64,000 nt of DNA from a bacterium. Its GTDB lineage: Bacteria > RBG-13-61-14 > DATKZS01. The DNA is taken from positions 1,152,001 through 1,216,000 of the forward strand of contig CAXXFL010000001.1 of assembly GCA_963674965.2 (NCBI GenBank). Direction: 5' to 3'. The notes under the pieces were generated by a model. That model was given only the letters and a program-made list of their open reading frames with translations. It was not told the origin of the DNA and did no database searches. A program made the position numbers and the translations under genes. This document shows positions 1-64,000 of this stretch, one piece after another; position 1 is the stretch's first letter, and every line of letters begins with the position of its first letter.

Positions 1-882
1 CGCTCCTCGGAAGGCCTCGTCGGTCATGGCGACCATGGCCGCGGCCTCGGCGGTCAGGTCCCCCAGTTCCTTCATTGGATCGCCGGATATGGAAGGGTCG
101 GGCCTCCCGCCCGGCGGGAGGGCCTTGGGCTCGGAAAGCCGGTTCTTCAGCATCTCCGGGGGAAGCACCGTGGGGCCGACCGATTTATGCAGAGGCAGCA
201 GCTTCCAGGCCATGTCCTCCCCGTAGTTCCTGGCCACGGCGTAGCGGAAAAGCTCGTCCTCCATGTTGGCCGTCAGCATAAAGCCGTAAAAACGGCTGAG
301 TGATACTATGTCCTCCGGCACGAAATGGTCCGGCTCGAGGTACAAGACCTGAAACTCGATGGGAAGCCGGTTCCGGTTCTGGTCGATAAAGGCGTTGATC
401 CCCTCGCAAAAGGCCCGCATCTGGCCCAGTATCTCGGGCTGGCGCTCGGCCAGAAGCATGGCGCCGCCTTTTCCGAGCCAGTTCATGCCCAGAACGCGCT
501 GCATCTTGTCCATGCCGTAGGTGCTAAGCTCCATGCCCATGACCGTCCGGCCGGGAAGGCCCACGTTGCCGAAAATTTCGCACAACCTGCCCGTGGCCAC
601 GGCGCGGAAAAGATACATCTCCCAGAGCCTGTCCTGGGCCTGGACGTAGCCGTTGGCGAAGAAGAGGTCGTGCTCGTCCTCCGTGAAGATATGTGGTACT
701 CCGTATTTATCTCGGCAGACCCGGACCTCGCCGTTGAGCCCGTCCATCCTCAGGGTCCCGTCCACCTGGGGCAAAGTGGGGGCCATTTCATAGCGCGGCA
801 TGGGCCGTATGGCGCAGCTTACCAGGACCATAAGCCCGAAGGCCGGCAATAGTCTTTTCCAGGTCAGTTTCACTTTATCCAT
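1..882 (-). CDS. Penicillin acylase (Ntn-hydrolase) family protein, N-terminal part, runs off the window edge
   Basis: Manual translation from ATG at 882 (GGAGG upstream): MDKVKLTWKRLLPAFGLMVLVSC...RDKYGVPHIFTEDEHDLFFANGYVQAQDRLWEM, the typical N-terminal motif; possible lipobox LVSC. Confidence 0.88.
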   Translation of the reverse strand, partial: MDKVKLTWKRLLPAFGLMVLVSCAIRPMPRYEMAPTLPQVDGTLRMDGLNGEVRVCRDKYGVPHIFTEDEHDLFFANGYVQAQDRLWEMYLFRAVATGRLCEIFGNVGLPGRTVMGMELSTYGMDKMQRVLGMNWLGKGGAMLLAERQPEILGQMRAFCEGINAFIDQNRNRLPIEFQVLYLEPDHFVPEDIVSLSRFYGFMLTANMEDELFRYAVARNYGEDMAWKLLPLHKSVGPTVLPPEMLKNRLSEPKALPPGGRPDPSISGDPMKELGDLTAEAAAMVAMTDEAFRGA

Positions 883-996
883 CCTTCGCCTCCCTTTAGC
901 GATATTGACTGAGCTATCCCGATGGTATAACAATAGTTATGTCCGTAATTGAACGGCCGGTAGACAGGTTCACTAGCTTATCAAGGAGGATATGGC

Positions 997-2718
997 ATGG
1001 CAAGGCCGGAAAAACTCTCCGGAGTAAAAACCGCAAAAAACAAGCTTCCCACCATCGGCGTATTCGCGGTTTGCGATCCCCGCATCGACCGGGCCTCGAG
1101 GAAACGGGCCCAGAACATCGTGTCCATGGCGGCCGAGAAGATATCGGCCAAGCTCCAGGCCCCCGACGGTAAGCGGCCGCGCGTCGTCTGGACCGACGTT
1201 CTCGTCGACGGCGAGACCCAGGCCGACCAGGTTGCCCGGGGCTTCAAGGGGGAGGGCGTATCGATCCTGGTCTGCGCGCCCGACACCTGGGCCTTTCCGC
1301 AGCTTGGTCTTCTTTCGCTCCTTTCTCACTTCCCGGCGGACGTTCCTCTCAACCTAACGTGCGGCAACTCGGGGCCCAAGCCGGGGGTCGTGTTCACCCA
1401 CGCGGCCAACGGGGCCCTGGCTCAATCGGGCCGCCTGGCCCATATCAACGTGGGCAACTGGCCGGACGAGGGATTAAGCCCCGTCATGAGCGACCCCACC
1501 GCCGAGGCCTTGGTGGACTGGTGCTACGCCGCGTTGACCTTCCAGGGCCTGAAGGGCAGGCGGGTCGCCGTCTTCGGACACGACTCGATGGGCATGGAGA
1601 CGGCGCTGGCCCACGTCATTCAGACCAGGAACGCCTTCGGGCTCGAGATCACCCGCCTTGACATGAAGCTCCTGGCCGACATGCTCGGGAAAGGGGCCTA
1701 CAAAAAGGCCGAGCTTCGCGAACTCCGACGCTGGATCGACCGCCACCTGGGCAAGCGTCTCGAGCTCCGGAGCAAGGCCGACTCGGATCGTTTCGATAAA
1801 AGCCTGGCCATGTACCTGATCACGATGGACTTGATGGCCGACCTTGACGCGGTCGGCGGCGGCTTCATGAGCCAGCTCGAGTGGGGCTCGGACAAGCGCG
1901 GCCTTCCACTTCCGGTGGCCGACGCCATGGAGAGCCTTTTCAACTCGAGCTTCGACCACCGCGGCAAAAAGCCCATCCTGCCCTACGCCACCGAGGCCGA
2001 CGCGCAGGGTCTTTTGACCATGCTTTTTTTCACCTGGCTTTCCGGCGGGGCCCCGCCTCTTTTCATGGACTTCAGGAAGGTATGGGAGGCCTGGGAGATA
2101 ACCGAGTTGGCCTCCCGCCTTGGCCTTAAAGACTTGAAGGGCGACAGGATTTGGGAGCGCAAGGGTCTGGTGGACGGCGACAACTCGGGAAGCGCCAGTT
2201 TCGACTGGGCGGGCAAGCCGGGGGAGAAGCCCGAGGTCCTTATGCAAAGGGTCTCGATGCCCCTGGCGGACAGGGACTATTTCCCTGGACTTGGCAACTC
2301 GGTCACCTTCGTCACGCCCGGCGGCATAAACGGCATCGCCGGCCGTCTTTCCTTCAGCGTCCTTTCCGGCATGTTCGGGATGGTCTGGGACGAGGCCTGC
2401 ACCGTGGACCTGCCCGCCAAGCTGGAGAAGGCCGTATGCCAGGCCTCGACGCCAACCTGGCCCCACACCTTCGTGGTCCCCAAGTACGCCTCGATGCTCG
2501 AGTACAAGCAATACGCGCCGGCCAACCATTTGCACATGACCTGGAACTTAAAGCCGGCCCGTCTTCAGTACTGGATGGACATGGCCAACGTTTTGTCGGT
2601 TACTCCCTGGCGGGAGCGGCCCGCCTTCGTCGAGGGGACCGACCGCCCTCTTCCCCTGCTTTACCTCATCAACGGGGGGGAGGACGCCGCGAAGATTATG
2701 AAGGCAAAAAGCGGATAA
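997..2718 (+). CDS. fucI: L-fucose/D-arabinose isomerase family protein
   Basis: 573 aa with motifs DPRID, DSMGM, ATEADAQGLLTML, NSGSA, TPTWPHTF, ANH; GGAGG RBS. Confidence 0.8.
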   Translation: MARPEKLSGVKTAKNKLPTIGVFAVCDPRIDRASRKRAQNIVSMAAEKISAKLQAPDGKRPRVVWTDVLVDGETQADQVARGFKGEGVSILVCAPDTWAFPQLGLLSLLSHFPADVPLNLTCGNSGPKPGVVFTHAANGALAQSGRLAHINVGNWPDEGLSPVMSDPTAEALVDWCYAALTFQGLKGRRVAVFGHDSMGMETALAHVIQTRNAFGLEITRLDMKLLADMLGKGAYKKAELRELRRWIDRHLGKRLELRSKADSDRFDKSLAMYLITMDLMADLDAVGGGFMSQLEWGSDKRGLPLPVADAMESLFNSSFDHRGKKPILPYATEADAQGLLTMLFFTWLSGGAPPLFMDFRKVWEAWEITELASRLGLKDLKGDRIWERKGLVDGDNSGSASFDWAGKPGEKPEVLMQRVSMPLADRDYFPGLGNSVTFVTPGGINGIAGRLSFSVLSGMFGMVWDEACTVDLPAKLEKAVCQASTPTWPHTFVVPKYASMLEYKQYAPANHLHMTWNLKPARLQYWMDMANVLSVTPWRERPAFVEGTDRPLPLLYLINGGEDAAKIMKAKSG

Positions 2719-2731
2719 TCCCGTCTCGATG

Positions 2732-2765
2732 AAAAAAAGGGCGCGGAAACTTCCGCGCCCTTTCC
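2732..2765. terminator. Probable bidirectional intrinsic terminator
   Basis: AAAAAAAGGGCGCGGAA-AC-TTCCGCGCCCTTT hairpin between convergent genes. Confidence 0.8.
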
Positions 2766-2784
2766 GTTTGGTTGTTGCTTTCCT

Positions 2785-5700
2785 TTACTGGCCCGTAATA
2801 AGGACCAGCTTATCTCTCACGATGGGGTTGGCGAAACGTCCCTTTCCGCCGGTCCCGCAGCCGACGATTCGGCCTCGCACGTATATCGTGCCCGGCGTGT
2901 CCACCCGGATGACCACGGTGGACCTTCCGCCCGAGGCGATGGGGCCGGACACGTCGTAACGTCCGGTTTGATCCGCTCCCTCGCCCCCGAACACGGTCGC
3001 GGTCCCGGTCGAGCTGTCCCCGTTGATCTCGAAGACCACGTCCATGGCCGCCGTGTAATTGGGCTTGTTGTTGAGCACGCCAACCGTAATCCGCGTCGTC
3101 ATTCCCGTCTCGACGGTAACGGTCGCGTCGCCGACCACCTCGAGGTCCACGGGGATGCTCGGGTTGCCTGAAGTCGAGCTTAGAGTCGCCATGGCCACCA
3201 GGATGTTGAGGTCCAGCGGAGACGTGATCTCGTCCATATCGAGTTCCTGGGAGTCCCCGTTAGGCGGGATGACCCCGGTGTAGGAGGCGGATTTCAAGCC
3301 GATCCGGTTTTTAAGGGCCGGCAGGTCCAGAGGCGACACGAGTCCGTCCGCGCTCAGGGTATTGCCCGAGTCGCCCCAGCAGTAGCATCCCGTTCCGCCC
3401 ACCAGGCTGGTCACCCAGACCTCGGTCCCGTTCCAGTACTCGTGAACGTTCGGGTTAGTGTCGGAGTCGAAGTCCAACAGTCCGTCGGCCGAATAGTTCG
3501 GATCGAGGTTCAGGGCGTGTCCACTCAAGTTGTCGATCTCGAACTTGTCGGGCAGTCCGTCCCCGTCGGTGTCCCAATAGGCCGGGTTGGTCGAGTAGGT
3601 GTTTACCTCGTCGCCGTCGTCCACTCCGTCGTCGTCCGAGTCGGTATCGCATGGGCTGGACTCTCCCGCGTCCACCACGCCGTTGCCGTTCTTATCCTCG
3701 CCGAGCGACGTGCCGTCAATAAGACCGTCGGAGTCGGAGTCGTCAACCAGGGCGTCTAGACAGCTGACCTTCACCGCCTCGATCCAGTCCCTTATCCCGT
3801 CCAGGTCGCTGTCCGCCAGGATGGGGTTGGTACCGTAGAGTGGGGCCTCGTCGCCGTCGCCCAGGGTGTCGCCGTCGGTGTCGGCCGAGCAGGGATCGGT
3901 CTCGACCCCGCTCTCCCAACTGCCGCTAAGGTCCATGTCCTCGCCGGCCTCGCAGAGAAGCGTCGCTCCGTCGTACACCGCCGTGTCGCCGTCGCAAAGC
4001 CCGTCGCCGTCCGTGTCCGGGTCCGAACTGTCCGTGCACCATGCGTCCTCCACGTCGTCCATCAAGCCGTCGCCGTCGAGGTCGAGGCTTACTACCTTCA
4101 GCACAAGGTCGTCACGGTCGGTCAAGGTATTGGAGTTACACGCCGTGGCTGGAGTGCTCCGGCCAAAGGACACCCTTAAGGCCTGCTCGCCTCCCGTCAT
4201 GGCCAGATTGAAGCTTATCGACAGGGTCTCGAGGCCGCCGGCCACGGTACAGTTCATGGTACCGACGCGAGTCCAGCTTGGGGAGGAGGCGGAGGGCGAA
4301 TGGTAGATATAAGCGACGTCCTTGGTGTACTCCGCGGCGTTGCAGAAGACGCGAGCCTTGACCTGCACCGTACTTCCCGGGAAGAAGGTGTCGCCGGTGA
4401 GGGGCTCGACGATAAAAGCCTCGAGGGACTCGTCCGACCAATAGGACCCGACCGAGCCGTCGGCGCAAGAGCTGACCGTCAACGTGTTCGGCTGATTGGG
4501 CTCGGAGCCTCCCGTTATATTGTCCCTGCTCTGGATAATGTCGCTCGTCACGATGCAGGGGCCGACGCCGGCCTGGCAATAGGGCGCTCCATAGGACCCG
4601 CTGTAAGCCGCTATCTCTCCGTCATCCGCCACGCAAGGATCGGTGCCGTCCTTATACTCGGTAATGTTTCTCCTCGAGTCCCTGTCGTAATCGTCCGCGC
4701 TGTCGCCCGCGGCTATATTGACGCAGGCGTAGCCGTTCTCATAGTAGTCATCCATGCCGTCGCCGTCCGTGTCCTCATCGCAGGGATTGGACCCAAGGCC
4801 GTGCTCGGTAAGGTTTGTAAGTCCGTCCGCGTCGCCGTCAAGGAGGGAGTCGCCAACCAGGATATTGATACAGGCGTAGGAGTTCTCGTACCCGTCCTCC
4901 ATGTCGTCGCCGTCGGTGTCCTCGTTGCACGGGTTCGAACCAAGGCCGGCCTCGGTAATGTTGTCCAGGTCGTCGGTGTCGCCGTCCTGCAGGGAGTCAC
5001 CAACCAGGATGTTGATACAGGCGTAGGTATTCTCGTACCCGTCCTCCATGTTGTCGCCGTCGGTGTCGTCGTTACATGGGTTCGAGCCGAGGCCCATCTC
5101 GGTTATGTTGTTCAGGTCGTCGGTATCGCCGTCCTGCAGGGAGTCACCAACCAGGATGTTGATACAGGCGTAGTCGTACTCGTACCCGTCTTCCATGTTG
5201 TCGCCGTCGGTGTCGTCGTTACATGGGTTCGAGCCAAGGCCGGCCTCGGTAATGTTGTCCAGGTCGTCGGTGTCGCCGTCCTGCAGGGAGTCACCAACCA
5301 GGATGTTGATACAGGCGTAGGTATTCTCGTACCCGTCCTCCATGTTGTCGCCGTCGGTGTCGTCGTTACATGGGTTCGAGCCGAGGCCCATCTCGGTTAT
5401 ATTGTTCAGGTCGTCGGTATCGCCGTCCTGCAGGGAGTCACCAACCAGGATGTTGATACAGGCGTAGTCGTACTCGTACCCGTCTTCCATGTTGTCGCCG
5501 TCGGTGTCATCGTTGCAAGGGTTCGAGCCAAGGCCCATCTCGGTGATGTTGTCAAGATCGTCCGTGTCGCCGTCCTGCAGGGAGTCCCCAACAAGGATGT
5601 TGATACAGGCGTAGTCGTACTCGTAGCCGTCCTCCATGTTGTCGCCGTCGGTGTCGTCATTACACGGGTTCGAGCCGAGGCCCATCTCGGTGATGTTGTC

Positions 5701-8700
5701 AAGATCGTCCGTGTCGCCGTCCTGCAGGGAGTCGCCAACAAGGATATTGATACAGGCGTGAGTATTCTCGTAGCCGTCCTCCATGTTGTCGCCGTCGGTG
5801 TCATCGTTGCAAGGGTTCGAGCCAAGGCCCATCTCGGTTATGTTGTCAAGATCGTCCGTGTCGCCGTCCTGCAGGGAGTCTCCAACAAGGATGTTGATAC
5901 AGGCGTAAGTGTTCTCGTAGCCGTCCTCCATGTTGTCGCCGTCGGTGTCGTCATTACACGGGTTCGAGCCAAGGCCGGCCTCCGTGACATTGGTCAACGA
6001 GTCGGTGTCGCCGTCAAGGAGAGAGTCGCCGACCAGAATATTTATACACGAGTACGCGTTCTCGTAGCCGTCTTCCATGTTGTCGCCGTCGGTGTCGTCA
6101 TTGCACGGGTTCGAGCCGAGACCCATCTCGGCTATGTTGGTCAACGAGTCGGTGTCGCCGTCCTGGAGGGAGTCCCCAACCAGGATGGAGATGCATGAAT
6201 TCGCGTACTCGTAGGCGTCGAGCATGTTGTCGCCGTCGGTGTCGTTATTGCAGGGGTTGCTCAGCAGCGAGTACTCGGTGGCGTTGGTCAGGGTGTCCGT
6301 GTCGTTGTCTCCGGAGGCGTCGTTAGCCAATGGATCGAGACCGCAGGACGAATAGGTAACCTCCCATCCGTCCTCCATTGTATCGTCGTCGCTGTCCGGG
6401 TCGCAGGGGTCGGTGCTGTTTCCGTGTTCCAAGATGTTCGTTAACTCGTCCTCGTCGGGATCACCGCTGGCGTCGTTGACGGTCGGGTTGAGGCAGGATG
6501 AATGATAGACCTCGTATGAATCGCTCATGAGGTCGTCATCCGAGTCCGCGTCGCAGGGGTCGGTCTCCCCCGGGTCCACCGTACCATCTCCGTCCTTGTC
6601 CTCACCCGCGCTGGTCCCGTCCAGCAGCGTGTCGTCGTCCGAGTCGTTGTCGTTGGGATCGAGACACGGCCTGGTGATGGTCTCGATATAATCGTTCAAT
6701 CCATCGTCATCCGAGTCGTCGTCGTCGGGATCGGTCGAGTAAGTAATGACCTCCTCTCCGTCCTTAAGTCCGTCATCGTCCGAGTCGTCGTCGTCGGGGT
6801 CGGTACCATAGGCGGTTTCGCTGGCCAGGCATAGCAGAGTCGACCCGTCGTAAAGCGAGGAGCCCGAGTCGCAAAGCATGTCCCGGTCCCGGTCGAAAAC
6901 TATGGTAGTGATCGCGCTCCGGAACCTTGGCACACCTTCATTGTCGCTGCCCTGTATGGTGATGGTGTTTTCGCCGTGAAACTCGGGCGAGGCGCCCTGG
7001 ACCGAGTACTCGAAGGTGTAATCGTTGCCCGTGTGACTGGTTTGCGTGGCCGTTTGTCCGGATAAGGTAACCGTGGGTCCATCGCTGACCGTGTTGCCGG
7101 AGGTGAAGCTTATTGAAATGGTATCGCCGGCGTACGCGACCGACGGCGAGGTCTGAAGGTCCTGGAAGTAACCCGCCGTATAGCCGGAATAATCGACCTC
7201 GCCATAACTTGCGTTGTCATGATGGTCATAAATCAAATCCTGTATTTCGGAATCCACAGTGGTGCCCCAATAATTACCCTGAGCCATAACGTCAAGCGTG
7301 GAAAGGTTCATAACAGAATATCCAGTCCCCAATTTAATGAACTCATTTCCGCCCGCGCTGCCGAATGCCCCGCCTCCAAAATCGGGCACCTCCGCGGGCG
7401 TTCCGGAATTTCGGATAGTGGCGTTATTACCCGAGAACAACACGTTATTCTCGAACTTGCCCGTGGAGTTTACTAAATTCATAACGTAGCCGTTCGTTCC
7501 AGTAAAATAGTTCTGCTTTACAACGGTACTGACCGGCGTGTTTCTCATATAAAGCGCGTTAGTGCCAAAGTATTTGACCTGACACAAATTAAGATTAAGC
7601 GCTGACGGGATATACGCGTAAACGCCATAGGTCGCGTAGTCGACTATTATTCTTTCCAGCGTAAGCTGTCCGCTTGAATTTACCCTGATACCGCTCCAAT
7701 CGCCGGGAGCGGGAGTGGTTTCAGCCGAGGTCATTTCGATGTAATTTCCCTGTTGTCCTCTCGCTTCCAGCTTTCCGTTGCATATAACGCCAATATCCGG
7801 GGCGAAGGACAGCTTGGAGCCGGGAAGGCTGATCATAACGGACCCTCCGGCGTTGATCTGCACTCCCGTTTCAAAGAGGTAATCGCCGGCCTGGTTCCAG
7901 GTTTGGACGTTGGTTATGGCAACGACCGACTCGCCGGCGGCCCTTATCTCCTGGGCCAGGCATCCGGAGAGGGAGTTGCCCGAAAGGTAGCCCAGGAATT
8001 GGGGAGCCACGCCATTAATCACGTGCTGTCCGCTCGCGCCCTGTATCGAGTTTCCCGTAATGGCCTTCAGCGTCGATCCCTCGACGTCAAGGGCGTTGTT
8101 GGTCTCGCCGGCCGACGTTGTCAGCGCGTTGTTTGTAAAAGTAACGGAACTGGAATCGAGCAGGGCAACCCTGGACTCGGTAAGAGAGCAGCCGGAAATC
8201 TCGGCCGGTCCCATGCCGTCGGTCCCTCCATCGGCGAGGATAGGGCCGCCGTCCCATTTCGCGTTTTTAATCGCAAGGCTTCCCGTGGTTGCGGGGGTGA
8301 GATTCACGCCGCCCCACGAGGCGCCGACCCCGGAAATATTTATTCTAGATACGGCTGATCCGGACAGATCGAGTGAGCCTTCCCCGGAAAAATTGGCGCC
8401 GCCGGCGAATTTTACGGTAGCGCCCGGCAGATAGGCCGTAACCTTGCCGCCGGCGTCGATGCACACGGTGCAGCCAATGAGATAGGAGGCGATTTGAGAC
8501 CAGGTAGCCGAGCCCGCTATGCATTGCGGCGCGCCCGGCGAATCGACGAACAGGTCATAGCTTCCGGACCCCGAAAGTGCGTTTCCGCTTATGGCGCCAA
8601 CTCCTTTTGGGGCCACGTTGTTAATCAGGTATTCGTTGCCCGTTCCCGCGATGGAGTTGCTCGATATGGCCAGAACGGTGGACCCCTCGAGATCGAGGGG

Positions 8701-11700
8701 AGACTCGGAGGCTGAAGAGGGTCCGTCCACGCTGTTACCCGAGAAGGTCACGGCGTTCGAGTCCTTTAAGGCGACCCTGGCGCCGTCGAGCCATGAATTG
8801 GTGATGGACGACGAGGCCATGTTCGCTCCCGAACTGGATACCAGGACCGGCGCGGGTCCGACCACCACGTGGTTCAAGGAGAAAGTCCTGCCCGCTCCCG
8901 AGTTCATGGCAAGGCCGTCCCAAGTGTAGGGCGAGACGGGACCGCGCAGGATCATGCGGTTTGCCGTGTTGCCGGCAAGAGCGAAGCTTCCGCCATTTAC
9001 GGTAATATCGCTTCCGGCGTTCATGGTCCACTTGGTTCCGGGGCCGGTAAAGGACATACTTCCAGTGGGTCCCACGCAGACGTCCGAGGCGATTATCATG
9101 GTGGCGTTGGACTGGGAGCCGTTTTGCGAGTCGCTGGCGCATACCAGGGCGTCGGAGTAAACGTAGAACTCGGCGGTGGTGAATCCGGTGATGGTATTGT
9201 TCGTAATATGCCCGAGGCTCTGCGGTGGGTATCCGGTCACCGCGTAGGTCCCGCCCCCGCCGGCTATGGAGTTATTGTCGAAGGAGGTAACCGTGCTGCC
9301 CGTAAGATTAATGGCCGGGGTCGCCCCGGACAGGGCGTCGACGGAGTTGGCGTCGAAAGTCACGGCGGCAACGTCCGTAAGGTCAAGCACCAGACCCGTT
9401 AGAGCGCTGTTCGTAATATCGGCGGTGGCAAGATTGCCTGAAGCGCTTGTGGTTATTGGTCCGTTCAGCCAATCCACGTAATCGAGGCTAAAGTCGGCTC
9501 CGGTGGAGCTCATGTCAATGCCGTCCCATGTACCGGATGATGGTGGCACGGCGTCAGGATAAAAGGCAATCTCGGCGCCGGAGTCGGCGTCAACCGCGAA
9601 TGACCCCGCGCAACTTATGCCCAGGCCGGCGCCAAAGGCAAAGGTTGATCCGGTAGCTGTGACGGTAACGTCGCCCGAGGCGTCAATGCAGAGGTCCTGC
9701 TTGACCTGGTAAAGAATATTCTTGTCTCCCCAGTTCTGTACGCCCGTCGCGCAGGGAGGAGAAGACGATTGGTCGTCCACCTCGACCTGCGCTATCAATC
9801 CTCCGTCGTAGGTGTTACCTGACAAGGCTCCAAGATAAGCTCCCGGATACTTGGCCAGGATGTAATCAACGGAACCCGTCCCCGTGAAGACGTTGTTTTT
9901 CATTGAGGAAATCGCCACGTCGCCAAGAAGGTATACCACCGATCCATAAGACAGATAGGGATTGATGGTGACCGAGCTGCCGTCAATCGCAAAATCATCG
10001 ACGTTCATGGACTCGAAATCCATGTAATACATTCGCGAGTTGGTCATGGAGAAGGAATTGACCGGCTCGGCCCCAATTCCAACCACCGCCATATAGCCGT
10101 ATTCAATCCTGGCGGCGTCAATGTCAACCGTACCCCCCGCGGTACTGATCATGAGAAAAGCCGCGAAGTAACCAGATGAGGGGTCCGCCGCGTCGTTGGT
10201 AATCAGAATAGGGTCGGCGGTGGTGCCGTCAACGATAATGCTTCCTCCATTGCTCCGGAATTGGCCGTTTCCTTGACTTAAATAATAATTGGACCCGGCG
10301 CCGTTGATGGTGAGCTTTCCAGACTGAGCGACGAAAGCCTGGGCGTCCAAGTGGAAATCGGCTACCTGGCTCCAGGTCACGTCGCCCAATATCGAGTCGC
10401 CCGGGGCAATGTATACATCGGCGGTCAAGGCGCCGCTGAACTCGTTATTGGCAAGTCCTCCGGCGCCGACGGGAGTGATTCCATAAATAAGGTAATTATT
10501 GGATTCTCCCGTAAACGCGTTTCCATTAATGGATGTGATCGTATCGCTGGTCAACGTCAGCGGATAGACGGCGGCGCCGGACTGACAGTCCACGCTGTTG
10601 CCGTCGAAGGAAAAATCGTCGATCGACGACCCGGCGATGGTCAATTCCGTAAACCAGGAGTTGGAAATAGCCGACTTGCCCAGTCTTGAGGCCCCTCCCA
10701 CAATGTCGATGTCTCCATAGCTCCATCTTACGTTATCCAGGGAAATCTCGTCCGAGGACCCGCCGCTGGCAATAAGGCCAGGCCACGCGTCATGGCCCGT
10801 GCCGATAAGAGGTTTGAAGGTGATGGGGGAAGCCGTGGTACCGTCCACGATGAAGGAACCGTCAACGTCAATATTGATGCCCGTGTCGAACTCGAACACG
10901 GCGCCCGGAGCGGCGATGGTGATCGATCCCGAGTTGACAACGCAGATATCGTCTCGAACGTGATACACGGCGGCCTGGGACCAGGTGGTGGTCGAGGAAA
11001 CGCACTCGGGATATACGGTGTCCTCAAGTTCTATGTCCCTGGTGTACGTACAGTCGAGGGTGTTCCCGGAAAACGCGCCCACTAGCGAAGGATCCAGGTT
11101 TATAATGCAATAAGTGGTTGTGTCGGTCATGGTATTGTTTCTGAAGGAACTGACGGAACTGCCGAAAAGGTTGACCACAACGCCGTTATTGGTCGGGCTT
11201 TCCATGGAATTATCATTGAAGCTGAAATAGGTAGCGTCCTCGATTTCAGCGTGAGAGCCATAGAACTCGCAGTTGGAAACGCTCATAGAGGGAACGCGTG
11301 AGGGGCTGGACGTCTCGATCCTGGCGTATTCGACTCGGCAATAGGAGAGAGTGGCCGTGGCGTCGGCTCCGCTGGCGATAATCCCTCCCCACGCGTCGAG
11401 GCCGGGGGTCCCGCTCGTCGTGGTGAAGGTTATCAGGTTGCCCTGGCTTCCCTCCGCCTCGAGCGTGCCCTCGATGACGAGGGCGGTAATCGACCCGGTG
11501 AAGGCGACCGTGGTGCCTCCACTTATTACCAGGGTATCCAAATTTTGGATTATTATATCATCCGTGACGACGTACTCGTTGGTGGTCGAGTTATAGCTGA
11601 CGGAAGAAGTCAGGGCGGCGATATCAGACATATCGTAGGTGGTGCCGTTATTTGCGCTCGACCAGGCGCCAAGCGAAACGCCGGCAGGAAGAATAACCAT

Positions 11701-11742
11701 GGCCAGTGCCAACGGAATTGCGTACCATAATGCCTTCCTCAT
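2785..11742 (-). CDS. Giant secreted/surface protein: signal peptide, right-handed beta-helix modules, acidic Ca-binding (TSP3-like) repeats, dockerin-like and Ig-like C-terminus
   Basis: 2985-aa open frame; N-terminal signal peptide; recurrent W-x-G and Asn-ladder motifs; many DxDxDG..DG.E....T.P motifs; paired DG.(V/T)SPLDL motifs near the C-terminus. Confidence 0.85.
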   Translation of the reverse strand: MRKALWYAIPLALAMVILPAGVSLGAWSSANNGTTYDMSDIAALTSSVSYNSTTNEYVVTDDIIIQNLDTLVISGGTTVAFTGSITALVIEGTLEAEGSQGNLITFTTTSGTPGLDAWGGIIASGADATATLSYCRVEYARIETSSPSRVPSMSVSNCEFYGSHAEIEDATYFSFNDNSMESPTNNGVVVNLFGSSVSSFRNNTMTDTTTYCIINLDPSLVGAFSGNTLDCTYTRDIELEDTVYPECVSSTTTWSQAAVYHVRDDICVVNSGSITIAAPGAVFEFDTGINIDVDGSFIVDGTTASPITFKPLIGTGHDAWPGLIASGGSSDEISLDNVRWSYGDIDIVGGASRLGKSAISNSWFTELTIAGSSIDDFSFDGNSVDCQSGAAVYPLTLTSDTITSINGNAFTGESNNYLIYGITPVGAGGLANNEFSGALTADVYIAPGDSILGDVTWSQVADFHLDAQAFVAQSGKLTINGAGSNYYLSQGNGQFRSNGGSIIVDGTTADPILITNDAADPSSGYFAAFLMISTAGGTVDIDAARIEYGYMAVVGIGAEPVNSFSMTNSRMYYMDFESMNVDDFAIDGSSVTINPYLSYGSVVYLLGDVAISSMKNNVFTGTGSVDYILAKYPGAYLGALSGNTYDGGLIAQVEVDDQSSSPPCATGVQNWGDKNILYQVKQDLCIDASGDVTVTATGSTFAFGAGLGISCAGSFAVDADSGAEIAFYPDAVPPSSGTWDGIDMSSTGADFSLDYVDWLNGPITTSASGNLATADITNSALTGLVLDLTDVAAVTFDANSVDALSGATPAINLTGSTVTSFDNNSIAGGGGTYAVTGYPPQSLGHITNNTITGFTTAEFYVYSDALVCASDSQNGSQSNATMIIASDVCVGPTGSMSFTGPGTKWTMNAGSDITVNGGSFALAGNTANRMILRGPVSPYTWDGLAMNSGAGRTFSLNHVVVGPAPVLVSSSGANMASSSITNSWLDGARVALKDSNAVTFSGNSVDGPSSASESPLDLEGSTVLAISSNSIAGTGNEYLINNVAPKGVGAISGNALSGSGSYDLFVDSPGAPQCIAGSATWSQIASYLIGCTVCIDAGGKVTAYLPGATVKFAGGANFSGEGSLDLSGSAVSRINISGVGASWGGVNLTPATTGSLAIKNAKWDGGPILADGGTDGMGPAEISGCSLTESRVALLDSSSVTFTNNALTTSAGETNNALDVEGSTLKAITGNSIQGASGQHVINGVAPQFLGYLSGNSLSGCLAQEIRAAGESVVAITNVQTWNQAGDYLFETGVQINAGGSVMISLPGSKLSFAPDIGVICNGKLEARGQQGNYIEMTSAETTPAPGDWSGIRVNSSGQLTLERIIVDYATYGVYAYIPSALNLNLCQVKYFGTNALYMRNTPVSTVVKQNYFTGTNGYVMNLVNSTGKFENNVLFSGNNATIRNSGTPAEVPDFGGGAFGSAGGNEFIKLGTGYSVMNLSTLDVMAQGNYWGTTVDSEIQDLIYDHHDNASYGEVDYSGYTAGYFQDLQTSPSVAYAGDTISISFTSGNTVSDGPTVTLSGQTATQTSHTGNDYTFEYSVQGASPEFHGENTITIQGSDNEGVPRFRSAITTIVFDRDRDMLCDSGSSLYDGSTLLCLASETAYGTDPDDDDSDDDGLKDGEEVITYSTDPDDDDSDDDGLNDYIETITRPCLDPNDNDSDDDTLLDGTSAGEDKDGDGTVDPGETDPCDADSDDDLMSDSYEVYHSSCLNPTVNDASGDPDEDELTNILEHGNSTDPCDPDSDDDTMEDGWEVTYSSCGLDPLANDASGDNDTDTLTNATEYSLLSNPCNNDTDGDNMLDAYEYANSCISILVGDSLQDGDTDSLTNIAEMGLGSNPCNDDTDGDNMEDGYENAYSCINILVGDSLLDGDTDSLTNVTEAGLGSNPCNDDTDGDNMEDGYENTYACINILVGDSLQDGDTDDLDNITEMGLGSNPCNDDTDGDNMEDGYENTHACINILVGDSLQDGDTDDLDNITEMGLGSNPCNDDTDGDNMEDGYEYDYACINILVGDSLQDGDTDDLDNITEMGLGSNPCNDDTDGDNMEDGYEYDYACINILVGDSLQDGDTDDLNNITEMGLGSNPCNDDTDGDNMEDGYENTYACINILVGDSLQDGDTDDLDNITEAGLGSNPCNDDTDGDNMEDGYEYDYACINILVGDSLQDGDTDDLNNITEMGLGSNPCNDDTDGDNMEDGYENTYACINILVGDSLQDGDTDDLDNITEAGLGSNPCNEDTDGDDMEDGYENSYACINILVGDSLLDGDADGLTNLTEHGLGSNPCDEDTDGDGMDDYYENGYACVNIAAGDSADDYDRDSRRNITEYKDGTDPCVADDGEIAAYSGSYGAPYCQAGVGPCIVTSDIIQSRDNITGGSEPNQPNTLTVSSCADGSVGSYWSDESLEAFIVEPLTGDTFFPGSTVQVKARVFCNAAEYTKDVAYIYHSPSASSPSWTRVGTMNCTVAGGLETLSISFNLAMTGGEQALRVSFGRSTPATACNSNTLTDRDDLVLKVVSLDLDGDGLMDDVEDAWCTDSSDPDTDGDGLCDGDTAVYDGATLLCEAGEDMDLSGSWESGVETDPCSADTDGDTLGDGDEAPLYGTNPILADSDLDGIRDWIEAVKVSCLDALVDDSDSDGLIDGTSLGEDKNGNGVVDAGESSPCDTDSDDDGVDDGDEVNTYSTNPAYWDTDGDGLPDKFEIDNLSGHALNLDPNYSADGLLDFDSDTNPNVHEYWNGTEVWVTSLVGGTGCYCWGDSGNTLSADGLVSPLDLPALKNRIGLKSASYTGVIPPNGDSQELDMDEITSPLDLNILVAMATLSSTSGNPSIPVDLEVVGDATVTVETGMTTRITVGVLNNKPNYTAAMDVVFEINGDSSTGTATVFGGEGADQTGRYDVSGPIASGGRSTVVIRVDTPGTIYVRGRIVGCGTGGKGRFANPIVRDKLVLITGQ
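4630..6250 (-). repeat. Intragenic tandem repeat, 147-bp (49-aa) unit, about 11 copies
   Basis: Unit DDTDGDNMEDGYENTYACINILVGDSLQDGDTDDLDNITEMGLGSNPCN recurs at a 147-nt period. Confidence 0.95.
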
Positions 11743-11927
11743 AATACAGTCCCCTCTCCTTGCGATCTGGTTAAAAGAATTGGAATAATAACGTGACGCG
11801 GACCCATGTAACCAAAAAGAATATAGCCAATAGCCAAAATATTGTCAATCACGACAAGCGCGACAATTAACCGGGAAATTTGATAGGACCCGATATTTCC
11901 ACTAACCTGATGGGCGGAGGTTAAATC

Positions 11928-12539
11928 ATGGCCACGAGGATTCTGCTTGTCAGACACGGTGAAACTAAATTCAACGACGAGAGGCGATGCCAGGGATTTA
12001 CCGACGTGCCCCTTAACGAAAGGGGCGTTGCGCAGGCGGTGAATCTTGCCGAAGCTCTCAAGAAGGAAAGAATAGACGCCATTATTTCCTCCGATCTTGT
12101 GCGGGCGAAAAAGACCGCCGAGCACGTGGCGGTTCATCATGGCTTGTCCGTTCAACTCGACGCCAGACTCAGGGAACTCAACCAGGGATCGCTGGAAGGG
12201 AAAAACCTTGACGGGCTTCTTTCCGACCACCCTGAACTCCTGAAGAACTGGATGGACCGTCCGGCCGACGTGGAAATGCCCGGCGGCGAATCCATGAGGG
12301 CCCTTCAGGCAAGGGCCTGGAGAGCCGTCGAGGACGTCCTCGAAGCTTTCCCCGATAAAACGGTGGTTATTGTCGCTCATAACCTGTGTATAATGTCCAT
12401 AGTCTGCCTGGCCATCGGCCTTGATCTTAACAATTTCAGGAGACTGAAAATAGGCACGGCGTCTATATCTGAAATCCGTTTCTCGAACGGGGGACCGACC
12501 CTTATAAAAATAAACGATTCTCATCATATCGACCGATAA
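11928..12539 (+). CDS. Histidine phosphatase (CobC/GpmB-like)
   Basis: LVRHGET, SSDLVRA, LRELNQG, PGGES, VAH motifs; GGAGG RBS. Confidence 0.92.
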   Translation: MATRILLVRHGETKFNDERRCQGFTDVPLNERGVAQAVNLAEALKKERIDAIISSDLVRAKKTAEHVAVHHGLSVQLDARLRELNQGSLEGKNLDGLLSDHPELLKNWMDRPADVEMPGGESMRALQARAWRAVEDVLEAFPDKTVVIVAHNLCIMSIVCLAIGLDLNNFRRLKIGTASISEIRFSNGGPTLIKINDSHHIDR

Positions 12540-12878
12540 AGATAAAGCCAAAATGACCGAGGAAAAGTAAGCTTTCCTCTCATCCCCCCATTTCGATGAT
12601 TGTTAAACATTCACAGATTCATTTTTTATCAGGTTTTGGCAGGCCAGACCCGAATTGGGAATTTCTTGAATTTGGCAATTTTTATTTCATCTTTGATATA
12701 TAAATTTAGCCTTATCCCTATGACTCCCATATAAGCCTTTTTTTCCCTTTTCTTATTGATGGTTTAGAGAACCGCATTTTTCGGCAGCGATTTTGCTTTA
12801 TTCCTTTCGAGGTATTTGCCGTCTATTTCCATTTGCGCAAACCCACGTCATGTACAATCGGCGGCAACCTGGACAAAA

Positions 12879-14570
12879 ATGACTAAGTACATCGGCATAG
12901 ACCTGGGAACTTCCACCACTTGCCTTTCGGTAGTTGAAAAAGGCGAGTCTCTCATAATCCCTGGACCAAGCGGGGAAAAAGTCATCCCTAGCTACGTCTA
13001 CCTCCGCGAGGATGGCAAATTCCTCATCGGGGAGCCGGCTAAAGCCGAGTGCATAGCCGATCCTTATAACACTATTTGGGCCACCAAACGGCTGATCGGA
13101 CGAAAATTCAATGACCCTTTTGTTCAATACAGCCTTAAAAGATTGCCCTACAAGATATCCGAGTCTAAACATGATGGGGTACAGATTCATGGACGGGACA
13201 AGACTTACCCGCCGGAATGGTTCGCCTCCTTAATACTTAAATCCGTGGTTCATCACGCCTCGACTTATCTTTCCGAGCCCGTTAAAAAGGCAGTTATCAC
13301 CGTCCCCGGCACTTTTAACAAGTTCCAGCGCGAGGCCACGCAAAAGTCAGCGGAAAAAATTGGTCTTGAGGTACTCAGACTCGTTAACGAACCCACGGCC
13401 GCCGCCGTGTCATGGGGGTTCCATAAAAAGACCGGACAGACGGTTGCCGTGTTCGACCTTGGAGGAGGTACATTCGACGCTTTCATTATTCGGATAGGAG
13501 AAGGTAATTACAAACTCCTGGCCGCAAGGGGCGAACCCTGGCTGGGCGGAGAGGATTTCGACAACGTTTTGGTTGAAAAAGTAGCTTCCGCCTTTAAAAA
13601 GCAATATAAAATAAATATTTATACCGACAAGATCGCCCATCAAAGACTCAAAACGGCGGCGGAAAAAGCCAAGATGGAGCTTAGCGAGAATGACGAGGCA
13701 CTAATCTATATTCCTTCCATCTGCCCCGATATCAGCAGAGTAGCCGACGTCAACTATAAGGTCGGCCGAGCCGAGTTTGATGGACTGATTGAAAAGCTCG
13801 TGGATCGAACCATCCAGATTTTTCATCGCGCCGTTCAAGACGCCGGCTTATCTCTGGACGATCTTGACAACGTCCTTATGGTTGGCGGGATGACGCGGGT
13901 CCCTCTGGTTAGAGAAAAGATGCGCCGCCTGATTGGCCGCGAACCCAATTGTACGATCGATCCCGACGAGGCGGTCGCAAGAGGGGCCGCGATAATCGCC
14001 TCCGGTCTTTCGGGAAATCCGGTTAAGCTCAGCCCCCCAGCCTCTACCAAGCCGGCGGACGAATACCTGAGTGGTGACGTTGATATCCACGCCATGTACG
14101 CCGAGGCCATCACCAGAAGTCATGACCCTTCGTCGCCCGACCAGGATTTTTCTTCTCATCAGCCAGATGTCCTTCCCGACGGTGGGATCGATACACCAAA
14201 TCTAAGCGGAGCGCAAAACTCCTCTAACGCGGAGCAGGCTCCGGGAGCTCAACTTCTCCTCGAAGTTTTATCGCAGTCAATCAAGATTGAGGACCTCGCC
14301 AAAATACTCGCGCCCACGGCGGGTAACGGAAACGGTAACTGGAGAACGGGAGGCTTCACCTTGAAGGCAAGCCTGAGAGAAGGCGTCAGAATCAAGGTCT
14401 ACCACAACGCGAATGGAAACGGGCGGCGCGTGATGCTCGGAGAGTTCGTTATCCAAAGCTACAAAGCCACCGAGCATTCCTCACCCGAGATAAAGGTATA
14501 CTTCAGCGTCGACAAAAAAGCGCCTTTCGCCGTCAACGCGCCCATATTAAGCGCGGGCATAAGCAAATAA
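12879..14570 (+). CDS. Hsp70 family protein with atypical C-terminal half
   Basis: IGIDLGTS, AVITVP, LRLVNEPTAAA, VFDLGGGTFD, LGGEDFD, LMVGGMTRVP, PDEAVARGAA; start placed at ATG 12879. Confidence 0.9.
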   Translation: MTKYIGIDLGTSTTCLSVVEKGESLIIPGPSGEKVIPSYVYLREDGKFLIGEPAKAECIADPYNTIWATKRLIGRKFNDPFVQYSLKRLPYKISESKHDGVQIHGRDKTYPPEWFASLILKSVVHHASTYLSEPVKKAVITVPGTFNKFQREATQKSAEKIGLEVLRLVNEPTAAAVSWGFHKKTGQTVAVFDLGGGTFDAFIIRIGEGNYKLLAARGEPWLGGEDFDNVLVEKVASAFKKQYKINIYTDKIAHQRLKTAAEKAKMELSENDEALIYIPSICPDISRVADVNYKVGRAEFDGLIEKLVDRTIQIFHRAVQDAGLSLDDLDNVLMVGGMTRVPLVREKMRRLIGREPNCTIDPDEAVARGAAIIASGLSGNPVKLSPPASTKPADEYLSGDVDIHAMYAEAITRSHDPSSPDQDFSSHQPDVLPDGGIDTPNLSGAQNSSNAEQAPGAQLLLEVLSQSIKIEDLAKILAPTAGNGNGNWRTGGFTLKASLREGVRIKVYHNANGNGRRVMLGEFVIQSYKATEHSSPEIKVYFSVDKKAPFAVNAPILSAGISK

Positions 14571-14869
14571 CGTTTCATTTTTGAAAAAAATCTTTTGATG
14601 TTAGGTACTGTCCTCGGAAATGAAATCTCGATAGTGTAAAAATATTTGGCGCCAGGGAAAATTCATTTTTATTATTTTTACGCCCCGCAAACAATCTTAA
14701 TTCCAAGTTATTGAAAATATTGCTTATTATTTTATCGAGAGAAATCCGCCATAGGGTACGCAAATTGCTTAAACAACTATTATATGGCATGACTGATGAA
14801 AGGAAAGCACATAAACCCTGACATGTATTACATTGCGTCAATTTGCGTCTTTTTTGAAAGGAAAAAGAT

Positions 14870-15037
14870 ATGAGCGCTAGCAGGAAGAATCGTGAAAGTT
14901 ATGGTTCCGAAACGACTAGTGAAATAATTCTTAACGTATTAAAAAGAGAATTCGACAAAACGCCCGAAAAAGACCTCAAGGTCATCGCGCTACGGATTCA
15001 GAAACGACGTCCGCCCCAGACGTCGGCCACAATATAA
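14870..15037 (+). CDS. Putative small protein (55 aa), not in the ORF track
   Basis: GAAAGGA RBS then ATG; MSASRKNRESYGSETTSEIILNVLKREFDKTPEKDLKVIALRIQKRRPPQTSATI. Confidence 0.45.
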   Translation: MSASRKNRESYGSETTSEIILNVLKREFDKTPEKDLKVIALRIQKRRPPQTSATI

Positions 15038-15179
15038 GTCCCTCCTATTTTCCCGCCAAGGCTACCCCGCCCGATGGTAAGGCCCCTGATAGGGGTCTTA
15101 CCATTTGTATTTAAACAATAAAATAAATTTATCTTGTGCGGGGCCACGCTTTTTGATAACATCCGGGAAGGAGGACCAA

Positions 15180-17294
15180 ATGATACCTTTCCTTTTCGCC
15201 GTTCACAGTCACCAGCCCGTGGGTAACTTCGGCCATGTCTTCGAAAAAGCTTATAACGACAGCTATATGCCTTTCCTGGAGACCATGGAAAAGAACCCTG
15301 AAATGAAATTTACACTTCATTACTCTGGGTGCCTTCTCGACTGGATCCAGGCCAATAGGCCCGAACATGTTCGGCTTCTCCAGAAAATGGTTTCCAGAGG
15401 TCAGGTCGAAATACTCGGCGGCGGTTATTACGAGCCAATCCTGACCTGTATTCCCCGCCGTGACGCCAAAGGCCAGATTTGCCTTTATCTTGACCACCTT
15501 GAAAAGCTCTTCGGCCAAAGGCCTCGGGGCATATGGCTTACTGAAAGAGTGTGGGACCCGGGACTTCCCGAGCTCCTTCACGACACGGGTGTCGAGTTCA
15601 CCCTGGTTGACGACTCTCATTTCCGCTTCGCCGGGATCGACATGGATGACGCCTGGGGGCCTTATATCGCCGAGACGGCCGGCAAATCGATCCTTGTCTT
15701 TCCTATCGACAAGGAATTGAGATATAAAATTCCTTTCCAGGAACCGTCCGCGTGCCTTGAATATCTTTTCCAGCGGGCAAGAAAAGACCCTGATTTCGTC
15801 GCCTGTTACGGCGATGACGGTGAGAAATTCGGCATTTGGCCGGATACCTACGAATGGGTCTTTGAAAAAGGTTGGCTTGACCGGTTCCTTGCCGAGATGT
15901 CTAACCAAAAAGACCGGATCGCCATGACTCACTTTGGGGATTACCTCTCAAATGCAAAACCCAGGGGAAGGGCATACATTCCGCCCGCCAGTTATGACGA
16001 AATGATGGAATGGGTACTGCCGCCCCATCTTGGCCTTCGCCTCGAAAAATATCTCCATGAGCTTAAATATTCCAATCGGGCCGGCGAGTTGGCGCCTTTT
16101 GTCAGAGGCGGCCACTGGGAGATGTTCCTGGCTAAGTACAATGAATCAAACCGCATGCAAAAAAGGATGCTGCTCGCCTCGAACGGGCTCGACTCGAAAA
16201 AGAGCATCCCCCTTTCGGCCCTGAAGTCCTTGTATCAGAGCCAGTGCAACTGCGCCTACTGGCATGGAGTGTTCGGTGGGCTTTACCTTAATTTCCTGCG
16301 CCACGCCATATATGAAAAAATCCTCGAGGCCGAGGAACTTGGCGGCCTCAATAAAAAACTTTGCCTCGAAAAAACGGATTACGACCTTGACGGCCTCGAA
16401 GAGATTCTAGTTACGTCGCCCCATATCAACGCCATAGTCAGTCCCGGGCTGGGAGGGTCTATCGTCTCCCTGGAAATTCCGGGAAAGCGCTTTTCGCTTT
16501 CGAACGTTATGGCCAGGAGAAAAGAGGCTTACCACTCTAAGTTATTGGAATCGCACAATACCTCGGTAAATCATGATGAGGCGGCCCCGGGCTGTAACGA
16601 GCCGGCGACCATTCACGAGATAGTTAAGGTAAAAGAAGAAGGACTGGAAAAGTTTCTCGTTTACGACCGTTTCCAAAGGCTTTGCCTGCAGGACCACTTA
16701 CTGCCCGCAGCTTTATCCTTGGAGGAGATCGAGTCAGAAAAAACCATTGAACTGGGATCCTTCGCCGGGAAGCCCTATGAACTGATAGATTCTGGCTCTG
16801 GAAAAATTTCGCTAAAAAGAACCGATTATTGTGGATCGGCGCCGTTTACCGTCTCCAAGAACTACCTGTTCCAGGATATAGTGTCCGGTTTTGACATAGA
16901 GTATAAACTTAAATCGGAGGGGCAGGGAAAGCTTAAAATTCGCTTTGCCGTTGAATGGAATCTTACGCTTTTAGATGGAAACAGCCCCGACCATTATTAT
17001 AGAATAGATGATATTGTACCGGAAGATTCGACCATGAGCGCCAGAGCAAAGCACACCGGGGCAACAAAGCTGGAGATGATAAATAAGCCCTTGGGCTTCC
17101 AGGTTGTGCTTATAAGCGAACAACCATGCGAATTATTTTACTTTCCCGTCGAGACCGTGTCTCAATCGGAGTCGGGATTCGAAAGGACTTATCAGGGATC
17201 TTGCATATGGCAAACCTGGGTAATTGATATCCCCCCCTCAGGTTCATGGTCTGGAAAATTACAAATAAGGTTTCAAGAGGATAGTATCATTTAA
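15180..17294 (+). CDS. GH57 alpha-amylase/4-alpha-glucanotransferase
   Basis: HSHQPVGNF, GGYYEPIL, GIWLTERVW, GDDGEKFG, QCNCAYWHGVFGGLY; GGAGG RBS before ATG 15180. Confidence 0.93.
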   Translation: MIPFLFAVHSHQPVGNFGHVFEKAYNDSYMPFLETMEKNPEMKFTLHYSGCLLDWIQANRPEHVRLLQKMVSRGQVEILGGGYYEPILTCIPRRDAKGQICLYLDHLEKLFGQRPRGIWLTERVWDPGLPELLHDTGVEFTLVDDSHFRFAGIDMDDAWGPYIAETAGKSILVFPIDKELRYKIPFQEPSACLEYLFQRARKDPDFVACYGDDGEKFGIWPDTYEWVFEKGWLDRFLAEMSNQKDRIAMTHFGDYLSNAKPRGRAYIPPASYDEMMEWVLPPHLGLRLEKYLHELKYSNRAGELAPFVRGGHWEMFLAKYNESNRMQKRMLLASNGLDSKKSIPLSALKSLYQSQCNCAYWHGVFGGLYLNFLRHAIYEKILEAEELGGLNKKLCLEKTDYDLDGLEEILVTSPHINAIVSPGLGGSIVSLEIPGKRFSLSNVMARRKEAYHSKLLESHNTSVNHDEAAPGCNEPATIHEIVKVKEEGLEKFLVYDRFQRLCLQDHLLPAALSLEEIESEKTIELGSFAGKPYELIDSGSGKISLKRTDYCGSAPFTVSKNYLFQDIVSGFDIEYKLKSEGQGKLKIRFAVEWNLTLLDGNSPDHYYRIDDIVPEDSTMSARAKHTGATKLEMINKPLGFQVVLISEQPCELFYFPVETVSQSESGFERTYQGSCIWQTWVIDIPPSGSWSGKLQIRFQEDSII

Positions 17295-17311
17295 TTAAAC
17301 GGAGTGTATTA

Positions 17312-17344
17312 AATTTACAGTGTTTATAATAAACACTGTAAATT
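17312..17344. repeat. Perfect 16-bp inverted repeat with 1-nt spacer
   Basis: AATTTACAGTGTTTAT-A-ATAAACACTGTAAATT between convergent genes. Confidence 0.9.
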
Positions 17345-17395
17345 AGATTTACTGATTGTGATTGTAAAATATACTGCCCTTACTCATAACGGCCA

Positions 17396-17881
17396 TCAGG
17401 AGCGAAGATACCTGTATAATGCCTCGGCCACGCAAGCCGGTTTTTCCTGGCCCTCAACCTCGAAAACCAATTTCCATACCGTGGACAGGCCGCCTTTTAT
17501 CTCCTCCACCGAATAGAGCCAAGCCCTCATGCGAACCTTTGCTCCAACTGGAAGAGGCGCGGGAAAACGGAGCTTGTTAAGTCCATAATTGATCGTCATC
17601 TTCTTATCGAGCACTTCGAGTATCTCCGACCTCAAACGCGGAGCAAGACTTAAAGTAAAATAACCATGGGCGATCGTGCCGCCATATGGCGATTCGGTTT
17701 TAGATCTCTCCGGGTCAGTGTGAATCCACTGATGGTCGCCGGTGGCCCTGGCAAACAGGTCCACGTCCTCCTGCGTCACCTGGACCCAATCGCTGACCCC
17801 GACCTCTCTCCCGATAAAATCCTTGAGATCGTCAACTTTGTCGATGATAACCTTGGGCATTTTTTCTCCCGTCGCCTCCAT
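17396..17881 (-). CDS. MaoC family dehydratase
   Basis: FARATGDHQWIHTDPE, TIAHGYFTLSL, NYGLNKLRFPAP. Confidence 0.93.
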   Translation of the reverse strand: MEATGEKMPKVIIDKVDDLKDFIGREVGVSDWVQVTQEDVDLFARATGDHQWIHTDPERSKTESPYGGTIAHGYFTLSLAPRLRSEILEVLDKKMTINYGLNKLRFPAPLPVGAKVRMRAWLYSVEEIKGGLSTVWKLVFEVEGQEKPACVAEALYRYLRS

Positions 17882-17891
17882 GTAGGTTCCC

Positions 17892-18749
17892 TCAGGCGGG
17901 CGCCTTTTTTTCCGCGATGTGGTCCTGGGCCTCGGTATAGGTAAGAAGGACGACGCCGACGACTATTATACCCACGCCCAGGTACTGAAGAGGTTTCAGT
18001 ATGGTGCCGAAGGTGAAATAATCGAGCACAACGGGGCAAAGTATCATGAAGGAATTGATAGTCGGCACCACGATCATGGCCGGCGCTCTCCAGAAGGCAA
18101 ACTGGGTAATGGTCAGCGCCGCGATGCCCAAAATGATTGCGGCGTAAGGATAAGGATTTTTCAACTGTCCCAGAAAATTGTCCTTGGCCTCGACCAGGGC
18201 CATATCGCCCAGGATGAGACAAATGCCTAAAATCACTCCCGCGGCCGCGCCAAAGGCCAGGCCATGAAATCGCTTGGCCCGCCAGGCGTACGCGGCTGGT
18301 GGACCGAAAATGACTACCATAATAATTGACGAGAACAGGAATCTTGAAAGGGAAAAGGCCTGGCCCTTTTCCGGGGGCTGATCGAAATAGCCCATAACCG
18401 TGGTGCCAAGCAGAACGCAAAGGGCCCCGCCAATCTCCTGAAAACCTATCTTCTCCTTCAAAACCAGCCAGGCGAAAATGACAAGGCCTATCATGCCGAC
18501 ACCGTTTAACGAGCTGACCATGGATGGCTTGTCCGTGTATTTCAAGGCCAGAGAGTAGATGACCGTGCATGACGCGGTAAGGCCAAAGCCGAGGAGCCAG
18601 ATGAAAAAGTCCCTCCTGTGCTCGGGCGCAAGTACGGCCCTTCCATTACCGAGTACTTTAACCTTCCATTTCTGGATCGCCTTGCCCACGTTCAAATTGG
18701 TGGAGGCTATTATCGCCAGTAAAACTCCAAGCCACATCTCGGGTTTCAT
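17892..18749 (-). CDS. DMT-superfamily membrane protein, NIPA-like
   Basis: About 9 hydrophobic segments; N-terminal ..N.G.AIQK and LKEKIG motifs. Confidence 0.7.
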   Translation of the reverse strand: MKPEMWLGVLLAIIASTNLNVGKAIQKWKVKVLGNGRAVLAPEHRRDFFIWLLGFGLTASCTVIYSLALKYTDKPSMVSSLNGVGMIGLVIFAWLVLKEKIGFQEIGGALCVLLGTTVMGYFDQPPEKGQAFSLSRFLFSSIIMVVIFGPPAAYAWRAKRFHGLAFGAAAGVILGICLILGDMALVEAKDNFLGQLKNPYPYAAIILGIAALTITQFAFWRAPAMIVVPTINSFMILCPVVLDYFTFGTILKPLQYLGVGIIVVGVVLLTYTEAQDHIAEKKAPA

Positions 18750-18794
18750 GAAATCTCCTTTTATAAATATACTGCTCGCCGCGACAATGGCGGA

Positions 18795-19061
18795 TCAGGA
18801 GTTATGTTGACCAAGCCTTTGCGCCCAGGCGGAAATGGACTCGTTCAGCCCATCAATCGCGGGCTGATCGTGAATTGCAAGAGAATAAGCGTAATCGGAT
18901 AAATCCAAGCTTAAAAATTCTCTCAACTCATCGGCAAGTTCAGGAAGATATCCATCGGCTTCGGCTAAGATAGGCCGAAGCTCCCTGGCCAGTTCGGAAG
19001 GACTAATATCTTTCCTGGCGGCCTTTGTAAATAACTCCCGCGCATTCTCAATCCAAACCAC
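18795..19061 (-). CDS. Hypothetical small acidic helical protein
   Basis: 88-aa ORF with AAGGAG upstream of GTG; no recognised motif. Confidence 0.55.
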   Translation of the reverse strand: MVWIENARELFTKAARKDISPSELARELRPILAEADGYLPELADELREFLSLDLSDYAYSLAIHDQPAIDGLNESISAWAQRLGQHNS

Positions 19062-19242
19062 TTGAAATAATTCTCCTTTGATTAGTCCAATACTTTATTT
19101 CAACGAATATTTATTATATCAAATTGTAAATGTCAATTTGTTTTCTTGCTCGATGAGGCGCTTACGAACCCGCAATCTTCAGGCCAACCTCTACCGCTGG
19201 TCGCTAAGAAATGGAAACATAAAAACATTCGAGAGGCTCTCT

Positions 19243-19917
19243 CTATAGTATCTCAGATTTGAGCCGTTCGTATTCCTCCTTTGTAATAGCGCCCGACTCC
19301 TTAAGGCGAGAGAGCTCGGACAGTTTGGAGATCTTGTCAAAGACGCTAGTGGAATGAGTCCCCTTGGATGGAAAAAAACTCCTGCTATTCGCGTTGGAAC
19401 CAGCCTTTTGCGCGTCGGCCCGAGAATCATGACCGCCAATCCGAGCGGCTTCCGACCTTCCGCTCCAGTCGATCGCAAGATTGTGTATGTCGGTGTAATC
19501 CACCATTACGGGAATCCATCTTCCAGGCGTCGCCATTCCAAGGGCCGCGCGAGGAACGATCTGCTTTTTCTCCGTCACGTATGGCGCCTCACCCTCAAAA
19601 TTAACCTCAAGGGTAAAAACATAGACGGGGTTCTCAATGGCGCCATAGGAGATCGTTGTGCCAGTATCAACAATGGACTTGATCATGGCCATGGCGGGAC
19701 GACCGTTGGAGAGCAGTTTTGCATCCGCCTCCATTTCGCCTCCAATATTTGAAAACACCAACCCCATAATCAGCATTACCAGGCCAAAGAACGCTCCCAT
19801 CCCCAACCCGAACCAATCCACCGGTTCGAGCGAGACCCATAAATAATAGACCACCGCCGCGCTGGAGCCAATGGCTAAAAGTCCTCCAATAAATACGACC
19901 CTGCCAACGCTTTTCAT
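19243..19917 (-). CDS. Membrane protein with C-terminal SHOCT domain
   Basis: Two N-terminal TM segments, beta-rich middle, C-terminal LSELSRLKESGAITKEEYERLKSEIL. Confidence 0.8.
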   Translation of the reverse strand: MKSVGRVVFIGGLLAIGSSAAVVYYLWVSLEPVDWFGLGMGAFFGLVMLIMGLVFSNIGGEMEADAKLLSNGRPAMAMIKSIVDTGTTISYGAIENPVYVFTLEVNFEGEAPYVTEKKQIVPRAALGMATPGRWIPVMVDYTDIHNLAIDWSGRSEAARIGGHDSRADAQKAGSNANSRSFFPSKGTHSTSVFDKISKLSELSRLKESGAITKEEYERLKSEIL

Positions 19918-20142
19918 AATGATTCCCCTCTCTCGTTCGCGAAAGGCAAAACCGATCCCGTCCGCTGAAACCATATTGTATTAAGAAGGACATGTCAATA
20001 GATCCCTCTTGCCGATTGTCAGTCCAGATATGCAAGCAGCAAAAATATTAAGGTTAAAAACAGTCGAATAATTATTGCCATCTTCACGGCTGAAGGCCTG
20101 AAAAGAAAACGAAGCTAGATATAATTTCGAACGCATGGTAAA

Positions 20143-21051
20143 ATGTATCGTCTAATAGAACAGGAAAAAAACCTCACCATATTTTCGTCTCAGTGGGAAA
20201 GGAAAAATCTTTTGGGAAAGAAAAGAAAAGTCGACTCCAAGGAGATCGGACTTGGCATAGCGCTGATCTTCGGAAAATACCTACTTCGAACGGAACATCT
20301 CCATTACGGTTACTGGTCCGACGGCGTGGAAGTACACTATCTTAACCTCTCCGACGCTCAGGAAAAATACTGCGAATTCCTGGCCTCGAAAATTCCGGAG
20401 GGTACAAAAACCATCCTCGACGTCGGATGCGGGGCCGGGTCATTTGCTCTTAAGCTTATTTCTCTTGGCTACGAGGTCGATTGCGTGTCTCCGCCGGGAC
20501 TTCTGACTGAAAGGGCCAGGGAAGTCCTCGAGGGAAAAAGCAGCGTTACCATCTCAGGCTTCGAGGAATTTTCCACCGACAAACGCTATGACCTGGTGCT
20601 TTTCAGTGAAAGCTTCCAATATGTCAAAATAAAACAGGCGCTTAAAAAATGTCTCGATCTGCTTAATAAAGACGGGCACATCCTGATTTGCGACTTTTTC
20701 AGGAGAGCGAACACTCCAAAAGGATTGTTGGGTGGAGGGCACAAGATTGAATTGTTTGAAAAAGCCATTTCCAAATTTCCCCTGGAAAACCTTATCGATA
20801 TCGACATTACGGAACATACGGCGCCTAACATCGACATATATAACGACTTTCTTATCAAAGTCGCCAAGCCGCTCATGGAACTCCTGCTTTACTATCTCGA
20901 GTATAACCGGCCATTAATGCATCGAATTATCAACTGGAAGTTCAGCCGGATTTTCGATAAGGTCAGCGTGAAATACTTTTCCAACGACCGAAACTCGGAC
21001 GAGTTTAAAACGCATAAAATCTATAAATGCCTCCTTTACCGAAGGACCTGA
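20143..21051 (+). CDS. Class I SAM-dependent methyltransferase (sterol/tocopherol MT-like); true start may be slightly downstream
   Basis: HLHYGYW, ILDVGCGAG, YDLVLFSESFQY. Confidence 0.88.
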   Translation: MYRLIEQEKNLTIFSSQWERKNLLGKKRKVDSKEIGLGIALIFGKYLLRTEHLHYGYWSDGVEVHYLNLSDAQEKYCEFLASKIPEGTKTILDVGCGAGSFALKLISLGYEVDCVSPPGLLTERAREVLEGKSSVTISGFEEFSTDKRYDLVLFSESFQYVKIKQALKKCLDLLNKDGHILICDFFRRANTPKGLLGGGHKIELFEKAISKFPLENLIDIDITEHTAPNIDIYNDFLIKVAKPLMELLLYYLEYNRPLMHRIINWKFSRIFDKVSVKYFSNDRNSDEFKTHKIYKCLLYRRT

Positions 21052-21213
21052 AGACAATCAAATTGGCATAGCGATAGCTTTTATAAAGGTCTTTTCCAAT
21101 CCCTTTTCTTGCCCGAGCGGACTTTATCCGGATCGCGTCTGGAATTTCTCTTGACGCGCGAATTATTCCGTACTAAAAGTATAGCCTCTATCGTGAAAAG
21201 GAGATGGTATGAA

Positions 21214-21420
21214 TGAAGAGTTTTGAGGTGGTAAATACTTCAACTAGGTTAGGAATGATCTATTGGAGTAGGCGGGTCGTGGGCTGGATCGTTTTCGTGA
21301 GGCTTATGACCTCGTAAAGGAGATTAGTCAGCCCCGCGACTGGAGCGCCACCGTAAGGCTAGACCTTGTATAGGAGTTTGGCGGCCCCTCAAAGCGTGTC
21401 TACTCCGACCTTAGATCAAA
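21214..21420 (+). ncRNA. Putative IS110 bridge RNA (ends approximate)
   Basis: Closing stem TGATCTA..GGAGTAGGC / GTCTACTCC..TAGATCA enclosing two stem-internal-loop-hairpin units that carry AAAGGAG (21316-21322) and ATAGGAG (21370-21376). Confidence 0.75.
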
Positions 21421-21445
21421 TTTATTTCTAGGGAGGAGTAAGGAA

Positions 21446-22462
21446 ATGGGAAGGTACATTGGAATCGATCTGCACAGGAATTGTTTCACCTCTTGCGTCC
21501 TGGCCGAGAACGGACGGAACTATCTCAAGGACTGGCGTCTCGAGGATTTGGAGAAGTTTTGCTCGACGCTTCGCGAGTCCGACGAGATCGCGGTTGAGGT
21601 CACGGGCAACGTCCGCCTTTTTTACGACGCCGTTCGCGGCCTCGTTTCCCGCGTCGTGGTTGTCAACCCTCGCCAGTTCAAGGTCATCAGCGAGTCGGTC
21701 AACAAAACGGACGGCAACGACGCCAGACGCCTTGCCCTGTTTTTGTCCAAGGGCCTTTTGCCGGAGGTGAGGATGCCGAACAAGGAACACGCTCAGGTTA
21801 AAAGCCTCACTCAAAGCCGGGACAAGCTGGTGAAGCTTCGCACGGCCTTGAAGAACAAGATCAACAACATCTGCTCGGCCCACGGCATCAACCTGAAGAA
21901 GGAATATCTTTCCAGCGAGAAGGGCCTTGAGACGGTGCAGGAGATACCTTTCGACCCCATGGTCAAGACCGAGGTCCGCGTCCTGGTGGAGCAGATTCGG
22001 GGCTTGAACGCCGGGGTCAAGGAGCTTGAGGCCGCCATCAAGGACTCGGGCAATCAGCTTCCCGGTCACAAGAATTTGAAGAGCATAAAGGGTATCGGGG
22101 ACCTTGGCTCGGCCATACTTTTGTCGGTGATCGTTGACGTCAAGGACTTCCCCGACGAGGGCAAGCTGGCCTCCTACTTCGGCATCGTCCCCCGGGTTAG
22201 CAACTCGAACGAGACCAGCCGCTCGGGCCGGATCACGAAGCGGGGCAACAAACTCGGCCGCACTACCCTGGTCCAATGCGCCCTCATCGCCAAGCGTTAC
22301 AGCCCTTATTTGTCGAGCTTCTACGAGCGTATCAAGGCCAGGCGCGGCGCGGGCAAGGCCATCATCGCACTGGCTCGCAAATTTTTGAAGATCATTTACA
22401 TCACTTTACAGGAAAACTTGATTTGGGAGGACTTCCCGAACGGAGTAATAGCGAAAGGCTGA
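21446..22462 (+). CDS. IS110 family recombinase/transposase
   Basis: YIGIDLH, AVEVTG, KTDGNDARRLA (DEDD); LKSIKGIG; SYFGIVP...S; ITKRGN; KAIIALARK. Confidence 0.96.
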   Translation: MGRYIGIDLHRNCFTSCVLAENGRNYLKDWRLEDLEKFCSTLRESDEIAVEVTGNVRLFYDAVRGLVSRVVVVNPRQFKVISESVNKTDGNDARRLALFLSKGLLPEVRMPNKEHAQVKSLTQSRDKLVKLRTALKNKINNICSAHGINLKKEYLSSEKGLETVQEIPFDPMVKTEVRVLVEQIRGLNAGVKELEAAIKDSGNQLPGHKNLKSIKGIGDLGSAILLSVIVDVKDFPDEGKLASYFGIVPRVSNSNETSRSGRITKRGNKLGRTTLVQCALIAKRYSPYLSSFYERIKARRGAGKAIIALARKFLKIIYITLQENLIWEDFPNGVIAKG

Positions 22463-22523
22463 GTTTGTAAAATAATTCAGCTAATTTAAAAGGTTGGGTA
22501 GACAACCATCATAGGAGGAAGCC

Positions 22524-23360
22524 ATGAAAAACCGGCTTACCGAGCTTCTTAAAATAGAGTATCCCATCATCCAGGGCGGGATGATGGAGATTTCCCGCGC
22601 CAGACTGGTGGCGGCGGTATCCAACGCGGGCGGCATGGGTACCCTCGGCCAGAGGATGGACCTTGCCGCTTGGCGGGACGAGGTCAAGAAAACCAGGGAC
22701 CTTACCGATAAACCCTTCGCCATAAACCTTCCCATGCATGTGCCCGACCTCGACAAAAGGCTCGATATCATCAAGGAAGAAGGCGTCAAAGTCGTGGCCA
22801 CCGCCGCCGGAAACCCGGCCCGAGTAATCGGCGAGCTAAAAGATGCCGGAGTCACGGTCATCCACGTGGTGGGGTCGGCGGCCCAGGCCGTCAAGGTCGA
22901 GGCCGCCGGGGTCGAGGCCGTGGTGGCGGAGGGCGGCGAAAGCGGCGGCATGGTGGGCAAAGACAGGGTCTCGACCATCGTCCTTGCCCCCGAGGCCGTT
23001 GACGCGGTCAAGATACCGGTTGTCGCCGCCGGCGGTCTTTGCGACGCAAGAGGACTCGTGGCGGCCCTGGCTCTCGGGGCCCAGGGCGTGCAGCTCGGCA
23101 CCAGGTTTGTCGCCTGCCTCGAGTGCGACGCGCCTCAAAAATGGAAAGACGCCATTATAAAGGCCAGGGACACCGATACTCATATCGTTCCACGAGGCAA
23201 GGCCCAGGCCAGGATGCTCAAGGACGAGGTAGAAAAAGGAGCCATGGCCGGCATCGTTGCGGCCAGGATCGATAAAATCGAAACGGTCGAATCTATCATA
23301 CATGAAATGGTGTCGGAGGCCGAACAAGTTCTTGCCCGCATAAAGGAGCAGATTTTGTAA
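22524..23360 (+). CDS. Nitronate monooxygenase / FabK-like flavoprotein
   Basis: IEYPIIQGGM, AVSNAGGMGTL, VAEGGESGG, PVVAAGG, GVQLGTRF. Confidence 0.92.
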   Translation: MKNRLTELLKIEYPIIQGGMMEISRARLVAAVSNAGGMGTLGQRMDLAAWRDEVKKTRDLTDKPFAINLPMHVPDLDKRLDIIKEEGVKVVATAAGNPARVIGELKDAGVTVIHVVGSAAQAVKVEAAGVEAVVAEGGESGGMVGKDRVSTIVLAPEAVDAVKIPVVAAGGLCDARGLVAALALGAQGVQLGTRFVACLECDAPQKWKDAIIKARDTDTHIVPRGKAQARMLKDEVEKGAMAGIVAARIDKIETVESIIHEMVSEAEQVLARIKEQIL

Positions 23361-23504
23361 GAAACCGTGCTATAATCGGGTCGATTGCCTATGGCGGCGC
23401 TTACCGCCTTTTAAGCGGCCGGCGCCCAAACGACTCCAGCGGGAACGGTCTTTTGGCTTCTGGCCGGAAACTCATTTCAACGTCTTTACCTACAGGGGAG
23501 AACC

Positions 23505-25829
23505 ATGAAAAGCGCCGATGAACTTATCGCCAGTTGGGAACCTCTTTTCAATCCTAGAAGCGTGGCCGTGGTGGGCGCCAGCAACGGAATCGGAAAATGG
23601 GGCTTCATCATTCCCATGAACCTCGTTACCGGCGGGTACGAGGGCAAGCTCTACATGGTCAACCCCAAGGAAAAGTCCATACAGGGACTGCCCACCGTGA
23701 AAAGCCTCGCCCACATTCAGGACGAGGTCGACCTGGTCATGGTCACCGTGCCGGCCCCTCTCGTGATTGACGTCATCGATCAAGCCGCGGACATAGGCGC
23801 CAAGAACATGGTGGTTATATCCTCGGGTTTTTCCGAGACCGGCGCCGAGGGCATGGAACTGGAAAAGAAACTCCAAGCCAAGGCCCTGGGGCGCGGCGTT
23901 CGGGTCATAGGGCCCAACACCATGGGCATAAGCTCGCCTCCCACCAACATGTTCGCCACCGGCGCCTTTGCCCATCCTCCCGCGGGCAACGTGGCCTTTG
24001 TCTCACAGTCCGGCAACCTGGGAGTGCAGCTTCTGGGCTGGGCCGCCGGCGCGGGCCTTGGCATCAGCCGTTTTATCGGCAGCGGCAACGAAGCCGTCGT
24101 CACTTGCGACCAGATTCTCGAATACTACGGCGCGGACCCCGAAACCCGGGTCATCATCATGTACCTGGAGGGGATCGACGACGGACGCCGCTTCCTCGAG
24201 GTTGCTCGGAAAGTCACGCCTCATAAGCCGGTCATCGCGCTTAAAATGGGCGCCACCGAGGCGGGGGCCAAGGCGGCGGCGTCCCATTCAGGGGCCGTCA
24301 GTACCCCTCACCGCGTGTACCAGGCAATGGTCAAGCAGGCCGGCATCCTCGAGGCCTCGAGCACCGAGGAAATGGTCAACCTGGCAAGGACCTTCGGTAA
24401 CCTCCCTATCCCCCAAGGCCGAAGGGTCGGCATCATGACCATGGGAGGCGGATGGGGCGTCGTGACCACCGACGCCTGCTCCAAGGCGGGGCTTTCCCTG
24501 CCCCAACCGTCGGCCGCCACCATCGAGGCCATCGACCAGGTGTTGCCCAAGTTCTGGAGCCGCGGAAACCCCGTCGACCTGGTGGGTACCGTCAATCGGT
24601 CCGCCCACTTCCGCGTGCTCGAGGCTTTGGTCTCCGACCCCTGCTACGATTCCATTATCACTCTCGGTTCTCTTACGGGCATGAAGTACATGCGCGACTC
24701 CCACCGCAGGGAAGGCCGCAGGGCCCTCCGGGCCATTATTAAAAGGCATGGCTGGAATATGGGCGGGTTCCTCCTTTCCATTTACAAGGGCGTGAGACAG
24801 GCCATGCAAAAGCGGCCCAAGAAACAGGTGATCGAAAAAAACAAGAACCAGTCGGGCGGTATCAACTTCCGCGAGGCCCGGCAGTGGAAGGACGAGTTGT
24901 TCTCGAAAGAATTGCGCAAGCTTATGCAGGCCTCGGGCAAGCCCATCGTGCCCGTTCCCTTCGAGCCGGCCACGGTGGCAGACATCTTCAAGGGCCTCGA
25001 ACTCGTGGCTTTCGGCATTCCCGAGGACGCCGTGGTAGCCATCTCCAAACTGGCCGATTACCATTCCTTTCTCGAGCGCCACAAGATGGAGTTGGAGCGG
25101 GACGACCTCGAGATTCCCAATGACGATATGGCCCTTGCCATCGGCAGCCAGATGATGAACCACTCCGGCGCCATGTCCGAGCATGAGAGTAAAGAAGTCC
25201 TTACCCGCTACGGCATCAGCGTCACCGACGAGCGGCTCGCCTCCAGCGAGCAAGAGGCCGCCTTGGCCGCCCGCGAGATAGGCTTTCCCGTGGTCGTCAA
25301 GATCGACTCTCCCGACATCGGCCACAAGACCGACCTCGGCTGCGTCCAAATCAACCTCGAGACCGAGGACGAAGTGCGCGAGGCTTTCAGGACCGTCACC
25401 GAGAACGCGCAAAAGCACGCGCCCAAGGCCAGAATTTCCGGTGTCCTCGTCCAGGAAATGGTCTCGGGTGGGACCGAGGTTATCATCGGCGTGTCCACCG
25501 ACCCCCATTACGGGCAGACCATCGTCTTCGGTCTGGGCGGCATCTTCGTCGAGGTCCTCGAGGACGTGTCCCTCCGCATCCTGCCCATCGAGCTGGTCGA
25601 CGCTGAGGCCATGGTCAGGGAAATTAAAGGCTACAAGGTGCTGGAGGGAACTAGGGGCAAGAAACCGAGGGACATCCAGACCCTGGCCGAAACCATCCGC
25701 CGCGTGGCCGACTTGGCCGATGACTTAAAGGACCACATCGCGGAAATGGATATCAACCCACTTATGGTTTTCGAAAAAGGAAAAGGCGTCAAAGCCCTCG
25801 ACGCCCTGATCGTACTGAAAGACAAATAG
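23505..25829 (+). CDS. Acyl-CoA synthetase (NDP-forming), fused CoA-binding and ATP-grasp domains
   Basis: FNPRSVAVVGAS, IGPNTMG, SQSG, AASHSG, NPVDL, GFPVVVK...HKTD, EMDINPL. Confidence 0.93.
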   Translation: MKSADELIASWEPLFNPRSVAVVGASNGIGKWGFIIPMNLVTGGYEGKLYMVNPKEKSIQGLPTVKSLAHIQDEVDLVMVTVPAPLVIDVIDQAADIGAKNMVVISSGFSETGAEGMELEKKLQAKALGRGVRVIGPNTMGISSPPTNMFATGAFAHPPAGNVAFVSQSGNLGVQLLGWAAGAGLGISRFIGSGNEAVVTCDQILEYYGADPETRVIIMYLEGIDDGRRFLEVARKVTPHKPVIALKMGATEAGAKAAASHSGAVSTPHRVYQAMVKQAGILEASSTEEMVNLARTFGNLPIPQGRRVGIMTMGGGWGVVTTDACSKAGLSLPQPSAATIEAIDQVLPKFWSRGNPVDLVGTVNRSAHFRVLEALVSDPCYDSIITLGSLTGMKYMRDSHRREGRRALRAIIKRHGWNMGGFLLSIYKGVRQAMQKRPKKQVIEKNKNQSGGINFREARQWKDELFSKELRKLMQASGKPIVPVPFEPATVADIFKGLELVAFGIPEDAVVAISKLADYHSFLERHKMELERDDLEIPNDDMALAIGSQMMNHSGAMSEHESKEVLTRYGISVTDERLASSEQEAALAAREIGFPVVVKIDSPDIGHKTDLGCVQINLETEDEVREAFRTVTENAQKHAPKARISGVLVQEMVSGGTEVIIGVSTDPHYGQTIVFGLGGIFVEVLEDVSLRILPIELVDAEAMVREIKGYKVLEGTRGKKPRDIQTLAETIRRVADLADDLKDHIAEMDINPLMVFEKGKGVKALDALIVLKDK

Positions 25830-25840
25830 AGGAATAGCCA

Positions 25841-28414
25841 GTGAACTGTTAAAAAAACAAAATAACGCGGCGTCTTTTCATTAACGAGAGTCTGGCGGCG
25901 ACGGGTGGACTGGTTGCCCTCTCTCAGGCCTGGGCGTGGCCGGCGTGGGGTGAGGACGACTTCGAGGGGGAAGTCTCCCGCATGGGCCGGATGAAATACG
26001 ATCCCGAGACGAAACGCGTGTGGGTTAGCCTTTTAGACGTCAAGGTGACCACGCGCGTCGAGGACACGGAGATCGGCCCGACCAACGTAAGCCAGGCCCG
26101 CGACCGGATCGTGGTCAAGTCGAAGACGGGCGGCACAAGGTACGGCGGCTATTACGACGTGAGCGAGGGCCAGCCTCACGCCAAGCTCGATCCCCGCTTG
26201 GACGCGCGAGCGGGCAAGGTCTGCGTCGCCTGGTGCGCCATGGACCACTCCGACCGGCAATGGCGGGTTTACGCCAACTTCTTCGGCGACGGCGAGTCCT
26301 GGACCGGCCCCATGGAGGTCGCCGGAGGGGAGCGCCCCGCCCTTCATCCCAGCGTGGCCATCGACCCCGAGACGGGCAAGGTCTTTATAGCCTACGAGGA
26401 CTGGGCCGACTCGACCATCAGGCTGACCTCCTACGACGGCGCCGGATGGAGCGAGACCATGGCGATCAGCGAGAAGGACGAGAACTATCGGCCGACGCTT
26501 ATCGTGACAAGGCGGGGAGGAAGGCACAAGGGCGCCGTCGCGGTCGCCTGGGACTCATACCGGGGAGAGCAATACGATATCTTTCTTCGCCTGCTTGGCC
26601 GCGACGGCCGCCTGGGCCCGGAAACGCGAGTCACCGAAAGCGCGCTTTGGGACTGCGGCGCTGACCTTTGCGAGGACCTGGACGGCAACCTGTGGATAGT
26701 CTGGACCCGGGCCTCGAACGCCCTGGCCCAGACCAACGCGCTTCGCGAGGTCCGGGTCCGGTTCTTCGACGGCGAGAAGTGGCTATGGCCTTATCCGGCG
26801 GAAGACGGGGGTGACGACAACGGGCTCATCTCGGCCAACTCGGTGAACTGGCATCCCAAGATAATTGTGGACGAGCTTAACCGCGTTCACGTTTTCTGGC
26901 GCGACGGCATGAACCCGGCGCCTCCAATCATCGGCAAAATAAGGTTCAGGACCTACGAGGGCGACCGCTGGTCAAGGCTCCGCCACCTCAAGGTCAACCA
27001 TGGCAAAGACGCCGTTCATATGATATGGGACTTCTCGACCGCGGTGACCGACGGATACCGGGTCGAGGGAGTATGGGACAGCCAGTACGTGAAAAGACTG
27101 GGCTTCGCCAACAAGGTCAGCCACGTCCGTTTCTCGTCCGCTCGTCCCCGCCGGAAAGAGAGAGTAACGGTCAAGGGCCAGGGCGCTCCCGAACGCCTGG
27201 GGGAGGGCTGGCCCAAGCAGCCCCGGCCGGAGAAGAGGGAAGCCATCATTGGCGGCCAAAGATACTCGCTGGTCTTCGGCGACACGCACACTCACTCCTG
27301 GACCAGCGACGGTGCTGACCCGGCCGACTTCTACTATCACTTCGCCAGGGATTACGCGGGCCTCGATTACTACGCCCTTTCAGACCACGACTTCACGGTG
27401 AGCTACACGCCGGGACTCGAGGCCCTCATATCCTTTCTGCCCGAGAGGTTCGCCTCGGAGGACTTCATCTGCTTCCAGGCCTTCGAGTTCAGCTCCCAGC
27501 ACAAGGGACATCGGGTGGTGGTGTTCGAGAAGCCCTATAAGCCGACCTTTTCGATGGTCGTGCCTCCCAAGAACAAGAGCAATACCACGGCCGGGCTCTA
27601 CAGGTTCCTGCACCGCTTCGGCCTCGAGCCCGACTCGAGGGTACTGGTCACGGCCCACAACATGTTCAACCTGGGCAACGACTTCAAGGAGCACGACGAG
27701 AATTTCGAGCCCCTCTACGACGTGACCAGCCTGCACGTTATCGCGGAAAAGCCCTTTGACGAATACCTGGACGGCCGGGCCGCCGGCGGCAACAAATCGG
27801 CCGTGGCCCTTTTAGGGACCATCGCCGCGGTCAACTCCATGAACCCCTCCCGCGCGAGAAGGAACAAGTGGTTCTCCTGCTGGCGCCAGTGCCTGGACGA
27901 CGGCCTGCCCCTCGGGGCCTACGGAACGTCCGACACCCACGCGGCCAACGCCATCGGCTACGTCACGGCCGGGTTGTGGGTCAGGGAAAAAACCGGCAAG
28001 GCCATCTTTGACGCCATGTTCGCCAGGAGGTCCACCGGCCTTGACAGCCGGCTTCGGTCGGCCGAGATGTGGAATACAAACCCCGAGATGGTCCGGGAAC
28101 GAAACTACGACGCGCTGCGCGCGGACATAAGGTTCTTCCTTGACGACCATTTCATGGGAGAGAAGCCCTCGGTTTCCGGCCCTCCCCAGGCGCGGGCCGA
28201 GGTCTACAACCAGGACAAAAACGACCCGGCGCGAGCCGTGGTTTTCATAAAGGACGGCATGGAGGTCCATACGGCTTTTCCGGAGGGGAATAACCCCGCC
28301 GCGGTCTCCTGGCGGGATGAGGAGTTCGAGGGCGGACGCCACTATTACTACGTCAGGGTCGATTTCAAAAGCGGCAACGTGGGTTTCTCGTCGCCCGTGT
28401 TCGTAAATTACTGA
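25841..28414 (+). CDS. Tat-type exported protein, beta-rich N-terminal half plus PHP-like metallohydrolase; 5' end interrupted by in-frame TAA (open frame from ATG 25982)
   Basis: FGDTHTHS.TSDG, LSDHD, GTSDTH, YYYVRV...SSPVFV; upstream in-frame TRRLF plus hydrophobic stretch; TAA at 25850-25852. Confidence 0.75.
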
Positions 28415-28464
28415 ATACGAGGCTCTTCCGGCTCAAAGGATAGGCAAAAGGTCTTCTCAAGAAG

Positions 28465-29529
28465 TTATTGCGCCCGTTTTTGATTCATCTTGTCCGACCC
28501 GGCGGAGATATTGGAAAAGAAACTGTCTTTTATCCTTTGAGCCTTCATCAGGGAAAACATGGATTCATATACAACCGGCGCCAAGTAGGGAATGGAGGCC
28601 ATGCTCTTCATGGTCAGTCCCTGGACCTTTTTCGATCTGATAAGCTCGTTCAGGTGGGGAGTATCGTATTTCGGGTCGAGAATTTTTTTCGCGACCTCCC
28701 TGCCGCTCAGATACGCCGGAAAAATGCCGTAGCCGGACACGTCGTTTATCAGGCCGGCCGCGTCTCCCACCAGCCATTTGTCGCCGAAATGGTGCCCACA
28801 GTAATGGATGCAAAGAGGAAAACCCTCTTTTTTGTATTCGCCTTTATATCCTATTTCCCTGACCCATTCGTCAAGGGCTCTTTTCATGCCCGAGGCCGGG
28901 TACCGCTTTAAATCGCCGCCAAGACCGCAATAGACCAGGTCTCCACTGGGTATGGCGTAAGCCGGCCATATGCCTATTTTCTTGAAATCGAATTTAAGCA
29001 GTATATGATCCAGGTCCATTTTTAACGCGGTTTGTATGGCGACGCCTCGAAGGCCGAAAGGCAGACCAAGATGACGGCGAACAATGGATAAAGAACCGTC
29101 CGCGCCAATAAGGGTCTTGAAATATATTGGCTCGCCTTCCTCGGTGACGACCCTTTCATCCTCGATCTTCACCACTCTCGCGCCCATCCGAATACGGGCG
29201 CCGGCCTCGCAAGCTTGCGAGGCCATCCAGGACCCCAGTTCCTCCCTGGAAAAACTAACGCGAGGCTCATTGGCAAGCTCTAGCCTGTGGCTTTTCCTTT
29301 TCATGAATATAGTCACCGAGTCGATCTTGCTTCTAAAGAGATCCTCCGGAATTCCCATTATCCGGACTTCCTTGTTCAAGGGCATATACCCGGCGCATAC
29401 TTTGCGGCCAAGGACTTCGCCTTTTTCCAGGATCAGGACATCTCTGCCCGCCTGAGCCAGTTCCCTGGCAGCGCTCAGACCTCCCGGCCCGGCCCCTATA
29501 ATTAAGACGTCCACTGCTTGATCGTTCAT
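28465..29529 (-). CDS. Geranylgeranyl reductase-like FAD oxidoreductase
   Basis: IIGAGPGG, KVCAG, IGADG, LVGDAAG, GYGIFPAYLSG. Confidence 0.88.
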   Translation of the reverse strand: MNDQAVDVLIIGAGPGGLSAARELAQAGRDVLILEKGEVLGRKVCAGYMPLNKEVRIMGIPEDLFRSKIDSVTIFMKRKSHRLELANEPRVSFSREELGSWMASQACEAGARIRMGARVVKIEDERVVTEEGEPIYFKTLIGADGSLSIVRRHLGLPFGLRGVAIQTALKMDLDHILLKFDFKKIGIWPAYAIPSGDLVYCGLGGDLKRYPASGMKRALDEWVREIGYKGEYKKEGFPLCIHYCGHHFGDKWLVGDAAGLINDVSGYGIFPAYLSGREVAKKILDPKYDTPHLNELIRSKKVQGLTMKSMASIPYLAPVVYESMFSLMKAQRIKDSFFSNISAGSDKMNQKRAQ

Positions 29530-29610
29530 TTATTGCATCCCGGATTGGTTGAGTTCAGATATTTGCCTGGCACGGCGTCCATAAGATAATTGTACATAAA
29601 TTGTCCAATT

Positions 29611-29626
29611 TGCAATTATTGTGCCG
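29611..29626 (-). promoter_or_regulatory. Sigma54 (-24/-12) promoter candidate for the GGR-like gene
   Basis: CGGCAC-AATAA-TTGCA on the minus strand, ~80 nt upstream of the start codon. Confidence 0.7.
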
Positions 29627-29967
29627 TAAAATAAATAATCCGCGGCAAGGGCCCAAATATCTTGATTCCTGCTTCCAGGCCCTTTTTTTAGGCCCTATAA
29701 TGAGACGGATATTACTCCGGCAAAATATCGCTTTGATGATTTTGAAGAAATAGGCCAAAATGATTTAAATGGAACTGAGTAATTTCTACATGATTGGCAT
29801 AATTTACGTCATTAATATTTCTGACGCGACTTTCAGCCGGATAAAGCCGCAAACAATAGCCGGAGCTATGCCGGAAAGAGACGCCGACTCGTATCCACTG
29901 AAAAACAAGTGAGAGCATGAAAAATCAAAATATTTCAGCCCCGCTCCCGCCAGGTATCTTCTTTTTA

Positions 29968-29996
29968 TTGACCGCCCGATATCAATACCTTATAAT
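29968..29996 (+). promoter_or_regulatory. Sigma70 promoter for the lipoprotein-lpxB-M16 operon
   Basis: TTGACC-17 nt-TATAAT. Confidence 0.75.
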
Positions 29997-30066
29997 GGGC
30001 ATGATAATCGGTTAAAAGCGCTTTTCTCGAGCGGAACTTAACAACGCGAAAAAGAGGAGGAAGATT

Positions 30067-30480
30067 ATGGCGCGAAAATATTTCTTAACGGCGATAGTTC
30101 TGGCCGCCCTGGCCCTTACGGTCGGCTGCCCCAAGAAGAAACCCAAAAACGGCTCCGAGGACAATAAGCTCGACCTCGAGTCCAAGGTGAAGATATACAA
30201 CGAGGGCTTTTTCTGGCGGGATTATGAGACTATCTCCCTTATGGTGTTGCCCTCGCGCAGGCGCGATTTCCTGAACTATTGCGAGGAACTCGGCCGGGGC
30301 TATACGCAGGATGAATTCAAGATAATGGAAATACAGATGAATCCGACCAAGGACAAGGCCGTGGTGGTGGTCAAGAGAAAATTCATCATGCCCCCCTCCG
30401 TCATATTGCAGACCAAGGAAATCACTCAGGAATGGGTCCTCTACGAGGGCGAATGGTACCTGAGCGGGCCGCCATATTGA
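30067..30480 (+). CDS. Hypothetical lipoprotein
   Basis: Signal peptide with lipobox LTVGC; GAGGAGG RBS. Confidence 0.75.
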   Translation: MARKYFLTAIVLAALALTVGCPKKKPKNGSEDNKLDLESKVKIYNEGFFWRDYETISLMVLPSRRRDFLNYCEELGRGYTQDEFKIMEIQMNPTKDKAVVVVKRKFIMPPSVILQTKEITQEWVLYEGEWYLSGPPY

Positions 30481-30493
30481 CGCGGGTCCACCC

Positions 30494-31678
30494 ATGAGCG
30501 ACGCCGGCCGCGTCATGGTGGTTGCCGGCGAGGCCTCAGCCGACGCGCACGCCGCCAACCTTATCAGGGAATTGCGCGAACTCAAGCCGGGCCTCGAGGT
30601 CTTTGGCGTTGGTGGCGAGAAGCTGGCGGAGGCCGGGGCCGATCTGCTGCTCGATTTCAGCAAGGTCGGCGTGGTGGGCATAACGGAGATTATTCCCGAG
30701 ATACCGAAATTCTATCGCGCCTACAAGGAACTTATCCGGGGCTTTAAGCGCCTTTCCCCCGATGGCGTTATCCTGGTGGACCTTCCCGATTTCAACCTCT
30801 TTTTGGCGGGCAGGATTAAAAAAATAAATCCCGACGCCAAAATAATCTATTACATAAGCCCCCAGGCCTGGGGATGGAGGCCGGGCAGGACGAGAAAAAT
30901 CGCAAAGCGCGCCGACGCCATGCTCACCCTTTTCCCCTTCGAGGTCGATTTCTACAACGAACGCGAGCCGGGTTTCGACGTCGAGTTCGTGGGCCATCCC
31001 CTCGCGGAAAAGGTCAAGCCGTCAAGTCCTATACCGACCCTTCGACAAGAGTTCGGTATCGCCGAAAGGGGCCGGGTTCTTTCCCTCTTGCCCGGGAGCA
31101 GGCGGTCCGAAGTAGGTCGATATCTGCCAACTTTCGCGCGAGCGGCCGTCGAGCTAAGGTCCATTTATAAGGATCCGGTTTTTCTCCTGGCCCTGGCCGC
31201 CACGGTGGACGGGGAACAAGTATCTGAAATACTGGAGGATTGTGGGGTCGCTGAAATCGTAAAAGTAATTTCAGGACGAACTTACGACGTGCTGGCGGTG
31301 TCTGATATGGCCATGGTGGCGAGCGGCACGGCCACGCTCGAGACGGCCCTTCTAGGAGTACCCATGGTAATAGTGGGCGCGGTCTCGAATTTCAGTTACT
31401 ATTTGACGGCCCTTATCGTGGATACCTGGACTATAGGACTTCCGAACGTGGTGGCGGGAAAAAAAATAGTGCCCGAGCTTCTTCAGTTCGACTTTACGGC
31501 GGATCACTTGGTCCGCGAAATCACCCGGGTCCTGGATCATCCCGAAAAAACGGCTAAAATAAAGGAAGACCTCGAGCGGGTAAAAAAAGCCCTCGGCTCG
31601 GGAGGGGCGTCGAAAAAAGCCGCCGAGGCCGTTTTTAAAAGGATTTACGGCCCAGCGGCCAAGGGGCGGGACGTTTAG
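30494..31678 (+). CDS. lpxB: Lipid-A-disaccharide synthase
   Basis: VAGEASAD, VDLPDFN, YYISPQAWGWR, FVGHPL, LLPGSRRSE, SGTATLE, GLPN, VPELLQ. Confidence 0.96.
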   Translation: MSDAGRVMVVAGEASADAHAANLIRELRELKPGLEVFGVGGEKLAEAGADLLLDFSKVGVVGITEIIPEIPKFYRAYKELIRGFKRLSPDGVILVDLPDFNLFLAGRIKKINPDAKIIYYISPQAWGWRPGRTRKIAKRADAMLTLFPFEVDFYNEREPGFDVEFVGHPLAEKVKPSSPIPTLRQEFGIAERGRVLSLLPGSRRSEVGRYLPTFARAAVELRSIYKDPVFLLALAATVDGEQVSEILEDCGVAEIVKVISGRTYDVLAVSDMAMVASGTATLETALLGVPMVIVGAVSNFSYYLTALIVDTWTIGLPNVVAGKKIVPELLQFDFTADHLVREITRVLDHPEKTAKIKEDLERVKKALGSGGASKKAAEAVFKRIYGPAAKGRDV

Positions 31679-31722
31679 CCTTAAGAAGCGGCTTTTTCCG
31701 GCCCCAGGTCAAGGAGCACTCG

Positions 31723-34488
31723 ATGAAACGTTTTAAGGTTGTATTTCTCATTATCGCCATAAGCACGATCATGGCGGGCTGTCCGCTTCTGGAAAACAGG
31801 AAGATCAGGCTCGACACAAGGAGACCGGAAACAGTGACAAAAACTTTAAAGAACGGCCTGACGGTGGTGGTGGAGGAAAACTTCGGCGCTCCCGTCGCGG
31901 CCGTGCAGGTGTGGGTCAACGCCGGAAGCGCCGACGAGACGGACGGCGAGGCGGGGCTGGCCCATTTTCTCGAGCACATGGTCTTCAAGGGAACGGCCAA
32001 GCGGGGCGTGGGCGAGGTGGCCATGGAGGTCGAGTCGCTCGGCGGCGACCTCAACGCCTTTACCAGCTACGACCGCACGGTTTTCCATATAACTCTGGCC
32101 AGCCGCTATTACGACCGGGCCCTGGATATTCTTTCGGACCTGACCCATAACGCGACGTTCGATCCCGTCGAGGTCGACCGTGAGCGGGAGGTGGTAAGAG
32201 AGGAAATCCGCAGGGGCAAGGACAACCCCTCTTCCCGCGTTTACAAGTACCTGTTCGAGAAAGCCTACAGGGAGCACACATACCGGCGTCCCGTCATCGG
32301 CTACGACGATAACGTGAAGTCCTTTACCAGCGCCGACCTGAAAAATTTTTACGAGAAATGGTACGTGCCCGAGAACATGACCGTGGTCGTCACCGGCGAC
32401 GTGGACTCGGGACGCGTTATAAGGGACGTGGAAAAATGGTTCGGCGACTTCTCCGGTCCCGCTCCTTCCTCGAGCCCAAGGGACGCGGTCGAGACGGTGC
32501 AGATTTCGCCGCGGGAAAAGGTCTACCGGGAGGACGTAAGCGAGGGCTGGATGTACCTGGGCTTTCATATCCCCGCCTTCGCCCATGAGGACATGGCCGC
32601 GCTGGACGTGATGTCGGTTATTATCGGCGGCGGCGAGACCTCGCGGCTGGTCTACAGGGTGAGAACGCAAAAGCGGCTGGTGAGCAGGATATGGGCCTAC
32701 GCCTATACGCCCCGCGACCCCGGCCTTTTCCTTGTAGGCTGCAACGTCAAGGAGGACAAGTCACGCGAGGCCCTCGAGCAGATTCTCAAGCAGATGTACG
32801 TCCTCAAACACGAGACGGTGGATGACTGGGAGCTGCAAAAGGCCAAGATCACCCTCGAGACCGACTCCATATACTCGAGGGAGACCGTGGACGGCCAGGC
32901 GAGAAGGCTGGGCTATTACATGACCCTCACGGGCGATCCCTACTTCGAGGACAAGTACCTCGAGAAAATAAAGAACGTCACCGCCGAGGATATTAAGAAA
33001 GCGGCGAAAAAATACTTCTCCGGCCAGAACTTGACGGCCGTGGCCATAATGCCGGACAAGAATTCCAATTCCCACTCCATCGACGAGCAAAAGGTCAATT
33101 CCATAATAAGGGACGTGGACAAATGGGACTCCGGCTACTCGATCGGGAGCCTCAACCTTTCCCGGCCTGACCCTCCCGAGATACCCGAGGCCGAGGTCGC
33201 GCCCTCTGAAAAGGGCGGGATACCTCTTTACTCGCCGCCCGAGAAGTTCGTCCTATCCAACGGCGTGAAGCTGATCGTGAGGGAGAACCACTCCGTGCCG
33301 CTGGTCTCGGTCCGGGCCGCCTTCAAGGGGGGCCTACGCCTCGAGAACCGCGAGAACAACGGGATAAACAATTTCATCGCCGACGCCATCACCAAGGGAA
33401 CGGTGAATTATACCTCCCACGAGATCGACTCCTTTATCGAGGCCCGGGCCGGTTCCATCTCCGGCTTTTCCGGGCTGAGCTCGCTGGGCGTAACCATGGA
33501 GCTGCCCAGCCAGTACTTCCACGGCGCCCTTCCCGTGTTCGCCGACGTCATCCGGTTCCCCACCTTCCCCTCCAAGGAGGTAGAGGCCGAGCGGGAGATA
33601 ATCATCTCGAGCATCAAGAACAACCTTGACCAGCCCGGCAAGCTGGCCCGGCGGCTTTTCGAGTCCACCCTCTACGAGGAACACCCCCTGGGCATGGACA
33701 CCATGGGCACGGAGACCAGCGTGAGGGGGCTGACCTGCTCGGACCTGCGCGACTACTACGAAGCCCTTTCCGTTCCCGGTAACCTGGTCATAGCCGTGGT
33801 GGGAGACGTCGAGGCGGCCAAGGTTAAAAACGACTTCGAGAAGCTCTTCAAGGACTGGGCCGCCGAGCCCTTCCAACCGGCCGCGGCTCCTCCCGAGCCG
33901 CCCCCAGCCCGGGTCAGGGAGGTCAGCGAGTGCCGCGACGTGGAGCAGACGAACATCATCATCGGCTTCCAGGGCCTCAGGGTGACCAGTGAGGACCGCT
34001 ATCCCATGGCGGTCCTGGGCTCGGTCCTTTCCGGCATGTCGGGAAGACTCTTCTCCACCCTCCGCGAAAAACAAAGCCTGGCCTACGGCGTGGCGGCCTT
34101 CAGCACCGAGGCCCTCGATCCCGGCTTCCTGGGCGTGTCCATCGGCACCTCCCCGGAAAAGGAGGCCCAGGCCACGGAGGGATTGTTAAAGGAACTCGAG
34201 AAGGCCAGAAACGAGCGCGTGACCGACGAGGAACTGACCCGGGCCAAGGAGGTCCTCATCGGGGAGTACGAGATCGGACAGCAAAAACTCTCGACCCAGG
34301 CCGCCAACTACGCCCTCGACGAGCTCTACGGCATGGGCTACGAGGAGGCCGACAATTACGCGAGAAGGATCGAGAGCGTCACCGCCGCGGACGTTCAGAG
34401 GGCGGCCGAGAAGTATTTAAAGGAGAACGCTCACGTCATCGCCGTGGTCAGGCCCTGCGGGTTCCAGGCCAAGGCCGAAGTCGAGTAG
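31723..34488 (+). CDS. M16 (pitrilysin-family) zinc peptidase, probable lipoprotein
   Basis: GLAHFLEHMVFKGT (HxxEH), NAFTSYDRT, duplicated architecture, lipobox MAGC. Confidence 0.94.
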   Translation: MKRFKVVFLIIAISTIMAGCPLLENRKIRLDTRRPETVTKTLKNGLTVVVEENFGAPVAAVQVWVNAGSADETDGEAGLAHFLEHMVFKGTAKRGVGEVAMEVESLGGDLNAFTSYDRTVFHITLASRYYDRALDILSDLTHNATFDPVEVDREREVVREEIRRGKDNPSSRVYKYLFEKAYREHTYRRPVIGYDDNVKSFTSADLKNFYEKWYVPENMTVVVTGDVDSGRVIRDVEKWFGDFSGPAPSSSPRDAVETVQISPREKVYREDVSEGWMYLGFHIPAFAHEDMAALDVMSVIIGGGETSRLVYRVRTQKRLVSRIWAYAYTPRDPGLFLVGCNVKEDKSREALEQILKQMYVLKHETVDDWELQKAKITLETDSIYSRETVDGQARRLGYYMTLTGDPYFEDKYLEKIKNVTAEDIKKAAKKYFSGQNLTAVAIMPDKNSNSHSIDEQKVNSIIRDVDKWDSGYSIGSLNLSRPDPPEIPEAEVAPSEKGGIPLYSPPEKFVLSNGVKLIVRENHSVPLVSVRAAFKGGLRLENRENNGINNFIADAITKGTVNYTSHEIDSFIEARAGSISGFSGLSSLGVTMELPSQYFHGALPVFADVIRFPTFPSKEVEAEREIIISSIKNNLDQPGKLARRLFESTLYEEHPLGMDTMGTETSVRGLTCSDLRDYYEALSVPGNLVIAVVGDVEAAKVKNDFEKLFKDWAAEPFQPAAAPPEPPPARVREVSECRDVEQTNIIIGFQGLRVTSEDRYPMAVLGSVLSGMSGRLFSTLREKQSLAYGVAAFSTEALDPGFLGVSIGTSPEKEAQATEGLLKELEKARNERVTDEELTRAKEVLIGEYEIGQQKLSTQAANYALDELYGMGYEEADNYARRIESVTAADVQRAAEKYLKENAHVIAVVRPCGFQAKAEVE

Positions 34489-34539
34489 AACGTATCGATT
34501 GTGGCGAGGGGACTCGGGCGTCCGGTTGCGCTCGAGTCC

Positions 34540-34569
34540 TTGACATTTGCTTTCCGCTTTCAATATGAT
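34540..34569 (+). promoter_or_regulatory. Sigma70 promoter candidate
   Basis: TTGACA-18 nt-TATGAT upstream of 34629. Confidence 0.65.
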
Positions 34570-34628
34570 GTTCCCGTGGTCCGGCCTTTTTCCGGGTTGG
34601 CCGCGCATTTTCAAACCAGGAGGCAACC

Positions 34629-35600
34629 ATGTTTCAGACCGAAATGACCCGAATGCTTGGCATCGAGTACCCCATCGTGGGCGGCGCCATGATGCATCTT
34701 TCCACCCCCGAGTACGTTGCGGCCATCTCCGAGGCCGGCTGTCTCGGTCTCCTGGCCTCCGCCATGTGGAAGACCAAGGAGGAGTTCCGGGACGCCGTGC
34801 AAAAGACAAAGGGCCTTACCAAAAAGCCCTTTGGCGTCAACCTGAACCTTTTCCCCGCCATGCGGCCCATCGACAACAAGGAGTACATGGGGGTCATGAT
34901 CGACGAGGGCGTCAAGATCGTCGAGACCTCGGGCCACAAGGCCCCCGAGGACCTGGCCAGGGAATTCAAGGCCAACGGCATGACCTGGATGCACAAGTGC
35001 GTGGGGGTTCGCTACGCTAAAAAAGGCGAGTCCCTCGGCGCGGACATGATCACCGTGGTGGGATACGAGAACGGCGGGGCCACCGGCGTGCTTGACATAG
35101 GCACTTTCGTGCTCGTGCCCTCCGTGGTCGAGGCCCTGAAAGTTCCCGTCATCGGGGGAGGAGGAGTAAGCAACGGGGCCGGCCTGGTGGCCATCATGGC
35201 CCTCGGCGCCAAGGGCGTCATCATGGGCACGCGCTTCCTCCTGGCCGACGAGTGCCCCATCCATCTCAACCTGAAAAAGGCACTGGCCGAGGCGGCGGAA
35301 ACCGACACCGTGCTGGTGATGCGGTCCATCGGCAACACCCACCGGCTCTGGAGAAACGAGGTGGCCGACAAAATAGTCGAGATCGAGTCCCGAGGCGGGA
35401 CCCTCCAGGAGATAATCAAGGCCGCGGCGGGGGAGCACGACCGGGCCATGTTCGAGTCGGGCGACGTGAGCAAGGGTACCGTATCCTGCGGACAGGGCGT
35501 GGGCCTGTGCCGTGAGGTAAAGCCGATGAAGGAGATCGTTCAGGATATCATGAAGGAAGCCCGGGAGGTCGCCAAGAGAATCGGAACCATGGCCGGTTGA
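34629..35600 (+). CDS. Nitronate monooxygenase family protein (second paralogue)
   Basis: GIEYPIVGGAM, PFGVNL, VETSG, HKC, GYENGGATG, PVIGGGG, MGTRF. Confidence 0.92.
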   Translation: MFQTEMTRMLGIEYPIVGGAMMHLSTPEYVAAISEAGCLGLLASAMWKTKEEFRDAVQKTKGLTKKPFGVNLNLFPAMRPIDNKEYMGVMIDEGVKIVETSGHKAPEDLAREFKANGMTWMHKCVGVRYAKKGESLGADMITVVGYENGGATGVLDIGTFVLVPSVVEALKVPVIGGGGVSNGAGLVAIMALGAKGVIMGTRFLLADECPIHLNLKKALAEAAETDTVLVMRSIGNTHRLWRNEVADKIVEIESRGGTLQEIIKAAAGEHDRAMFESGDVSKGTVSCGQGVGLCREVKPMKEIVQDIMKEAREVAKRIGTMAG

Positions 35601-35628
35601 AAAAAACCGGCGCCGCGAGGAGTAAAAA

Positions 35629-36255
35629 ATGGCTGACGAAAGAAAAGAAGTAATTTTCAGGCCGATCGGGTTCGTAAGGTCCCCCTATAAAAAGGGAGGC
35701 TTCACCCCCTTCCAGCCCCTCGAGCGGGAGGAGGGAAAATCGCAAATCGAGCTTTTTCCCGAGTACGCGCCTTGCCTTGACCGGCTGGCGGACTTCAACT
35801 ACGTGATCGTGCTCTTTTACGCCCATGAAACGGACGGCGAGTGGACGCCGAAAGTGAAGCCGCCCTGGGCCAAGGGGGCCGAGGTCGGGCTCTTCGCCTC
35901 GCGCTCTCCCAGGCGTCCCAATTGCATAGGCCATTCCATCGCCCGGCTCCGGGGCATCGAGGGAAACGTTCTTCACCTGTCGGCGCTTGACGCCTTCGAC
36001 GGGACGCCGGTCCTGGATATCAAGCCCTATATAAAGGGACTGGACGACCGGGCCGACGCCAACGCCGGCTGGATCGAGGAAATGGACGGGCACGATCACC
36101 TGCTCCAGCATATAAGAGGCGTTCCTCACGACCATGGCCACGATCACGACCACGACCATTCCCATGGTCACGATCATCATCACGACCATGACGGCGGGCG
36201 CGACCGCGGCCACAAGCACGACCATCACCACGGTCACGAGCACGACGACGAGTGA
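35629..36255 (+). CDS. trmO: TrmO/TsaA-type tRNA methyltransferase domain with His/Asp-rich tail
   Basis: PIGFVRSPY, GLFASRSPRRPNCIG, LDAFDGTPVLDIKPY. Confidence 0.85.
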   Translation: MADERKEVIFRPIGFVRSPYKKGGFTPFQPLEREEGKSQIELFPEYAPCLDRLADFNYVIVLFYAHETDGEWTPKVKPPWAKGAEVGLFASRSPRRPNCIGHSIARLRGIEGNVLHLSALDAFDGTPVLDIKPYIKGLDDRADANAGWIEEMDGHDHLLQHIRGVPHDHGHDHDHDHSHGHDHHHDHDGGRDRGHKHDHHHGHEHDDE

Positions 36256-36309
36256 AAAGCGAAGAAGGCGCCGGTTATGGGCGCCTTCCTTACTTTGGCG
36301 GGCATTCGC

Positions 36310-37560
36310 TCAGCGGGACCGCCACACGCTCCAGGCGTTGCGGGCGAAGGAGGGCAGCATTTTCGCCACCAGCGTCGGCCACCCGCTTTCAGGCCCCTTG
36401 TAATTCGGGGTGGGGCTCATCTCGATGGCCTTGTGCTCGTCGCAGGCCACCTGACAAAGGCCGCAGCCCACGCAGCGCTCGGCGGCGTGGACCCTGGTCT
36501 TGCCCTTGGTGTCCACCGTGATGGCGCCCATGGGACAGGCCCGGGCGCATTTGCCGCAGTGGTTGCACTTGGCGGTCAGGAACCGGGGCATGAAGTGGGG
36601 CGGGGCTATGAGGCCCGGCACGTTGAACTCGGTAATGGACCGGAGGTTGTGACAGCAGCAGCCGCAGCACGAGCATGAGCCCGAGGAACGCAGCCCGGAG
36701 GACTCGTTGAACATCCAGCTTACCATGCCGTCCTTTTCCGCCGCCGCCTTGATCTCGAGCACGTCCTTTTTGCCGATCTCGCGCATCATGTCCTGGCGGA
36801 CCAGGTAGTCAACGATATCGCCGAAGGCCACGCAGTTCTCGGTCTCCTTGCCGCAGCCCTGGCCCGTCAGTTCCATGGTCATGCGGCACTGGCAGTGGCC
36901 CACGGCGAACTTGTCGTACATGTCGAGGATTTCCTCCATCTTGTCCGAGGGCCAGGCCATGGGGATGGCCGTCACCGCTTGTTGCGCGGGAATGTACCTC
37001 GTAAGGGGGGCCGCCGCCGGGTACTTGGCGTAGTCCATAAGATAGCCCGTCTCCCAGATGGTCTCGAAAAGCTCGGCGAACTTCTGGTGCCATTCGGAAA
37101 TGGTGCTCTTGTCGGTCCGCATGAGGACGGACTCGAACACGCCCGGCACCAGGGGCATGATGAAATACCTTTTCTTGCCCTCCGGACCGGACTCGATTAT
37201 GATCCGCTTCTCGTGGGCCAGCCGATGAAGGACTTGCTTGACCTCGCTCTCGGGACGGTTCGAGGCGCGGACCAGGTCGTCCACCGTCTGCCCGCGAGTC
37301 AAAGGCTTCAAATGGCTGAAAAGGTCGGCCTCCTCCTCGGTGAATATGTGCTCGACGATGGCGATAAGCTCGTCGCAGATGGGAGGACCCATTAATAAGG
37401 GGCTGGAAAACTTTTTGGCCGCCTCGAGATAGTATTTCGAGAGCGACGGGTAATCGCCCGGCTTCTTCGGCTTCACGTTCCTCACCCGCGGCTCGCTCGG
37501 GCCGATCACGCCCGACTCGATCCTGATAATGCGCTTCCTTGCCTCCTTGCCCTTGTCCAT
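36310..37560 (-). CDS. Multi-cysteine 4Fe-4S binding protein
   Basis: CQCR, CSCCGCCC, CNHCGKCARACP, CVGCGLCQVAC. Confidence 0.88.
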   Translation of the reverse strand: MDKGKEARKRIIRIESGVIGPSEPRVRNVKPKKPGDYPSLSKYYLEAAKKFSSPLLMGPPICDELIAIVEHIFTEEEADLFSHLKPLTRGQTVDDLVRASNRPESEVKQVLHRLAHEKRIIIESGPEGKKRYFIMPLVPGVFESVLMRTDKSTISEWHQKFAELFETIWETGYLMDYAKYPAAAPLTRYIPAQQAVTAIPMAWPSDKMEEILDMYDKFAVGHCQCRMTMELTGQGCGKETENCVAFGDIVDYLVRQDMMREIGKKDVLEIKAAAEKDGMVSWMFNESSGLRSSGSCSCCGCCCHNLRSITEFNVPGLIAPPHFMPRFLTAKCNHCGKCARACPMGAITVDTKGKTRVHAAERCVGCGLCQVACDEHKAIEMSPTPNYKGPESGWPTLVAKMLPSFARNAWSVWRSR

Positions 37561-37683
37561 GCGTTCCTCCTTGCGATTTGGTATTGGAATAAGCTTATTA
37601 TAGACGCTAAAGCGAGGGCAAGACCCAAAAAGTTACCGGCCCGGGATGGCGCCCCGAGCCGGTAAGGTTGAGAGCCCTTATGG

Positions 37684-40020
37684 CTATTGCATGTCCAGGG
37701 TCACGGTGATGGTCTCTCCACCCGAGGAAGGCGCGGGGAAGCTAATCTTTTTAATGATTTCCATGACGCACTTCTCGAGACGCTTGCTGCTCAGCTCGTC
37801 CTTCACGACCTCGACCTTGACGACCTTGCCGTTCGAGTCGATCTCGATCTTAAGCTCGAGCTTGCCCGAGATTCCCGACCCGGAGACGGCGGAGCTCAGG
37901 CAAACGTCGATATCGGCCATCTTGGCCTCGATGGCCTTCCTGACGGCCGACTCGGAAAGCGAATTCGTCTCCACCTTCACGATGGTCGCGGACAAGTCCT
38001 TGTCGTCGCTCGGACCTTCATCGAAGCATTCCTCTCCGAGCGCGTAGTAGGCGGACTTGGCCGGGGCCATGGATTTCATCCTCATCGCTCCGCCAAACCC
38101 GCGGCCGGAGGCGGGCGAGGACCCCACGGCGTAATCGGAGACGCCCTGCGGCAGGGGAAGAGGCTGCTTGACCGTCGTGGCCTTGCCGTCTTTGAGCCTG
38201 ACCTCGGAGTCGATGGCCACGAAGGAAGTGTAGGCGGTGAGCAGGTTATAGGTGAGGCCCAGGTCGGTTACCTCTTTGACCCTCTCGTCGTTCGGGGCCA
38301 GTTGGTTATAGTCGTCGAGCACGGTTATCCGCTGCCTGGCCCAGAGGTAGCGAAGGGCCGCGTTGGTTTCCCTGGGGTTGGCCGAGGCCACGTCGATGGT
38401 CTGAGAGTATTCGCCCTCGCCCGTTTTTCCGGTCAGCTTGATCTCGCCTTTCGGGCTTCCCTTGTATTTGCCGAAGACCACCACCGGCCGCTCGGCCAGC
38501 ACGTCGGGGACGCTGGGCGGCTCGACGTCGTAGACCTTGAAGGACCCGTAATCGATCTCGACGTTGGTCAGGGCCGGGGTGGAGATGAGCTTCCTGAACT
38601 TGTCCGCCGTGCCCTTGGCCTTGCCGGGCTCGGTGATGATATAAGGCTCGCCCATGCCCACGCGGGCCATGCCCTCGATGATGAAGCGGTTGACGCTCGA
38701 GCCGATGCCGAAGGCGAAGACGTTGGCCTCGTTGAGATTGTCCCGGATAAGGTCGAAGGCCTCCTTCTCGACCGAGACGTAGCCGTCGGTCACGATGATG
38801 ATGGTGCGAGAGAAACCCTCCGTACCCGGAAGGTCCATGGCCCGCTTGAGGGCCGGAAGAAGCTCGGTGCCGCCGCCGCCCTGCTGGTTGTCGATCACGT
38901 CGATGGCTTTCTGGACGTTGCGCTCGTTGGCGGGCAGGCTCTTCTCGCTCATCACCGTGTTGGACGAGGCGAAAAGAAGGACGTTGAAGCGGTCGGTGGG
39001 CTTGAGGCCGCCGATGAGGTCGCTAAGGAGCTTCTTCGAGATATCCAGGGGAAACCCGTTCATCGAGCCGGACACGTCCACGATAAAGACGTACTCGCGG
39101 GGAGGGATTTCACTCTCGCTGATTTTTTCAGGGGGCTGGGTCATGAGGAGGAAGAAGTTCTCGTCTTTTCCCTCGTACAGGATGAGGCCCGACTCGATCT
39201 TGCCGCCCTGAAGCTGGTATTGAAGGATGAAGTCGCGGTTGCCGCCCTTTTTGTCGGACGGGTCCAGCTCGATCTTGGCGTCGGCCTTGCCGTCGTAGGT
39301 CACGTCCACTTTATGGGTGTCGCAGCTTATCTTGCCGATGGGAAGACCGGCCGAGATATTGACCTTGATCCCGAAACCGTAGGGCGCGTCCTCCCCCTCG
39401 TGGAGATAAGGGTTCTTAACCCAGCTCTCGCTCGCCGGGGCCGAGGCCTCGGGCTGGTTCGAGTACCTGGGACCCACCACGGTGGGATAGGAAAACTCGT
39501 AAATCCCGTCAGTGGGAACGAGAAGCTCGGTGTATTTGAGCTCGACCACTATCCGATCGCCGGGCAGGATGTTGGCCACGTTCATCTGGAAGACGTTGGG
39601 CCGCCGCTGCTCGAGGAGGGAAGCGCTTTTGCCTTCCTCCTTGGCCTGCTCGTATTCCTGGCGGGCTTTTTCCTTTTCCTTTATTTTGGCCACGATGGTC
39701 CGCTCGCCTATGGTCATCTTCATGCCGTAGACGGCGGCCCTGGTCGAGGCCGGGAAGATGTAGATGGCCTCGATGGGCTTCTTGCCGTCGTTCTTATATA
39801 CCTGGGTCACGACCACGTCGGCGATGACGCCGGCTATGTTCACGTCCGCCGAGGTCGACTCGAGCGAGAACTGGTCCACCTCGGCGTCGTCGCCGGTAAC
39901 CAGAAAATATGGCGACAGGGTTTTATCCTCCGCGGTCGTGGGCACGGCCCCCGACGGCGAGCTAAGTAAAAAAACCGACAAAACCATCGCGGTCAGGGCG
40001 CCCAACAAGATGTATCTCAT
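37684..40020 (-). CDS. Secreted VIT + vWA domain protein with TonB-C-like (AgmX/PglI-type) C-terminus
   Basis: Signal peptide; EAIYIFP...AAVYGM; DVSGSM MIDAS; GGGTEL; TDG; LLTAYTSFVAID; C-terminal C...G......I..NGKV...C.....FPAP. Confidence 0.88.
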   Translation of the reverse strand: MRYILLGALTAMVLSVFLLSSPSGAVPTTAEDKTLSPYFLVTGDDAEVDQFSLESTSADVNIAGVIADVVVTQVYKNDGKKPIEAIYIFPASTRAAVYGMKMTIGERTIVAKIKEKEKARQEYEQAKEEGKSASLLEQRRPNVFQMNVANILPGDRIVVELKYTELLVPTDGIYEFSYPTVVGPRYSNQPEASAPASESWVKNPYLHEGEDAPYGFGIKVNISAGLPIGKISCDTHKVDVTYDGKADAKIELDPSDKKGGNRDFILQYQLQGGKIESGLILYEGKDENFFLLMTQPPEKISESEIPPREYVFIVDVSGSMNGFPLDISKKLLSDLIGGLKPTDRFNVLLFASSNTVMSEKSLPANERNVQKAIDVIDNQQGGGGTELLPALKRAMDLPGTEGFSRTIIIVTDGYVSVEKEAFDLIRDNLNEANVFAFGIGSSVNRFIIEGMARVGMGEPYIITEPGKAKGTADKFRKLISTPALTNVEIDYGSFKVYDVEPPSVPDVLAERPVVVFGKYKGSPKGEIKLTGKTGEGEYSQTIDVASANPRETNAALRYLWARQRITVLDDYNQLAPNDERVKEVTDLGLTYNLLTAYTSFVAIDSEVRLKDGKATTVKQPLPLPQGVSDYAVGSSPASGRGFGGAMRMKSMAPAKSAYYALGEECFDEGPSDDKDLSATIVKVETNSLSESAVRKAIEAKMADIDVCLSSAVSGSGISGKLELKIEIDSNGKVVKVEVVKDELSSKRLEKCVMEIIKKISFPAPSSGGETITVTLDMQ

Positions 40021-40157
40021 TTTTATCTCCTTTCAATTCGAGGCCTTTTCGGCCGTTTCCATAATATAACGGCCGGCCGGCGGGAAAGTTCATCATCCGA
40101 ATCATTTTGAATTATAGAGGACTGGGATTGGAAAACAAAGACCGGGCCTTTCCGGGG

Positions 40158-40251
40158 ATAGGGTAGGAGGGGGACTCGCGGCTCCCTTCCTCTCACGCGG
40201 TCGCGCGTAAGTTTCCATACAGCGGTTCCCGACTTGCCATGCCGGGCGCGC
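40158..40251 (-). mobile_element. Internally deleted group IIC intron remnant (5' end joined to degenerate DV-DVI)
   Basis: Minus strand: GCGCGCCCGGCATGG...GAACCGCTGTATG...GTGAGAGGAAGGG...CCCCTCCTACCCTAT, 7 nt after a terminator U-tract. Confidence 0.75.
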
Positions 40252-40258
40252 CGCGTAT

Positions 40259-40287
40259 AAAAAGACGCGCCGAGGCGCGTCTTTTTT
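40259..40287. terminator. Bidirectional intrinsic terminator
   Basis: AAAAAGACGCGCC-GA-GGCGCGTCTTTTTT. Confidence 0.88.
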
Positions 40288-40309
40288 ACCTTAATTGCCT
40301 TTTCGAAAA

Positions 40310-40900
40310 TCAGTCGCCGTAATACCCCGCCTCCTCGAGGGCGGTCTCGACGTTATCGCACCAGCGTTGGCTTTCCTCGACGGTTATCACGTTGTCGGCG
40401 GATATGAACTGAAGCTCCCTGAACTCCGTCTCGTATTGCTGGGACCAGTTCACGAAGCCCAGGCGCTCGATCTCTGAATTGAAGGCCTGGAAGTCGGTCC
40501 GGACCCTCTCGATCTCCTCATCGGTATGGTCGTCGCTGAGCTTGTTGATGAAATCCTGCTCGGCAACGCCCATAAGGCCCGACATCATCTCGGACCCTTT
40601 ATTGGCGCAAAGCAGTATCCCTCCCACCGCGCTCCCGACCCCAAGGAAAAGGATGAGGCCGCACCCGATAAGCAGGAACTTAAGGCCCGACCCTCCCGAG
40701 GCGGGAGGTGGAGGCGGAGGCTGGTAGGATTGAGCCCCCCAGCCGCCGGGGTAGGGAGACCCGGGCGGAGGCTGAGCCGGTCCGGGCGGATACCCGCCGG
40801 GCGGTCCCGCGCTGGGGCCTCCTCGCGGGGAAAGAGAAAAACGAGGCCCGAGGGAAAATATTCCCTCGAGCCCTTTAGCAAACGATAGTATCCGATGCAT
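40310..40900 (-). CDS. Hypothetical single-pass membrane protein with Pro/Gly-rich N-terminus
   Basis: PPGGYPPGPAQPPP tract, TM segment LIGCGLILFLGVG, acidic helical C-terminus. Confidence 0.65.
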   Translation of the reverse strand: MHRILSFAKGLEGIFSLGPRFSLSPRGGPSAGPPGGYPPGPAQPPPGSPYPGGWGAQSYQPPPPPPASGGSGLKFLLIGCGLILFLGVGSAVGGILLCANKGSEMMSGLMGVAEQDFINKLSDDHTDEEIERVRTDFQAFNSEIERLGFVNWSQQYETEFRELQFISADNVITVEESQRWCDNVETALEEAGYYGD

Positions 40901-40946
40901 TTTCCATCCTCTCCATCCGTCGTCCCAGAGGGAGTGGAACCGGCCG

Positions 40947-42248
40947 TTAAAAGGGCAGGCCGGCGTTCACGTACAGCTCGGCCTGGTTCTCGTCGGACCA
41001 GCCAAGCTCGAACCTGATTACGACGCTGGGAGTTATGATGAAGCGGAAGCCGCCTCCCACCGCGTAATGGTAATCCTCGAACATTTCCTCGGGGATGTCA
41101 GTATAGTCCTCGTATACCCTGCCCTCCTCGTAGAAAAGGACGAAAGAGGGATACTGGGCCTTGATCAAACCGTCGAACAGGGCCACGCGCCAGTCGGTGA
41201 AAAATGCCTGCCTGATCTCGACGTTGAACTGGGTCGAGTTCTTGTCGATAAACCGGTTGCCGTAATAGCCTCGCAGGTTGTTGATATCGCCGAAGCTGGG
41301 CATCTGGTGGAAGGGCACTTCTCCCTGGGTCATGATGGCCTTTCCCTGCAGGGCCAGGATGGTATCATCGCTGAAGAGGGGAATGAACTGGCGGGCCTGA
41401 AGCTCGACCCTGTTATAGGAAAGGTCCGAGCCCAGTATCTCGTCGAAACGGTCGTAGTCGGCCTCGAAGTAATTTCCCTTTATGGGCCACACCACCTCTT
41501 CCCGGCCGCCGCCGAGGGGGAACCTGTCGACCCGGCGATCAAGATATACGCCCACGCCCACGCCGATGAGGTCGGCTTCCATGAAATGATAGCTGTAATA
41601 ATCCTCCGGATATAAGTCGGACACCAGCCTTTCCCAGAAAACGTCGTCCAGCTCATCGGCTATCTCCCCATCCCTGGGGTCCACGTGCATATAGGTGGCC
41701 TGAAGACGAAGACCGACGGCGCCCAGTTGGGTCTCGGGTATGCGGTAGGTGTAACGCGGCTGGAATTCCATCTTGGTCCAGGAATAGTTGCACAGGTCGT
41801 CCTCGGTGGAGAAGTTGCCGATGCCGTAATAGCGCATGGCCGGCTTTTCCTCATAGCCGAGGTAAAGCTTGAGACGGCCGTTAGGAGAAAGGAAATAAGG
41901 CTCCTGCCAGTCGATACTGTAAACCTGATACTGGGACTCGGTGTAGCTGAAGGAGAAGCTGGTGTCGCGTCCCTCCTTTCCGAAGATGTCGCGGTACATG
42001 ATGGCGAAGCCCACCCCGAAGCCGGTGTCAGGACCGGTGTATACGTAAGGCGTGCCGGCGAACTTGAGTTCCTTCTTGCCCTCCTTGCCGGATTCGGCCG
42101 TGTCGCCCTCCGCGGCCTCGGCCTCGCTGATCCTTTCGATCCTTATATACTTGCCCTTGTTTCCATCCTCAGGTTCCTCCGCTTTGACGGTCGGTAAAAT
42201 ACCCAGGCATACCACTAGCGCCGCGGTTAATGTCAACCAGGATTTCAT
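40947..42248 (-). CDS. Omp85 (BamA/TamA-family) beta-barrel without obvious POTRA domains
   Basis: Signal peptide; PYVYTGPDTGFGVG; LRGYYGNRF (RGY lid motif); GGGFRF; terminal F. Confidence 0.85.
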   Translation of the reverse strand: MKSWLTLTAALVVCLGILPTVKAEEPEDGNKGKYIRIERISEAEAAEGDTAESGKEGKKELKFAGTPYVYTGPDTGFGVGFAIMYRDIFGKEGRDTSFSFSYTESQYQVYSIDWQEPYFLSPNGRLKLYLGYEEKPAMRYYGIGNFSTEDDLCNYSWTKMEFQPRYTYRIPETQLGAVGLRLQATYMHVDPRDGEIADELDDVFWERLVSDLYPEDYYSYHFMEADLIGVGVGVYLDRRVDRFPLGGGREEVVWPIKGNYFEADYDRFDEILGSDLSYNRVELQARQFIPLFSDDTILALQGKAIMTQGEVPFHQMPSFGDINNLRGYYGNRFIDKNSTQFNVEIRQAFFTDWRVALFDGLIKAQYPSFVLFYEEGRVYEDYTDIPEEMFEDYHYAVGGGFRFIITPSVVIRFELGWSDENQAELYVNAGLPF

Positions 42249-42364
42249 CTAATCCCTCCCCCTTTCGAAATCGAGTCTAATAATTCTATATTATTCTCCG
42301 GCCAAAGGCCAGACGAGCAAGAGAGTTTATTTTTAGCGCATATTGGGCCATTAAGCAAGGCTTT

Positions 42365-44071
42365 TCATTGAATCTCTCTTATTTTATATGCCTTTATCGT
42401 CAATGAGTGGATGGTGAAGGGCGGCGGGTAATCGAATTGGTTGACCAGGCTAAGATTATAAAGCTTTCCATTGTCGGCCATGACGCCCGTAAGCCACTCG
42501 GACCCGTGCCTGGTCATCTCAAAATAATAGTCCGTCTTTTTTGCCAAAAGGTAAGGCCCGGTCCGGCGCTTATCGAGATAGGGAATGATGGTGGGGTCCG
42601 TCAATCCGCCCAGGTCGATTATCCTTCGCCTGGAATAGTATCCCAGACACCCTATGTCCAGGCAGGCGATGGATTCGCCCTCCCCCGTAAAAACCCTGGC
42701 CCACTCGGCCGCCGCTCGGTGCTCCTTTTTTAACTGGTCGGCGTTACGAAAATATTTTTGCCGCCACGCGCCCAGGAATAGTAACTCCATCGCCAGCGCC
42801 CCAATAATTATTAGGGCCGCGGTGGTCAGCGCGAAATTCGCGGGACTCAGCCCTCCGCGGGCGCTGGGTTTTTCTTTAGCTCTTTGCGCTAGGCCGCTCG
42901 TTATCGAGACCCCGGCCCAGGCCATGGCGGTCACCGAGAAAGCCCAGATAGCCGGGATCAGGGCGATCTGGTAACGGAGGTAATGGTAGGGCGTGACCGC
43001 CGACGCGGACCTGAAAAAAAGAGCGTGCAGTAAAAAATGAAAAAGGGCCCATGTCATAAAAACGCCGGCGGGAGTGACCCGGGTCAGTCTATTCATTAAG
43101 GCCGATTCACCCGCCTCGCCGTCCTTGTTTTTAACTTTGCTCGCGAAAAGCGCCGCCAGGGCCGCCACTACTCCAACCAGGCCCAGAAGAATAACGCCTC
43201 TCTCGTCGGTCCATAAATATATGACGTGTTGCTCCGCGAACCTCAGGATCGCCTGGGGGGATGGTCCCGAGTTAAAGATGTCGGACGCCAGTTTTCCCGC
43301 CCGGGTGGGAGGAAGAAGATATCCCGTCCTGGCGAATGAATATAGATACCAGGGAGCGGCGATGATTATGGATAAGCCAAGTCCCATCCAGGCTTTCCAT
43401 GACCTCTCGCCCGCGAGAAAAAGTATGGCCGCGAGCACGATTAAAAGGCCCCCCCCCGTGGGTCTGACAAGAATCATCAGGCCAAGGAATATGCCCGGAG
43501 CGATAAGGTAGCGGCCTCGACTGAAGAGCAATATCGAGGCGGCGCCCAGGCACAGGAACATGGCCGACTCCATGCCGGAACCGGCCAGCCACAGCATGTT
43601 TCCGGAAAGGGCCACGCCCAGTCCCGCCAGGGCGCCCATGACGAGAGGCCAGACGTTTATCACGGCCTTGGCTTTGGCCATCTTCATGGCGACGGACCTG
43701 GCCGCGATCTTGTAAACGAGGGCGGCGGAGACGGCGAGGAAAATCTCGCCTCCTATTCTCGCGGCCTCGACCGGGTCGACGCCGATGGCGGACAGGACCC
43801 CCAGCAAGGCGACCCAAAGGGGCGACGAGAACCCCAGGCTGAACTCGCCCGGGTTGAAGCAGAACCCGAGACCCTCGCCCAGGTTGGAGGCGAACCTCGA
43901 GTGGATGTAGGCGTCGTCCACCGGGAGGCCGGGAGCGCCCCTCGCGAAGGCCAGCGAAAGACCCAGGGAAATCCCGAAACAAATTGAAATAAGAGTCCAG
44001 TCAAGGAAAAGTATCTTTTTATCCTTGCCGGCCGGGCGGTCGGGCGAGTTGCTTTCAGACGCGGGCGTCAT
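42365..44071 (-). CDS. GT-C-type membrane glycosyltransferase
   Basis: PVDDAYIH.RFA.N..EG.G..FNPGE...GFSSPLW; SGMES; RP; DIG.LGYY...IIDLGGLTDP. Confidence 0.75.
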   Translation of the reverse strand: MTPASESNSPDRPAGKDKKILFLDWTLISICFGISLGLSLAFARGAPGLPVDDAYIHSRFASNLGEGLGFCFNPGEFSLGFSSPLWVALLGVLSAIGVDPVEAARIGGEIFLAVSAALVYKIAARSVAMKMAKAKAVINVWPLVMGALAGLGVALSGNMLWLAGSGMESAMFLCLGAASILLFSRGRYLIAPGIFLGLMILVRPTGGGLLIVLAAILFLAGERSWKAWMGLGLSIIIAAPWYLYSFARTGYLLPPTRAGKLASDIFNSGPSPQAILRFAEQHVIYLWTDERGVILLGLVGVVAALAALFASKVKNKDGEAGESALMNRLTRVTPAGVFMTWALFHFLLHALFFRSASAVTPYHYLRYQIALIPAIWAFSVTAMAWAGVSITSGLAQRAKEKPSARGGLSPANFALTTAALIIIGALAMELLFLGAWRQKYFRNADQLKKEHRAAAEWARVFTGEGESIACLDIGCLGYYSRRRIIDLGGLTDPTIIPYLDKRRTGPYLLAKKTDYYFEMTRHGSEWLTGVMADNGKLYNLSLVNQFDYPPPFTIHSLTIKAYKIREIQ

Positions 44072-47000
44072 TGGCCCGTCCGGAAAATATTTCGCCAGGC
44101 CGATTGCAGCTTCTCGGTGAGGCTGTCGCTGAGCGAGTAAATGACGGGAATGACGAAAGGCGTGAAAAAGGTCGAGGCCACCAGTCCTCCCAGGACGGCG
44201 ATGGCCAGTGGCGAGTACATCATGCTTCCCGTGTCGTTAAGCCCGAGGGCCATGGGGAAAAGCCCGACGATGGTGGTAAGGGCCGTCATCATGATCGGCC
44301 GGAAGCGGTCGGAGGCCGCCTGCATGAGGCTTTCCCGTTTTCCCAGCCCCTTCTTGCGCAGGTTATGCACGTGGTCGACCAGCACGATGGCGTTGTTCAC
44401 GACGATGCCAACCAGGAGCAGGCATCCGGCTCCGGAGAGGACGTTGAAGGTCGCCCTCGAAACCAGAAGGGCCACGACCACGCCGATGATGGCGAAGGGC
44501 AGAGTGAACATGATCACGAAGGGCAAAAAGAACGACTCGAACTGGGCCGTCATAACCAGGAAGACCAGGACCATGGCGAGGAGTATAGCTATGGCCAGGG
44601 TCTTCAAGTCCTCCTTGGTTTCCTCGAACTCCTCGCCGAATACCCAGGAATAGCCCATGGGAAGCTTCAAGTTGGCCAGCCTCGCCTTGACCCGGTCGGC
44701 CACGAAGGCGAGGTCCTTGCCCTCGGGGATAATGGGTATGCGGGCGGTGATAAGCCGGTTGTCCCGCCTTACCTGCTCGGGAATGGGCACCTCCCGGAAC
44801 TTGGCCACGTTCTTGAGGGGAATGAAATCGCCGCGGGCGTTCTGGATCATCATGGACTCGAGATTCATGCGGGACTTGCGGTCGGCCTCCTTGACCTGGA
44901 TGTAGATGTCCGTCGGGCTGTCCCCCGTGTGCATCTGGCCCACCATGACGCCCCGAACCGAATAAGACACGGCCATGGCAACCTGACCCGCCTCGAAGCC
45001 GTACTGCTTGGCCAGGTCGCGGTCGACCAGCACGTGAAGCTCCAGTTCGCCGTCCTTTTCGATCTCCTTTATTTCTTTTAGCCCTTTAACCCCGAGAATC
45101 TTGTTCCTTATCATCTCGGCGAAGAAGTAGACCTGGTCGGGGTCGGGCCCTCTTACCTTGATGCTGGTGCCGACCTGCGATCCGGGCGGGCCGCCGTGTC
45201 CTTCCCCCGCCGTGTCCAGGGAAACGCCGGGCCAGTCGACCTTTTCCTCGAGGAAATCGTTGACCATGTCCCGGAGTTCCTCGGCCGTGTACTTGGACTG
45301 GCGGTCGTTGGGCAGCACCAGAAGTATTCTCGTGAATACCGGGGTCACGATGGCCGCCACCGTCTCCAGGTCCCATTCCTCTTTTTTCTCCAGGAAAAGG
45401 TCCTCGAGGACCGCCATCTTGGCGTCAACTTCCTCGATGGGGGGCTTGCGCTCGAACTTGACGCTGACCCGCACGATCTTGATCAAAGCGGCCGGCACGG
45501 CCTCCTTCTCGATCAATTTGGGATCGGGCCAGGCAAACACGGCGATGGAAGCGATAAACAGCAGGCCGACTATTAACAAGGAGACAAAGCGGTGATCCAG
45601 TCCCCGCTCCAGCGTCTTGAGAAAAACCGAGGAAGTCTTCTCGAACCACTTGGGCATCCGCCGGGGAATGGGACGGAGAAGCCTCGAGGCCATCAGCGGT
45701 ATGAGAGTCAGGCTCACGAACAGGCTCGAGCTGATGGCCAGGGCCAGGACCATGCCTAGCTGTTTCATCAATATGGAGGCCTCGGACTGCTCGGTGAAAA
45801 TAAGGGGAAGGAAAACGATCACCGTGGTGGTGGTCGCCACGGATATGGCCAGTCCCACCTCGTTGCTGCCCTCAAGCGAGGCATGGAAGGGCGTCATGCC
45901 CCGCCGATGGGACAAATCTATGGACTCGAGAACCACGATCGAGTTGTCAACCAGCATGCCCACGCCCACGATAAGGGCGCTCAAGGTGATTACGTTGAAG
46001 CTTATCTCGAGGAAATACATGCAGGCGATGGTGGTCAGAATGGACATGGGAATGGCCATGGAAACGATAACCGTCGCCCTTATGCTCTTCAGAAAAAGAT
46101 ACAACACCAGAAAGGCCAGGCCGGCGCCCACGACCCCCGTTTCCGTCAGTATCTTGATCGACTGGGTGATCTCCTTGGACTGGTCGAACCAGGTGTACAT
46201 GTTAACGTCTTTGAGACGCGGGTCCTGGAAAAGCTTCTCCAGTTCCTTGTTCACCGCCCGGCAGGCGTCAACCGTGTTGGCCCCCGACTCCTTCAGGATG
46301 AACATGATATAGCAGCGGCGCTTGTTAAGACGCCCTATAAAAAAGGGCTTTTCATAGTGGACCCTCACGTCCGCCACGTCGCCGACGCTGACCGTCCCGG
46401 TGATGGGCAGCCGCCGTATTTCATCGAGGTCCTTGAACTCCCCCACGATGCGGACGTTGTGCGACTTCTCCGCGAAGTCCACCGAGCCCGCGGAGATGGT
46501 CATGTTGGCCGCCGTTAAAACCTCGAACACCTGGAGCACCGAGACGTGATAGGCGGTCAGCTTGTCCTGGTCTATCTCGACCAGCACCCTTTGTTCCTCC
46601 AGGCCCTCGACCTGGATGCTGGCCACGCCCTCCACCGTCTTCAAGGGACGGATAACGTAACGGTCGAGAAGGTCCGCGTTGTCCGCGCTGTCCTCCGGGA
46701 AGGTGATGGCCCCCATGATAATGGGAAACTGCTCGGTGTCGAACTTCTGGATTAAAATATTGTTGACGTCCTCGGGCAGGTCCTTTCGGATCGAGTCGAT
46801 CCGCTCCTGCACGTCCAGCACCATGTAGTCCATCTTGGCCGAGGGCGCCAGCTCGATACCGATATAGGCGTAGCCCGAGCGGCACCGGGTCATGATCTTG
46901 TCTATGCCCGGCAATGTCGAGATGGCCTCCTCGATGGGCTCGGCGATCTGGTCCGATATCTCGACCGGAGACGCGCCCTCGTAGGGGACGTGCACCTCGA

Positions 47001-47133
47001 TGTAGGGGATGTCCATCTTGGGCATGAACTCGAGGGGGATCTTGGGAATGGCCACCGCCCCAAGCACGACCACCAGGACGAAGACCATCATGGTCGTGAC
47101 CCCCCGGCGTATGGCCGCTTCCGATATCTTCAT
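44068..47133 (-). CDS. RND efflux permease (AcrB/AcrD/AcrF family)
   Basis: GMLVDNSIVV; GIVVNNAIV; RFRPIMMTALTTI; PLAIAVLGGL. Confidence 0.95.
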   Translation of the reverse strand: MKISEAAIRRGVTTMMVFVLVVVLGAVAIPKIPLEFMPKMDIPYIEVHVPYEGASPVEISDQIAEPIEEAISTLPGIDKIMTRCRSGYAYIGIELAPSAKMDYMVLDVQERIDSIRKDLPEDVNNILIQKFDTEQFPIIMGAITFPEDSADNADLLDRYVIRPLKTVEGVASIQVEGLEEQRVLVEIDQDKLTAYHVSVLQVFEVLTAANMTISAGSVDFAEKSHNVRIVGEFKDLDEIRRLPITGTVSVGDVADVRVHYEKPFFIGRLNKRRCYIMFILKESGANTVDACRAVNKELEKLFQDPRLKDVNMYTWFDQSKEITQSIKILTETGVVGAGLAFLVLYLFLKSIRATVIVSMAIPMSILTTIACMYFLEISFNVITLSALIVGVGMLVDNSIVVLESIDLSHRRGMTPFHASLEGSNEVGLAISVATTTTVIVFLPLIFTEQSEASILMKQLGMVLALAISSSLFVSLTLIPLMASRLLRPIPRRMPKWFEKTSSVFLKTLERGLDHRFVSLLIVGLLFIASIAVFAWPDPKLIEKEAVPAALIKIVRVSVKFERKPPIEEVDAKMAVLEDLFLEKKEEWDLETVAAIVTPVFTRILLVLPNDRQSKYTAEELRDMVNDFLEEKVDWPGVSLDTAGEGHGGPPGSQVGTSIKVRGPDPDQVYFFAEMIRNKILGVKGLKEIKEIEKDGELELHVLVDRDLAKQYGFEAGQVAMAVSYSVRGVMVGQMHTGDSPTDIYIQVKEADRKSRMNLESMMIQNARGDFIPLKNVAKFREVPIPEQVRRDNRLITARIPIIPEGKDLAFVADRVKARLANLKLPMGYSWVFGEEFEETKEDLKTLAIAILLAMVLVFLVMTAQFESFFLPFVIMFTLPFAIIGVVVALLVSRATFNVLSGAGCLLLVGIVVNNAIVLVDHVHNLRKKGLGKRESLMQAASDRFRPIMMTALTTIVGLFPMALGLNDTGSMMYSPLAIAVLGGLVASTFFTPFVIPVIYSLSDSLTEKLQSAWRNIFRTGQ

Positions 47134-47145
47134 GGCCCGAGCCCC

Positions 47146-50100
47146 TTACGATGACCGCTCGTCGTTACCGCCCGTTTGGCCGCCCGCGGTTGGCTTGTCT
47201 TTCGCCGTTTCCGTCCCGGGTCCCTTTTTTTCCGGCTCGCCGGCTTTCACGGTCTCTATCGATACTCCGCCCTCTTCCCTGACGGCCTTGGGCTTATAGG
47301 AGCGGGGCAGGATTTTATCCAGGATCAGGTAGACGCAGGGGATGGTGGTGAGGGTCATGAAGGTCGAGGCGATAAGCCCTCCGATGACGGTGATGGCCAT
47401 GGGGGCCCGAAGCTCGGCCCCCGGACCGAGGGCGATGGCCATGGGGGCCATGCCGAGCACGGTGGTCAGGGTGGTGATCAGGATGGGACGCAGCCTGGTC
47501 GAGCCCGCGTCCACGATGGCCTCGATCCTCTCGAGCCCCTCGTCTCTTCTCTGGTTGATGGTAGTCACGAACACGATGGCGTCGTTAACCGCTATGCCAA
47601 TCATCATGAGCATCCCGATTAGGGAGAAAATGTTGATGGTCTGCCCGGTCAGTATCAGGATGAGGGCGAGACCTATGAGGGAGAAGGGCACGCAGAACAT
47701 GATGACGAAGGGATGGACCAGGCTCTCGAACTGGGAGGCGAGCACGATGTACACCAGCATCAGGGCGAGCAGCGCCGCCAGGTAGAGGCTGGGCATGGAC
47801 CTTTTCATCTCCTCGTTTTGTCCCGTAATGCGCCAGACGTATCCGGCGGGCAGGGTTATTTTATTAAGGTCCCGCTCGATGTCGGCCACCACGTCGCCGA
47901 GGGGACGGCCGTGTATGTTGCCCCTGATGATGGCCACCCTGCTGTTCTCCGAGCGGGTGATGGTGGCGGGCCCCGCGCCTATTTCTACCCTGGCCAATTG
48001 ATCGAGCCTGACCTCGCCCTGGGCGCAGGGGATCATGATCCTTTGCAGCCTCTCCATGGTGTCGCGGTCGTCCTTTTCGAGCTGCACTCGAATGTCGATC
48101 TGCTGGTCCGGAAGATCGTAGGAACTGGCCAGTTCTCCCTTTACCTTGCCCTGGATCACGTTGGATATTTCCGTGACCGAGACCCCAAAGGACGCGGCCC
48201 GGTCCCGGTCTATGGCGATGTTGACCTCGGGGTTTTCCTCCCCCAGGGAGGACTCGATCTCGGCCAGGCCGGGAATGGCGGGGAACTCCCGCCCGTCCTT
48301 CTCGACCTTCTTCTCGAGCGCGGCCACTATGGTCTCGGAGGCCATTACCAGCTTGTCCAGGTCCGGTCCCTCGATCTCGATCTCGATCGGGGTCTTGTAA
48401 CTGAGAAGCTGGGGCTTGGCCGACCTCAAGCCCACCAACCCCACGATATCGCGGGAAAGGGCCGTGGTCACCTCGTCGATGATGGCCTCGTCCGAGACCG
48501 AGCGCTGGTCGCTCTCCACCAGGGAGACGTGGACCTCGCCCAGGTTTTCCGACTTCTCCGAGGCGCCCTCCCCCTCGGCCGTGCTGATGCCGACCGTGGT
48601 GAATAGAGAAGTGATTAGGTCGGCGTTCCGGACCTCGCGAATCCGGGACTCGATCTCGCCCATCTTGTCGTTCGTCTCCTCGATGGGAGTGCCGATGGGA
48701 AACTCGGCCCGGATGCGAAACTCGCTCTGGTCCACCGGAGGCAACAGTTCCCAGCCTATCACGTAGATAACGCCGACCGAGCCGACGGACACGATCATGG
48801 CTATCAGGCATACGAGGTAAGGATGGGCCAGCACCAGCCGGAGCTGTTTGGGATACCATCTCTTAAGCCCGTTAAAGAAAACGTCAAAAGCGGCAAGCGG
48901 CAAGGCGAGGAATCGAAGTCGGCTTTTTTCGGACTTCTTGCCGGGAGGGGACCCTTCATCCTTCGCCTGGGCTAAGACCCCCTCGGGAAGGTCCATCTCG
49001 CTGAGAAGCTCCTTGGGAAGCCGGACCCGTTTTCCCAAAACCACGCTGAGCATGGGCGCCAGGGAAAGGGCCACCAGTTCGGAGCAGATCAGGCTGAAAG
49101 CGACCGCCCAGGCCAGGTCCCCGAATATCTGCCGGAACATGCCCTCCAGGTAAAGGATGGGAAAAAAGACCATGATGTTGGTGAGCGTCGAGGCGGTGAT
49201 GGCCGAGCTCACCTCCTCCGCCCCCCGCAGGGCGCTGAGCTCCGCGTCGGGCTCGAAGACGCGGCGGCGAAGTATGTTCTCGATCACCACGATCGAGTTG
49301 TCCACCAGCATGCCCACGCCCAGCGCCAGGCCCCCGAGGCTCATGATGTTGAAGCTGATGTCCCGGAAGAACATGAGGTTGAAGGTGGCGATGATCGAGA
49401 CCGGGATGGAAAGGCCCACGATAAAGGTCGAGCTGAAGTTGCGAAGGAAAACGTAAAGCACCACCACCGCGAAAAAGGCGCCCCATATGGCCGTCTGGGC
49501 CACCGAGTAGATGGACTGGATTATGAAAACCGACTGGTCGGAGATGACCTTGATCTCGACCCCGTTCTCCATCTCGACGGGCTCCTCCTCGATGAAGAAG
49601 GGCCGGTAATTGAGAAGCAGGCCAAGTAGGCCGTTGGCCGCGCTTTTCAATTTCCGGACGGGGTCCTTAAGCTTCTTTTCCCACTCCTCGTTCCTGACGC
49701 CGGACCGATGCTTGTCCTTGATCTCGGCCACCGTGTCGTGAACGGACCGGGCCACGGTGACGATGTTGGCGTCTCCCTCCTTGAAGACCGAGACCTTGAT
49801 GCACTCCTTGCCCTCGAGCCGGGCTATCTCGGTACGCTCCTTGTGCTTCCTGCTCACCGTCGCCACGTCCCGGATTCTGATGGTCGCGGCCCTGGTCTCC
49901 TCCGAGCCCGAGGCGGAGCTCGAGCTCGAGGCCGAGCCGGCCGAGAGGGCCAAAAGGGACCCCATGCCGCCCAGGCCTCCCATTCCTCCCATGCCCCCCA
50001 TCATGGAGCTTGAGGCCCCCCCCATCCCGGAGGAGACGCTTGAAGTGGAGGAACCGCTTCCCGAGGAGCCGGTCCGCTCGGCGATGATCATGTCGCGTAT

Positions 50101-50814
50101 GCTCTCGAGTTCCTGGAAGCGGTTCACCGTCCTTACCGCCAGCTCGTCGCCGCCCTCCTCGATCGAGCCGCCCGCCACGTTGACGTTCTCGCTCTTGAGC
50201 CTTTCCACGATGGTCGAGACGCGAAGGCCCAGGCGGCTGAGCTTTTCCTCGTCGATCTCGATGATGATCTCGTCCTCGTATCCGCCCTCGACCTTGACCG
50301 CCGCCACCCCGTCAAGGCGCTCGAGCTCGAGCTCGACGTTCATCTCGACCCAGCGGCGCAGGGTCGCCAGGTCGGCGTCGCCGCCCACGGCCATGGTGAT
50401 GATCGGGTCCTGGTTGGGGTCGTACCGCAAAAGGACCGGCCTCTCGACCTCCTCGGGCAGGATGCTCTCGAGAAGCTGGATTTTCTCCCGGATGTCCATG
50501 GCGATCACGTCAACGTCCGAGCCCCACTTGAACTCGACGTAAACGTCGGACCAGTCCGGCCTCGAGACCGAGCTGACCTTGACCACGTTGTTGATGATTC
50601 CCACCGAGCTCTCGATGAACTTGGTCACCCTCTCCTCGACCTCGCGGGGGGCCGCGTGGGGGTACTCGGTGCGGATGGTTATCTTGGGATAGGTGATGTC
50701 GGGAAGCAGGTTAAGCGGTATCTTCTGCAAACTGACGAAACCGAGCAGAAGTATGCCCACGACGATCATCGAGAGCGCCACCGGCCGGCGTATCGAGGGA
50801 GTAGCAAGGTTCAA
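47146..50814 (-). CDS. RND efflux permease with periplasmic insertions
   Basis: SIRRPV; GMLVDNSIVV; RLRPILITTLTT; PMAITVIGGL. Confidence 0.95.
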   Translation of the reverse strand: MNLATPSIRRPVALSMIVVGILLLGFVSLQKIPLNLLPDITYPKITIRTEYPHAAPREVEERVTKFIESSVGIINNVVKVSSVSRPDWSDVYVEFKWGSDVDVIAMDIREKIQLLESILPEEVERPVLLRYDPNQDPIITMAVGGDADLATLRRWVEMNVELELERLDGVAAVKVEGGYEDEIIIEIDEEKLSRLGLRVSTIVERLKSENVNVAGGSIEEGGDELAVRTVNRFQELESIRDMIIAERTGSSGSGSSTSSVSSGMGGASSSMMGGMGGMGGLGGMGSLLALSAGSASSSSSASGSEETRAATIRIRDVATVSRKHKERTEIARLEGKECIKVSVFKEGDANIVTVARSVHDTVAEIKDKHRSGVRNEEWEKKLKDPVRKLKSAANGLLGLLLNYRPFFIEEEPVEMENGVEIKVISDQSVFIIQSIYSVAQTAIWGAFFAVVVLYVFLRNFSSTFIVGLSIPVSIIATFNLMFFRDISFNIMSLGGLALGVGMLVDNSIVVIENILRRRVFEPDAELSALRGAEEVSSAITASTLTNIMVFFPILYLEGMFRQIFGDLAWAVAFSLICSELVALSLAPMLSVVLGKRVRLPKELLSEMDLPEGVLAQAKDEGSPPGKKSEKSRLRFLALPLAAFDVFFNGLKRWYPKQLRLVLAHPYLVCLIAMIVSVGSVGVIYVIGWELLPPVDQSEFRIRAEFPIGTPIEETNDKMGEIESRIREVRNADLITSLFTTVGISTAEGEGASEKSENLGEVHVSLVESDQRSVSDEAIIDEVTTALSRDIVGLVGLRSAKPQLLSYKTPIEIEIEGPDLDKLVMASETIVAALEKKVEKDGREFPAIPGLAEIESSLGEENPEVNIAIDRDRAASFGVSVTEISNVIQGKVKGELASSYDLPDQQIDIRVQLEKDDRDTMERLQRIMIPCAQGEVRLDQLARVEIGAGPATITRSENSRVAIIRGNIHGRPLGDVVADIERDLNKITLPAGYVWRITGQNEEMKRSMPSLYLAALLALMLVYIVLASQFESLVHPFVIMFCVPFSLIGLALILILTGQTINIFSLIGMLMMIGIAVNDAIVFVTTINQRRDEGLERIEAIVDAGSTRLRPILITTLTTVLGMAPMAIALGPGAELRAPMAITVIGGLIASTFMTLTTIPCVYLILDKILPRSYKPKAVREEGGVSIETVKAGEPEKKGPGTETAKDKPTAGGQTGGNDERSS

Positions 50815-50819
50815 TTTAC

Positions 50820-51932
50820 TTACGACCCGTTGCCCGCGCCTTTTTCAAGGTCGCCGCGCTTGATGACGATCTTGCTGCTGGGCGTGAGCGCGGCCTGGCC
50901 CTCCACGATGACCAGGTCCGTGTCCTTGACCCCCTCGAGGGTCTCGATCCATTTCTCGTCCACCAGCCCGGTCTTGATATTGACCAGCCTGGCGTTCTCG
51001 CCCGCCGCCACCCACACCTGGTTTTCGTTTCCAGCGATGAGGGCGCGGCGCGGAATGACCAGGGCCTCCGGCTTGACCGAGGTCACCACCTTGAGGCGGG
51101 CGAACATGCCCGGCCTTACGTTCATGCCGGGGTTGGGGATCGAGACCTCGACCTCGACCGTTCCCGTCTGGGTGTCCACCATGGGCTGAATCTTGCTCAC
51201 CTTGCCCTCCAGGGGAAACTCGGAGGGGTCCAGGTCCGCGTGGATCGCGTCGATCCTGATCCTGACCTCCTGGCCCAGGCTTATCTTGGCCACCTCCGCC
51301 TCGGTCACCGTGATGGGTATCTTAAGGTTGTCAAGGTCCGCCACGGTCATGATTACCTCCATGGCGTTGACCTGCCTGTAAAGCTCGACGTTGCGCTTGA
51401 TCACCACCCCCTCGAAGGGGCTCTTGATCTCGGTGTTCTTTACCCTGAGCTGGGAAAGGGAAAGGCTCGAGCGGGCGTCGTCATAGGACCTTCTCAGCTT
51501 GTCCAGCTCCGACTTGGACTTCATGCCCTCGTCGTAAAGCTCCTTGGCGCTAAGGTACTCCGAGCGCGCCAGGCGATAGGCGGCCTGGGACTGCTGCAGA
51601 CTAAGACGGTATTCCTCGTCGTCGATCTTGGCCAGAAGCATGCCCGCCTCGACCTCGTCGCCCACGTCCGCGTAAAGGGCCTCGACCGCGCCCGAGACCT
51701 CGCTGACAAGGTCCGCCCGCTGGACCGGCTCGATGTTGCCGTGGACCTCGATCACCTCCTCCATGGCCCGGGACTGGGGAGCAAGGGCAAGCACCGTGAT
51801 GGGGGCCTCCTCCGTCCCCTCCTCCTCGGACTTCTTCTTGCAGCCCTCGGGAGCGGCCAGGCCAAGGAAAAGAAAAGCGCATACGAAAATTATCGCCGCG
51901 GCGCGAAATGAAAAACTTGAAGATCGCGACAT
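50820..51932 (-). CDS. RND periplasmic adaptor (MFP) subunit
   Basis: VGDEVEAG, IKSPFEGVV, P.VD.QTGT, RPGMFA. Confidence 0.93.
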   Translation of the reverse strand: MSRSSSFSFRAAAIIFVCAFLFLGLAAPEGCKKKSEEEGTEEAPITVLALAPQSRAMEEVIEVHGNIEPVQRADLVSEVSGAVEALYADVGDEVEAGMLLAKIDDEEYRLSLQQSQAAYRLARSEYLSAKELYDEGMKSKSELDKLRRSYDDARSSLSLSQLRVKNTEIKSPFEGVVIKRNVELYRQVNAMEVIMTVADLDNLKIPITVTEAEVAKISLGQEVRIRIDAIHADLDPSEFPLEGKVSKIQPMVDTQTGTVEVEVSIPNPGMNVRPGMFARLKVVTSVKPEALVIPRRALIAGNENQVWVAAGENARLVNIKTGLVDEKWIETLEGVKDTDLVIVEGQAALTPSSKIVIKRGDLEKGAGNGS

Positions 51933-51956
51933 GCCTTACCCCCGGACGCCGGCGGG

Positions 51957-52763
51957 CTAATGGGCCATGAGTTTTATAAGGCTATCCATAACCTTGGGCA
52001 TGGCCTCGCCAGACGGCTCCTTGATGTATACGTCGGTGATGCCGGCGTAGCTGTTTTCGGAAGGATTAATCTCTATTAACCTGGCCCCCTCCTGCTTGGC
52101 TTGATGAGGAAGAGCGGCCGCCGGGTATACCGCTCCCGAGGTGCCCAATACCAGCATCAGGTCGCAGCGGGAAGCGGCGTCATAGGACTCCTCCAGGCGC
52201 TGGACCGCCTCGCCGAACATGACCACGTCCGGACGGGTGAGGCCCCCGCAGGAACAGCGGGGCATGATCTCGATCACGCGCTGGAGACTGAAGTTGTCCC
52301 GGTCCTCCAAAACGTCCCGGGCCCCATTTAAAAACTCGTCTTTATTAAGCGAGCGGCGCTGGTTGCAACTTACGCAGCGGCTCCTGAAAAGGTTGCCGTG
52401 GACCTCGAGCACGTTAACGTTGCCCGCGTCTTCATGGAGGTTGTCTATGTTCTGAGTAATAACCGCGAAAAGCTTTTTCATCCCCTCCAGCTCGGCCAGG
52501 GCCCTGTGAGCGCCGTTTATTTTCGCTTTCTGAAAGGTATCCACCGAGTTAAGAAGGAATTCGCGGAGGACCTCGGGACGCCGCTGCATGACCGACATTA
52601 TTCCCTGCGCCGTGCCGAACTCCTCCGGGTCGAACTGGTCCCAGATGCCGCCGGGGTCCCTGAACGTGGGGATGCCGCTCTCGGCCGATATGCCCGCGCC
52701 CGTAAAGGCGGCGACGTCATTCGCCTCTTTGATCAGCAGCGCGGCTTGCTCGTAAACGTTCAT
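51957..52763 (-). CDS. cobB: NAD-dependent protein deacylase (sirtuin)
   Basis: TGAGISAESGIPTFR, TQNIDNLH, HGN, CxxC/CxC, RPDVVMFGE, GTSGAVYPAA. Confidence 0.93.
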   Translation of the reverse strand: MNVYEQAALLIKEANDVAAFTGAGISAESGIPTFRDPGGIWDQFDPEEFGTAQGIMSVMQRRPEVLREFLLNSVDTFQKAKINGAHRALAELEGMKKLFAVITQNIDNLHEDAGNVNVLEVHGNLFRSRCVSCNQRRSLNKDEFLNGARDVLEDRDNFSLQRVIEIMPRCSCGGLTRPDVVMFGEAVQRLEESYDAASRCDLMLVLGTSGAVYPAAALPHQAKQEGARLIEINPSENSYAGITDVYIKEPSGEAMPKVMDSLIKLMAH

Positions 52764-52988
52764 GGTCGGGGCCCCCTTGAATCTTATTTTAAACTAATGT
52801 GGAAAATTTATTATAGACCAGCTTACTATAAAGATAAATTCATTCCACCGTCAGGACAAGCAAGGCTGCATTAGAAAATATCATTAGTGGCCGTTAAGTC
52901 AAGACGAAAAAATAAATAGGGTCTTCCCCCATTTTTTAAAACTTGAGATGTACGGCTCGTGGCAGTCTGCAAAAAAAATCGACGGCCA

Positions 52989-53203
52989 AGCCCGAAGGGC
53001 TTTAACATGAATAGCCGCAGGCGCCAGCCTACGGGAGACGTGGCCTAAAAATTTTTCCCCGCCCCTGAAGGGGGCGAACCTTGCCGGGCGTCGGCAATCC
53101 TGGTCGCCGCGGGTCCGGCCCGTTCAGGGCCGAAGAATATCCTGCCAAATCCTTACCGTAGGCCAAGGCCTACGGCTACTCGAATTTCCCCCCTACCGGG
53201 GGG
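52989..53203. repeat. REPIN/MITE-like nested inverted-repeat element
   Basis: Arms GAATAGCCGCAGGCGCCAGCCTACGG / CCGTAGGCCAAGGCCTACGGCTACTC and CGCCCCTGAAGGGGGCGAACC / GGTCCGGCCCGTTCAGGGCCG, each itself a hairpin; terminal hairpins AGCCCGAAGGGCT and CCCCCCTACCGGGGGG. Confidence 0.75.
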
Positions 53204-53369
53204 AGGCGGCCGAGTCCTTTTCAGAGGCGTCGACGACTGGACGCTCGAGGAGGCGACGGTTGATTTTCACTTCGAGCGGAGGACAACTTGTCTGATGAAA
53301 AACGAAGCCACGAGTGAAACGGTCAAAATTGTGGGAAGTTACGTAAAACAAAAAGGTCCCGCCCGACTG

Positions 53370-56237
53370 TCAGGTAGGGGAAACGGGTTTTTCGAAAAGA
53401 GCCCTTCTTGCCGGGCCGGCCCCGATAAAGAAAGCCAGTGAAACAAGCCCGGCAATGGCCGCCCAAAGTCCCATCCGGAAGGACCAGGGCTCATAGGAGA
53501 ACTCGACCTTTTGCTTGCCCTCCTTCAAGGTGACGGCCCTGAGGAGGAAGTACGCCCTGGCCACGCGCTTTTCCGCCCCCTTAAGGCGGGCCTTCCAGCC
53601 CGGGTAGCAAAGGTCGGACAAAACCAGCCAGCCGGGCCGCCACATGTCGGCCTCCACCGTCACCCGGTTCGAGCCGTGCTCGATGGACTCGACGACCCCC
53701 GGCGGCCCTTCCCCGCCGCTCGAGTATACGTTGCCCTCGCTTTGCTCGTCGCCCAGGGAAAGGATCACTCTTTTGCGGGGGTCGGTCATGCCCGAGACAA
53801 GCTCGGCCAGGGCGTCGGACTCGGAAAGGATAATCGCCTCGCCCACCGGGAAGGCGCGGGGCATGGCCTTGGGATCGCGGTAAAGCCAGGTCTCGCCCCT
53901 TACCAGTTCCTCCCAGGGGGCCGAGCCGATCGAGCGGCCTGGCTCGAGCCTGAAGTCGGCCCACCCGACCTGGTCGTAGGCCGGGCTCGAGGCCGGCAGG
54001 GACGAAAGGGTAAGGCCGGTCTTTCCCTCCGTGCCGACCGCAAGGACCGTCTCGACGGTCAGCGGCCCTTTATCTCCCGGATGAAAGCCGGGATGAATAT
54101 GCCGGGCGTATATCATCCCGTCGGAAAAGGCCATGAGCCAGGCCCCGTCCTCCTCCAGCGGAGCGGCCGGGGCCATGGCGGCGGGACCCAGGCGAAGGAA
54201 ATAGTCCTCCTCCTCCCCGGACTCCTCGCCGGCCGCGGGGGTCCAGTCGATACGAGACGGCGGATGCTGGAGAAGAGATGGCGCGGTCCCCTCCAGCACG
54301 GGAAGCCTGGCGGGACCCACGTGCCCGGGACCGGGCGAGAGAATCTCGGAGTTCGCGAGAAGGGACGAGATGGACCGGTTATATGGAAGGGGTCCGTCCA
54401 TCAGCGCGTAGCTTACGTTGAAAAGCTCGAGCAGGCGGTGGCCGAGCCGGTCCGGCGCCGGCTGAAGATACCCCGTTTCCCTGTACCAGTAGTCGCCCGC
54501 CTCGGCGCGGCCGTGTCCGTTAATGGCGTTTATGGCCCGAACCAGCCGCCGGTCGTTAACGCCGTCCATGACGCGAAGGTCGGCGATCGAGTAAAGGATG
54601 TTCACGTTGGGCGGCGAGATATCCTGGCTGATATAGACGCGGTCCAGGACTGGGTTCCGCTCGAGCCAGTCCAGGGCCCCGCCCGCCTCGAGGCGGGACT
54701 CGTAGTCGGGGTCACGGGGCGGCTGCTGGTACGAGTCCGCGGCCAGGCAGAACATGGACCCGGCCAAGGCCGCCGCCGAGGCCGACATGGCCAGGAGTTT
54801 CCTTTCCCGTCCCTGGACCCGGTTCATGGCAAACCAGGTGAGAAAAGCTCCCAGGGCCAGGGTGACGAGAAACATCGAAACGGAGTAAGCGTTAAGGAAG
54901 CGCGGACCGCCGGGAAGAGGCTCATGAAAAATGACCATGATGAAAATGGCGGATAAGAAAACCATGAGCACGTTCGAGACCAGGGTCGCGTTGGCCTTGC
55001 CGCCGGTTATAAAGGAAAGACCGCGTCCGGCCAGGATGGCCGCGCAAAGGGCCAGCCCGGGATGGGGGTGCTTGAAGTTTCCCGAAAGGTTGAAGACCGG
55101 CAGATAACCGATGAGCCGGAACAGGGGAAGACCGAACATGACCCCCCCGAAGAAAAGGGAGAACGCGATCATGCCGATCTCGATCCGGCTCAGCCGCCTG
55201 ATTTTGGAGGCGCCCACCAGGGCCAGGAAAAGGGGGACCATCCCGAAGGCCGGCGCCAGCCAGGGCAGGTTGGTCGAGTTGTAAGGAGGGACGCCCGAGG
55301 CCTCAGCGGCCCAGGTTATGCTGGGCGGATCGAGAAAAGCCGCGCCCGCCGGCGCCCGCCCGAAAAACCAGGGAGATGCCAGGCTGATCCAACGCCTGGC
55401 CGAGTAATGGAAAAAGCCCGCTCCCGGCACGTGGAAGTGATAGCCCCGAAACCAGTACTCGAGAAAGGGCAGGATCATGGGAAGGCAAATCAGGAACCCG
55501 GACGCGAAGGCCAGCGAGAAAAGCATGGGCGCGGAAAGGACGCCCTTTTTCCTTATGCAAAAGAAGGCCGTAAAGGCTGGAAAAAGAAGCGTGTAAAAGG
55601 CGGCCTCGGGATGTCCGTTGTTTATCACCGCGAAGACGAGGGCGGCAAGGACCGCGAAGTCGAGCGCCTTCCGCCTTTGCGCCAGCCTTAGCGTGAAAAG
55701 CATTAGCCCGGGCAAAAGGACGTCGGCGTTAAGATAGTTCTCGTTCACGAACATCTTCATGTAGCCGGTAAAGGCGAAGACCTGCGAGGCCAGAAGTGAC
55801 GGGGCGAGGGAAAGGCACAGCCTCCTGGCGAGAAAATGCGTGAAGAGGGCGGCGAGAAGGAGCCTGATCACGATCGTTAGGTCGCGGGTGAAGAGGTTGT
55901 CGGAGGCGTACACGATAAACTTGAGAGGGTAGAAGACCCCCGAGAGCATGTTGCCTAAAAGGGGAGTGCCCAGGGCGTTGTAAGGGTTCCACAGCGGGAA
56001 GAAGCCTTCGGCCAAGTCGCGCTCGATCTGGCGGTCGAAGGCGTACTGGCCCATTAAATAGTACTGCTCCTGGACGGCGCCCCGGAATATGCTTTTGCCC
56101 GAGAGCCAGGAACCGCCGTAAAGCAAAAAGACCATGACCAGGGCCAATAGGCTTACGGCCGCCGCCTCGAGCAGGAAGCGGCGATGGGTCGGGGAAGACG
56201 AGCGGGTCTCCCCTTCCGCGCCGGCTTGTTCGGTCAT
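53370..56237 (-). CDS. YfhO-family (GT-C-like) membrane protein
   Basis: FPLWNPYNALGTPLLGN...FYP; many TM segments; PRAF; GWLVLSD..YPGWKA; RAV.L.EG...VEFSYEP. Confidence 0.88.
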   Translation of the reverse strand: MTEQAGAEGETRSSSPTHRRFLLEAAAVSLLALVMVFLLYGGSWLSGKSIFRGAVQEQYYLMGQYAFDRQIERDLAEGFFPLWNPYNALGTPLLGNMLSGVFYPLKFIVYASDNLFTRDLTIVIRLLLAALFTHFLARRLCLSLAPSLLASQVFAFTGYMKMFVNENYLNADVLLPGLMLFTLRLAQRRKALDFAVLAALVFAVINNGHPEAAFYTLLFPAFTAFFCIRKKGVLSAPMLFSLAFASGFLICLPMILPFLEYWFRGYHFHVPGAGFFHYSARRWISLASPWFFGRAPAGAAFLDPPSITWAAEASGVPPYNSTNLPWLAPAFGMVPLFLALVGASKIRRLSRIEIGMIAFSLFFGGVMFGLPLFRLIGYLPVFNLSGNFKHPHPGLALCAAILAGRGLSFITGGKANATLVSNVLMVFLSAIFIMVIFHEPLPGGPRFLNAYSVSMFLVTLALGAFLTWFAMNRVQGRERKLLAMSASAAALAGSMFCLAADSYQQPPRDPDYESRLEAGGALDWLERNPVLDRVYISQDISPPNVNILYSIADLRVMDGVNDRRLVRAINAINGHGRAEAGDYWYRETGYLQPAPDRLGHRLLELFNVSYALMDGPLPYNRSISSLLANSEILSPGPGHVGPARLPVLEGTAPSLLQHPPSRIDWTPAAGEESGEEEDYFLRLGPAAMAPAAPLEEDGAWLMAFSDGMIYARHIHPGFHPGDKGPLTVETVLAVGTEGKTGLTLSSLPASSPAYDQVGWADFRLEPGRSIGSAPWEELVRGETWLYRDPKAMPRAFPVGEAIILSESDALAELVSGMTDPRKRVILSLGDEQSEGNVYSSGGEGPPGVVESIEHGSNRVTVEADMWRPGWLVLSDLCYPGWKARLKGAEKRVARAYFLLRAVTLKEGKQKVEFSYEPWSFRMGLWAAIAGLVSLAFFIGAGPARRALFEKPVSPT

Positions 56238-56258
56238 GGCCAGTTCGCGCTCCCTTTT

Positions 56259-56645
56259 CTAGTCCCCGAAGAACTCCTTGTCGGAAAGGTCCGACCAGAG
56301 CGGGCGGCGGGGCGGATGCTCGGGCAGTTCTCCCGGCTCGGGCGGATCGGGCGGGTCCTGTTTCCTGGCGGGCGGCGTCGGGCGCTTGGCCTTGGGGGGG
56401 TTGGGACCGCCCTTGCCCGTGGGCTCGGAAAACCCCACGCACTTGCCTTCCTTGTCGCGCAGCCAGCCGTCGCCGTACCAGCCCAGGTGCTTTCCGTCCA
56501 GCGCCAGCACGGCCCCCTTCACGATGGCCGCCGCCGGATCGCCCTTCTCGTTGTACACGAACCGCCGGTCCTTGTCCATGAAATAAGAGGCCTTGCCCTT
56601 GCGGTTGTGTATGGCGTGAAATTTCTTTCCCTTCCCGTCTTCCAT
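56259..56645 (-). CDS. 4-fold beta-flower-like protein with Pro-rich tail
   Basis: Four short repeats (NRKGK, NEKGD, LDGKHLGW, RDKEGKCVGF) followed by a Pro-rich tail and W. Confidence 0.65.
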   Translation of the reverse strand: MEDGKGKKFHAIHNRKGKASYFMDKDRRFVYNEKGDPAAAIVKGAVLALDGKHLGWYGDGWLRDKEGKCVGFSEPTGKGGPNPPKAKRPTPPARKQDPPDPPEPGELPEHPPRRPLWSDLSDKEFFGD

Positions 56646-56767
56646 CTTCTCCTCCGTTCTCTTTCGTCAGTACCGCCGGCCGGGACCAAGCCCCGCCCAC
56701 GCGACTACAGGATAATCTTTTTCCGTCCCCGGCGCAAAGGGGACAAGGATATGTGGTTGCCACTTTC

Positions 56768-56795
56768 TTGACCAGCTATTCTCAGATGATATTAT
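56768..56795 (+). promoter_or_regulatory. Sigma70 promoter candidate for the ATPase pair
   Basis: TTGACC-16 nt-TATTAT with TG extension. Confidence 0.55.
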
Positions 56796-56877
56796 GTTGC
56801 TGGATTGAGGCGATATAACCAGATTAAAGCTTCAATTCTATCTCGCGAGTAATTCATTTGAATTCGGAGATTTTATT

Positions 56878-58035
56878 ATGTATATCACGAAAGTCGGTTT
56901 GAGGAATTGGCGCAATTTCAAAAATGTGGATGTGTCTTTTTCAAGCGCGACCACCTATATGATGGGTCCCAACGCCTCGGGGAAGTCCAATTTTCTTGAC
57001 GTTTTCAGATTTATACGAGACGTGGTGGACCCTAAGGGCGGGGGCCTTCAAAAGGCCGTCGAGTCAAGAGGAGGCATGAAGAAGCTTCGTTCCGTCTATG
57101 CAAGGCAAAAACCCACGATCGATATTGAAATCGAATTGAACGATTCTCTTGCTTTCAATGGAGATTCTCACCAATGGGTCTATCAGCTTTCCATTCAAAC
57201 GGAAAAAGGCGGGAAAAACAGGCCGGTGGTAAAGTCTGAGCGCGTAATAAAACAGGGGGTAACTATCGTTGATCGTCCGCAACCCGATGACGAATCCGAT
57301 CCGGAAAGGCTGACTCAGACTTTTATCGAGCAGATCAACATGAATAAAGATTTCCGGGAAGTCTCGGATTTTTTCGCGAGGGTAACTTATCTTCATCTTG
57401 TGCCTCAACTTTTAAAATTTGGCGACGGCATGGGAACCCAGCGGCTTAGCAACGATCCGTTCGGCCAGGGATTTTTGGAGCAAATATCCGAGACCAATCA
57501 AAAAACCAGAGACTCAAGACTTAAAAAGATCGAGCAAATTCTGAAAAACGTCATCCCCCATTTCGAGAGTTTGAGATTCGTCAAAGACGACGTGACGGGA
57601 GCGCCGCATATCGAGATGCGCTACGTCCACTGGCGGCCAAACGCCGGCTGGCAGAGGGAGGACCAGTTCTCCGACGGGACTTTGAGGCTTATCGGCATTA
57701 TATGGGTCCTATTGACTTCCAATAATCTGATCCTTCTCGAGGAACCCGAGTTGTCTCTCCATGCAAGGGTGGTTGAGCAGATACCGCAGTTGATCCATAA
57801 AACTCACAAGTCAAGGAAGACCGCGGGCGGACAGATTTTTATCAGTACTCACAGCGAATCGTTGCTGCAAAATAAAAGCATCGGAGGCGACTTCCTCTTA
57901 TTAGTCCCCCATAAAGACAAGGAGGGGACGGATATCAGAAATCCGTCAGACAATGATAATGCGGCCCTTGAAAGCGGCATGTCTGCCGCAGAGATTCTCT
58001 TGCCTCAAACTTCTGAATCTATCGGGTCCGTCTGA
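56878..58035 (+). CDS. ABC-type ATPase (AAA_21/AAA_15-like)
   Basis: NWRNF, GPNASGKSN (Walker A), FSDGTLR, LLEEPE.SLH (Walker B), ISTHS. Confidence 0.92.
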   Translation: MYITKVGLRNWRNFKNVDVSFSSATTYMMGPNASGKSNFLDVFRFIRDVVDPKGGGLQKAVESRGGMKKLRSVYARQKPTIDIEIELNDSLAFNGDSHQWVYQLSIQTEKGGKNRPVVKSERVIKQGVTIVDRPQPDDESDPERLTQTFIEQINMNKDFREVSDFFARVTYLHLVPQLLKFGDGMGTQRLSNDPFGQGFLEQISETNQKTRDSRLKKIEQILKNVIPHFESLRFVKDDVTGAPHIEMRYVHWRPNAGWQREDQFSDGTLRLIGIIWVLLTSNNLILLEEPELSLHARVVEQIPQLIHKTHKSRKTAGGQIFISTHSESLLQNKSIGGDFLLLVPHKDKEGTDIRNPSDNDNAALESGMSAAEILLPQTSESIGSV

Positions 58036-58037
58036 TA

Positions 58038-58655
58038 ATGGCCGAAGTCCACGCCTATTCATTCGTCGAGGATTGGCCCTCAGCCGAGGCAATAAAAAAA
58101 ATCGTTAAACATTGTAACGGGTCAAGAAGAAATCCGATCTCTTTAATTCAAGGCTTTCCGAAGGTAATGAACGGCAAATCGAACGTTAAGAAAAAAGCTC
58201 ACGATTTAATTGGAATGTCCCGTAATAGTCTCCACGTTATTTCCCTTGTAGACCTTGACGCCGATGATTGCGCGCCGGAATTGATTCAGGAATGGTTTGA
58301 AAGACCTCCCCAGGATTTGCCCGGCAGGCTGGTTTTCCGCGTTGCCGTTCACGAGGTCGAAAGCTGGATAATGGCCGACAGGATCGCGTTCTCCTCCTTT
58401 CTCGGAATCTCTCCGCAAAATATCGACCAAAATCCGGACGCCCTGACCAATCCTAAAAAGCGCTTGTTCTCGATACTTTGCAAAAAGGGCAAAAAGAAAT
58501 GGCATCGAGACATGCTGCCCCAGGGAAACGCTTCCATCGGACCTCTTTACAATGAAAAACTATGCGATTTCATTGTTTCTAAATGGGACCCTGAGCGAGC
58601 GGCTAAAAACTCTCCCAGCCTCTCGGGCGCCATCGAGGCCGTCAAAAAATTGTAG
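58038..58655 (+). CDS. DUF4276-like TOPRIM-type partner of the ATPase
   Basis: FVED..S, VDLD...C, AVHEVESWIMAD, NPK, NSPSL; starts 2 nt after the ATPase stop. Confidence 0.78.
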   Translation: MAEVHAYSFVEDWPSAEAIKKIVKHCNGSRRNPISLIQGFPKVMNGKSNVKKKAHDLIGMSRNSLHVISLVDLDADDCAPELIQEWFERPPQDLPGRLVFRVAVHEVESWIMADRIAFSSFLGISPQNIDQNPDALTNPKKRLFSILCKKGKKKWHRDMLPQGNASIGPLYNEKLCDFIVSKWDPERAAKNSPSLSGAIEAVKKL

Positions 58656-58762
58656 TGACGCGTCCGTCAATTTACGCCTTGCGGCCATGTTCCCTTGCTA
58701 TGATATTTCCACGCGCATGGTCGGTTATTTAACGCCCAAGCTTATTATTCTCCGGACTCGAA

Positions 58763-60082
58763 TCACTCAAGTTCCCCGTCCACTATCCAGTAAGGGCGGG
58801 AGTAGACGTGTCTTTTCGTGTTGATATTTTCCGACCAGGTGATCAGGAACGTATCCTCATTGGCGGCGACGGCCGAGTAATTGATGAACGGACGACCAGG
58901 AGCACTATGACCTCTCATGATAGTCTCGAAAACGATTAGCTCATCGGTGAGAGGCGCGCCTATCGAGTTGAACGCGCGAGCGTAAACGCCATTTATTTCA
59001 ACGGCTTGCTTCGGTTGATTTGGGAGCAGAATGAAATCTGAGTATAGTTTATTCCACGTGACAATAAAATTATTTTTACCGCTGATCGCGACGTCAGGGT
59101 TATAACAGCAAGTGTCATCGACGTTCACTTTGATAATCTCGCTTAAAGGATTCGCTTCTCCGTCATAAATTCGAAAGAAAGAACCTACGTAAAGGGTGCT
59201 CCAGACGATGACAAAATTACCATCGGGGCCGGCGGCCGCGGACACGTAATGGTCACTCCTGTAAGGATCACTTGGATCGGCCTCAAATGCATCGCCAACG
59301 GGATTTCCTGAAGAGTTGAAAAGTCTGGAAATTGCGATCGAATTTGGGAAATCATTTTGGCCCAGCGTGAGCCAGGTAATAATAAATTTATCGTCAGGCA
59401 GCATTGCGATATCCAAAGAATAATCGAAAAACTGTGCTATGTCGATCAACTGGGCATCTCCAAGAGGTATCCCTTTTGAATCGAAACGCTGAAGAAATAA
59501 ATATTTTGGGCACCAGCCCTGAATCCACCACGCAAGGATGATATTGTCGTTACTATCAAGCGCGATTTTTCTCATCAGCACGTCTCCGTAGTTGGCGCGC
59601 AGACGTACCGGCCTTTCCGGCGGCTTTTTATCGTGGTGATAGATTTACGCGTAAATCAGGCCGTCCTCCTCCCAGGCCGCGACGACGTTGCCGTTAAAGC
59701 TGGAGCCGAGGCAGATGGGGATGACGTCGTTGGTTCGAGTCGAGGGATTATAGGCGCCTCCCAGGGGCTCTCCATTCGGGCCCAGGTGCCTTATATAAGC
59801 CAACTCCTCGGGCTAGCTGCTTTCATGGGATTTCCATAATACGGTGAAATTCCCGTCGCCGTCGGAGGCGACCTGAGAATCGTAGGCCGCCGCCAGGCGG
59901 CTCTGGTCGTCTTTGTATTTACGACCCGCCCGGACGACTGACCCGGCCACGAGTTCTTCACCCGCGTCATGAGTGAAGCCGCCGCCCCCTTCCTCCAGCA
60001 GGTCGTTGCAACCCATGACGGCCAGGGCCAAAAGAAGGAAAAATACGGCCGGCGGTTTCTTGTAATGAATCGTCCTTTTCAT
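58763..60082 (-). pseudogene. Lipoprotein with beta-propeller-like repeats, interrupted by two in-frame stops
   Basis: Single frame from ATG 60082 (lipobox VMGC) to 58763 with TAG at 59813-59815 and TAA at 59645-59647; the repeats (G.F...W / R.F...G.P) continue across both stops. Confidence 0.8.
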
Positions 60083-60238
60083 CTTAGTGCCTCCTTAATT
60101 TGGACTTAGCCTTGAACTCCCGCGCAGTATACCAGTTCGGCACGATAATTGACAAATCCGGCCGCCGTCGTGGACAAGCTGAAGAAAAAGTGTATAATAA
60201 ACGGCGCGTGATCAGGGTCTTACCTTGAACAAGGTTGG

Positions 60239-62185
60239 TTGGGGTTGAAACATCTGTTATTAAAATATAGACGGATTGCGATTATTCTCGCCCACGCGTT
60301 CTTTTTCATGGCGGCCTACGTGCTTTCCTATATGCTTCGCTTCGACTTTTTTTTGCCCGAGGACCCGGCCCGCCTTCTGGCCATCTCTTTGCCCGTAGTA
60401 ATAATCGTAAAACTGGTCGTGTTCGAGATGTTCGCCCTTTACCAGGGCTGGTGGCGCTTCGTAAGCGTGAGCGACCTGTCCCAGATAATCAAGGCGAGTA
60501 TTTTATCCGCCATAACCATCACCTTTTTCGGTTTTCTTGCTTTTCACGGCCATGGTTTTCCACGGTCCATTCCTATTATCGACTTGGGGCTGACCATTAT
60601 CTTCGTGGGTGGCTCGAGGTTTCTGGTCAGGGCCTTCCGCGAGGGTCATCTTTTGACTTTATCTCGGGACACGGCGGGCTCCGCCCGCGTTCTCATCGTG
60701 GGCGCGGGCAACGCGGGCGAGTCCTTGGCCCGGGAAATCGGCAAGAACATGGAGCTTCATTACTCGATAGCGGGCTTCGTGGACGATAACTATTACAAGC
60801 AGCGCGTCCGTATACATGGCTATCCCGTACTTGGTAGAATCGACGATATAGCTCCCATCAGCGTGGACTACCAGGTGGACGAGATATTCATCGCCATTCC
60901 CTCGGCCACGGGCGAGCAGATGAAGCGTATCCTGGGCATCTGCGAGGAAACGGGCCTTAAGATCAAGACCATCCCGGGCATGGACGGTCTCATCGAGGGC
61001 AAGGTCAGCGTAAGCCAGCTCCGCGAGGTCGACATCGTGGACCTTTTAGGCCGGGACCCCGTCAACCTGGACGCCCAGGCCATACGCGATTATCTCAAGG
61101 ACAAGCGGGTCCTCGTAACTGGGGCCGCCGGCAGCATCGGCAGCGAGATATGCCGGCAGGTGCTTCACTTCGAGCCCGCCGAGCTTATCCTCCTGGACAA
61201 GTGGGAAAACGGCGTCTTCGAGATGGGAAGGGAGCTTAAAAAGTATCAGGGCGATAAAAGGATAAGCTACTTCGTGGCCGACGTAAAGGACCGCGACCGG
61301 ATCGAGAAAATCTTCAGGCGGGTAAGGCCCGACGTGGTTTTCCACGCCGCCGCCTACAAGCACGTTCCCCTTATGGAGGCTAACCCGGGAGAAGCGATAA
61401 AAAACAACGTTGGGGGAACGAAAACCCTGGCGGACGTCTGCGTCGAGCTGGGCTGTATCGACCGGTTCGTGATGATATCCACGGACAAGGCGGTCAACCC
61501 GACCAGCGTAATGGGGGCGAGCAAGCGCATCGCCGAGCGCTACGTGCAGAGGCTTTCCCGGCCCGAGGGCGTCAAATTCATCACCGTCCGTTTCGGCAAC
61601 GTCCTCGGCTCGGCGGGAAGCGTGATCCCCATCTTCAAGGAGCAGATTAAAAGAGGCGGTCCCGTCACCGTTACCCATCCCAACATGATGAGATATTTCA
61701 TGACCATACCCGAGGCGTCCCAACTCGTGCTTCAGGCCGGGTCCATGGGCAAGGGCGGGGAGATATTCGTCCTGGACATGGGAGAGCCGGTGAAAATCCT
61801 GGACTTGGCCAAGACCCTTATCAAGCTCTCCGGCTACAAGCCGGACCTGGATATACCCATCGAGTTCACCGGTATACGGCCGGGCGAGAAGCTTTTCGAG
61901 GAGCTTTGCCTGGATGAGGAGTTCGTCGAGAAGACCGAGCACGCCAAAGTGTTTATCCACGCGTCGGTGGCGCATTATCCCGAGGACTTCACGGAGAGCT
62001 TACTGGCGCTTATCAGGGACGCCGACTCCCTCGATCTTAAAACGATCAAGGAATCGATCGCCTATCTGGTTCCCGAATACTTAAGCCCCAAGGTCACGCC
62101 CCTTGGACATTTTTCCAAGGATTCCGACCTGTTAGGGCCAACCTGCAAGCTTCCGGAAAATCAGCCCAGAAAGACCAGGAAATAG
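60239..62185 (+). CDS. CapD/PglF-type nucleotide-sugar 4,6-dehydratase with N-terminal TM segments
   Basis: DLLGR, VTGAAGSIGSE, FHAAAYKHVP, ISTDKAVNP, VRFGNVLGS, RYFMTIPEA, RPGEKL. Confidence 0.95.
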   Translation: MGLKHLLLKYRRIAIILAHAFFFMAAYVLSYMLRFDFFLPEDPARLLAISLPVVIIVKLVVFEMFALYQGWWRFVSVSDLSQIIKASILSAITITFFGFLAFHGHGFPRSIPIIDLGLTIIFVGGSRFLVRAFREGHLLTLSRDTAGSARVLIVGAGNAGESLAREIGKNMELHYSIAGFVDDNYYKQRVRIHGYPVLGRIDDIAPISVDYQVDEIFIAIPSATGEQMKRILGICEETGLKIKTIPGMDGLIEGKVSVSQLREVDIVDLLGRDPVNLDAQAIRDYLKDKRVLVTGAAGSIGSEICRQVLHFEPAELILLDKWENGVFEMGRELKKYQGDKRISYFVADVKDRDRIEKIFRRVRPDVVFHAAAYKHVPLMEANPGEAIKNNVGGTKTLADVCVELGCIDRFVMISTDKAVNPTSVMGASKRIAERYVQRLSRPEGVKFITVRFGNVLGSAGSVIPIFKEQIKRGGPVTVTHPNMMRYFMTIPEASQLVLQAGSMGKGGEIFVLDMGEPVKILDLAKTLIKLSGYKPDLDIPIEFTGIRPGEKLFEELCLDEEFVEKTEHAKVFIHASVAHYPEDFTESLLALIRDADSLDLKTIKESIAYLVPEYLSPKVTPLGHFSKDSDLLGPTCKLPENQPRKTRK

Positions 62186-62255
62186 CCGACGCAAAAGCGC
62201 CGCGGCGTGGCGTTGGCGGCTTCCTTTCCCGAGTCAGGAGAAAAGCATCGAGATA

Positions 62256-62555
62256 TTATTGGCCGGAAACGCCCTTTTTCTTAAGGGCGTCCTGAAGGCC
62301 CCTGATTTGCTCGCGTTGGAGCCTTATGGTCCGGGTATACTCGTACCAGGCCACGGCCTCGAGCGCCACGGCCACGAAGAAACCAACGGAAAAGGCGGCC
62401 ATAAGAGCGACCCAGACGGGCAGATGGAGATCGAGCGGCGGGTACCAGATCAGCATGAAGGTTATCTTGTGGCCGATGGTATCGAGGTTGACGATTATTT
62501 CCGTAACTAAAAGCACGGCGGCCAGGGCGATTAGAATCCTTATTAAAAAGCGCAT
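62256..62555 (-). CDS. LapA-domain membrane protein
   Basis: Two TM segments plus a coiled C-terminus; position downstream of ihfB is typical. Confidence 0.7.
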   Translation of the reverse strand: MRFLIRILIALAAVLLVTEIIVNLDTIGHKITFMLIWYPPLDLHLPVWVALMAAFSVGFFVAVALEAVAWYEYTRTIRLQREQIRGLQDALKKKGVSGQ

Positions 62556-62564
62556 GAGAACTCC

Positions 62565-63068
62565 TCACTCCTTCTCGGTTAATTTCGCGAAAGCCTCGGA
62601 AAGCTTCGCCCTCGTGGCCTCGATATGCTCGGAGATAACGTGTACCTCGCCGAACAGGGGCATGAAGTTGGTGTCGCCCTTCCAGCGCGGGACCAAGTGG
62701 ACGTGAAGATGGCCGGGAACGCCCGCTCCCGCGACCTCCCCGAGATTAATGCCCACGTTATATCCATGAGGCTTCATGACCGAGTCGATGGCGTCCCTCA
62801 TTTTCCTTACCGCGTCAAAAAGGTCGAAAAGCTCGCCGTCCTCGAGGTCTCCCAACTCGGCCAGGTGCCGCTTCGGCATAACCAGGACATGGCCGCCGTT
62901 ATAGGGGTACTTGTTCATAAATACCACCGACAGCCCGGTCCGGCCGACGATCAGGTTTTTCTCGTCCTCGTCCGACTCGATGCGGGGGCAGAAAAGACAT
63001 CCGGATTCCTCGTCCCTGGACTCCTTCTCGATATATCGCATGCGCCATGGAGCCCAAAGGTTTTTCAA
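62565..63068 (-). CDS. HIT family hydrolase (Ap4A phosphorylase/hydrolase-like)
   Basis: TTG start at 63068; LWAPWRMRYI, CLFC, NKYPYNGGH, HLHVHLVPRW. Confidence 0.92.
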   Translation of the reverse strand: MKNLWAPWRMRYIEKESRDEESGCLFCPRIESDEDEKNLIVGRTGLSVVFMNKYPYNGGHVLVMPKRHLAELGDLEDGELFDLFDAVRKMRDAIDSVMKPHGYNVGINLGEVAGAGVPGHLHVHLVPRWKGDTNFMPLFGEVHVISEHIEATRAKLSEAFAKLTEKE

Positions 63069-63099
63069 ACGCCCCTCCCGTAATCGGCGGGAAAGGGCG

Positions 63100-63378
63100 T
63101 CAAGCGTCAACCCTTTCCTTGAGTTCCTTGCCCACCTTGAAGAAAGGAACGCGTTTGGCCTCGACGTCCACCTTGTCCCCCGTCCTGGGGTTCCGGCCCT
63201 CGCGGCTCCTTCTTTCCTTGACCTGGAAACTGCCGAAACCGCGGATTTCGATCCGATCACCGGTGGCAAGGGCCTCCGTCATCGAGTCGAATATCGTCTT
63301 GACGATAACCTCTGAGTCCTTCAGGCTAAGGTCCTTGACGCGCTCGGCAAGTTTCTCGATAAGTTCCCTTTTCGTCAT
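63100..63378 (-). CDS. ihfB: Integration host factor beta subunit
   Basis: [40 protein letters not shown]. Confidence 0.93.
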
Positions 63379-63425
63379 CGCGGCATCCTCCCGATCCCTT
63401 AATGTTTTGTGAACCCTTGCGTCCA

Positions 63426-64000
63426 TTAATTTACGTTAATTATGTACATCACTCGAAGGGGAGATTCAACGTCCCTTCGTACGGTATCAAGTCCCGGAAA
63501 AAGGCCCTGCATCAGCCCCTCCAGCAAACTGGACGGTTTTTTAGGCGGCCAAACCACGGCCGGCTCGCCCTCGATGCCTCCAAGCTCCCCGGCCTTGTTT
63601 ATGGCGTCCCACAGGTTTCCTATCTCGTCGACCAGTCCTATCTCCTTGGCGGTCTGGCCGGTGTATATCTTGCCCGTGGCCAGGACTTTGACGTCCTTGA
63701 TGGCCATGTCCCTTCCCTCGGCCACGGCCGACTCGAACTGGCCGTGCATCTCGTCCACCAGGGACTGGAGGTAGGCCTTTTCCTTGTCCGTCATGGCCCG
63801 GTAGGGACTTCCCGCGTCCTTGAACTCGCCGCTCTTAATGGACACGTTCTTTATCTTGATCCAATCGAGAAATCCCTCGAGGTTCGTTACCTCCATGATG
63901 ACGCCTATGCTGCCGGTGATGGTGCCCTGGTTGGCGTAGATCGAATGGGCGGGGCAGGAAACGTAGTAGCCCCCCGAGGCCGCCACCTGTCCCATGGAAA
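63426..64000 (-). CDS. sppA: Signal peptide peptidase SppA, C-terminal part
   Basis: AASGGYY, TGSIGV, KSGEFKD, GKIYTG..A..IGLVD..G. Confidence 0.93.

Follow-up and report, generated by a model that had tools for sequence, protein, structure and literature searches.

An IS110-group insertion sequence that appears to home on Shine-Dalgarno sequences and to regenerate them

The window, a 64,000-nucleotide stretch of a bacterial genome (GenBank assembly GCA_963674965.2, contig CAXXFL010000001.1, positions 1,152,001 to 1,216,000), carries an autonomous, recently active insertion sequence of the IS110 group with a unit of 1314 bp, located in front of a nitronate monooxygenase-family gene. Analysis of its copies, its relatives and the RNA of its left end makes it very likely that the element homes on the Shine-Dalgarno (SD) sequences of host genes by means of a bridge RNA and regenerates the SD sequence it enters. 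The strategy itself is not new, as IS900 and IS901 precede it; the element departs from known ones in being sense-oriented, in having its guides laid out as the mirror image of those of IS621, and in a wide host range. The features of the element and its surroundings are listed in Table 1.

Table 1. Features of the insertion sequence and the adjoining host gene (positions within the window).
Feature	Position	Strand	Description
Possible host promoter of nitronate monooxygenase gene	21151..21179	+	TTGACG, 17 nt, TAAAAG; read by eye
Left junction	21197..21203	+	AAAGGAG, left target plus shared AGGAG; host SD
AGGAG motifs	left 21199-21203, right 22513-22517		Flank the IS110-family element
IS body	21204..22512	+	1309 bp; 1314 bp with one AGGAG included
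Left end	21204..21214	+	ATGGTATGAAT; right donor half-site; kept in relatives of 63-85% identity
Bridge RNA core	21265..21406	+	Helix GGAGUAG (21265-21271)/CUACUCC (21400-21406) enclosing two arms
Target loop, 5' strand	21287..21298	+	GAUCGUUUUCGU; variable guide
Target loop, 3' strand	21314..21324	+	GU-AAAGGAG-AU; SD guide AAAGGAG at 21316-21322
Donor loop, 3' strand	21368..21379	+	GU-AUAGGAG-UUU; AUAGGAG at 21370-21376
Antisense ORF in element	21428-22276	-	282 aa; faces away from host SD and signals
Transposase (bridge recombinase)	21446..22462	+	338 aa; same strand as downstream gene
Right end	22463..22512	+	-35-like TAGACA at 22499-22504; terminal CAT 22510-22512
Right junction	22513..22526	+	AGGAG, original spacer GAAGCC, ATG of the gene; regenerated ribosome-binding site
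Nitronate monooxygenase-family gene	22524..23360	+	278 aa; PF03060, E 7.7e-57

The transposase contains the domains PF01548 (E 2.5e-15) and PF02371 (E 1.6e-21), and it scored 221.5 bits against the NCBIfam model NF033542, 'IS110 family RNA-guided transposase', for which the cut-off is 140. Residues D8, E51, D89, D92 and S254 align with the catalytic residues D11, E60, D102, D105 and S241 of IS621, and the protein has the N-terminal DEDD RuvC-like domain and the C-terminal Tnp domain with a catalytic serine found in recombinases of the IS110 group. The initial annotation had described an IS110 element with AGGAG on each side; the family assignment agrees with the domain matches and aligned residues, and both AGGAG positions were exact. 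Between the two motifs lie a 242-nt non-coding stretch, the 338-aa ORF and a 50-nt right end. Such a long left non-coding end containing a structured RNA, paired with a short right end, is in keeping with the IS110 group.

The genome contains 10 full copies of the 1314-bp element with 100% identity, the end anchors being found at 10 places, and beside them a single 41-nt remnant of the left end. Among 13 genomes of the window's phylum, relatives of the element at E<=1e-45 were found only in the source genome, and the element looks horizontally acquired.

Regarding the target sites, AA-AGGAG is present on the left at all nine distinct sites and at the remnant. At seven of the nine sites an ATG follows 5-8 nt past the right AGGAG and opens an ORF of 93-354 aa, and in five of these seven targeted ORFs a Pfam match starts within the first 34 residues. 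For comparison, 13% of 2039 other AAAGGAG sites precede an ATG with an ORF of at least 90 aa, which by our own arithmetic gives P ~2e-5 for seven of nine. The genes behind the copies include an ATP synthase c gene. The other two sites, C2 without a start codon and C3 with a 9-codon ORF, are not gene starts. The transposase is in the sense orientation relative to the downstream gene at all sites.

Relatives with 32-85% transposase identity, found in unrelated genomes and in metagenomes, have the same ends and the same class of site. They include genomes G019 and G041 (55-56% identity), G140 and G141 (32-33%), and G031 (34%), which harbours 17 copies. The metagenome contigs provided 14 distinct right junctions, of which 12 have an ATG within 3-10 nt and eight open ORFs that are at least 70 aa long or run off the contig. 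The initial annotation had proposed that the element targets translation-initiation regions, and the flanks of other copies and homologues bear this out: their boundaries are the same and mostly lie before start codons, AAGGAG being found shortly before the start at seven of nine sites in the source genome, at 16 of 17 in G031, and at 12 of 14 metagenome junctions. An ATG is missing at two of the 14 metagenome junctions and at one of the 17 in G031; L050, with a right flank lacking ATG, and L057 were scored as misses. Two further sequences of 28-29% identity without conserved ends (L016 and L017) were excluded from all counts, and the one relative (29%) recovered by a peptide-pattern scan of genome contigs was left out. 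Related proteins at E<=1e-20 numbered at least 4599 among 8000 scored, and the hosts of the SD-homing relatives are non-mycobacterial and belong to several phyla.

The left end is predicted to fold into a stable RNA, with a minimum free energy of -92.9 kcal/mol and a z-score of -4.30 against 200 shuffled sequences. RNAalifold analysis of 13 relatives gave 29 pairs, of which five are changed on either side. Covariation is seen in helices P0 and P1, in both hairpins and in the stem of the donor loop; the variants are CACC/GGUG and CUUC/GAAG in the stem closing the donor loop, and AAGG/CCUU, GAGG/CCUC and AGGG/CCCU in a hairpin. A scan of positions 20000-24000 against Rfam at E<=1 matched no family.

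The prediction that both guides resemble SD sequences was likewise correct, AAAGGAG and AUAGGAG being found in two separate loops of this RNA. The SD guide in the target loop has the same sense as the left flank and should therefore pair with the bottom strand. The two bases that follow it, the handshake, are identical to the first two bases of the element itself. The 3' strand of the donor loop runs in the same sense as the right end, ...CAT-AGGAG. Its AUAGGAG is unchanged in 13 of 13 relatives, whose right ends all terminate with CATAGG[AG]G. The 5' strand of the donor loop consists of 2 nt once the covarying stem is drawn.

Several other segments were considered as guides. CUACUCC (21400-21406) was rejected as the right-hand guide, as it pairs with GGAGUAG (21265-21271) and this pair covaries in L043. 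ACCGU (21350-21354) is doubtful as the guide for the left end ATGGT, for CACC pairs with GGUG or GGCG and this stem covaries (CUUC/GAAG in L043). A match of CGUCUUC to the donor of L043 was dropped on account of the same covarying stem.

While the RNA is conserved elsewhere, it varies most in the 5' strand of the target loop, which has 10 distinct versions in 13 relatives embedded in conserved flanking RNA; these natural guide variants offer material for studying the evolution of target loops and their tolerance to mismatches. In the window element GAUCGUUUUCGU can pair, with G-U pairs allowed, with the top strand along the end of the SD sequence, the spacer and the AT of the start codon. In the L052 group this strand carries CCAUGG and is exactly complementary to an A-rich spacer of 7 nt followed by ATG and G; a 7-nt spacer is present at three of the six sites of that group. 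The register of pairing was picked after 14 registers had been viewed and differs among subgroups, register 0 fitting the L052 group and not the window element, and register -3 fitting the window element, G031 and L043. Complementarity to the 5' strand reaches at least 7.5 of 11 at three of the nine sites, against 1.7% of the 2039 other AAAGGAG sites and 3.8% of SD-like sites. In pairs of guide and flank the mean was 0.616 for cognate and 0.509 for non-cognate combinations, a difference for which the base composition of the hosts and a set of 16 sites sharing one guide are confounders. Overall, reading of the spacer and start codon by the 5' strand is somewhat more probable than not.

The main alternative is that the RNA specifies only the 7-nt AAAGGAG, and that the excess of gene starts results from the loss of cells in which genes were disrupted or from insertions matching only one half of the guide. 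Consistent with this, six of the nine sites show complementarity to the 5' strand at the background level (2.5-5.5 versus a mean of 4.4), two sites lie away from gene starts, and for IS621 a preprint abstract attributes about half of the non-target insertions to substrates that match only one half of the bridge RNA. However, all copies are 100% identical, so that there has been little time for purging, and seven of nine sites against 13% in the background is a large excess. The share of high-scoring sites, the high variability of the 5' strand and its complementarity to spacer and ATG in one subgroup also argue against targeting by the SD word alone, which is considered unlikely.

Guide and flank covary for the SD guide with the left flank and for the handshake with the left end, and partially for the 5' strand with the right flank. 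Where the SD guide has A, the flank has A at nine of nine sites in the source genome and at seven of eight in relatives; where the guide has G, the flank has G in five of seven cases and A in none of the seven. In L043, where the left end begins with AC, the handshake AU is likewise replaced by AC. These data bear on a further possibility, namely that initiation regions are favoured by local unwinding or transcription and the RNA adds only a short core. Nothing speaks for it directly; the leaders that contain the sites are all AT-rich and probably transcribed. Yet accessibility alone would predict neither the one-base covariation, A versus G, between guide and left flank nor the constant sense orientation, which makes control by accessibility very improbable.

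The junctions are the same in all 10 copies, (A)A-AGGAG, element, AGGAG. A tandem pair on contig C7 has only one AGGAG between its two units, and on contig X3 from another sample a joint of the right and left ends (22512->21199) has five letters in common and gives a unit of 1314. The short sequence shared by donor and target is therefore present at each of the two junctions and a single time where the ends are joined, as is the case in the IS110 group, and AGGAG represents a shared core region rather than a target-site duplication. A cut-and-paste transposase with a loose preference that duplicates 5 bp would account for the direct repeat at both ends, but it is refuted by a repeat sequence that is identical in all 10 copies and recurs in relatives belonging to other phyla, by the single AGGAG in tandem units and in the joint, and by the enzyme being a DEDD/Ser IS110 recombinase and not a DDE enzyme. 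Within AGGAG the exchanged core is probably the final AG; one site in G031 reads TAGAG, which places the crossover within the last GAG.

At the nitronate monooxygenase gene, the sequence with the element in place reads CAT-AGGAG-GAAGCC-ATG, just as initially described, and the proposal that the gene is handed a replacement ribosome-binding site fits every right junction, where AGGAG and the original spacer are kept. Orthologues of this gene with 66-67% identity and the same ATG were found in three family-level relatives. In all three the gene is free of the insertion sequence and has an SD sequence directly before ATG AAA AAC at the same distance, and one of them has the identical spacer GAAGCC. 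The empty allele that had been reconstructed by removing the element was not found as such, as no contig from three sequencing runs skips the element. The candidate host promoter lies some 20 nt ahead of the point of insertion. A promoter scan of the window made no calls; the scan demands that the second hexamer have T as its sixth base, and hence TAAAAG was missed. Judging from this arrangement, the element would lie downstream of host promoters, read-through could express both element and gene, and the gene would still be expressed.

The element encodes a bridge recombinase of the DEDD/Ser type, and its 242-nt left end specifies a two-loop bridge RNA; in the proposed mechanism the target loop of this RNA is programmed for the translation-initiation region. 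The variable 5' strand would pair with a stretch of the top strand that begins in the last SD bases, crosses the spacer and reaches the start codon, and the donor loop would read the element's own joined ends, CAT-AGGAG-ATG. As AGGAG is common to donor and target, with the final AG probably being exchanged, recombination leaves an SD sequence at both junctions, and the host gene retains AGGAG and its original spacer. The element is always sense-oriented and lies either in a 5' leader that is probably transcribed or between neighbouring operon genes.

Reports of IS900 inserting between SD sequence and start codon date back to 1997, and such insertion is also known for IS901; the present element represents no new class of mechanism. 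Both are IS110-family elements of the Mycobacterium avium group which, compared by published description, use the same class of site as the window element, at or between the SD sequence and start codon of host genes. According to PMC8141618, they have no inverted repeats, cause no target duplication and seldom interrupt coding sequences; the target motif of IS900, derived from 58 copies, is CATG-N6-TCTCCTT, the complement of AAGGAGA-N6-CATG. The same paper places the motif on the transposase strand and states that the host signals serve the opposite-strand hed ORF, from which it follows that the IS900 transposase is antisense to the target gene. In contrast, the transposase is sense at every site here, no antisense transposase with a hed ORF aligned to host signals was found in the present element, and the hosts are non-mycobacterial and come from several phyla. 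A literature search found no paper linking IS900 to bridge RNAs, and the present results would explain, at the level of RNA, what has long been observed for IS900 and IS901.

The similarity to IS621 extends beyond the two shared recombinase domains and the aligned catalytic residues to a long left end with a structured RNA bearing a target loop and a donor loop. Every loop would read one flank and the shared core, and a guide is followed by two bases that match the other partner, resembling the handshake guides of IS621. Compared with IS621 as described, the layout here is a mirror image: 3' strands carry the sense guides for the left side, and a 5' strand carries the antisense guide for the right side. 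Seen from the polarity of the recombination site, the module of RNA and transposase is turned round, and the core would then read CT again. Donor and target share five bases here and two in IS621, and the 5' strand of the donor loop is merely 2 nt long.

Copies of the IS110/IS1111 elements ISPpu9 and ISPpu10 are found in REP-like repeats, according to PMC12288879 and 10.64898/2026.03.19.712850, and as far as described there they likewise have all copies in one recurring short host sequence. Their targets are genome-specific repeats, whereas the present element is aimed at a universal functional signal, with the consequence that one element design works in unrelated hosts. A programmable bridge RNA can evidently be tuned to such a signal instead of a genome-specific repeat, and this may explain the spread of one design over unrelated hosts. 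It is tentatively suggested that the elements constitute a widespread IS110 clade of several phyla with thousands of metagenomic relatives, whose target loop would spell the SD sequence on one strand and spacer and start codon on the other in a layout mirroring IS621. Sense entry and SD regeneration would borrow host promoters for the element's own RNA and recombinase and leave the host gene translatable, a host-independent safe-site strategy unlike the antisense, hed-linked one of IS900. For genome annotation, the element points out true start codons, and the genes that follow elements of this kind probably remain expressed.

The ends of the element have some further features. Behind the host SD sequence, the left end opens a 5-codon mini-ORF with its ATG at 21209. 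In the right end no terminator-like site was found on the + strand in a scan, the sole match (22492-22507) being on the - strand. The joint of right and left ends could be explained by the tandem copy on C7 as well as by a circle, which would be the intermediate expected for this element. The left end includes, by eye, a -10-like TATGAA preceded by TG-N, and TAGACA-17-TATGAA spans the junction of a circle or tandem when read by eye, although a consensus promoter scan of the tandem junction made no calls. A promoter-like hexamer pair split over the joined ends would be another likeness to IS621, and the counterpart in G031 is stronger, reading TTGACA-17-TATAAA.

The IS110 identity proposed in the initial annotation for the insertion sequence ahead of the nitronate monooxygenase gene is borne out by its transposase, which has both IS110 domains, matches the NCBIfam model NF033542 'IS110 family RNA-guided transposase' with 221.5 bits (cut-off 140), and has residues D8, E51, D89, D92 and S254 aligned with D11, E60, D102, D105 and S241 of the IS621 recombinase (PDB 8WT6), the catalytic residues according to the structure paper. 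The AGGAG described on both sides of the element was found in place, and recurs at all ten full copies in the genome of origin (6.5 Mb in seven contigs, C1-C7). These copies are 100% identical and bounded by ...AA-AGGAG on the left and AGGAG... on the right, and are accompanied by one short piece.

Features of the element and of related loci (positions in the window unless a contig or locus is named)
Feature	Position	Strand	Details
Left AGGAG	21199-21203	+	sequence
Left non-coding region	between left AGGAG and transposase ORF		242 bases
Long-range helix	21265-21271 / 21400-21406		GGAGUAG / CUACUCC
Arm 1			GGCUG, 10-12-nt 5' strand, covarying hairpin (GAGG/CCUC, GGGG/CCCC, GGGC/GCCC), 3' strand G[UG][AG]AAGGAGA[UC]
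Arm 2			covarying closing stem (CACC/GGUG, CAUC/GGUG, CUUC/GAAG), two bases, covarying hairpin, G-N-AUAGGAG-N-N-U
Transposase ORF		+	338 aa; PF01548 and PF02371
Antisense ORF	21428-22276	-	282 aa
Right end	between transposase ORF and right AGGAG		50 bases
Right AGGAG	22513-22517	+	followed by GAAGCC and ATG of monooxygenase ORF
Nitronate monooxygenase-family ORF	starts after right AGGAG and GAAGCC		278 aa; PF03060, E 7.7e-57
Tandem copies	C7:6724-9358; L005 1514-4123		head to tail
Short piece	C6:1074153-1074200; L011	-	41-nt left end
Copy in ATP synthase cluster	C6; L003 391-3160		between a-subunit ORF and c and b genes

The insertions are concentrated at gene starts. An ATG follows the right AGGAG after 5-8 bases at 8 of 9 distinct occupied sites, and at seven of them this ATG starts a reading frame of 93-354 aa, encoding a nitronate monooxygenase, a zinc alcohol dehydrogenase, a cytidylate-kinase-like protein, a zinc-ribbon/DUF4190 protein, ATP synthase subunit c and two proteins without Pfam matches; the exceptions are a site on C2 without a start codon and one on C3 with a 9-codon ORF. 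The remaining genome contains 6659 AAGGAG and 2039 AAAGGAG words, and in 10.2% and 13.0% of these, respectively, an ATG lies 4-9 bases further on and opens an ORF of 90 aa or more. Since 7/9 against 13% gives a binomial P near 2e-5, some factor besides the seven-base word ties the insertions to real gene starts. Transposase and downstream gene are co-oriented at all sites, including the copy inside the ATP synthase operon. The a-subunit ORF at that site adjoins a phosphoglucomutase gene and, at only 108 aa, covers the C-terminal half of the Pfam model; because a second subunit c gene exists on C1, this may be a second, degenerate operon.

The tandem copies on C7 share a single AGGAG, and in a second sample a contig runs from 22512 straight back to 21199, the five letters at the joint fitting either side, for a unit of 1314. 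AGGAG thus belongs both to the joined ends of the element and to its targets, and is not a duplication made by insertion. In reads, the C7 junction could look just like a circle. It also restores split promoter-like hexamers: the joined ends read TAGACA, 17 bases and TATGAA preceded by TG-N, and the equivalent in genome G031 reads TTGACA-17-TATAAA, the last base failing the scan rule in both. The short piece on C6 follows ...CCCAA-AGGAG, with unrelated sequence beyond; because its flank shares 79% identity over 179 bases with that of the C7 site, it is a tenth, independent insertion at a paralogous site, truncated afterwards. Contigs assembled from the probable source runs show a word depth of 159-178 in the element versus 17-23 in the flanks. 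Low-depth contigs of two of the runs (depth 4.7-7.8; 1489 and 1897 nt) hold a diverged relative over window positions 21297-21864, with 4-10 differences per 45-60 bases, presumably belonging to a different organism in the sample.

No copy of the element turned up in the 12 further genomes of its small phylum. Relatives in unrelated genomes keep its ends, a left AGGAG-A[TC]G[AG]TAT and a right ...CAT-AGGAG; two relatives (28-29% identity) without these ends were left out. In G031 (34% transposase identity), 16 of 17 copies have an ATG after 5-8 bases. Those of G019 and G041 (55-56%) have it after 7 and 6 bases, opening ORFs of 341 and 43 aa, and those of G140 and G141 (33% and 32%) precede ORFs of 254 and at least 95 aa. 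Eighteen metagenome contigs (63-85%) provided 14 distinct right junctions, 12 with an ATG within 3-10 bases and two without; eight of the 12 ORFs are at least 70 aa long or run off the contig, and four are short. The anticipated location of other copies and homologues at Shine-Dalgarno (SD)-start regions thus holds within the genome of origin, in G031 and in metagenomes. A protein search scored 8000 candidates, of which 4599 are relatives at E<=1e-20; most of them lie on contigs of 1.3-2 kb, as would be anticipated for a multi-copy element.

Several relatives have peculiarities of their own. In three diverged elements of the G031 family (L015 1267-2574, L044, L045) the transposase frame is open upstream across the entire bridge RNA region, starting at an ATG that lies 14 nt into the left end (431-436 codons versus about 345 matched); this extension is absent from the window's element (362 codons). 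Among the metagenome relatives, L061 shows the right end, AGGAG and five bases, then its own left end minus its first five bases; L048 repeats the right-end motif at the contig end, and the left end of L046 (83-364) exceeds that of other relatives by about 200 nt. The G141 element (L045) likewise lies ahead of a nitronate monooxygenase-like gene, whose product's N-terminus ends ...IIQGGMG, probably a coincidence.

The 5' region of the element folds with -92.9 kcal/mol (z -4.30; none of 200 shuffles as stable). Alignment of 13 relatives revealed a long-range helix and a second helix closing arm 1 of the bridge RNA, with five pairs kept through changes on both sides, and both arms were parsed sequence by sequence. 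The 3' strand of arm 1 is the sense of the left flank: here AAAGGAG, with AA-AGGAG at all nine own sites and the remnant, and at 7 of 8 left flanks of relatives sharing this guide. In the L052 group, where the guide is GAAGGAG, five of seven contigs have G at that flank position and none has A. Arm 2 carries AUAGGAG on its 3' strand, in the sense of the right end CAT-AGGAG; both are constant. Because arm 1 follows the left flanks and arm 2 matches the constant right end, they are the target and the donor loop, respectively, and both guides are SD-like, as had been suggested. The two bases after the arm 1 guide are AU, matching the element's first two bases AT, and in L043 they are AC, where the left end begins AC; such tracking is the behaviour described for IS621 handshake guides.

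No part of the RNA varies more than the 5' strand of arm 1, for which the 13 sequences have 10 versions. The L052 group has CCAUGGUUUUU or CCAUUGUUUUU there, complementary to an A-rich spacer of seven bases followed by ATG and a further base; three of the group's six sites have a spacer of this length, and two match at 10 of 11 positions including G-U pairs. In the window's element this strand is GAUCGUUUUCGU, which complements a top-strand stretch starting with base three of AGGAG and ending with the AT of an ATG six bases away. Out of 11, the C4 site scores 8.5, the window site 7.5 and one C6 site 7.5, whereas of the other 2039 AAAGGAG sites 1.7% score that high, as do 3.8% of the gene-start-like ones; for three of nine sites the binomial P is 3.6e-4 and 3.8e-3, respectively, in a register picked post hoc from 14. 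The remaining six score at background. Across all elements the fraction of paired positions is 0.616 for cognate and 0.509 for non-cognate guide-flank combinations, a comparison confounded by host composition. On balance we lean towards a target loop written for SD, spacer and start codon, the best-matching sites being cognate and the others tolerated partial matches, in accord with the half-match behaviour described for IS621 in a preprint abstract.

The 3' strands carry the left-side sense guides and the 5' strand carries the antisense guide, which is the IS621 geometry with the DNA turned round; compared with IS621, the RNA and transposase module is inverted relative to recombination-site polarity. 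The donor-loop 5' strand has only two bases once the covarying stem is drawn. In the inverted frame the first two bases of the 3' guide's footprint are CT, the IS621 core, corresponding to the last AG of AGGAG, and one G031 site with left junction TAGAG fits exchange there. If this AG is the core, it alone would be exchanged, and the AGG ahead of the gene would be supplied by the element's right end and therefore be a literal replacement SD.

As to the reconstructed empty allele, no contig in three runs skips the element at the monooxygenase site, so that it was not sighted directly. Orthologues (66-67% identity) from three relatives at family level lack the IS and have AAGGAGG, GGAGA or AAAGGAGG directly ahead of the same ATG AAA AAC, the GAAGCC spacer being identical in one. 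They support both the monooxygenase start codon and the proposed ancestral arrangement. The initial observation is confirmed and its interpretation supported. A possible promoter, TTGACG-17-TAAAAG, was seen by eye about 20 bases upstream of the window's copy and was not called by the promoter scan, which found no terminator-like site on the + strand from the transposase stop to the right end. Given these features and the co-oriented transposase, host transcription would pass through the bridge RNA and transposase into the downstream gene, which would keep AGGAG and its spacer after insertion.

Insertion of an IS110-family element between SD and start codon is already published: a genome-wide study of IS900 (PMC8141618) gives the target motif, on the IS strand, as CATG-N6-TCTCCTT, and genes as seldom interrupted. 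The two elements therefore share a site class on opposite strands, the transposase being antisense to the target gene in IS900 and sense here. In the literature searched, which excludes most subscription journals, no link between bridge RNA guides and SD/start-codon targeting and no paper joining bridge RNA and IS900 were found. The kind is already known; new here are the sense orientation, the mirrored guide layout and the broad host range, as well as a first interpretation of the way in which a bridge RNA spells an initiation region. The ORF antisense to the transposase recalls hed of IS900, located on the strand opposite the transposase according to PMC8141618; unlike hed, it points away from host initiation signals, and may have arisen as a side effect of GC-rich coding sequence.

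Follow-up and report, generated by a model that had tools for sequence, protein, structure and literature searches.

A probable bridge RNA of mirrored, IS621-like geometry in the left end of an IS110-family element predicted to target Shine-Dalgarno sequences

The element, its recombinase and its relatives

The window (the whole 64,000-nucleotide stretch of DNA analysed here) carries an IS110-family element at positions 21204-22517, 1314 bp in length when the right-hand core is counted once; this and all features described below lie on the forward strand. The genome from which the window is taken holds 10 full copies, all 100% identical and with limits common to all, together with one extra 48-bp fragment of the left end. 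Two of the copies, on contig 7, are arranged head to tail as a dimer whose period is 1314 bp. Each of the 10 copies is preceded by ...AAAGGAG, and the right flanks are variable [GAAG (twice), ATAC, TATT, ATGA, AGTG, AGAT (twice) and AGAC; 9 sites, 7 distinct]. The shared limits, the flanks and the period of the dimer therefore define the element as 21204-22517. It has a non-coding left end of 242 nt and a non-coding right end of 55 nt. The left terminus, ATGGTATGAAT (21204-21214), constitutes the right-donor sequence and is near-invariant in 66 orthologues, whereas the right end of every copy reads ...CATAGGAG and closes with ATAGGAG (22511-22517; left donor plus core).

All 10 copies have AGGAG at each of their two junctions, with no other duplicated sequence and no target-site duplication. 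The junctions alone place the core only somewhere within this shared AGGAG. We infer that it is AG (CT on the opposite strand), because the lengths are homologous to those of IS621 and because one relative, from Tardibacter, carries CCAG-CU-U. On this assignment the left flank at 21197-21203 would comprise the left target half AAAGG and the core AG, within the Shine-Dalgarno sequence that hosts the insertion; the flanks of all 10 copies share this sequence and 64 orthologous flanks end in ..AGGAG.

The recombinase gene (21446-22462) encodes 338 amino acids with a DEDD RuvC-like domain and a Tnp domain. The protein matches Pfam PF01548 (DEDD_Tnp_IS110) and PF02371 (Transposase_20) and scores 221.5 bits against the NCBIfam model NF033542 'IS110 family RNA-guided transposase' (cut-off 140). 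Its only relatives of solved structure are IS621 (8wt6, E = 6.6e-13) and ISCro4 (E = 1.7e-12), and the similarity to IS621 is distant and lies chiefly over the C-terminal domain. All 29 aligned relatives share the catalytic residues D8, E51, D89, D92 and S254 without exception. S254 aligns with the serine of the IS621 'YES', which by our own residue count we take to be the catalytic S241.

Isolate genomes hold few close relatives (a scan of isolate-genome contigs gave 1 distant locus, with 29% identity), and a scan of viral contigs returned none. Matches at E <= 1e-30 occur in 6 of 61 related genomes, the window's own genome counted. A tblastn search of plasmids identified a single member of the clade, a Tardibacter plasmid element 50% identical to that of the window, and a genome from another phylum (G031) holds 17 copies of a 34%-identical element with the same layout and the same insertion habit. 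Relatives abound in metagenomes, whose proteins gave 4599 matches at E <= 1e-20 among 8000 scored, the best 120 being 67-100% identical. A scan of metagenome loci found 341 relatives among 595 candidate stretches, and the best 80 of the 341 (64-85% identity) were used; upstream sequence of at least 237 nt was present in 71 of these 80. Of 81 sequences parsed for the two-loop pattern described below, 72 matched it and 9 did not (L044, L066, L067, L069, L081, L084, L100, L110 and L111). Subtraction of 4 sequences that have no left terminus and of 2 duplicates from the parsed set gave the 66 distinct left ends on which the conservation analysis is based.

A conserved fold of two internal-loop modules

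The 240-nt left end has a minimum free energy (MFE) of -92.9 kcal/mol (z = -4.66), and none of 200 shuffled sequences folds equally well. An Rfam scan of 20900-22700 gave no match at E <= 1. The first-pass annotation had described a closing stem around two parallel stem-loop units in this region, and all the stems, hairpins and loop strands that it named are found where it had put them. Across the 66 orthologous left ends these helices, together with a 5' hairpin, are paired in 98.4% of cells, compared with 31-45% when the partners are slid against each other. Double-sided (compensatory) changes are seen in 13 of 38 pairs (137 cells) and in five of the six helices, and none of 500 shuffles reaches the observed value of any of five measures. 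The two-loop fold proposed from the single sequence is thus a conserved one. An RNAalifold consensus agrees on the 5' hairpin, the closing stem, the target-loop outer stem and the two inner hairpins, but not on the outside of the donor loop, where C.CC is paired with GG.G from the guide in place of CGCCA/TGGCG.

The 5' hairpin (21238-21264; helix 1) has changes on both sides in 4 of 5 pairs, and 0 of 300 permutations reach the pairing of its cognate arms. It is followed directly by the closing stem (helix 2), in which the 5' arm GGAGTAGGC (21265-21273) pairs with the 3' arm GUCUACUCC (21398-21406). This 9-bp core is paired in 99.8% of cells and is mostly invariant, with a change from U-A to C-G in 3 sequences. 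The closing stem had originally been drawn longer, as 21256-21273 with 21398-21418. Its core stands, but covariation gives no support to the outer part (21256-21262 with 21412-21418): the duplex energy of cognate arms equals that of permuted arms (154 of 300 permutations), and 21256-21262 pairs instead within the covarying 5' hairpin (0 of 300 permutations). The 3' arm of the closing stem is also complementary to the Shine-Dalgarno sequence of the recombinase gene itself, and this alternative pairing is the one seen in the MFE fold.

A further, long-range helix (P1) joins 21222-21228 to 21387-21393. Its 5' arm is indicated by covariation and by the MFE fold, its 3' arm by covariation. Cognate arms form a duplex of -17.8 kcal/mol compared with -15.4 kcal/mol for non-cognate arms, and 0 of 300 permutations reach the cognate value. 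P1 crosses the closing stem, and the crossing may represent either a pseudoknot or alternative folds.

Within the closing stem, the target-binding loop is bounded by an outer stem (helix 3) of GTCGTGGGCTG (21276-21286) and CAGCCCCGCGAC (21329-21340), which is paired in 98.2% of cells with changes on both sides in 3 pairs. Its inner hairpin (21299-21313; helix 4) is formed by GAGG and CCTC (21299-21302 with 21310-21313), where A-U is replaced by G-C in 17 sequences. Between them lie a variable, U/G-rich 5' strand, GAUCGUUUUCGU (21287-21298, containing GTTTTC at 21291-21296), and a 3' strand (21314-21328) that reads as a GU linker, the candidate guide AAAGGAG (21316-21322), a dinucleotide AU at the handshake position (21323-21324) and a linker UAGU. 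The donor-binding loop is built in the same way. On its 5' side (21346-21354), CGCCA can pair with TGGCG (helix 5; 21346-21350 with 21379-21383; 99.7% paired, no change on both sides), and either CCAC (21348-21351) or ACCGU (21350-21354) is complementary to ATGG(T), with which the left end starts. The inner hairpin AAGG/CCTT (21355-21367; helix 6) has changes on both sides in 4 of 6 pairs. The 3' strand (21368-21378) consists of a GU linker, the candidate guide AUAGGAG (21370-21376) and UU at the handshake position.

Guide strands, insertion sites and junctions

The target-loop 3' strand AAAGGAG (21316-21322) has the same sequence as left flank and core together (21197-21203), and its role as the target guide, suggested earlier from this identity, was examined against a permutation control at the 64 loci whose left flank extends for 9 nt or more. 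The strand covaries with the flank. At position -7 the identity between strand and flank is 0.88 compared with 0.52 after permutation (0 of 2000 permutations), and at -6 it is 0.92 compared with 0.87 (7 of 2000). At -5 and -4 it exceeds the permuted value through one locus (L075), where guide and flank both read CACAGAG. The GU linker (-8 and -9) shows no correlation with the left flank in the 64 loci, and the target guide is therefore exactly 7 nt; from these sequence comparisons it appears to be naturally reprogrammed. In 62 of 64 loci the AT at the handshake position is also the dinucleotide with which the left end begins. In the Tardibacter element the handshake is CT and the left end starts CTGGC, whereas L060 is a counter-example, with a CT handshake and a left end of ATGGT.

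The opposite strand of the target loop behaves differently. GTTTTC had been put forward as a guide for the right target, but the same RNA is found at 9 sites with 7 different right flanks, and the 5' strand does not covary with the right flank in 54 orthologues: a position-by-position comparison of 320 cells gave no signal (maximum |z| about 2.6), and cognate pairing equals permuted pairing at every register. This proposal is not upheld: of the four guide segments by which a bridge RNA is defined, the one on the 5' side of the target loop is unsupported. The strand is 53% U and 20% G, and the right flanks are purine-rich at positions 1-2. At the element's own 9 sites 32 of 45 positions pair (Watson-Crick plus G-U) in a register 3 nt from the hairpin, and in the G031 element, where the strand ends UUUUUC-CC-U and the sites read GAAAAA, 62 of 75 positions pair. 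With a strand so rich in U and flanks rich in purines, non-specific wobble pairing with the right flank is possible, and the 5' strand may at most be a degenerate guide.

For the donor loop, the long 3' strand ATAGGAG (21370-21376) is identical to the right terminus (22511-22517), as had been noticed from the single sequence. The motif is invariant across the family in both places, so there is no variation to covary. The two bases that follow the donor guide equal the right flank in 13 of 54 loci (8.0 expected; 58 of 5000 permutations reach that number). The first base of the donor 5' strand and position 4 of the donor combine as C-G in 49 loci, U-A in 11, U-G in 4, C-A in none and otherwise in 4 (68 loci); this association of C/U with G/A follows a single subclade and may be an inherited and not a repeated change. 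A short donor strand ACCGT had been proposed to pair with the right donor. The association in the 68 loci favours such a strand, but a register 3 nt further upstream (CCAC, 21348-21351), that is, 3 nt from the hairpin, fits three families better, with CCAC, UCAU, CCAG and AUUAU facing ATGG, ATGA, CTGG and ATGAT. In the Tardibacter element the donor 5' strand, CCAG-CU-U, is the complement of CTGG followed by the CT core and a linker, and in the G031 element AUUAU faces a left end that starts ATGAT. The 5' strands of the main family have no core CU of the kind that a left guide of IS621 type would use: loop 2 has CG, CA or CU at that place and loop 1 is variable.

Among orthologous right flanks of at least 16 nt, 41 of 52 open an ORF 3-13 nt after GGAG, with the spacing mode at 6-7 nt. 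In the window the ATG of the downstream gene is at 22524, and the sites of the G031 element read aGGAG/GAAAAAtg. Judged from these sequences, the target of the element appears to be a Shine-Dalgarno sequence, and ATAGGAG at the right end would act as the new Shine-Dalgarno sequence of the downstream gene. A mini-ORF of 5 codons (MNEEF*, 21210-21227) lies 6 nt behind the captured Shine-Dalgarno sequence; orthologues have ATGAAT at this place followed by early stops.

The left terminus may in addition supply half of a promoter once the two ends are joined. A putative -10 box, TATGAA (21208-21213) preceded by TG, and a putative -35 box, TAGACA (22499-22504), would be 17 nt apart in a joined junction. 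In our reading, 56 reconstructed junctions show TAGACA or TTGACA, a spacer of 17-18 nt and then TGgTATGAAT; a consensus promoter scan of the natural tandem right-end/left-end junction gave 0 promoters.

A proposed mirrored IS621-like geometry and its alternatives

The reading we favour, with a probability of about 0.8, is that 21204-21445 encodes the bridge RNA of the 1314-bp IS110-family element, that this RNA has an IS621-like geometry in mirrored form and that it is targeted to Shine-Dalgarno sequences; the ends of the RNA are put provisionally at these limits. The conserved fold, the covariation with the left flank and the IS110-family recombinase together bear out the first-pass annotation in calling the locus a bridge RNA with target- and donor-binding loops. 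The RNA would consist of a 5' hairpin and two internal-loop modules held by the closing stem and one long-range helix, and the 3' strand of each module would present GU, a 7-nt guide and 2 further nt. The partner of the target guide AAAGGAG would be the complement of left flank and core; AUAGGAG, the donor guide, would bind the right end of the element in the same manner, and the AU after the target guide, which matches the first two bases of the left end, would take the handshake position. Read on the opposite strand, the target would be (right flank, complemented)-CT-CCTTT, an IS621-type CT core followed by a right target. The CT core would belong to the strand that is antisense to both the RNA gene and the recombinase gene, and the cargo would run opposite to the polarity of the recombination site. 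The lengths of 2 + 7 + 2 + 4 nt equal those of the right-target-guide side of IS621, from which we infer the same RNA-DNA geometry. Because the donor loop has a short 5' strand, with 4-5 nt complementary to ATGG, and the target loop a degenerate, U-rich one that has no specific partner, target choice would rest on about 7 nt that spell the Shine-Dalgarno sequence. Insertion would take place just after GGAG, in the orientation of the gene; the right end would supply ATAGGAG as a replacement, and the old Shine-Dalgarno sequence would then precede the 5-codon mini-ORF.

In the parts of the IS621 reports used here (PMC11208160, PMC11208158), the element has a DEDD plus Tnp recombinase, an RNA encoded ahead of the gene in a long left end, two internal-loop modules (target and donor) and a core common to both junctions with no target duplication; all of these are features of the present element as well. 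The joined ends of IS621 also bring together -35/-10-like boxes, to which the putative boxes described above may correspond. The IS621 target loop is described as a stem, a linker, a 9-nt left guide (A50-U58), U59, a stem-loop and a linker (G72-U73), continuing with a right guide (74-80), handshake (81-82) and linker (83-86) (PMC11208158), and the 3' strand of the window's target loop, a GU linker with a 7-nt guide ending on the core, a 2-nt handshake and a 4-nt linker, corresponds to nt 72-86 of this series. The guide order is nevertheless reversed, as had been suspected: the strand identical to the left flank lies 3' here (21316-21322), whereas IS621 has its 9-nt sense guide (A50-U58) on the 5' side and its antisense guide (G77-G80) on the 3' side (PMC11208158). 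Further differences are that the core would read AG on the coding strand; that specificity lies mainly in the 7-nt 3' guide, the 5' strand being 4-5 nt (donor) or degenerate (target); that a closing stem, together with a long-range helix that crosses it, surrounds both modules, neither of these helices appearing in the portion of the IS621 description consulted; and that the two proteins are only distant relatives (E = 6.6e-13).

Reversed order has a precedent in the seekRNAs of IS1111-type elements (ISEc11, ISPa11, ISKpn4 and ISPst6), for which the text of PMC11187229 used here gives a top-strand complement 5' of a bottom-strand match. Here, too, both loops have the sense guide, which is the bottom-strand match, on their 3' side, with a 5' partner supported for the donor loop only, and the protein of 338 aa falls, by comparison with the published description, within the range of 330-350 aa given for IS1111 transposases (PMC11187229). 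The same source places the non-coding region of IS1111 elements downstream of the gene and gives them subterminal inverted repeats of 7-17 bp. In the window, by contrast, the RNA is encoded upstream of the recombinase gene, and instead of subterminal repeats of that length only CAT..ATG (3-5 bp, imperfect) surrounds AGGAG. The window's family combines an IS110-type RNA position with an IS1111-type guide order; its layout is a real variant of that of IS621, with partial precedent. The label 'distinct subgroup' given to it earlier is fair as a label, although the reversed order that prompted it is not without parallel. ISEc21, an IS110-type element (locus L123), likewise has its non-coding region upstream and AG common to both junctions, but its order as published, in the text of PMC11187229 that we drew on, is a bottom-strand match 5' and a top-strand match 3', opposite to that of the window's element. 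Its protein is unrelated to the recombinase by BLASTP (E = 0.19), and a k-mer parse of its guides gave an ambiguous assignment. IS621 was sought in the E. coli record that carries L123, which yielded only copies of ISEc21, an IS110-family gene with a frameshift and a fragment of ISEc45. IS900 and IS901 of Mycobacterium avium, also of the IS110 family, are described as inserting upstream of genes at translation initiation signals (cited in PMC2942039). By this description the habit is alike; the present element differs in that the cut is at the 3' edge of GGAG and that the element brings a replacement Shine-Dalgarno sequence. The parts of PMC8141618 and PMC4607514 that were searched for details of the IS900 target held nothing useful.

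The same data could be accommodated by a bridge or seek RNA whose geometry is not that of IS621, with the 3' sense guide acting on the coding strand and the core lying elsewhere in AGGAG than at AG/CT. The guide order and protein size reported for IS1111-type elements (PMC11187229) would suit this explanation, as would the 5' strands that have no core CU in most members and the additional closing stem and long-range helix, which the IS621 text consulted does not describe. We nevertheless consider it improbable, since the 2 + 7 + 2 + 4 nt layout with its GU linker matches the right-guide side of IS621, the AU or CU at the handshake position tracks the start of the donor, and the Tardibacter donor 5' strand has CCAG-CU-U exactly like an IS621-type left guide; in addition, the non-coding region lies upstream of the gene, and a 7-17 bp subterminal repeat is lacking.

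There are two further explanations. The left end might be mainly a cis-acting leader for translation of the recombinase, in which the GGAG loops and the CUACUCC arm mimic Shine-Dalgarno and anti-Shine-Dalgarno sequences and the matches to the flanks are a by-product of insertion at Shine-Dalgarno sites. The MFE fold does pair 21400-21406 with the GGAGGAG of the recombinase gene, and the crossing of P1 with the closing stem is what alternative folds would produce. A leader cannot account for the covariation of the loop at -7 and -6 with a flank that lies outside the element, nor for the switch of the entire guide to CACAGAG in L075, and the family is known to be RNA-guided; we hold this explanation to be very unlikely, although a regulatory role could coexist with guide function. 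Alternatively, the repeated AGGAG motifs might be subterminal binding sites for the recombinase at the level of DNA, with no RNA involved, given that AGGAGAT and ATAGGAG occur both at the element ends and inside the left end and that GGAGTAGACA is found in the right end and in the left end. This we regard as scarcely credible, because compensatory changes in five of six helices indicate selection on an RNA fold and because the motifs sit in its unpaired strands.

Beyond the mirrored IS621-like bridge RNA itself, a wider reading is that the clade, which includes the Tardibacter (50%) and G031 (34%) elements, represents a third, so far undescribed guide arrangement of the IS110 family. We put this forward tentatively, as somewhat short of an even chance. 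The RNA may be positioned in the left end as in IS621, with a recombination site whose polarity is opposite to that of the cargo. Specificity may reside almost wholly in the 7-nt strand of right-guide type, that of left-guide type having decayed to a U-rich wobble strand. The habit of such elements may be to home to Shine-Dalgarno sequences and to donate a replacement, so that the downstream gene stays translatable. The system and its diversity are already in print, as is the reversed guide order in IS1111 elements; the part of a 2026 preprint used here (10.64898/2026.10.21.760802) reports 86 covariance models and 32,190 bridge RNAs, many of which deviate from IS621. A left-end guide RNA with reversed order was not found in the published text consulted, and figures and supplements may show one.

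Bridge recombinases are under development as programmable tools for DNA rearrangement. A natural family with a long, dominant guide of right-target type would show which of the rules derived from IS621 are dispensable, and a near-absent strand of left-target type and an inverted cargo would test those rules likewise. Such a family could widen the design space, through control of orientation and through minimal guides. For the biology of the element, the proposal describes an RNA-guided element that would use the ribosome-binding site, the commonest conserved 7-mer of a bacterial genome, as a safe landing pad that is repaired on insertion, and that could therefore reach 10 or more copies.

Tandem and partial copies and a probable relic

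On contig 7 of the genome that carries the window, two copies of the IS110-family element (loci L005 and L010) lie head to tail and have in common a single ATAGGAG|ATGGT junction, in which the right terminus of one copy abuts the left-end start of the other. The donor junction is therefore present in the chromosome. Tandem copies are reported as by-products of IS110 transposition in a preprint (10.1101/2025.10.25.684509).

The same genome contains a solo left end of 48 bp (L011, G000:C6:1074153-1074200) that has kept its AAAGGAG flank, with the remainder of the element absent; its surroundings are a paralogue of the contig-7 target sequence. A plasmid tblastn match (H58), unannotated on a 34-kb plasmid record, covers 134 residues with 65% identity to the C-terminal part of the recombinase and is probably what remains of a related element.

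Flanks of orthologous copies

In six orthologues (L074, L075, L088, L095, L097 and L107) the right flank reads GAGGAGGAG..., and the target of these copies is therefore a run of GGAG repeats. No ORF opened by a start codon 3-13 nt after GGAG was found behind this flank in four of the six. In one metagenome copy (L050, 315-360) part of the left end is duplicated and forms the left flank, giving two left-end starts 45 nt apart, and the flank GAAGAAG mismatches the guide of the same copy.

Shine-Dalgarno-like guides and possible alternative pairings

The target guide (21316-21322) and the donor guide (21370-21376) of the predicted bridge RNA are unpaired and both spell a Shine-Dalgarno sequence; both are therefore complementary to the 3' end of 16S rRNA. 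Behind the captured Shine-Dalgarno sequence lies a five-codon ORF (21210-21227), and in the orthologue alignment many rows (no count was made) have ATGAAT followed by an early in-frame stop. This mini-ORF may prevent ribosomes from moving into the RNA.

The 5' arm of the closing stem (21265-21274), GGAGTAGACA, recurs in the right end of the element (22494-22504, there as GGGTAGACA), where it overlaps a putative -35 box. The strand GUCUACUCC (21398-21406) can pair with both occurrences, and is also complementary to the Shine-Dalgarno sequence of the recombinase gene itself. It seems possible from these complementarities that the right end, the closing-stem arm, GUCUACUCC and the recombinase Shine-Dalgarno sequence form a chain of alternative pairings that would control translation.
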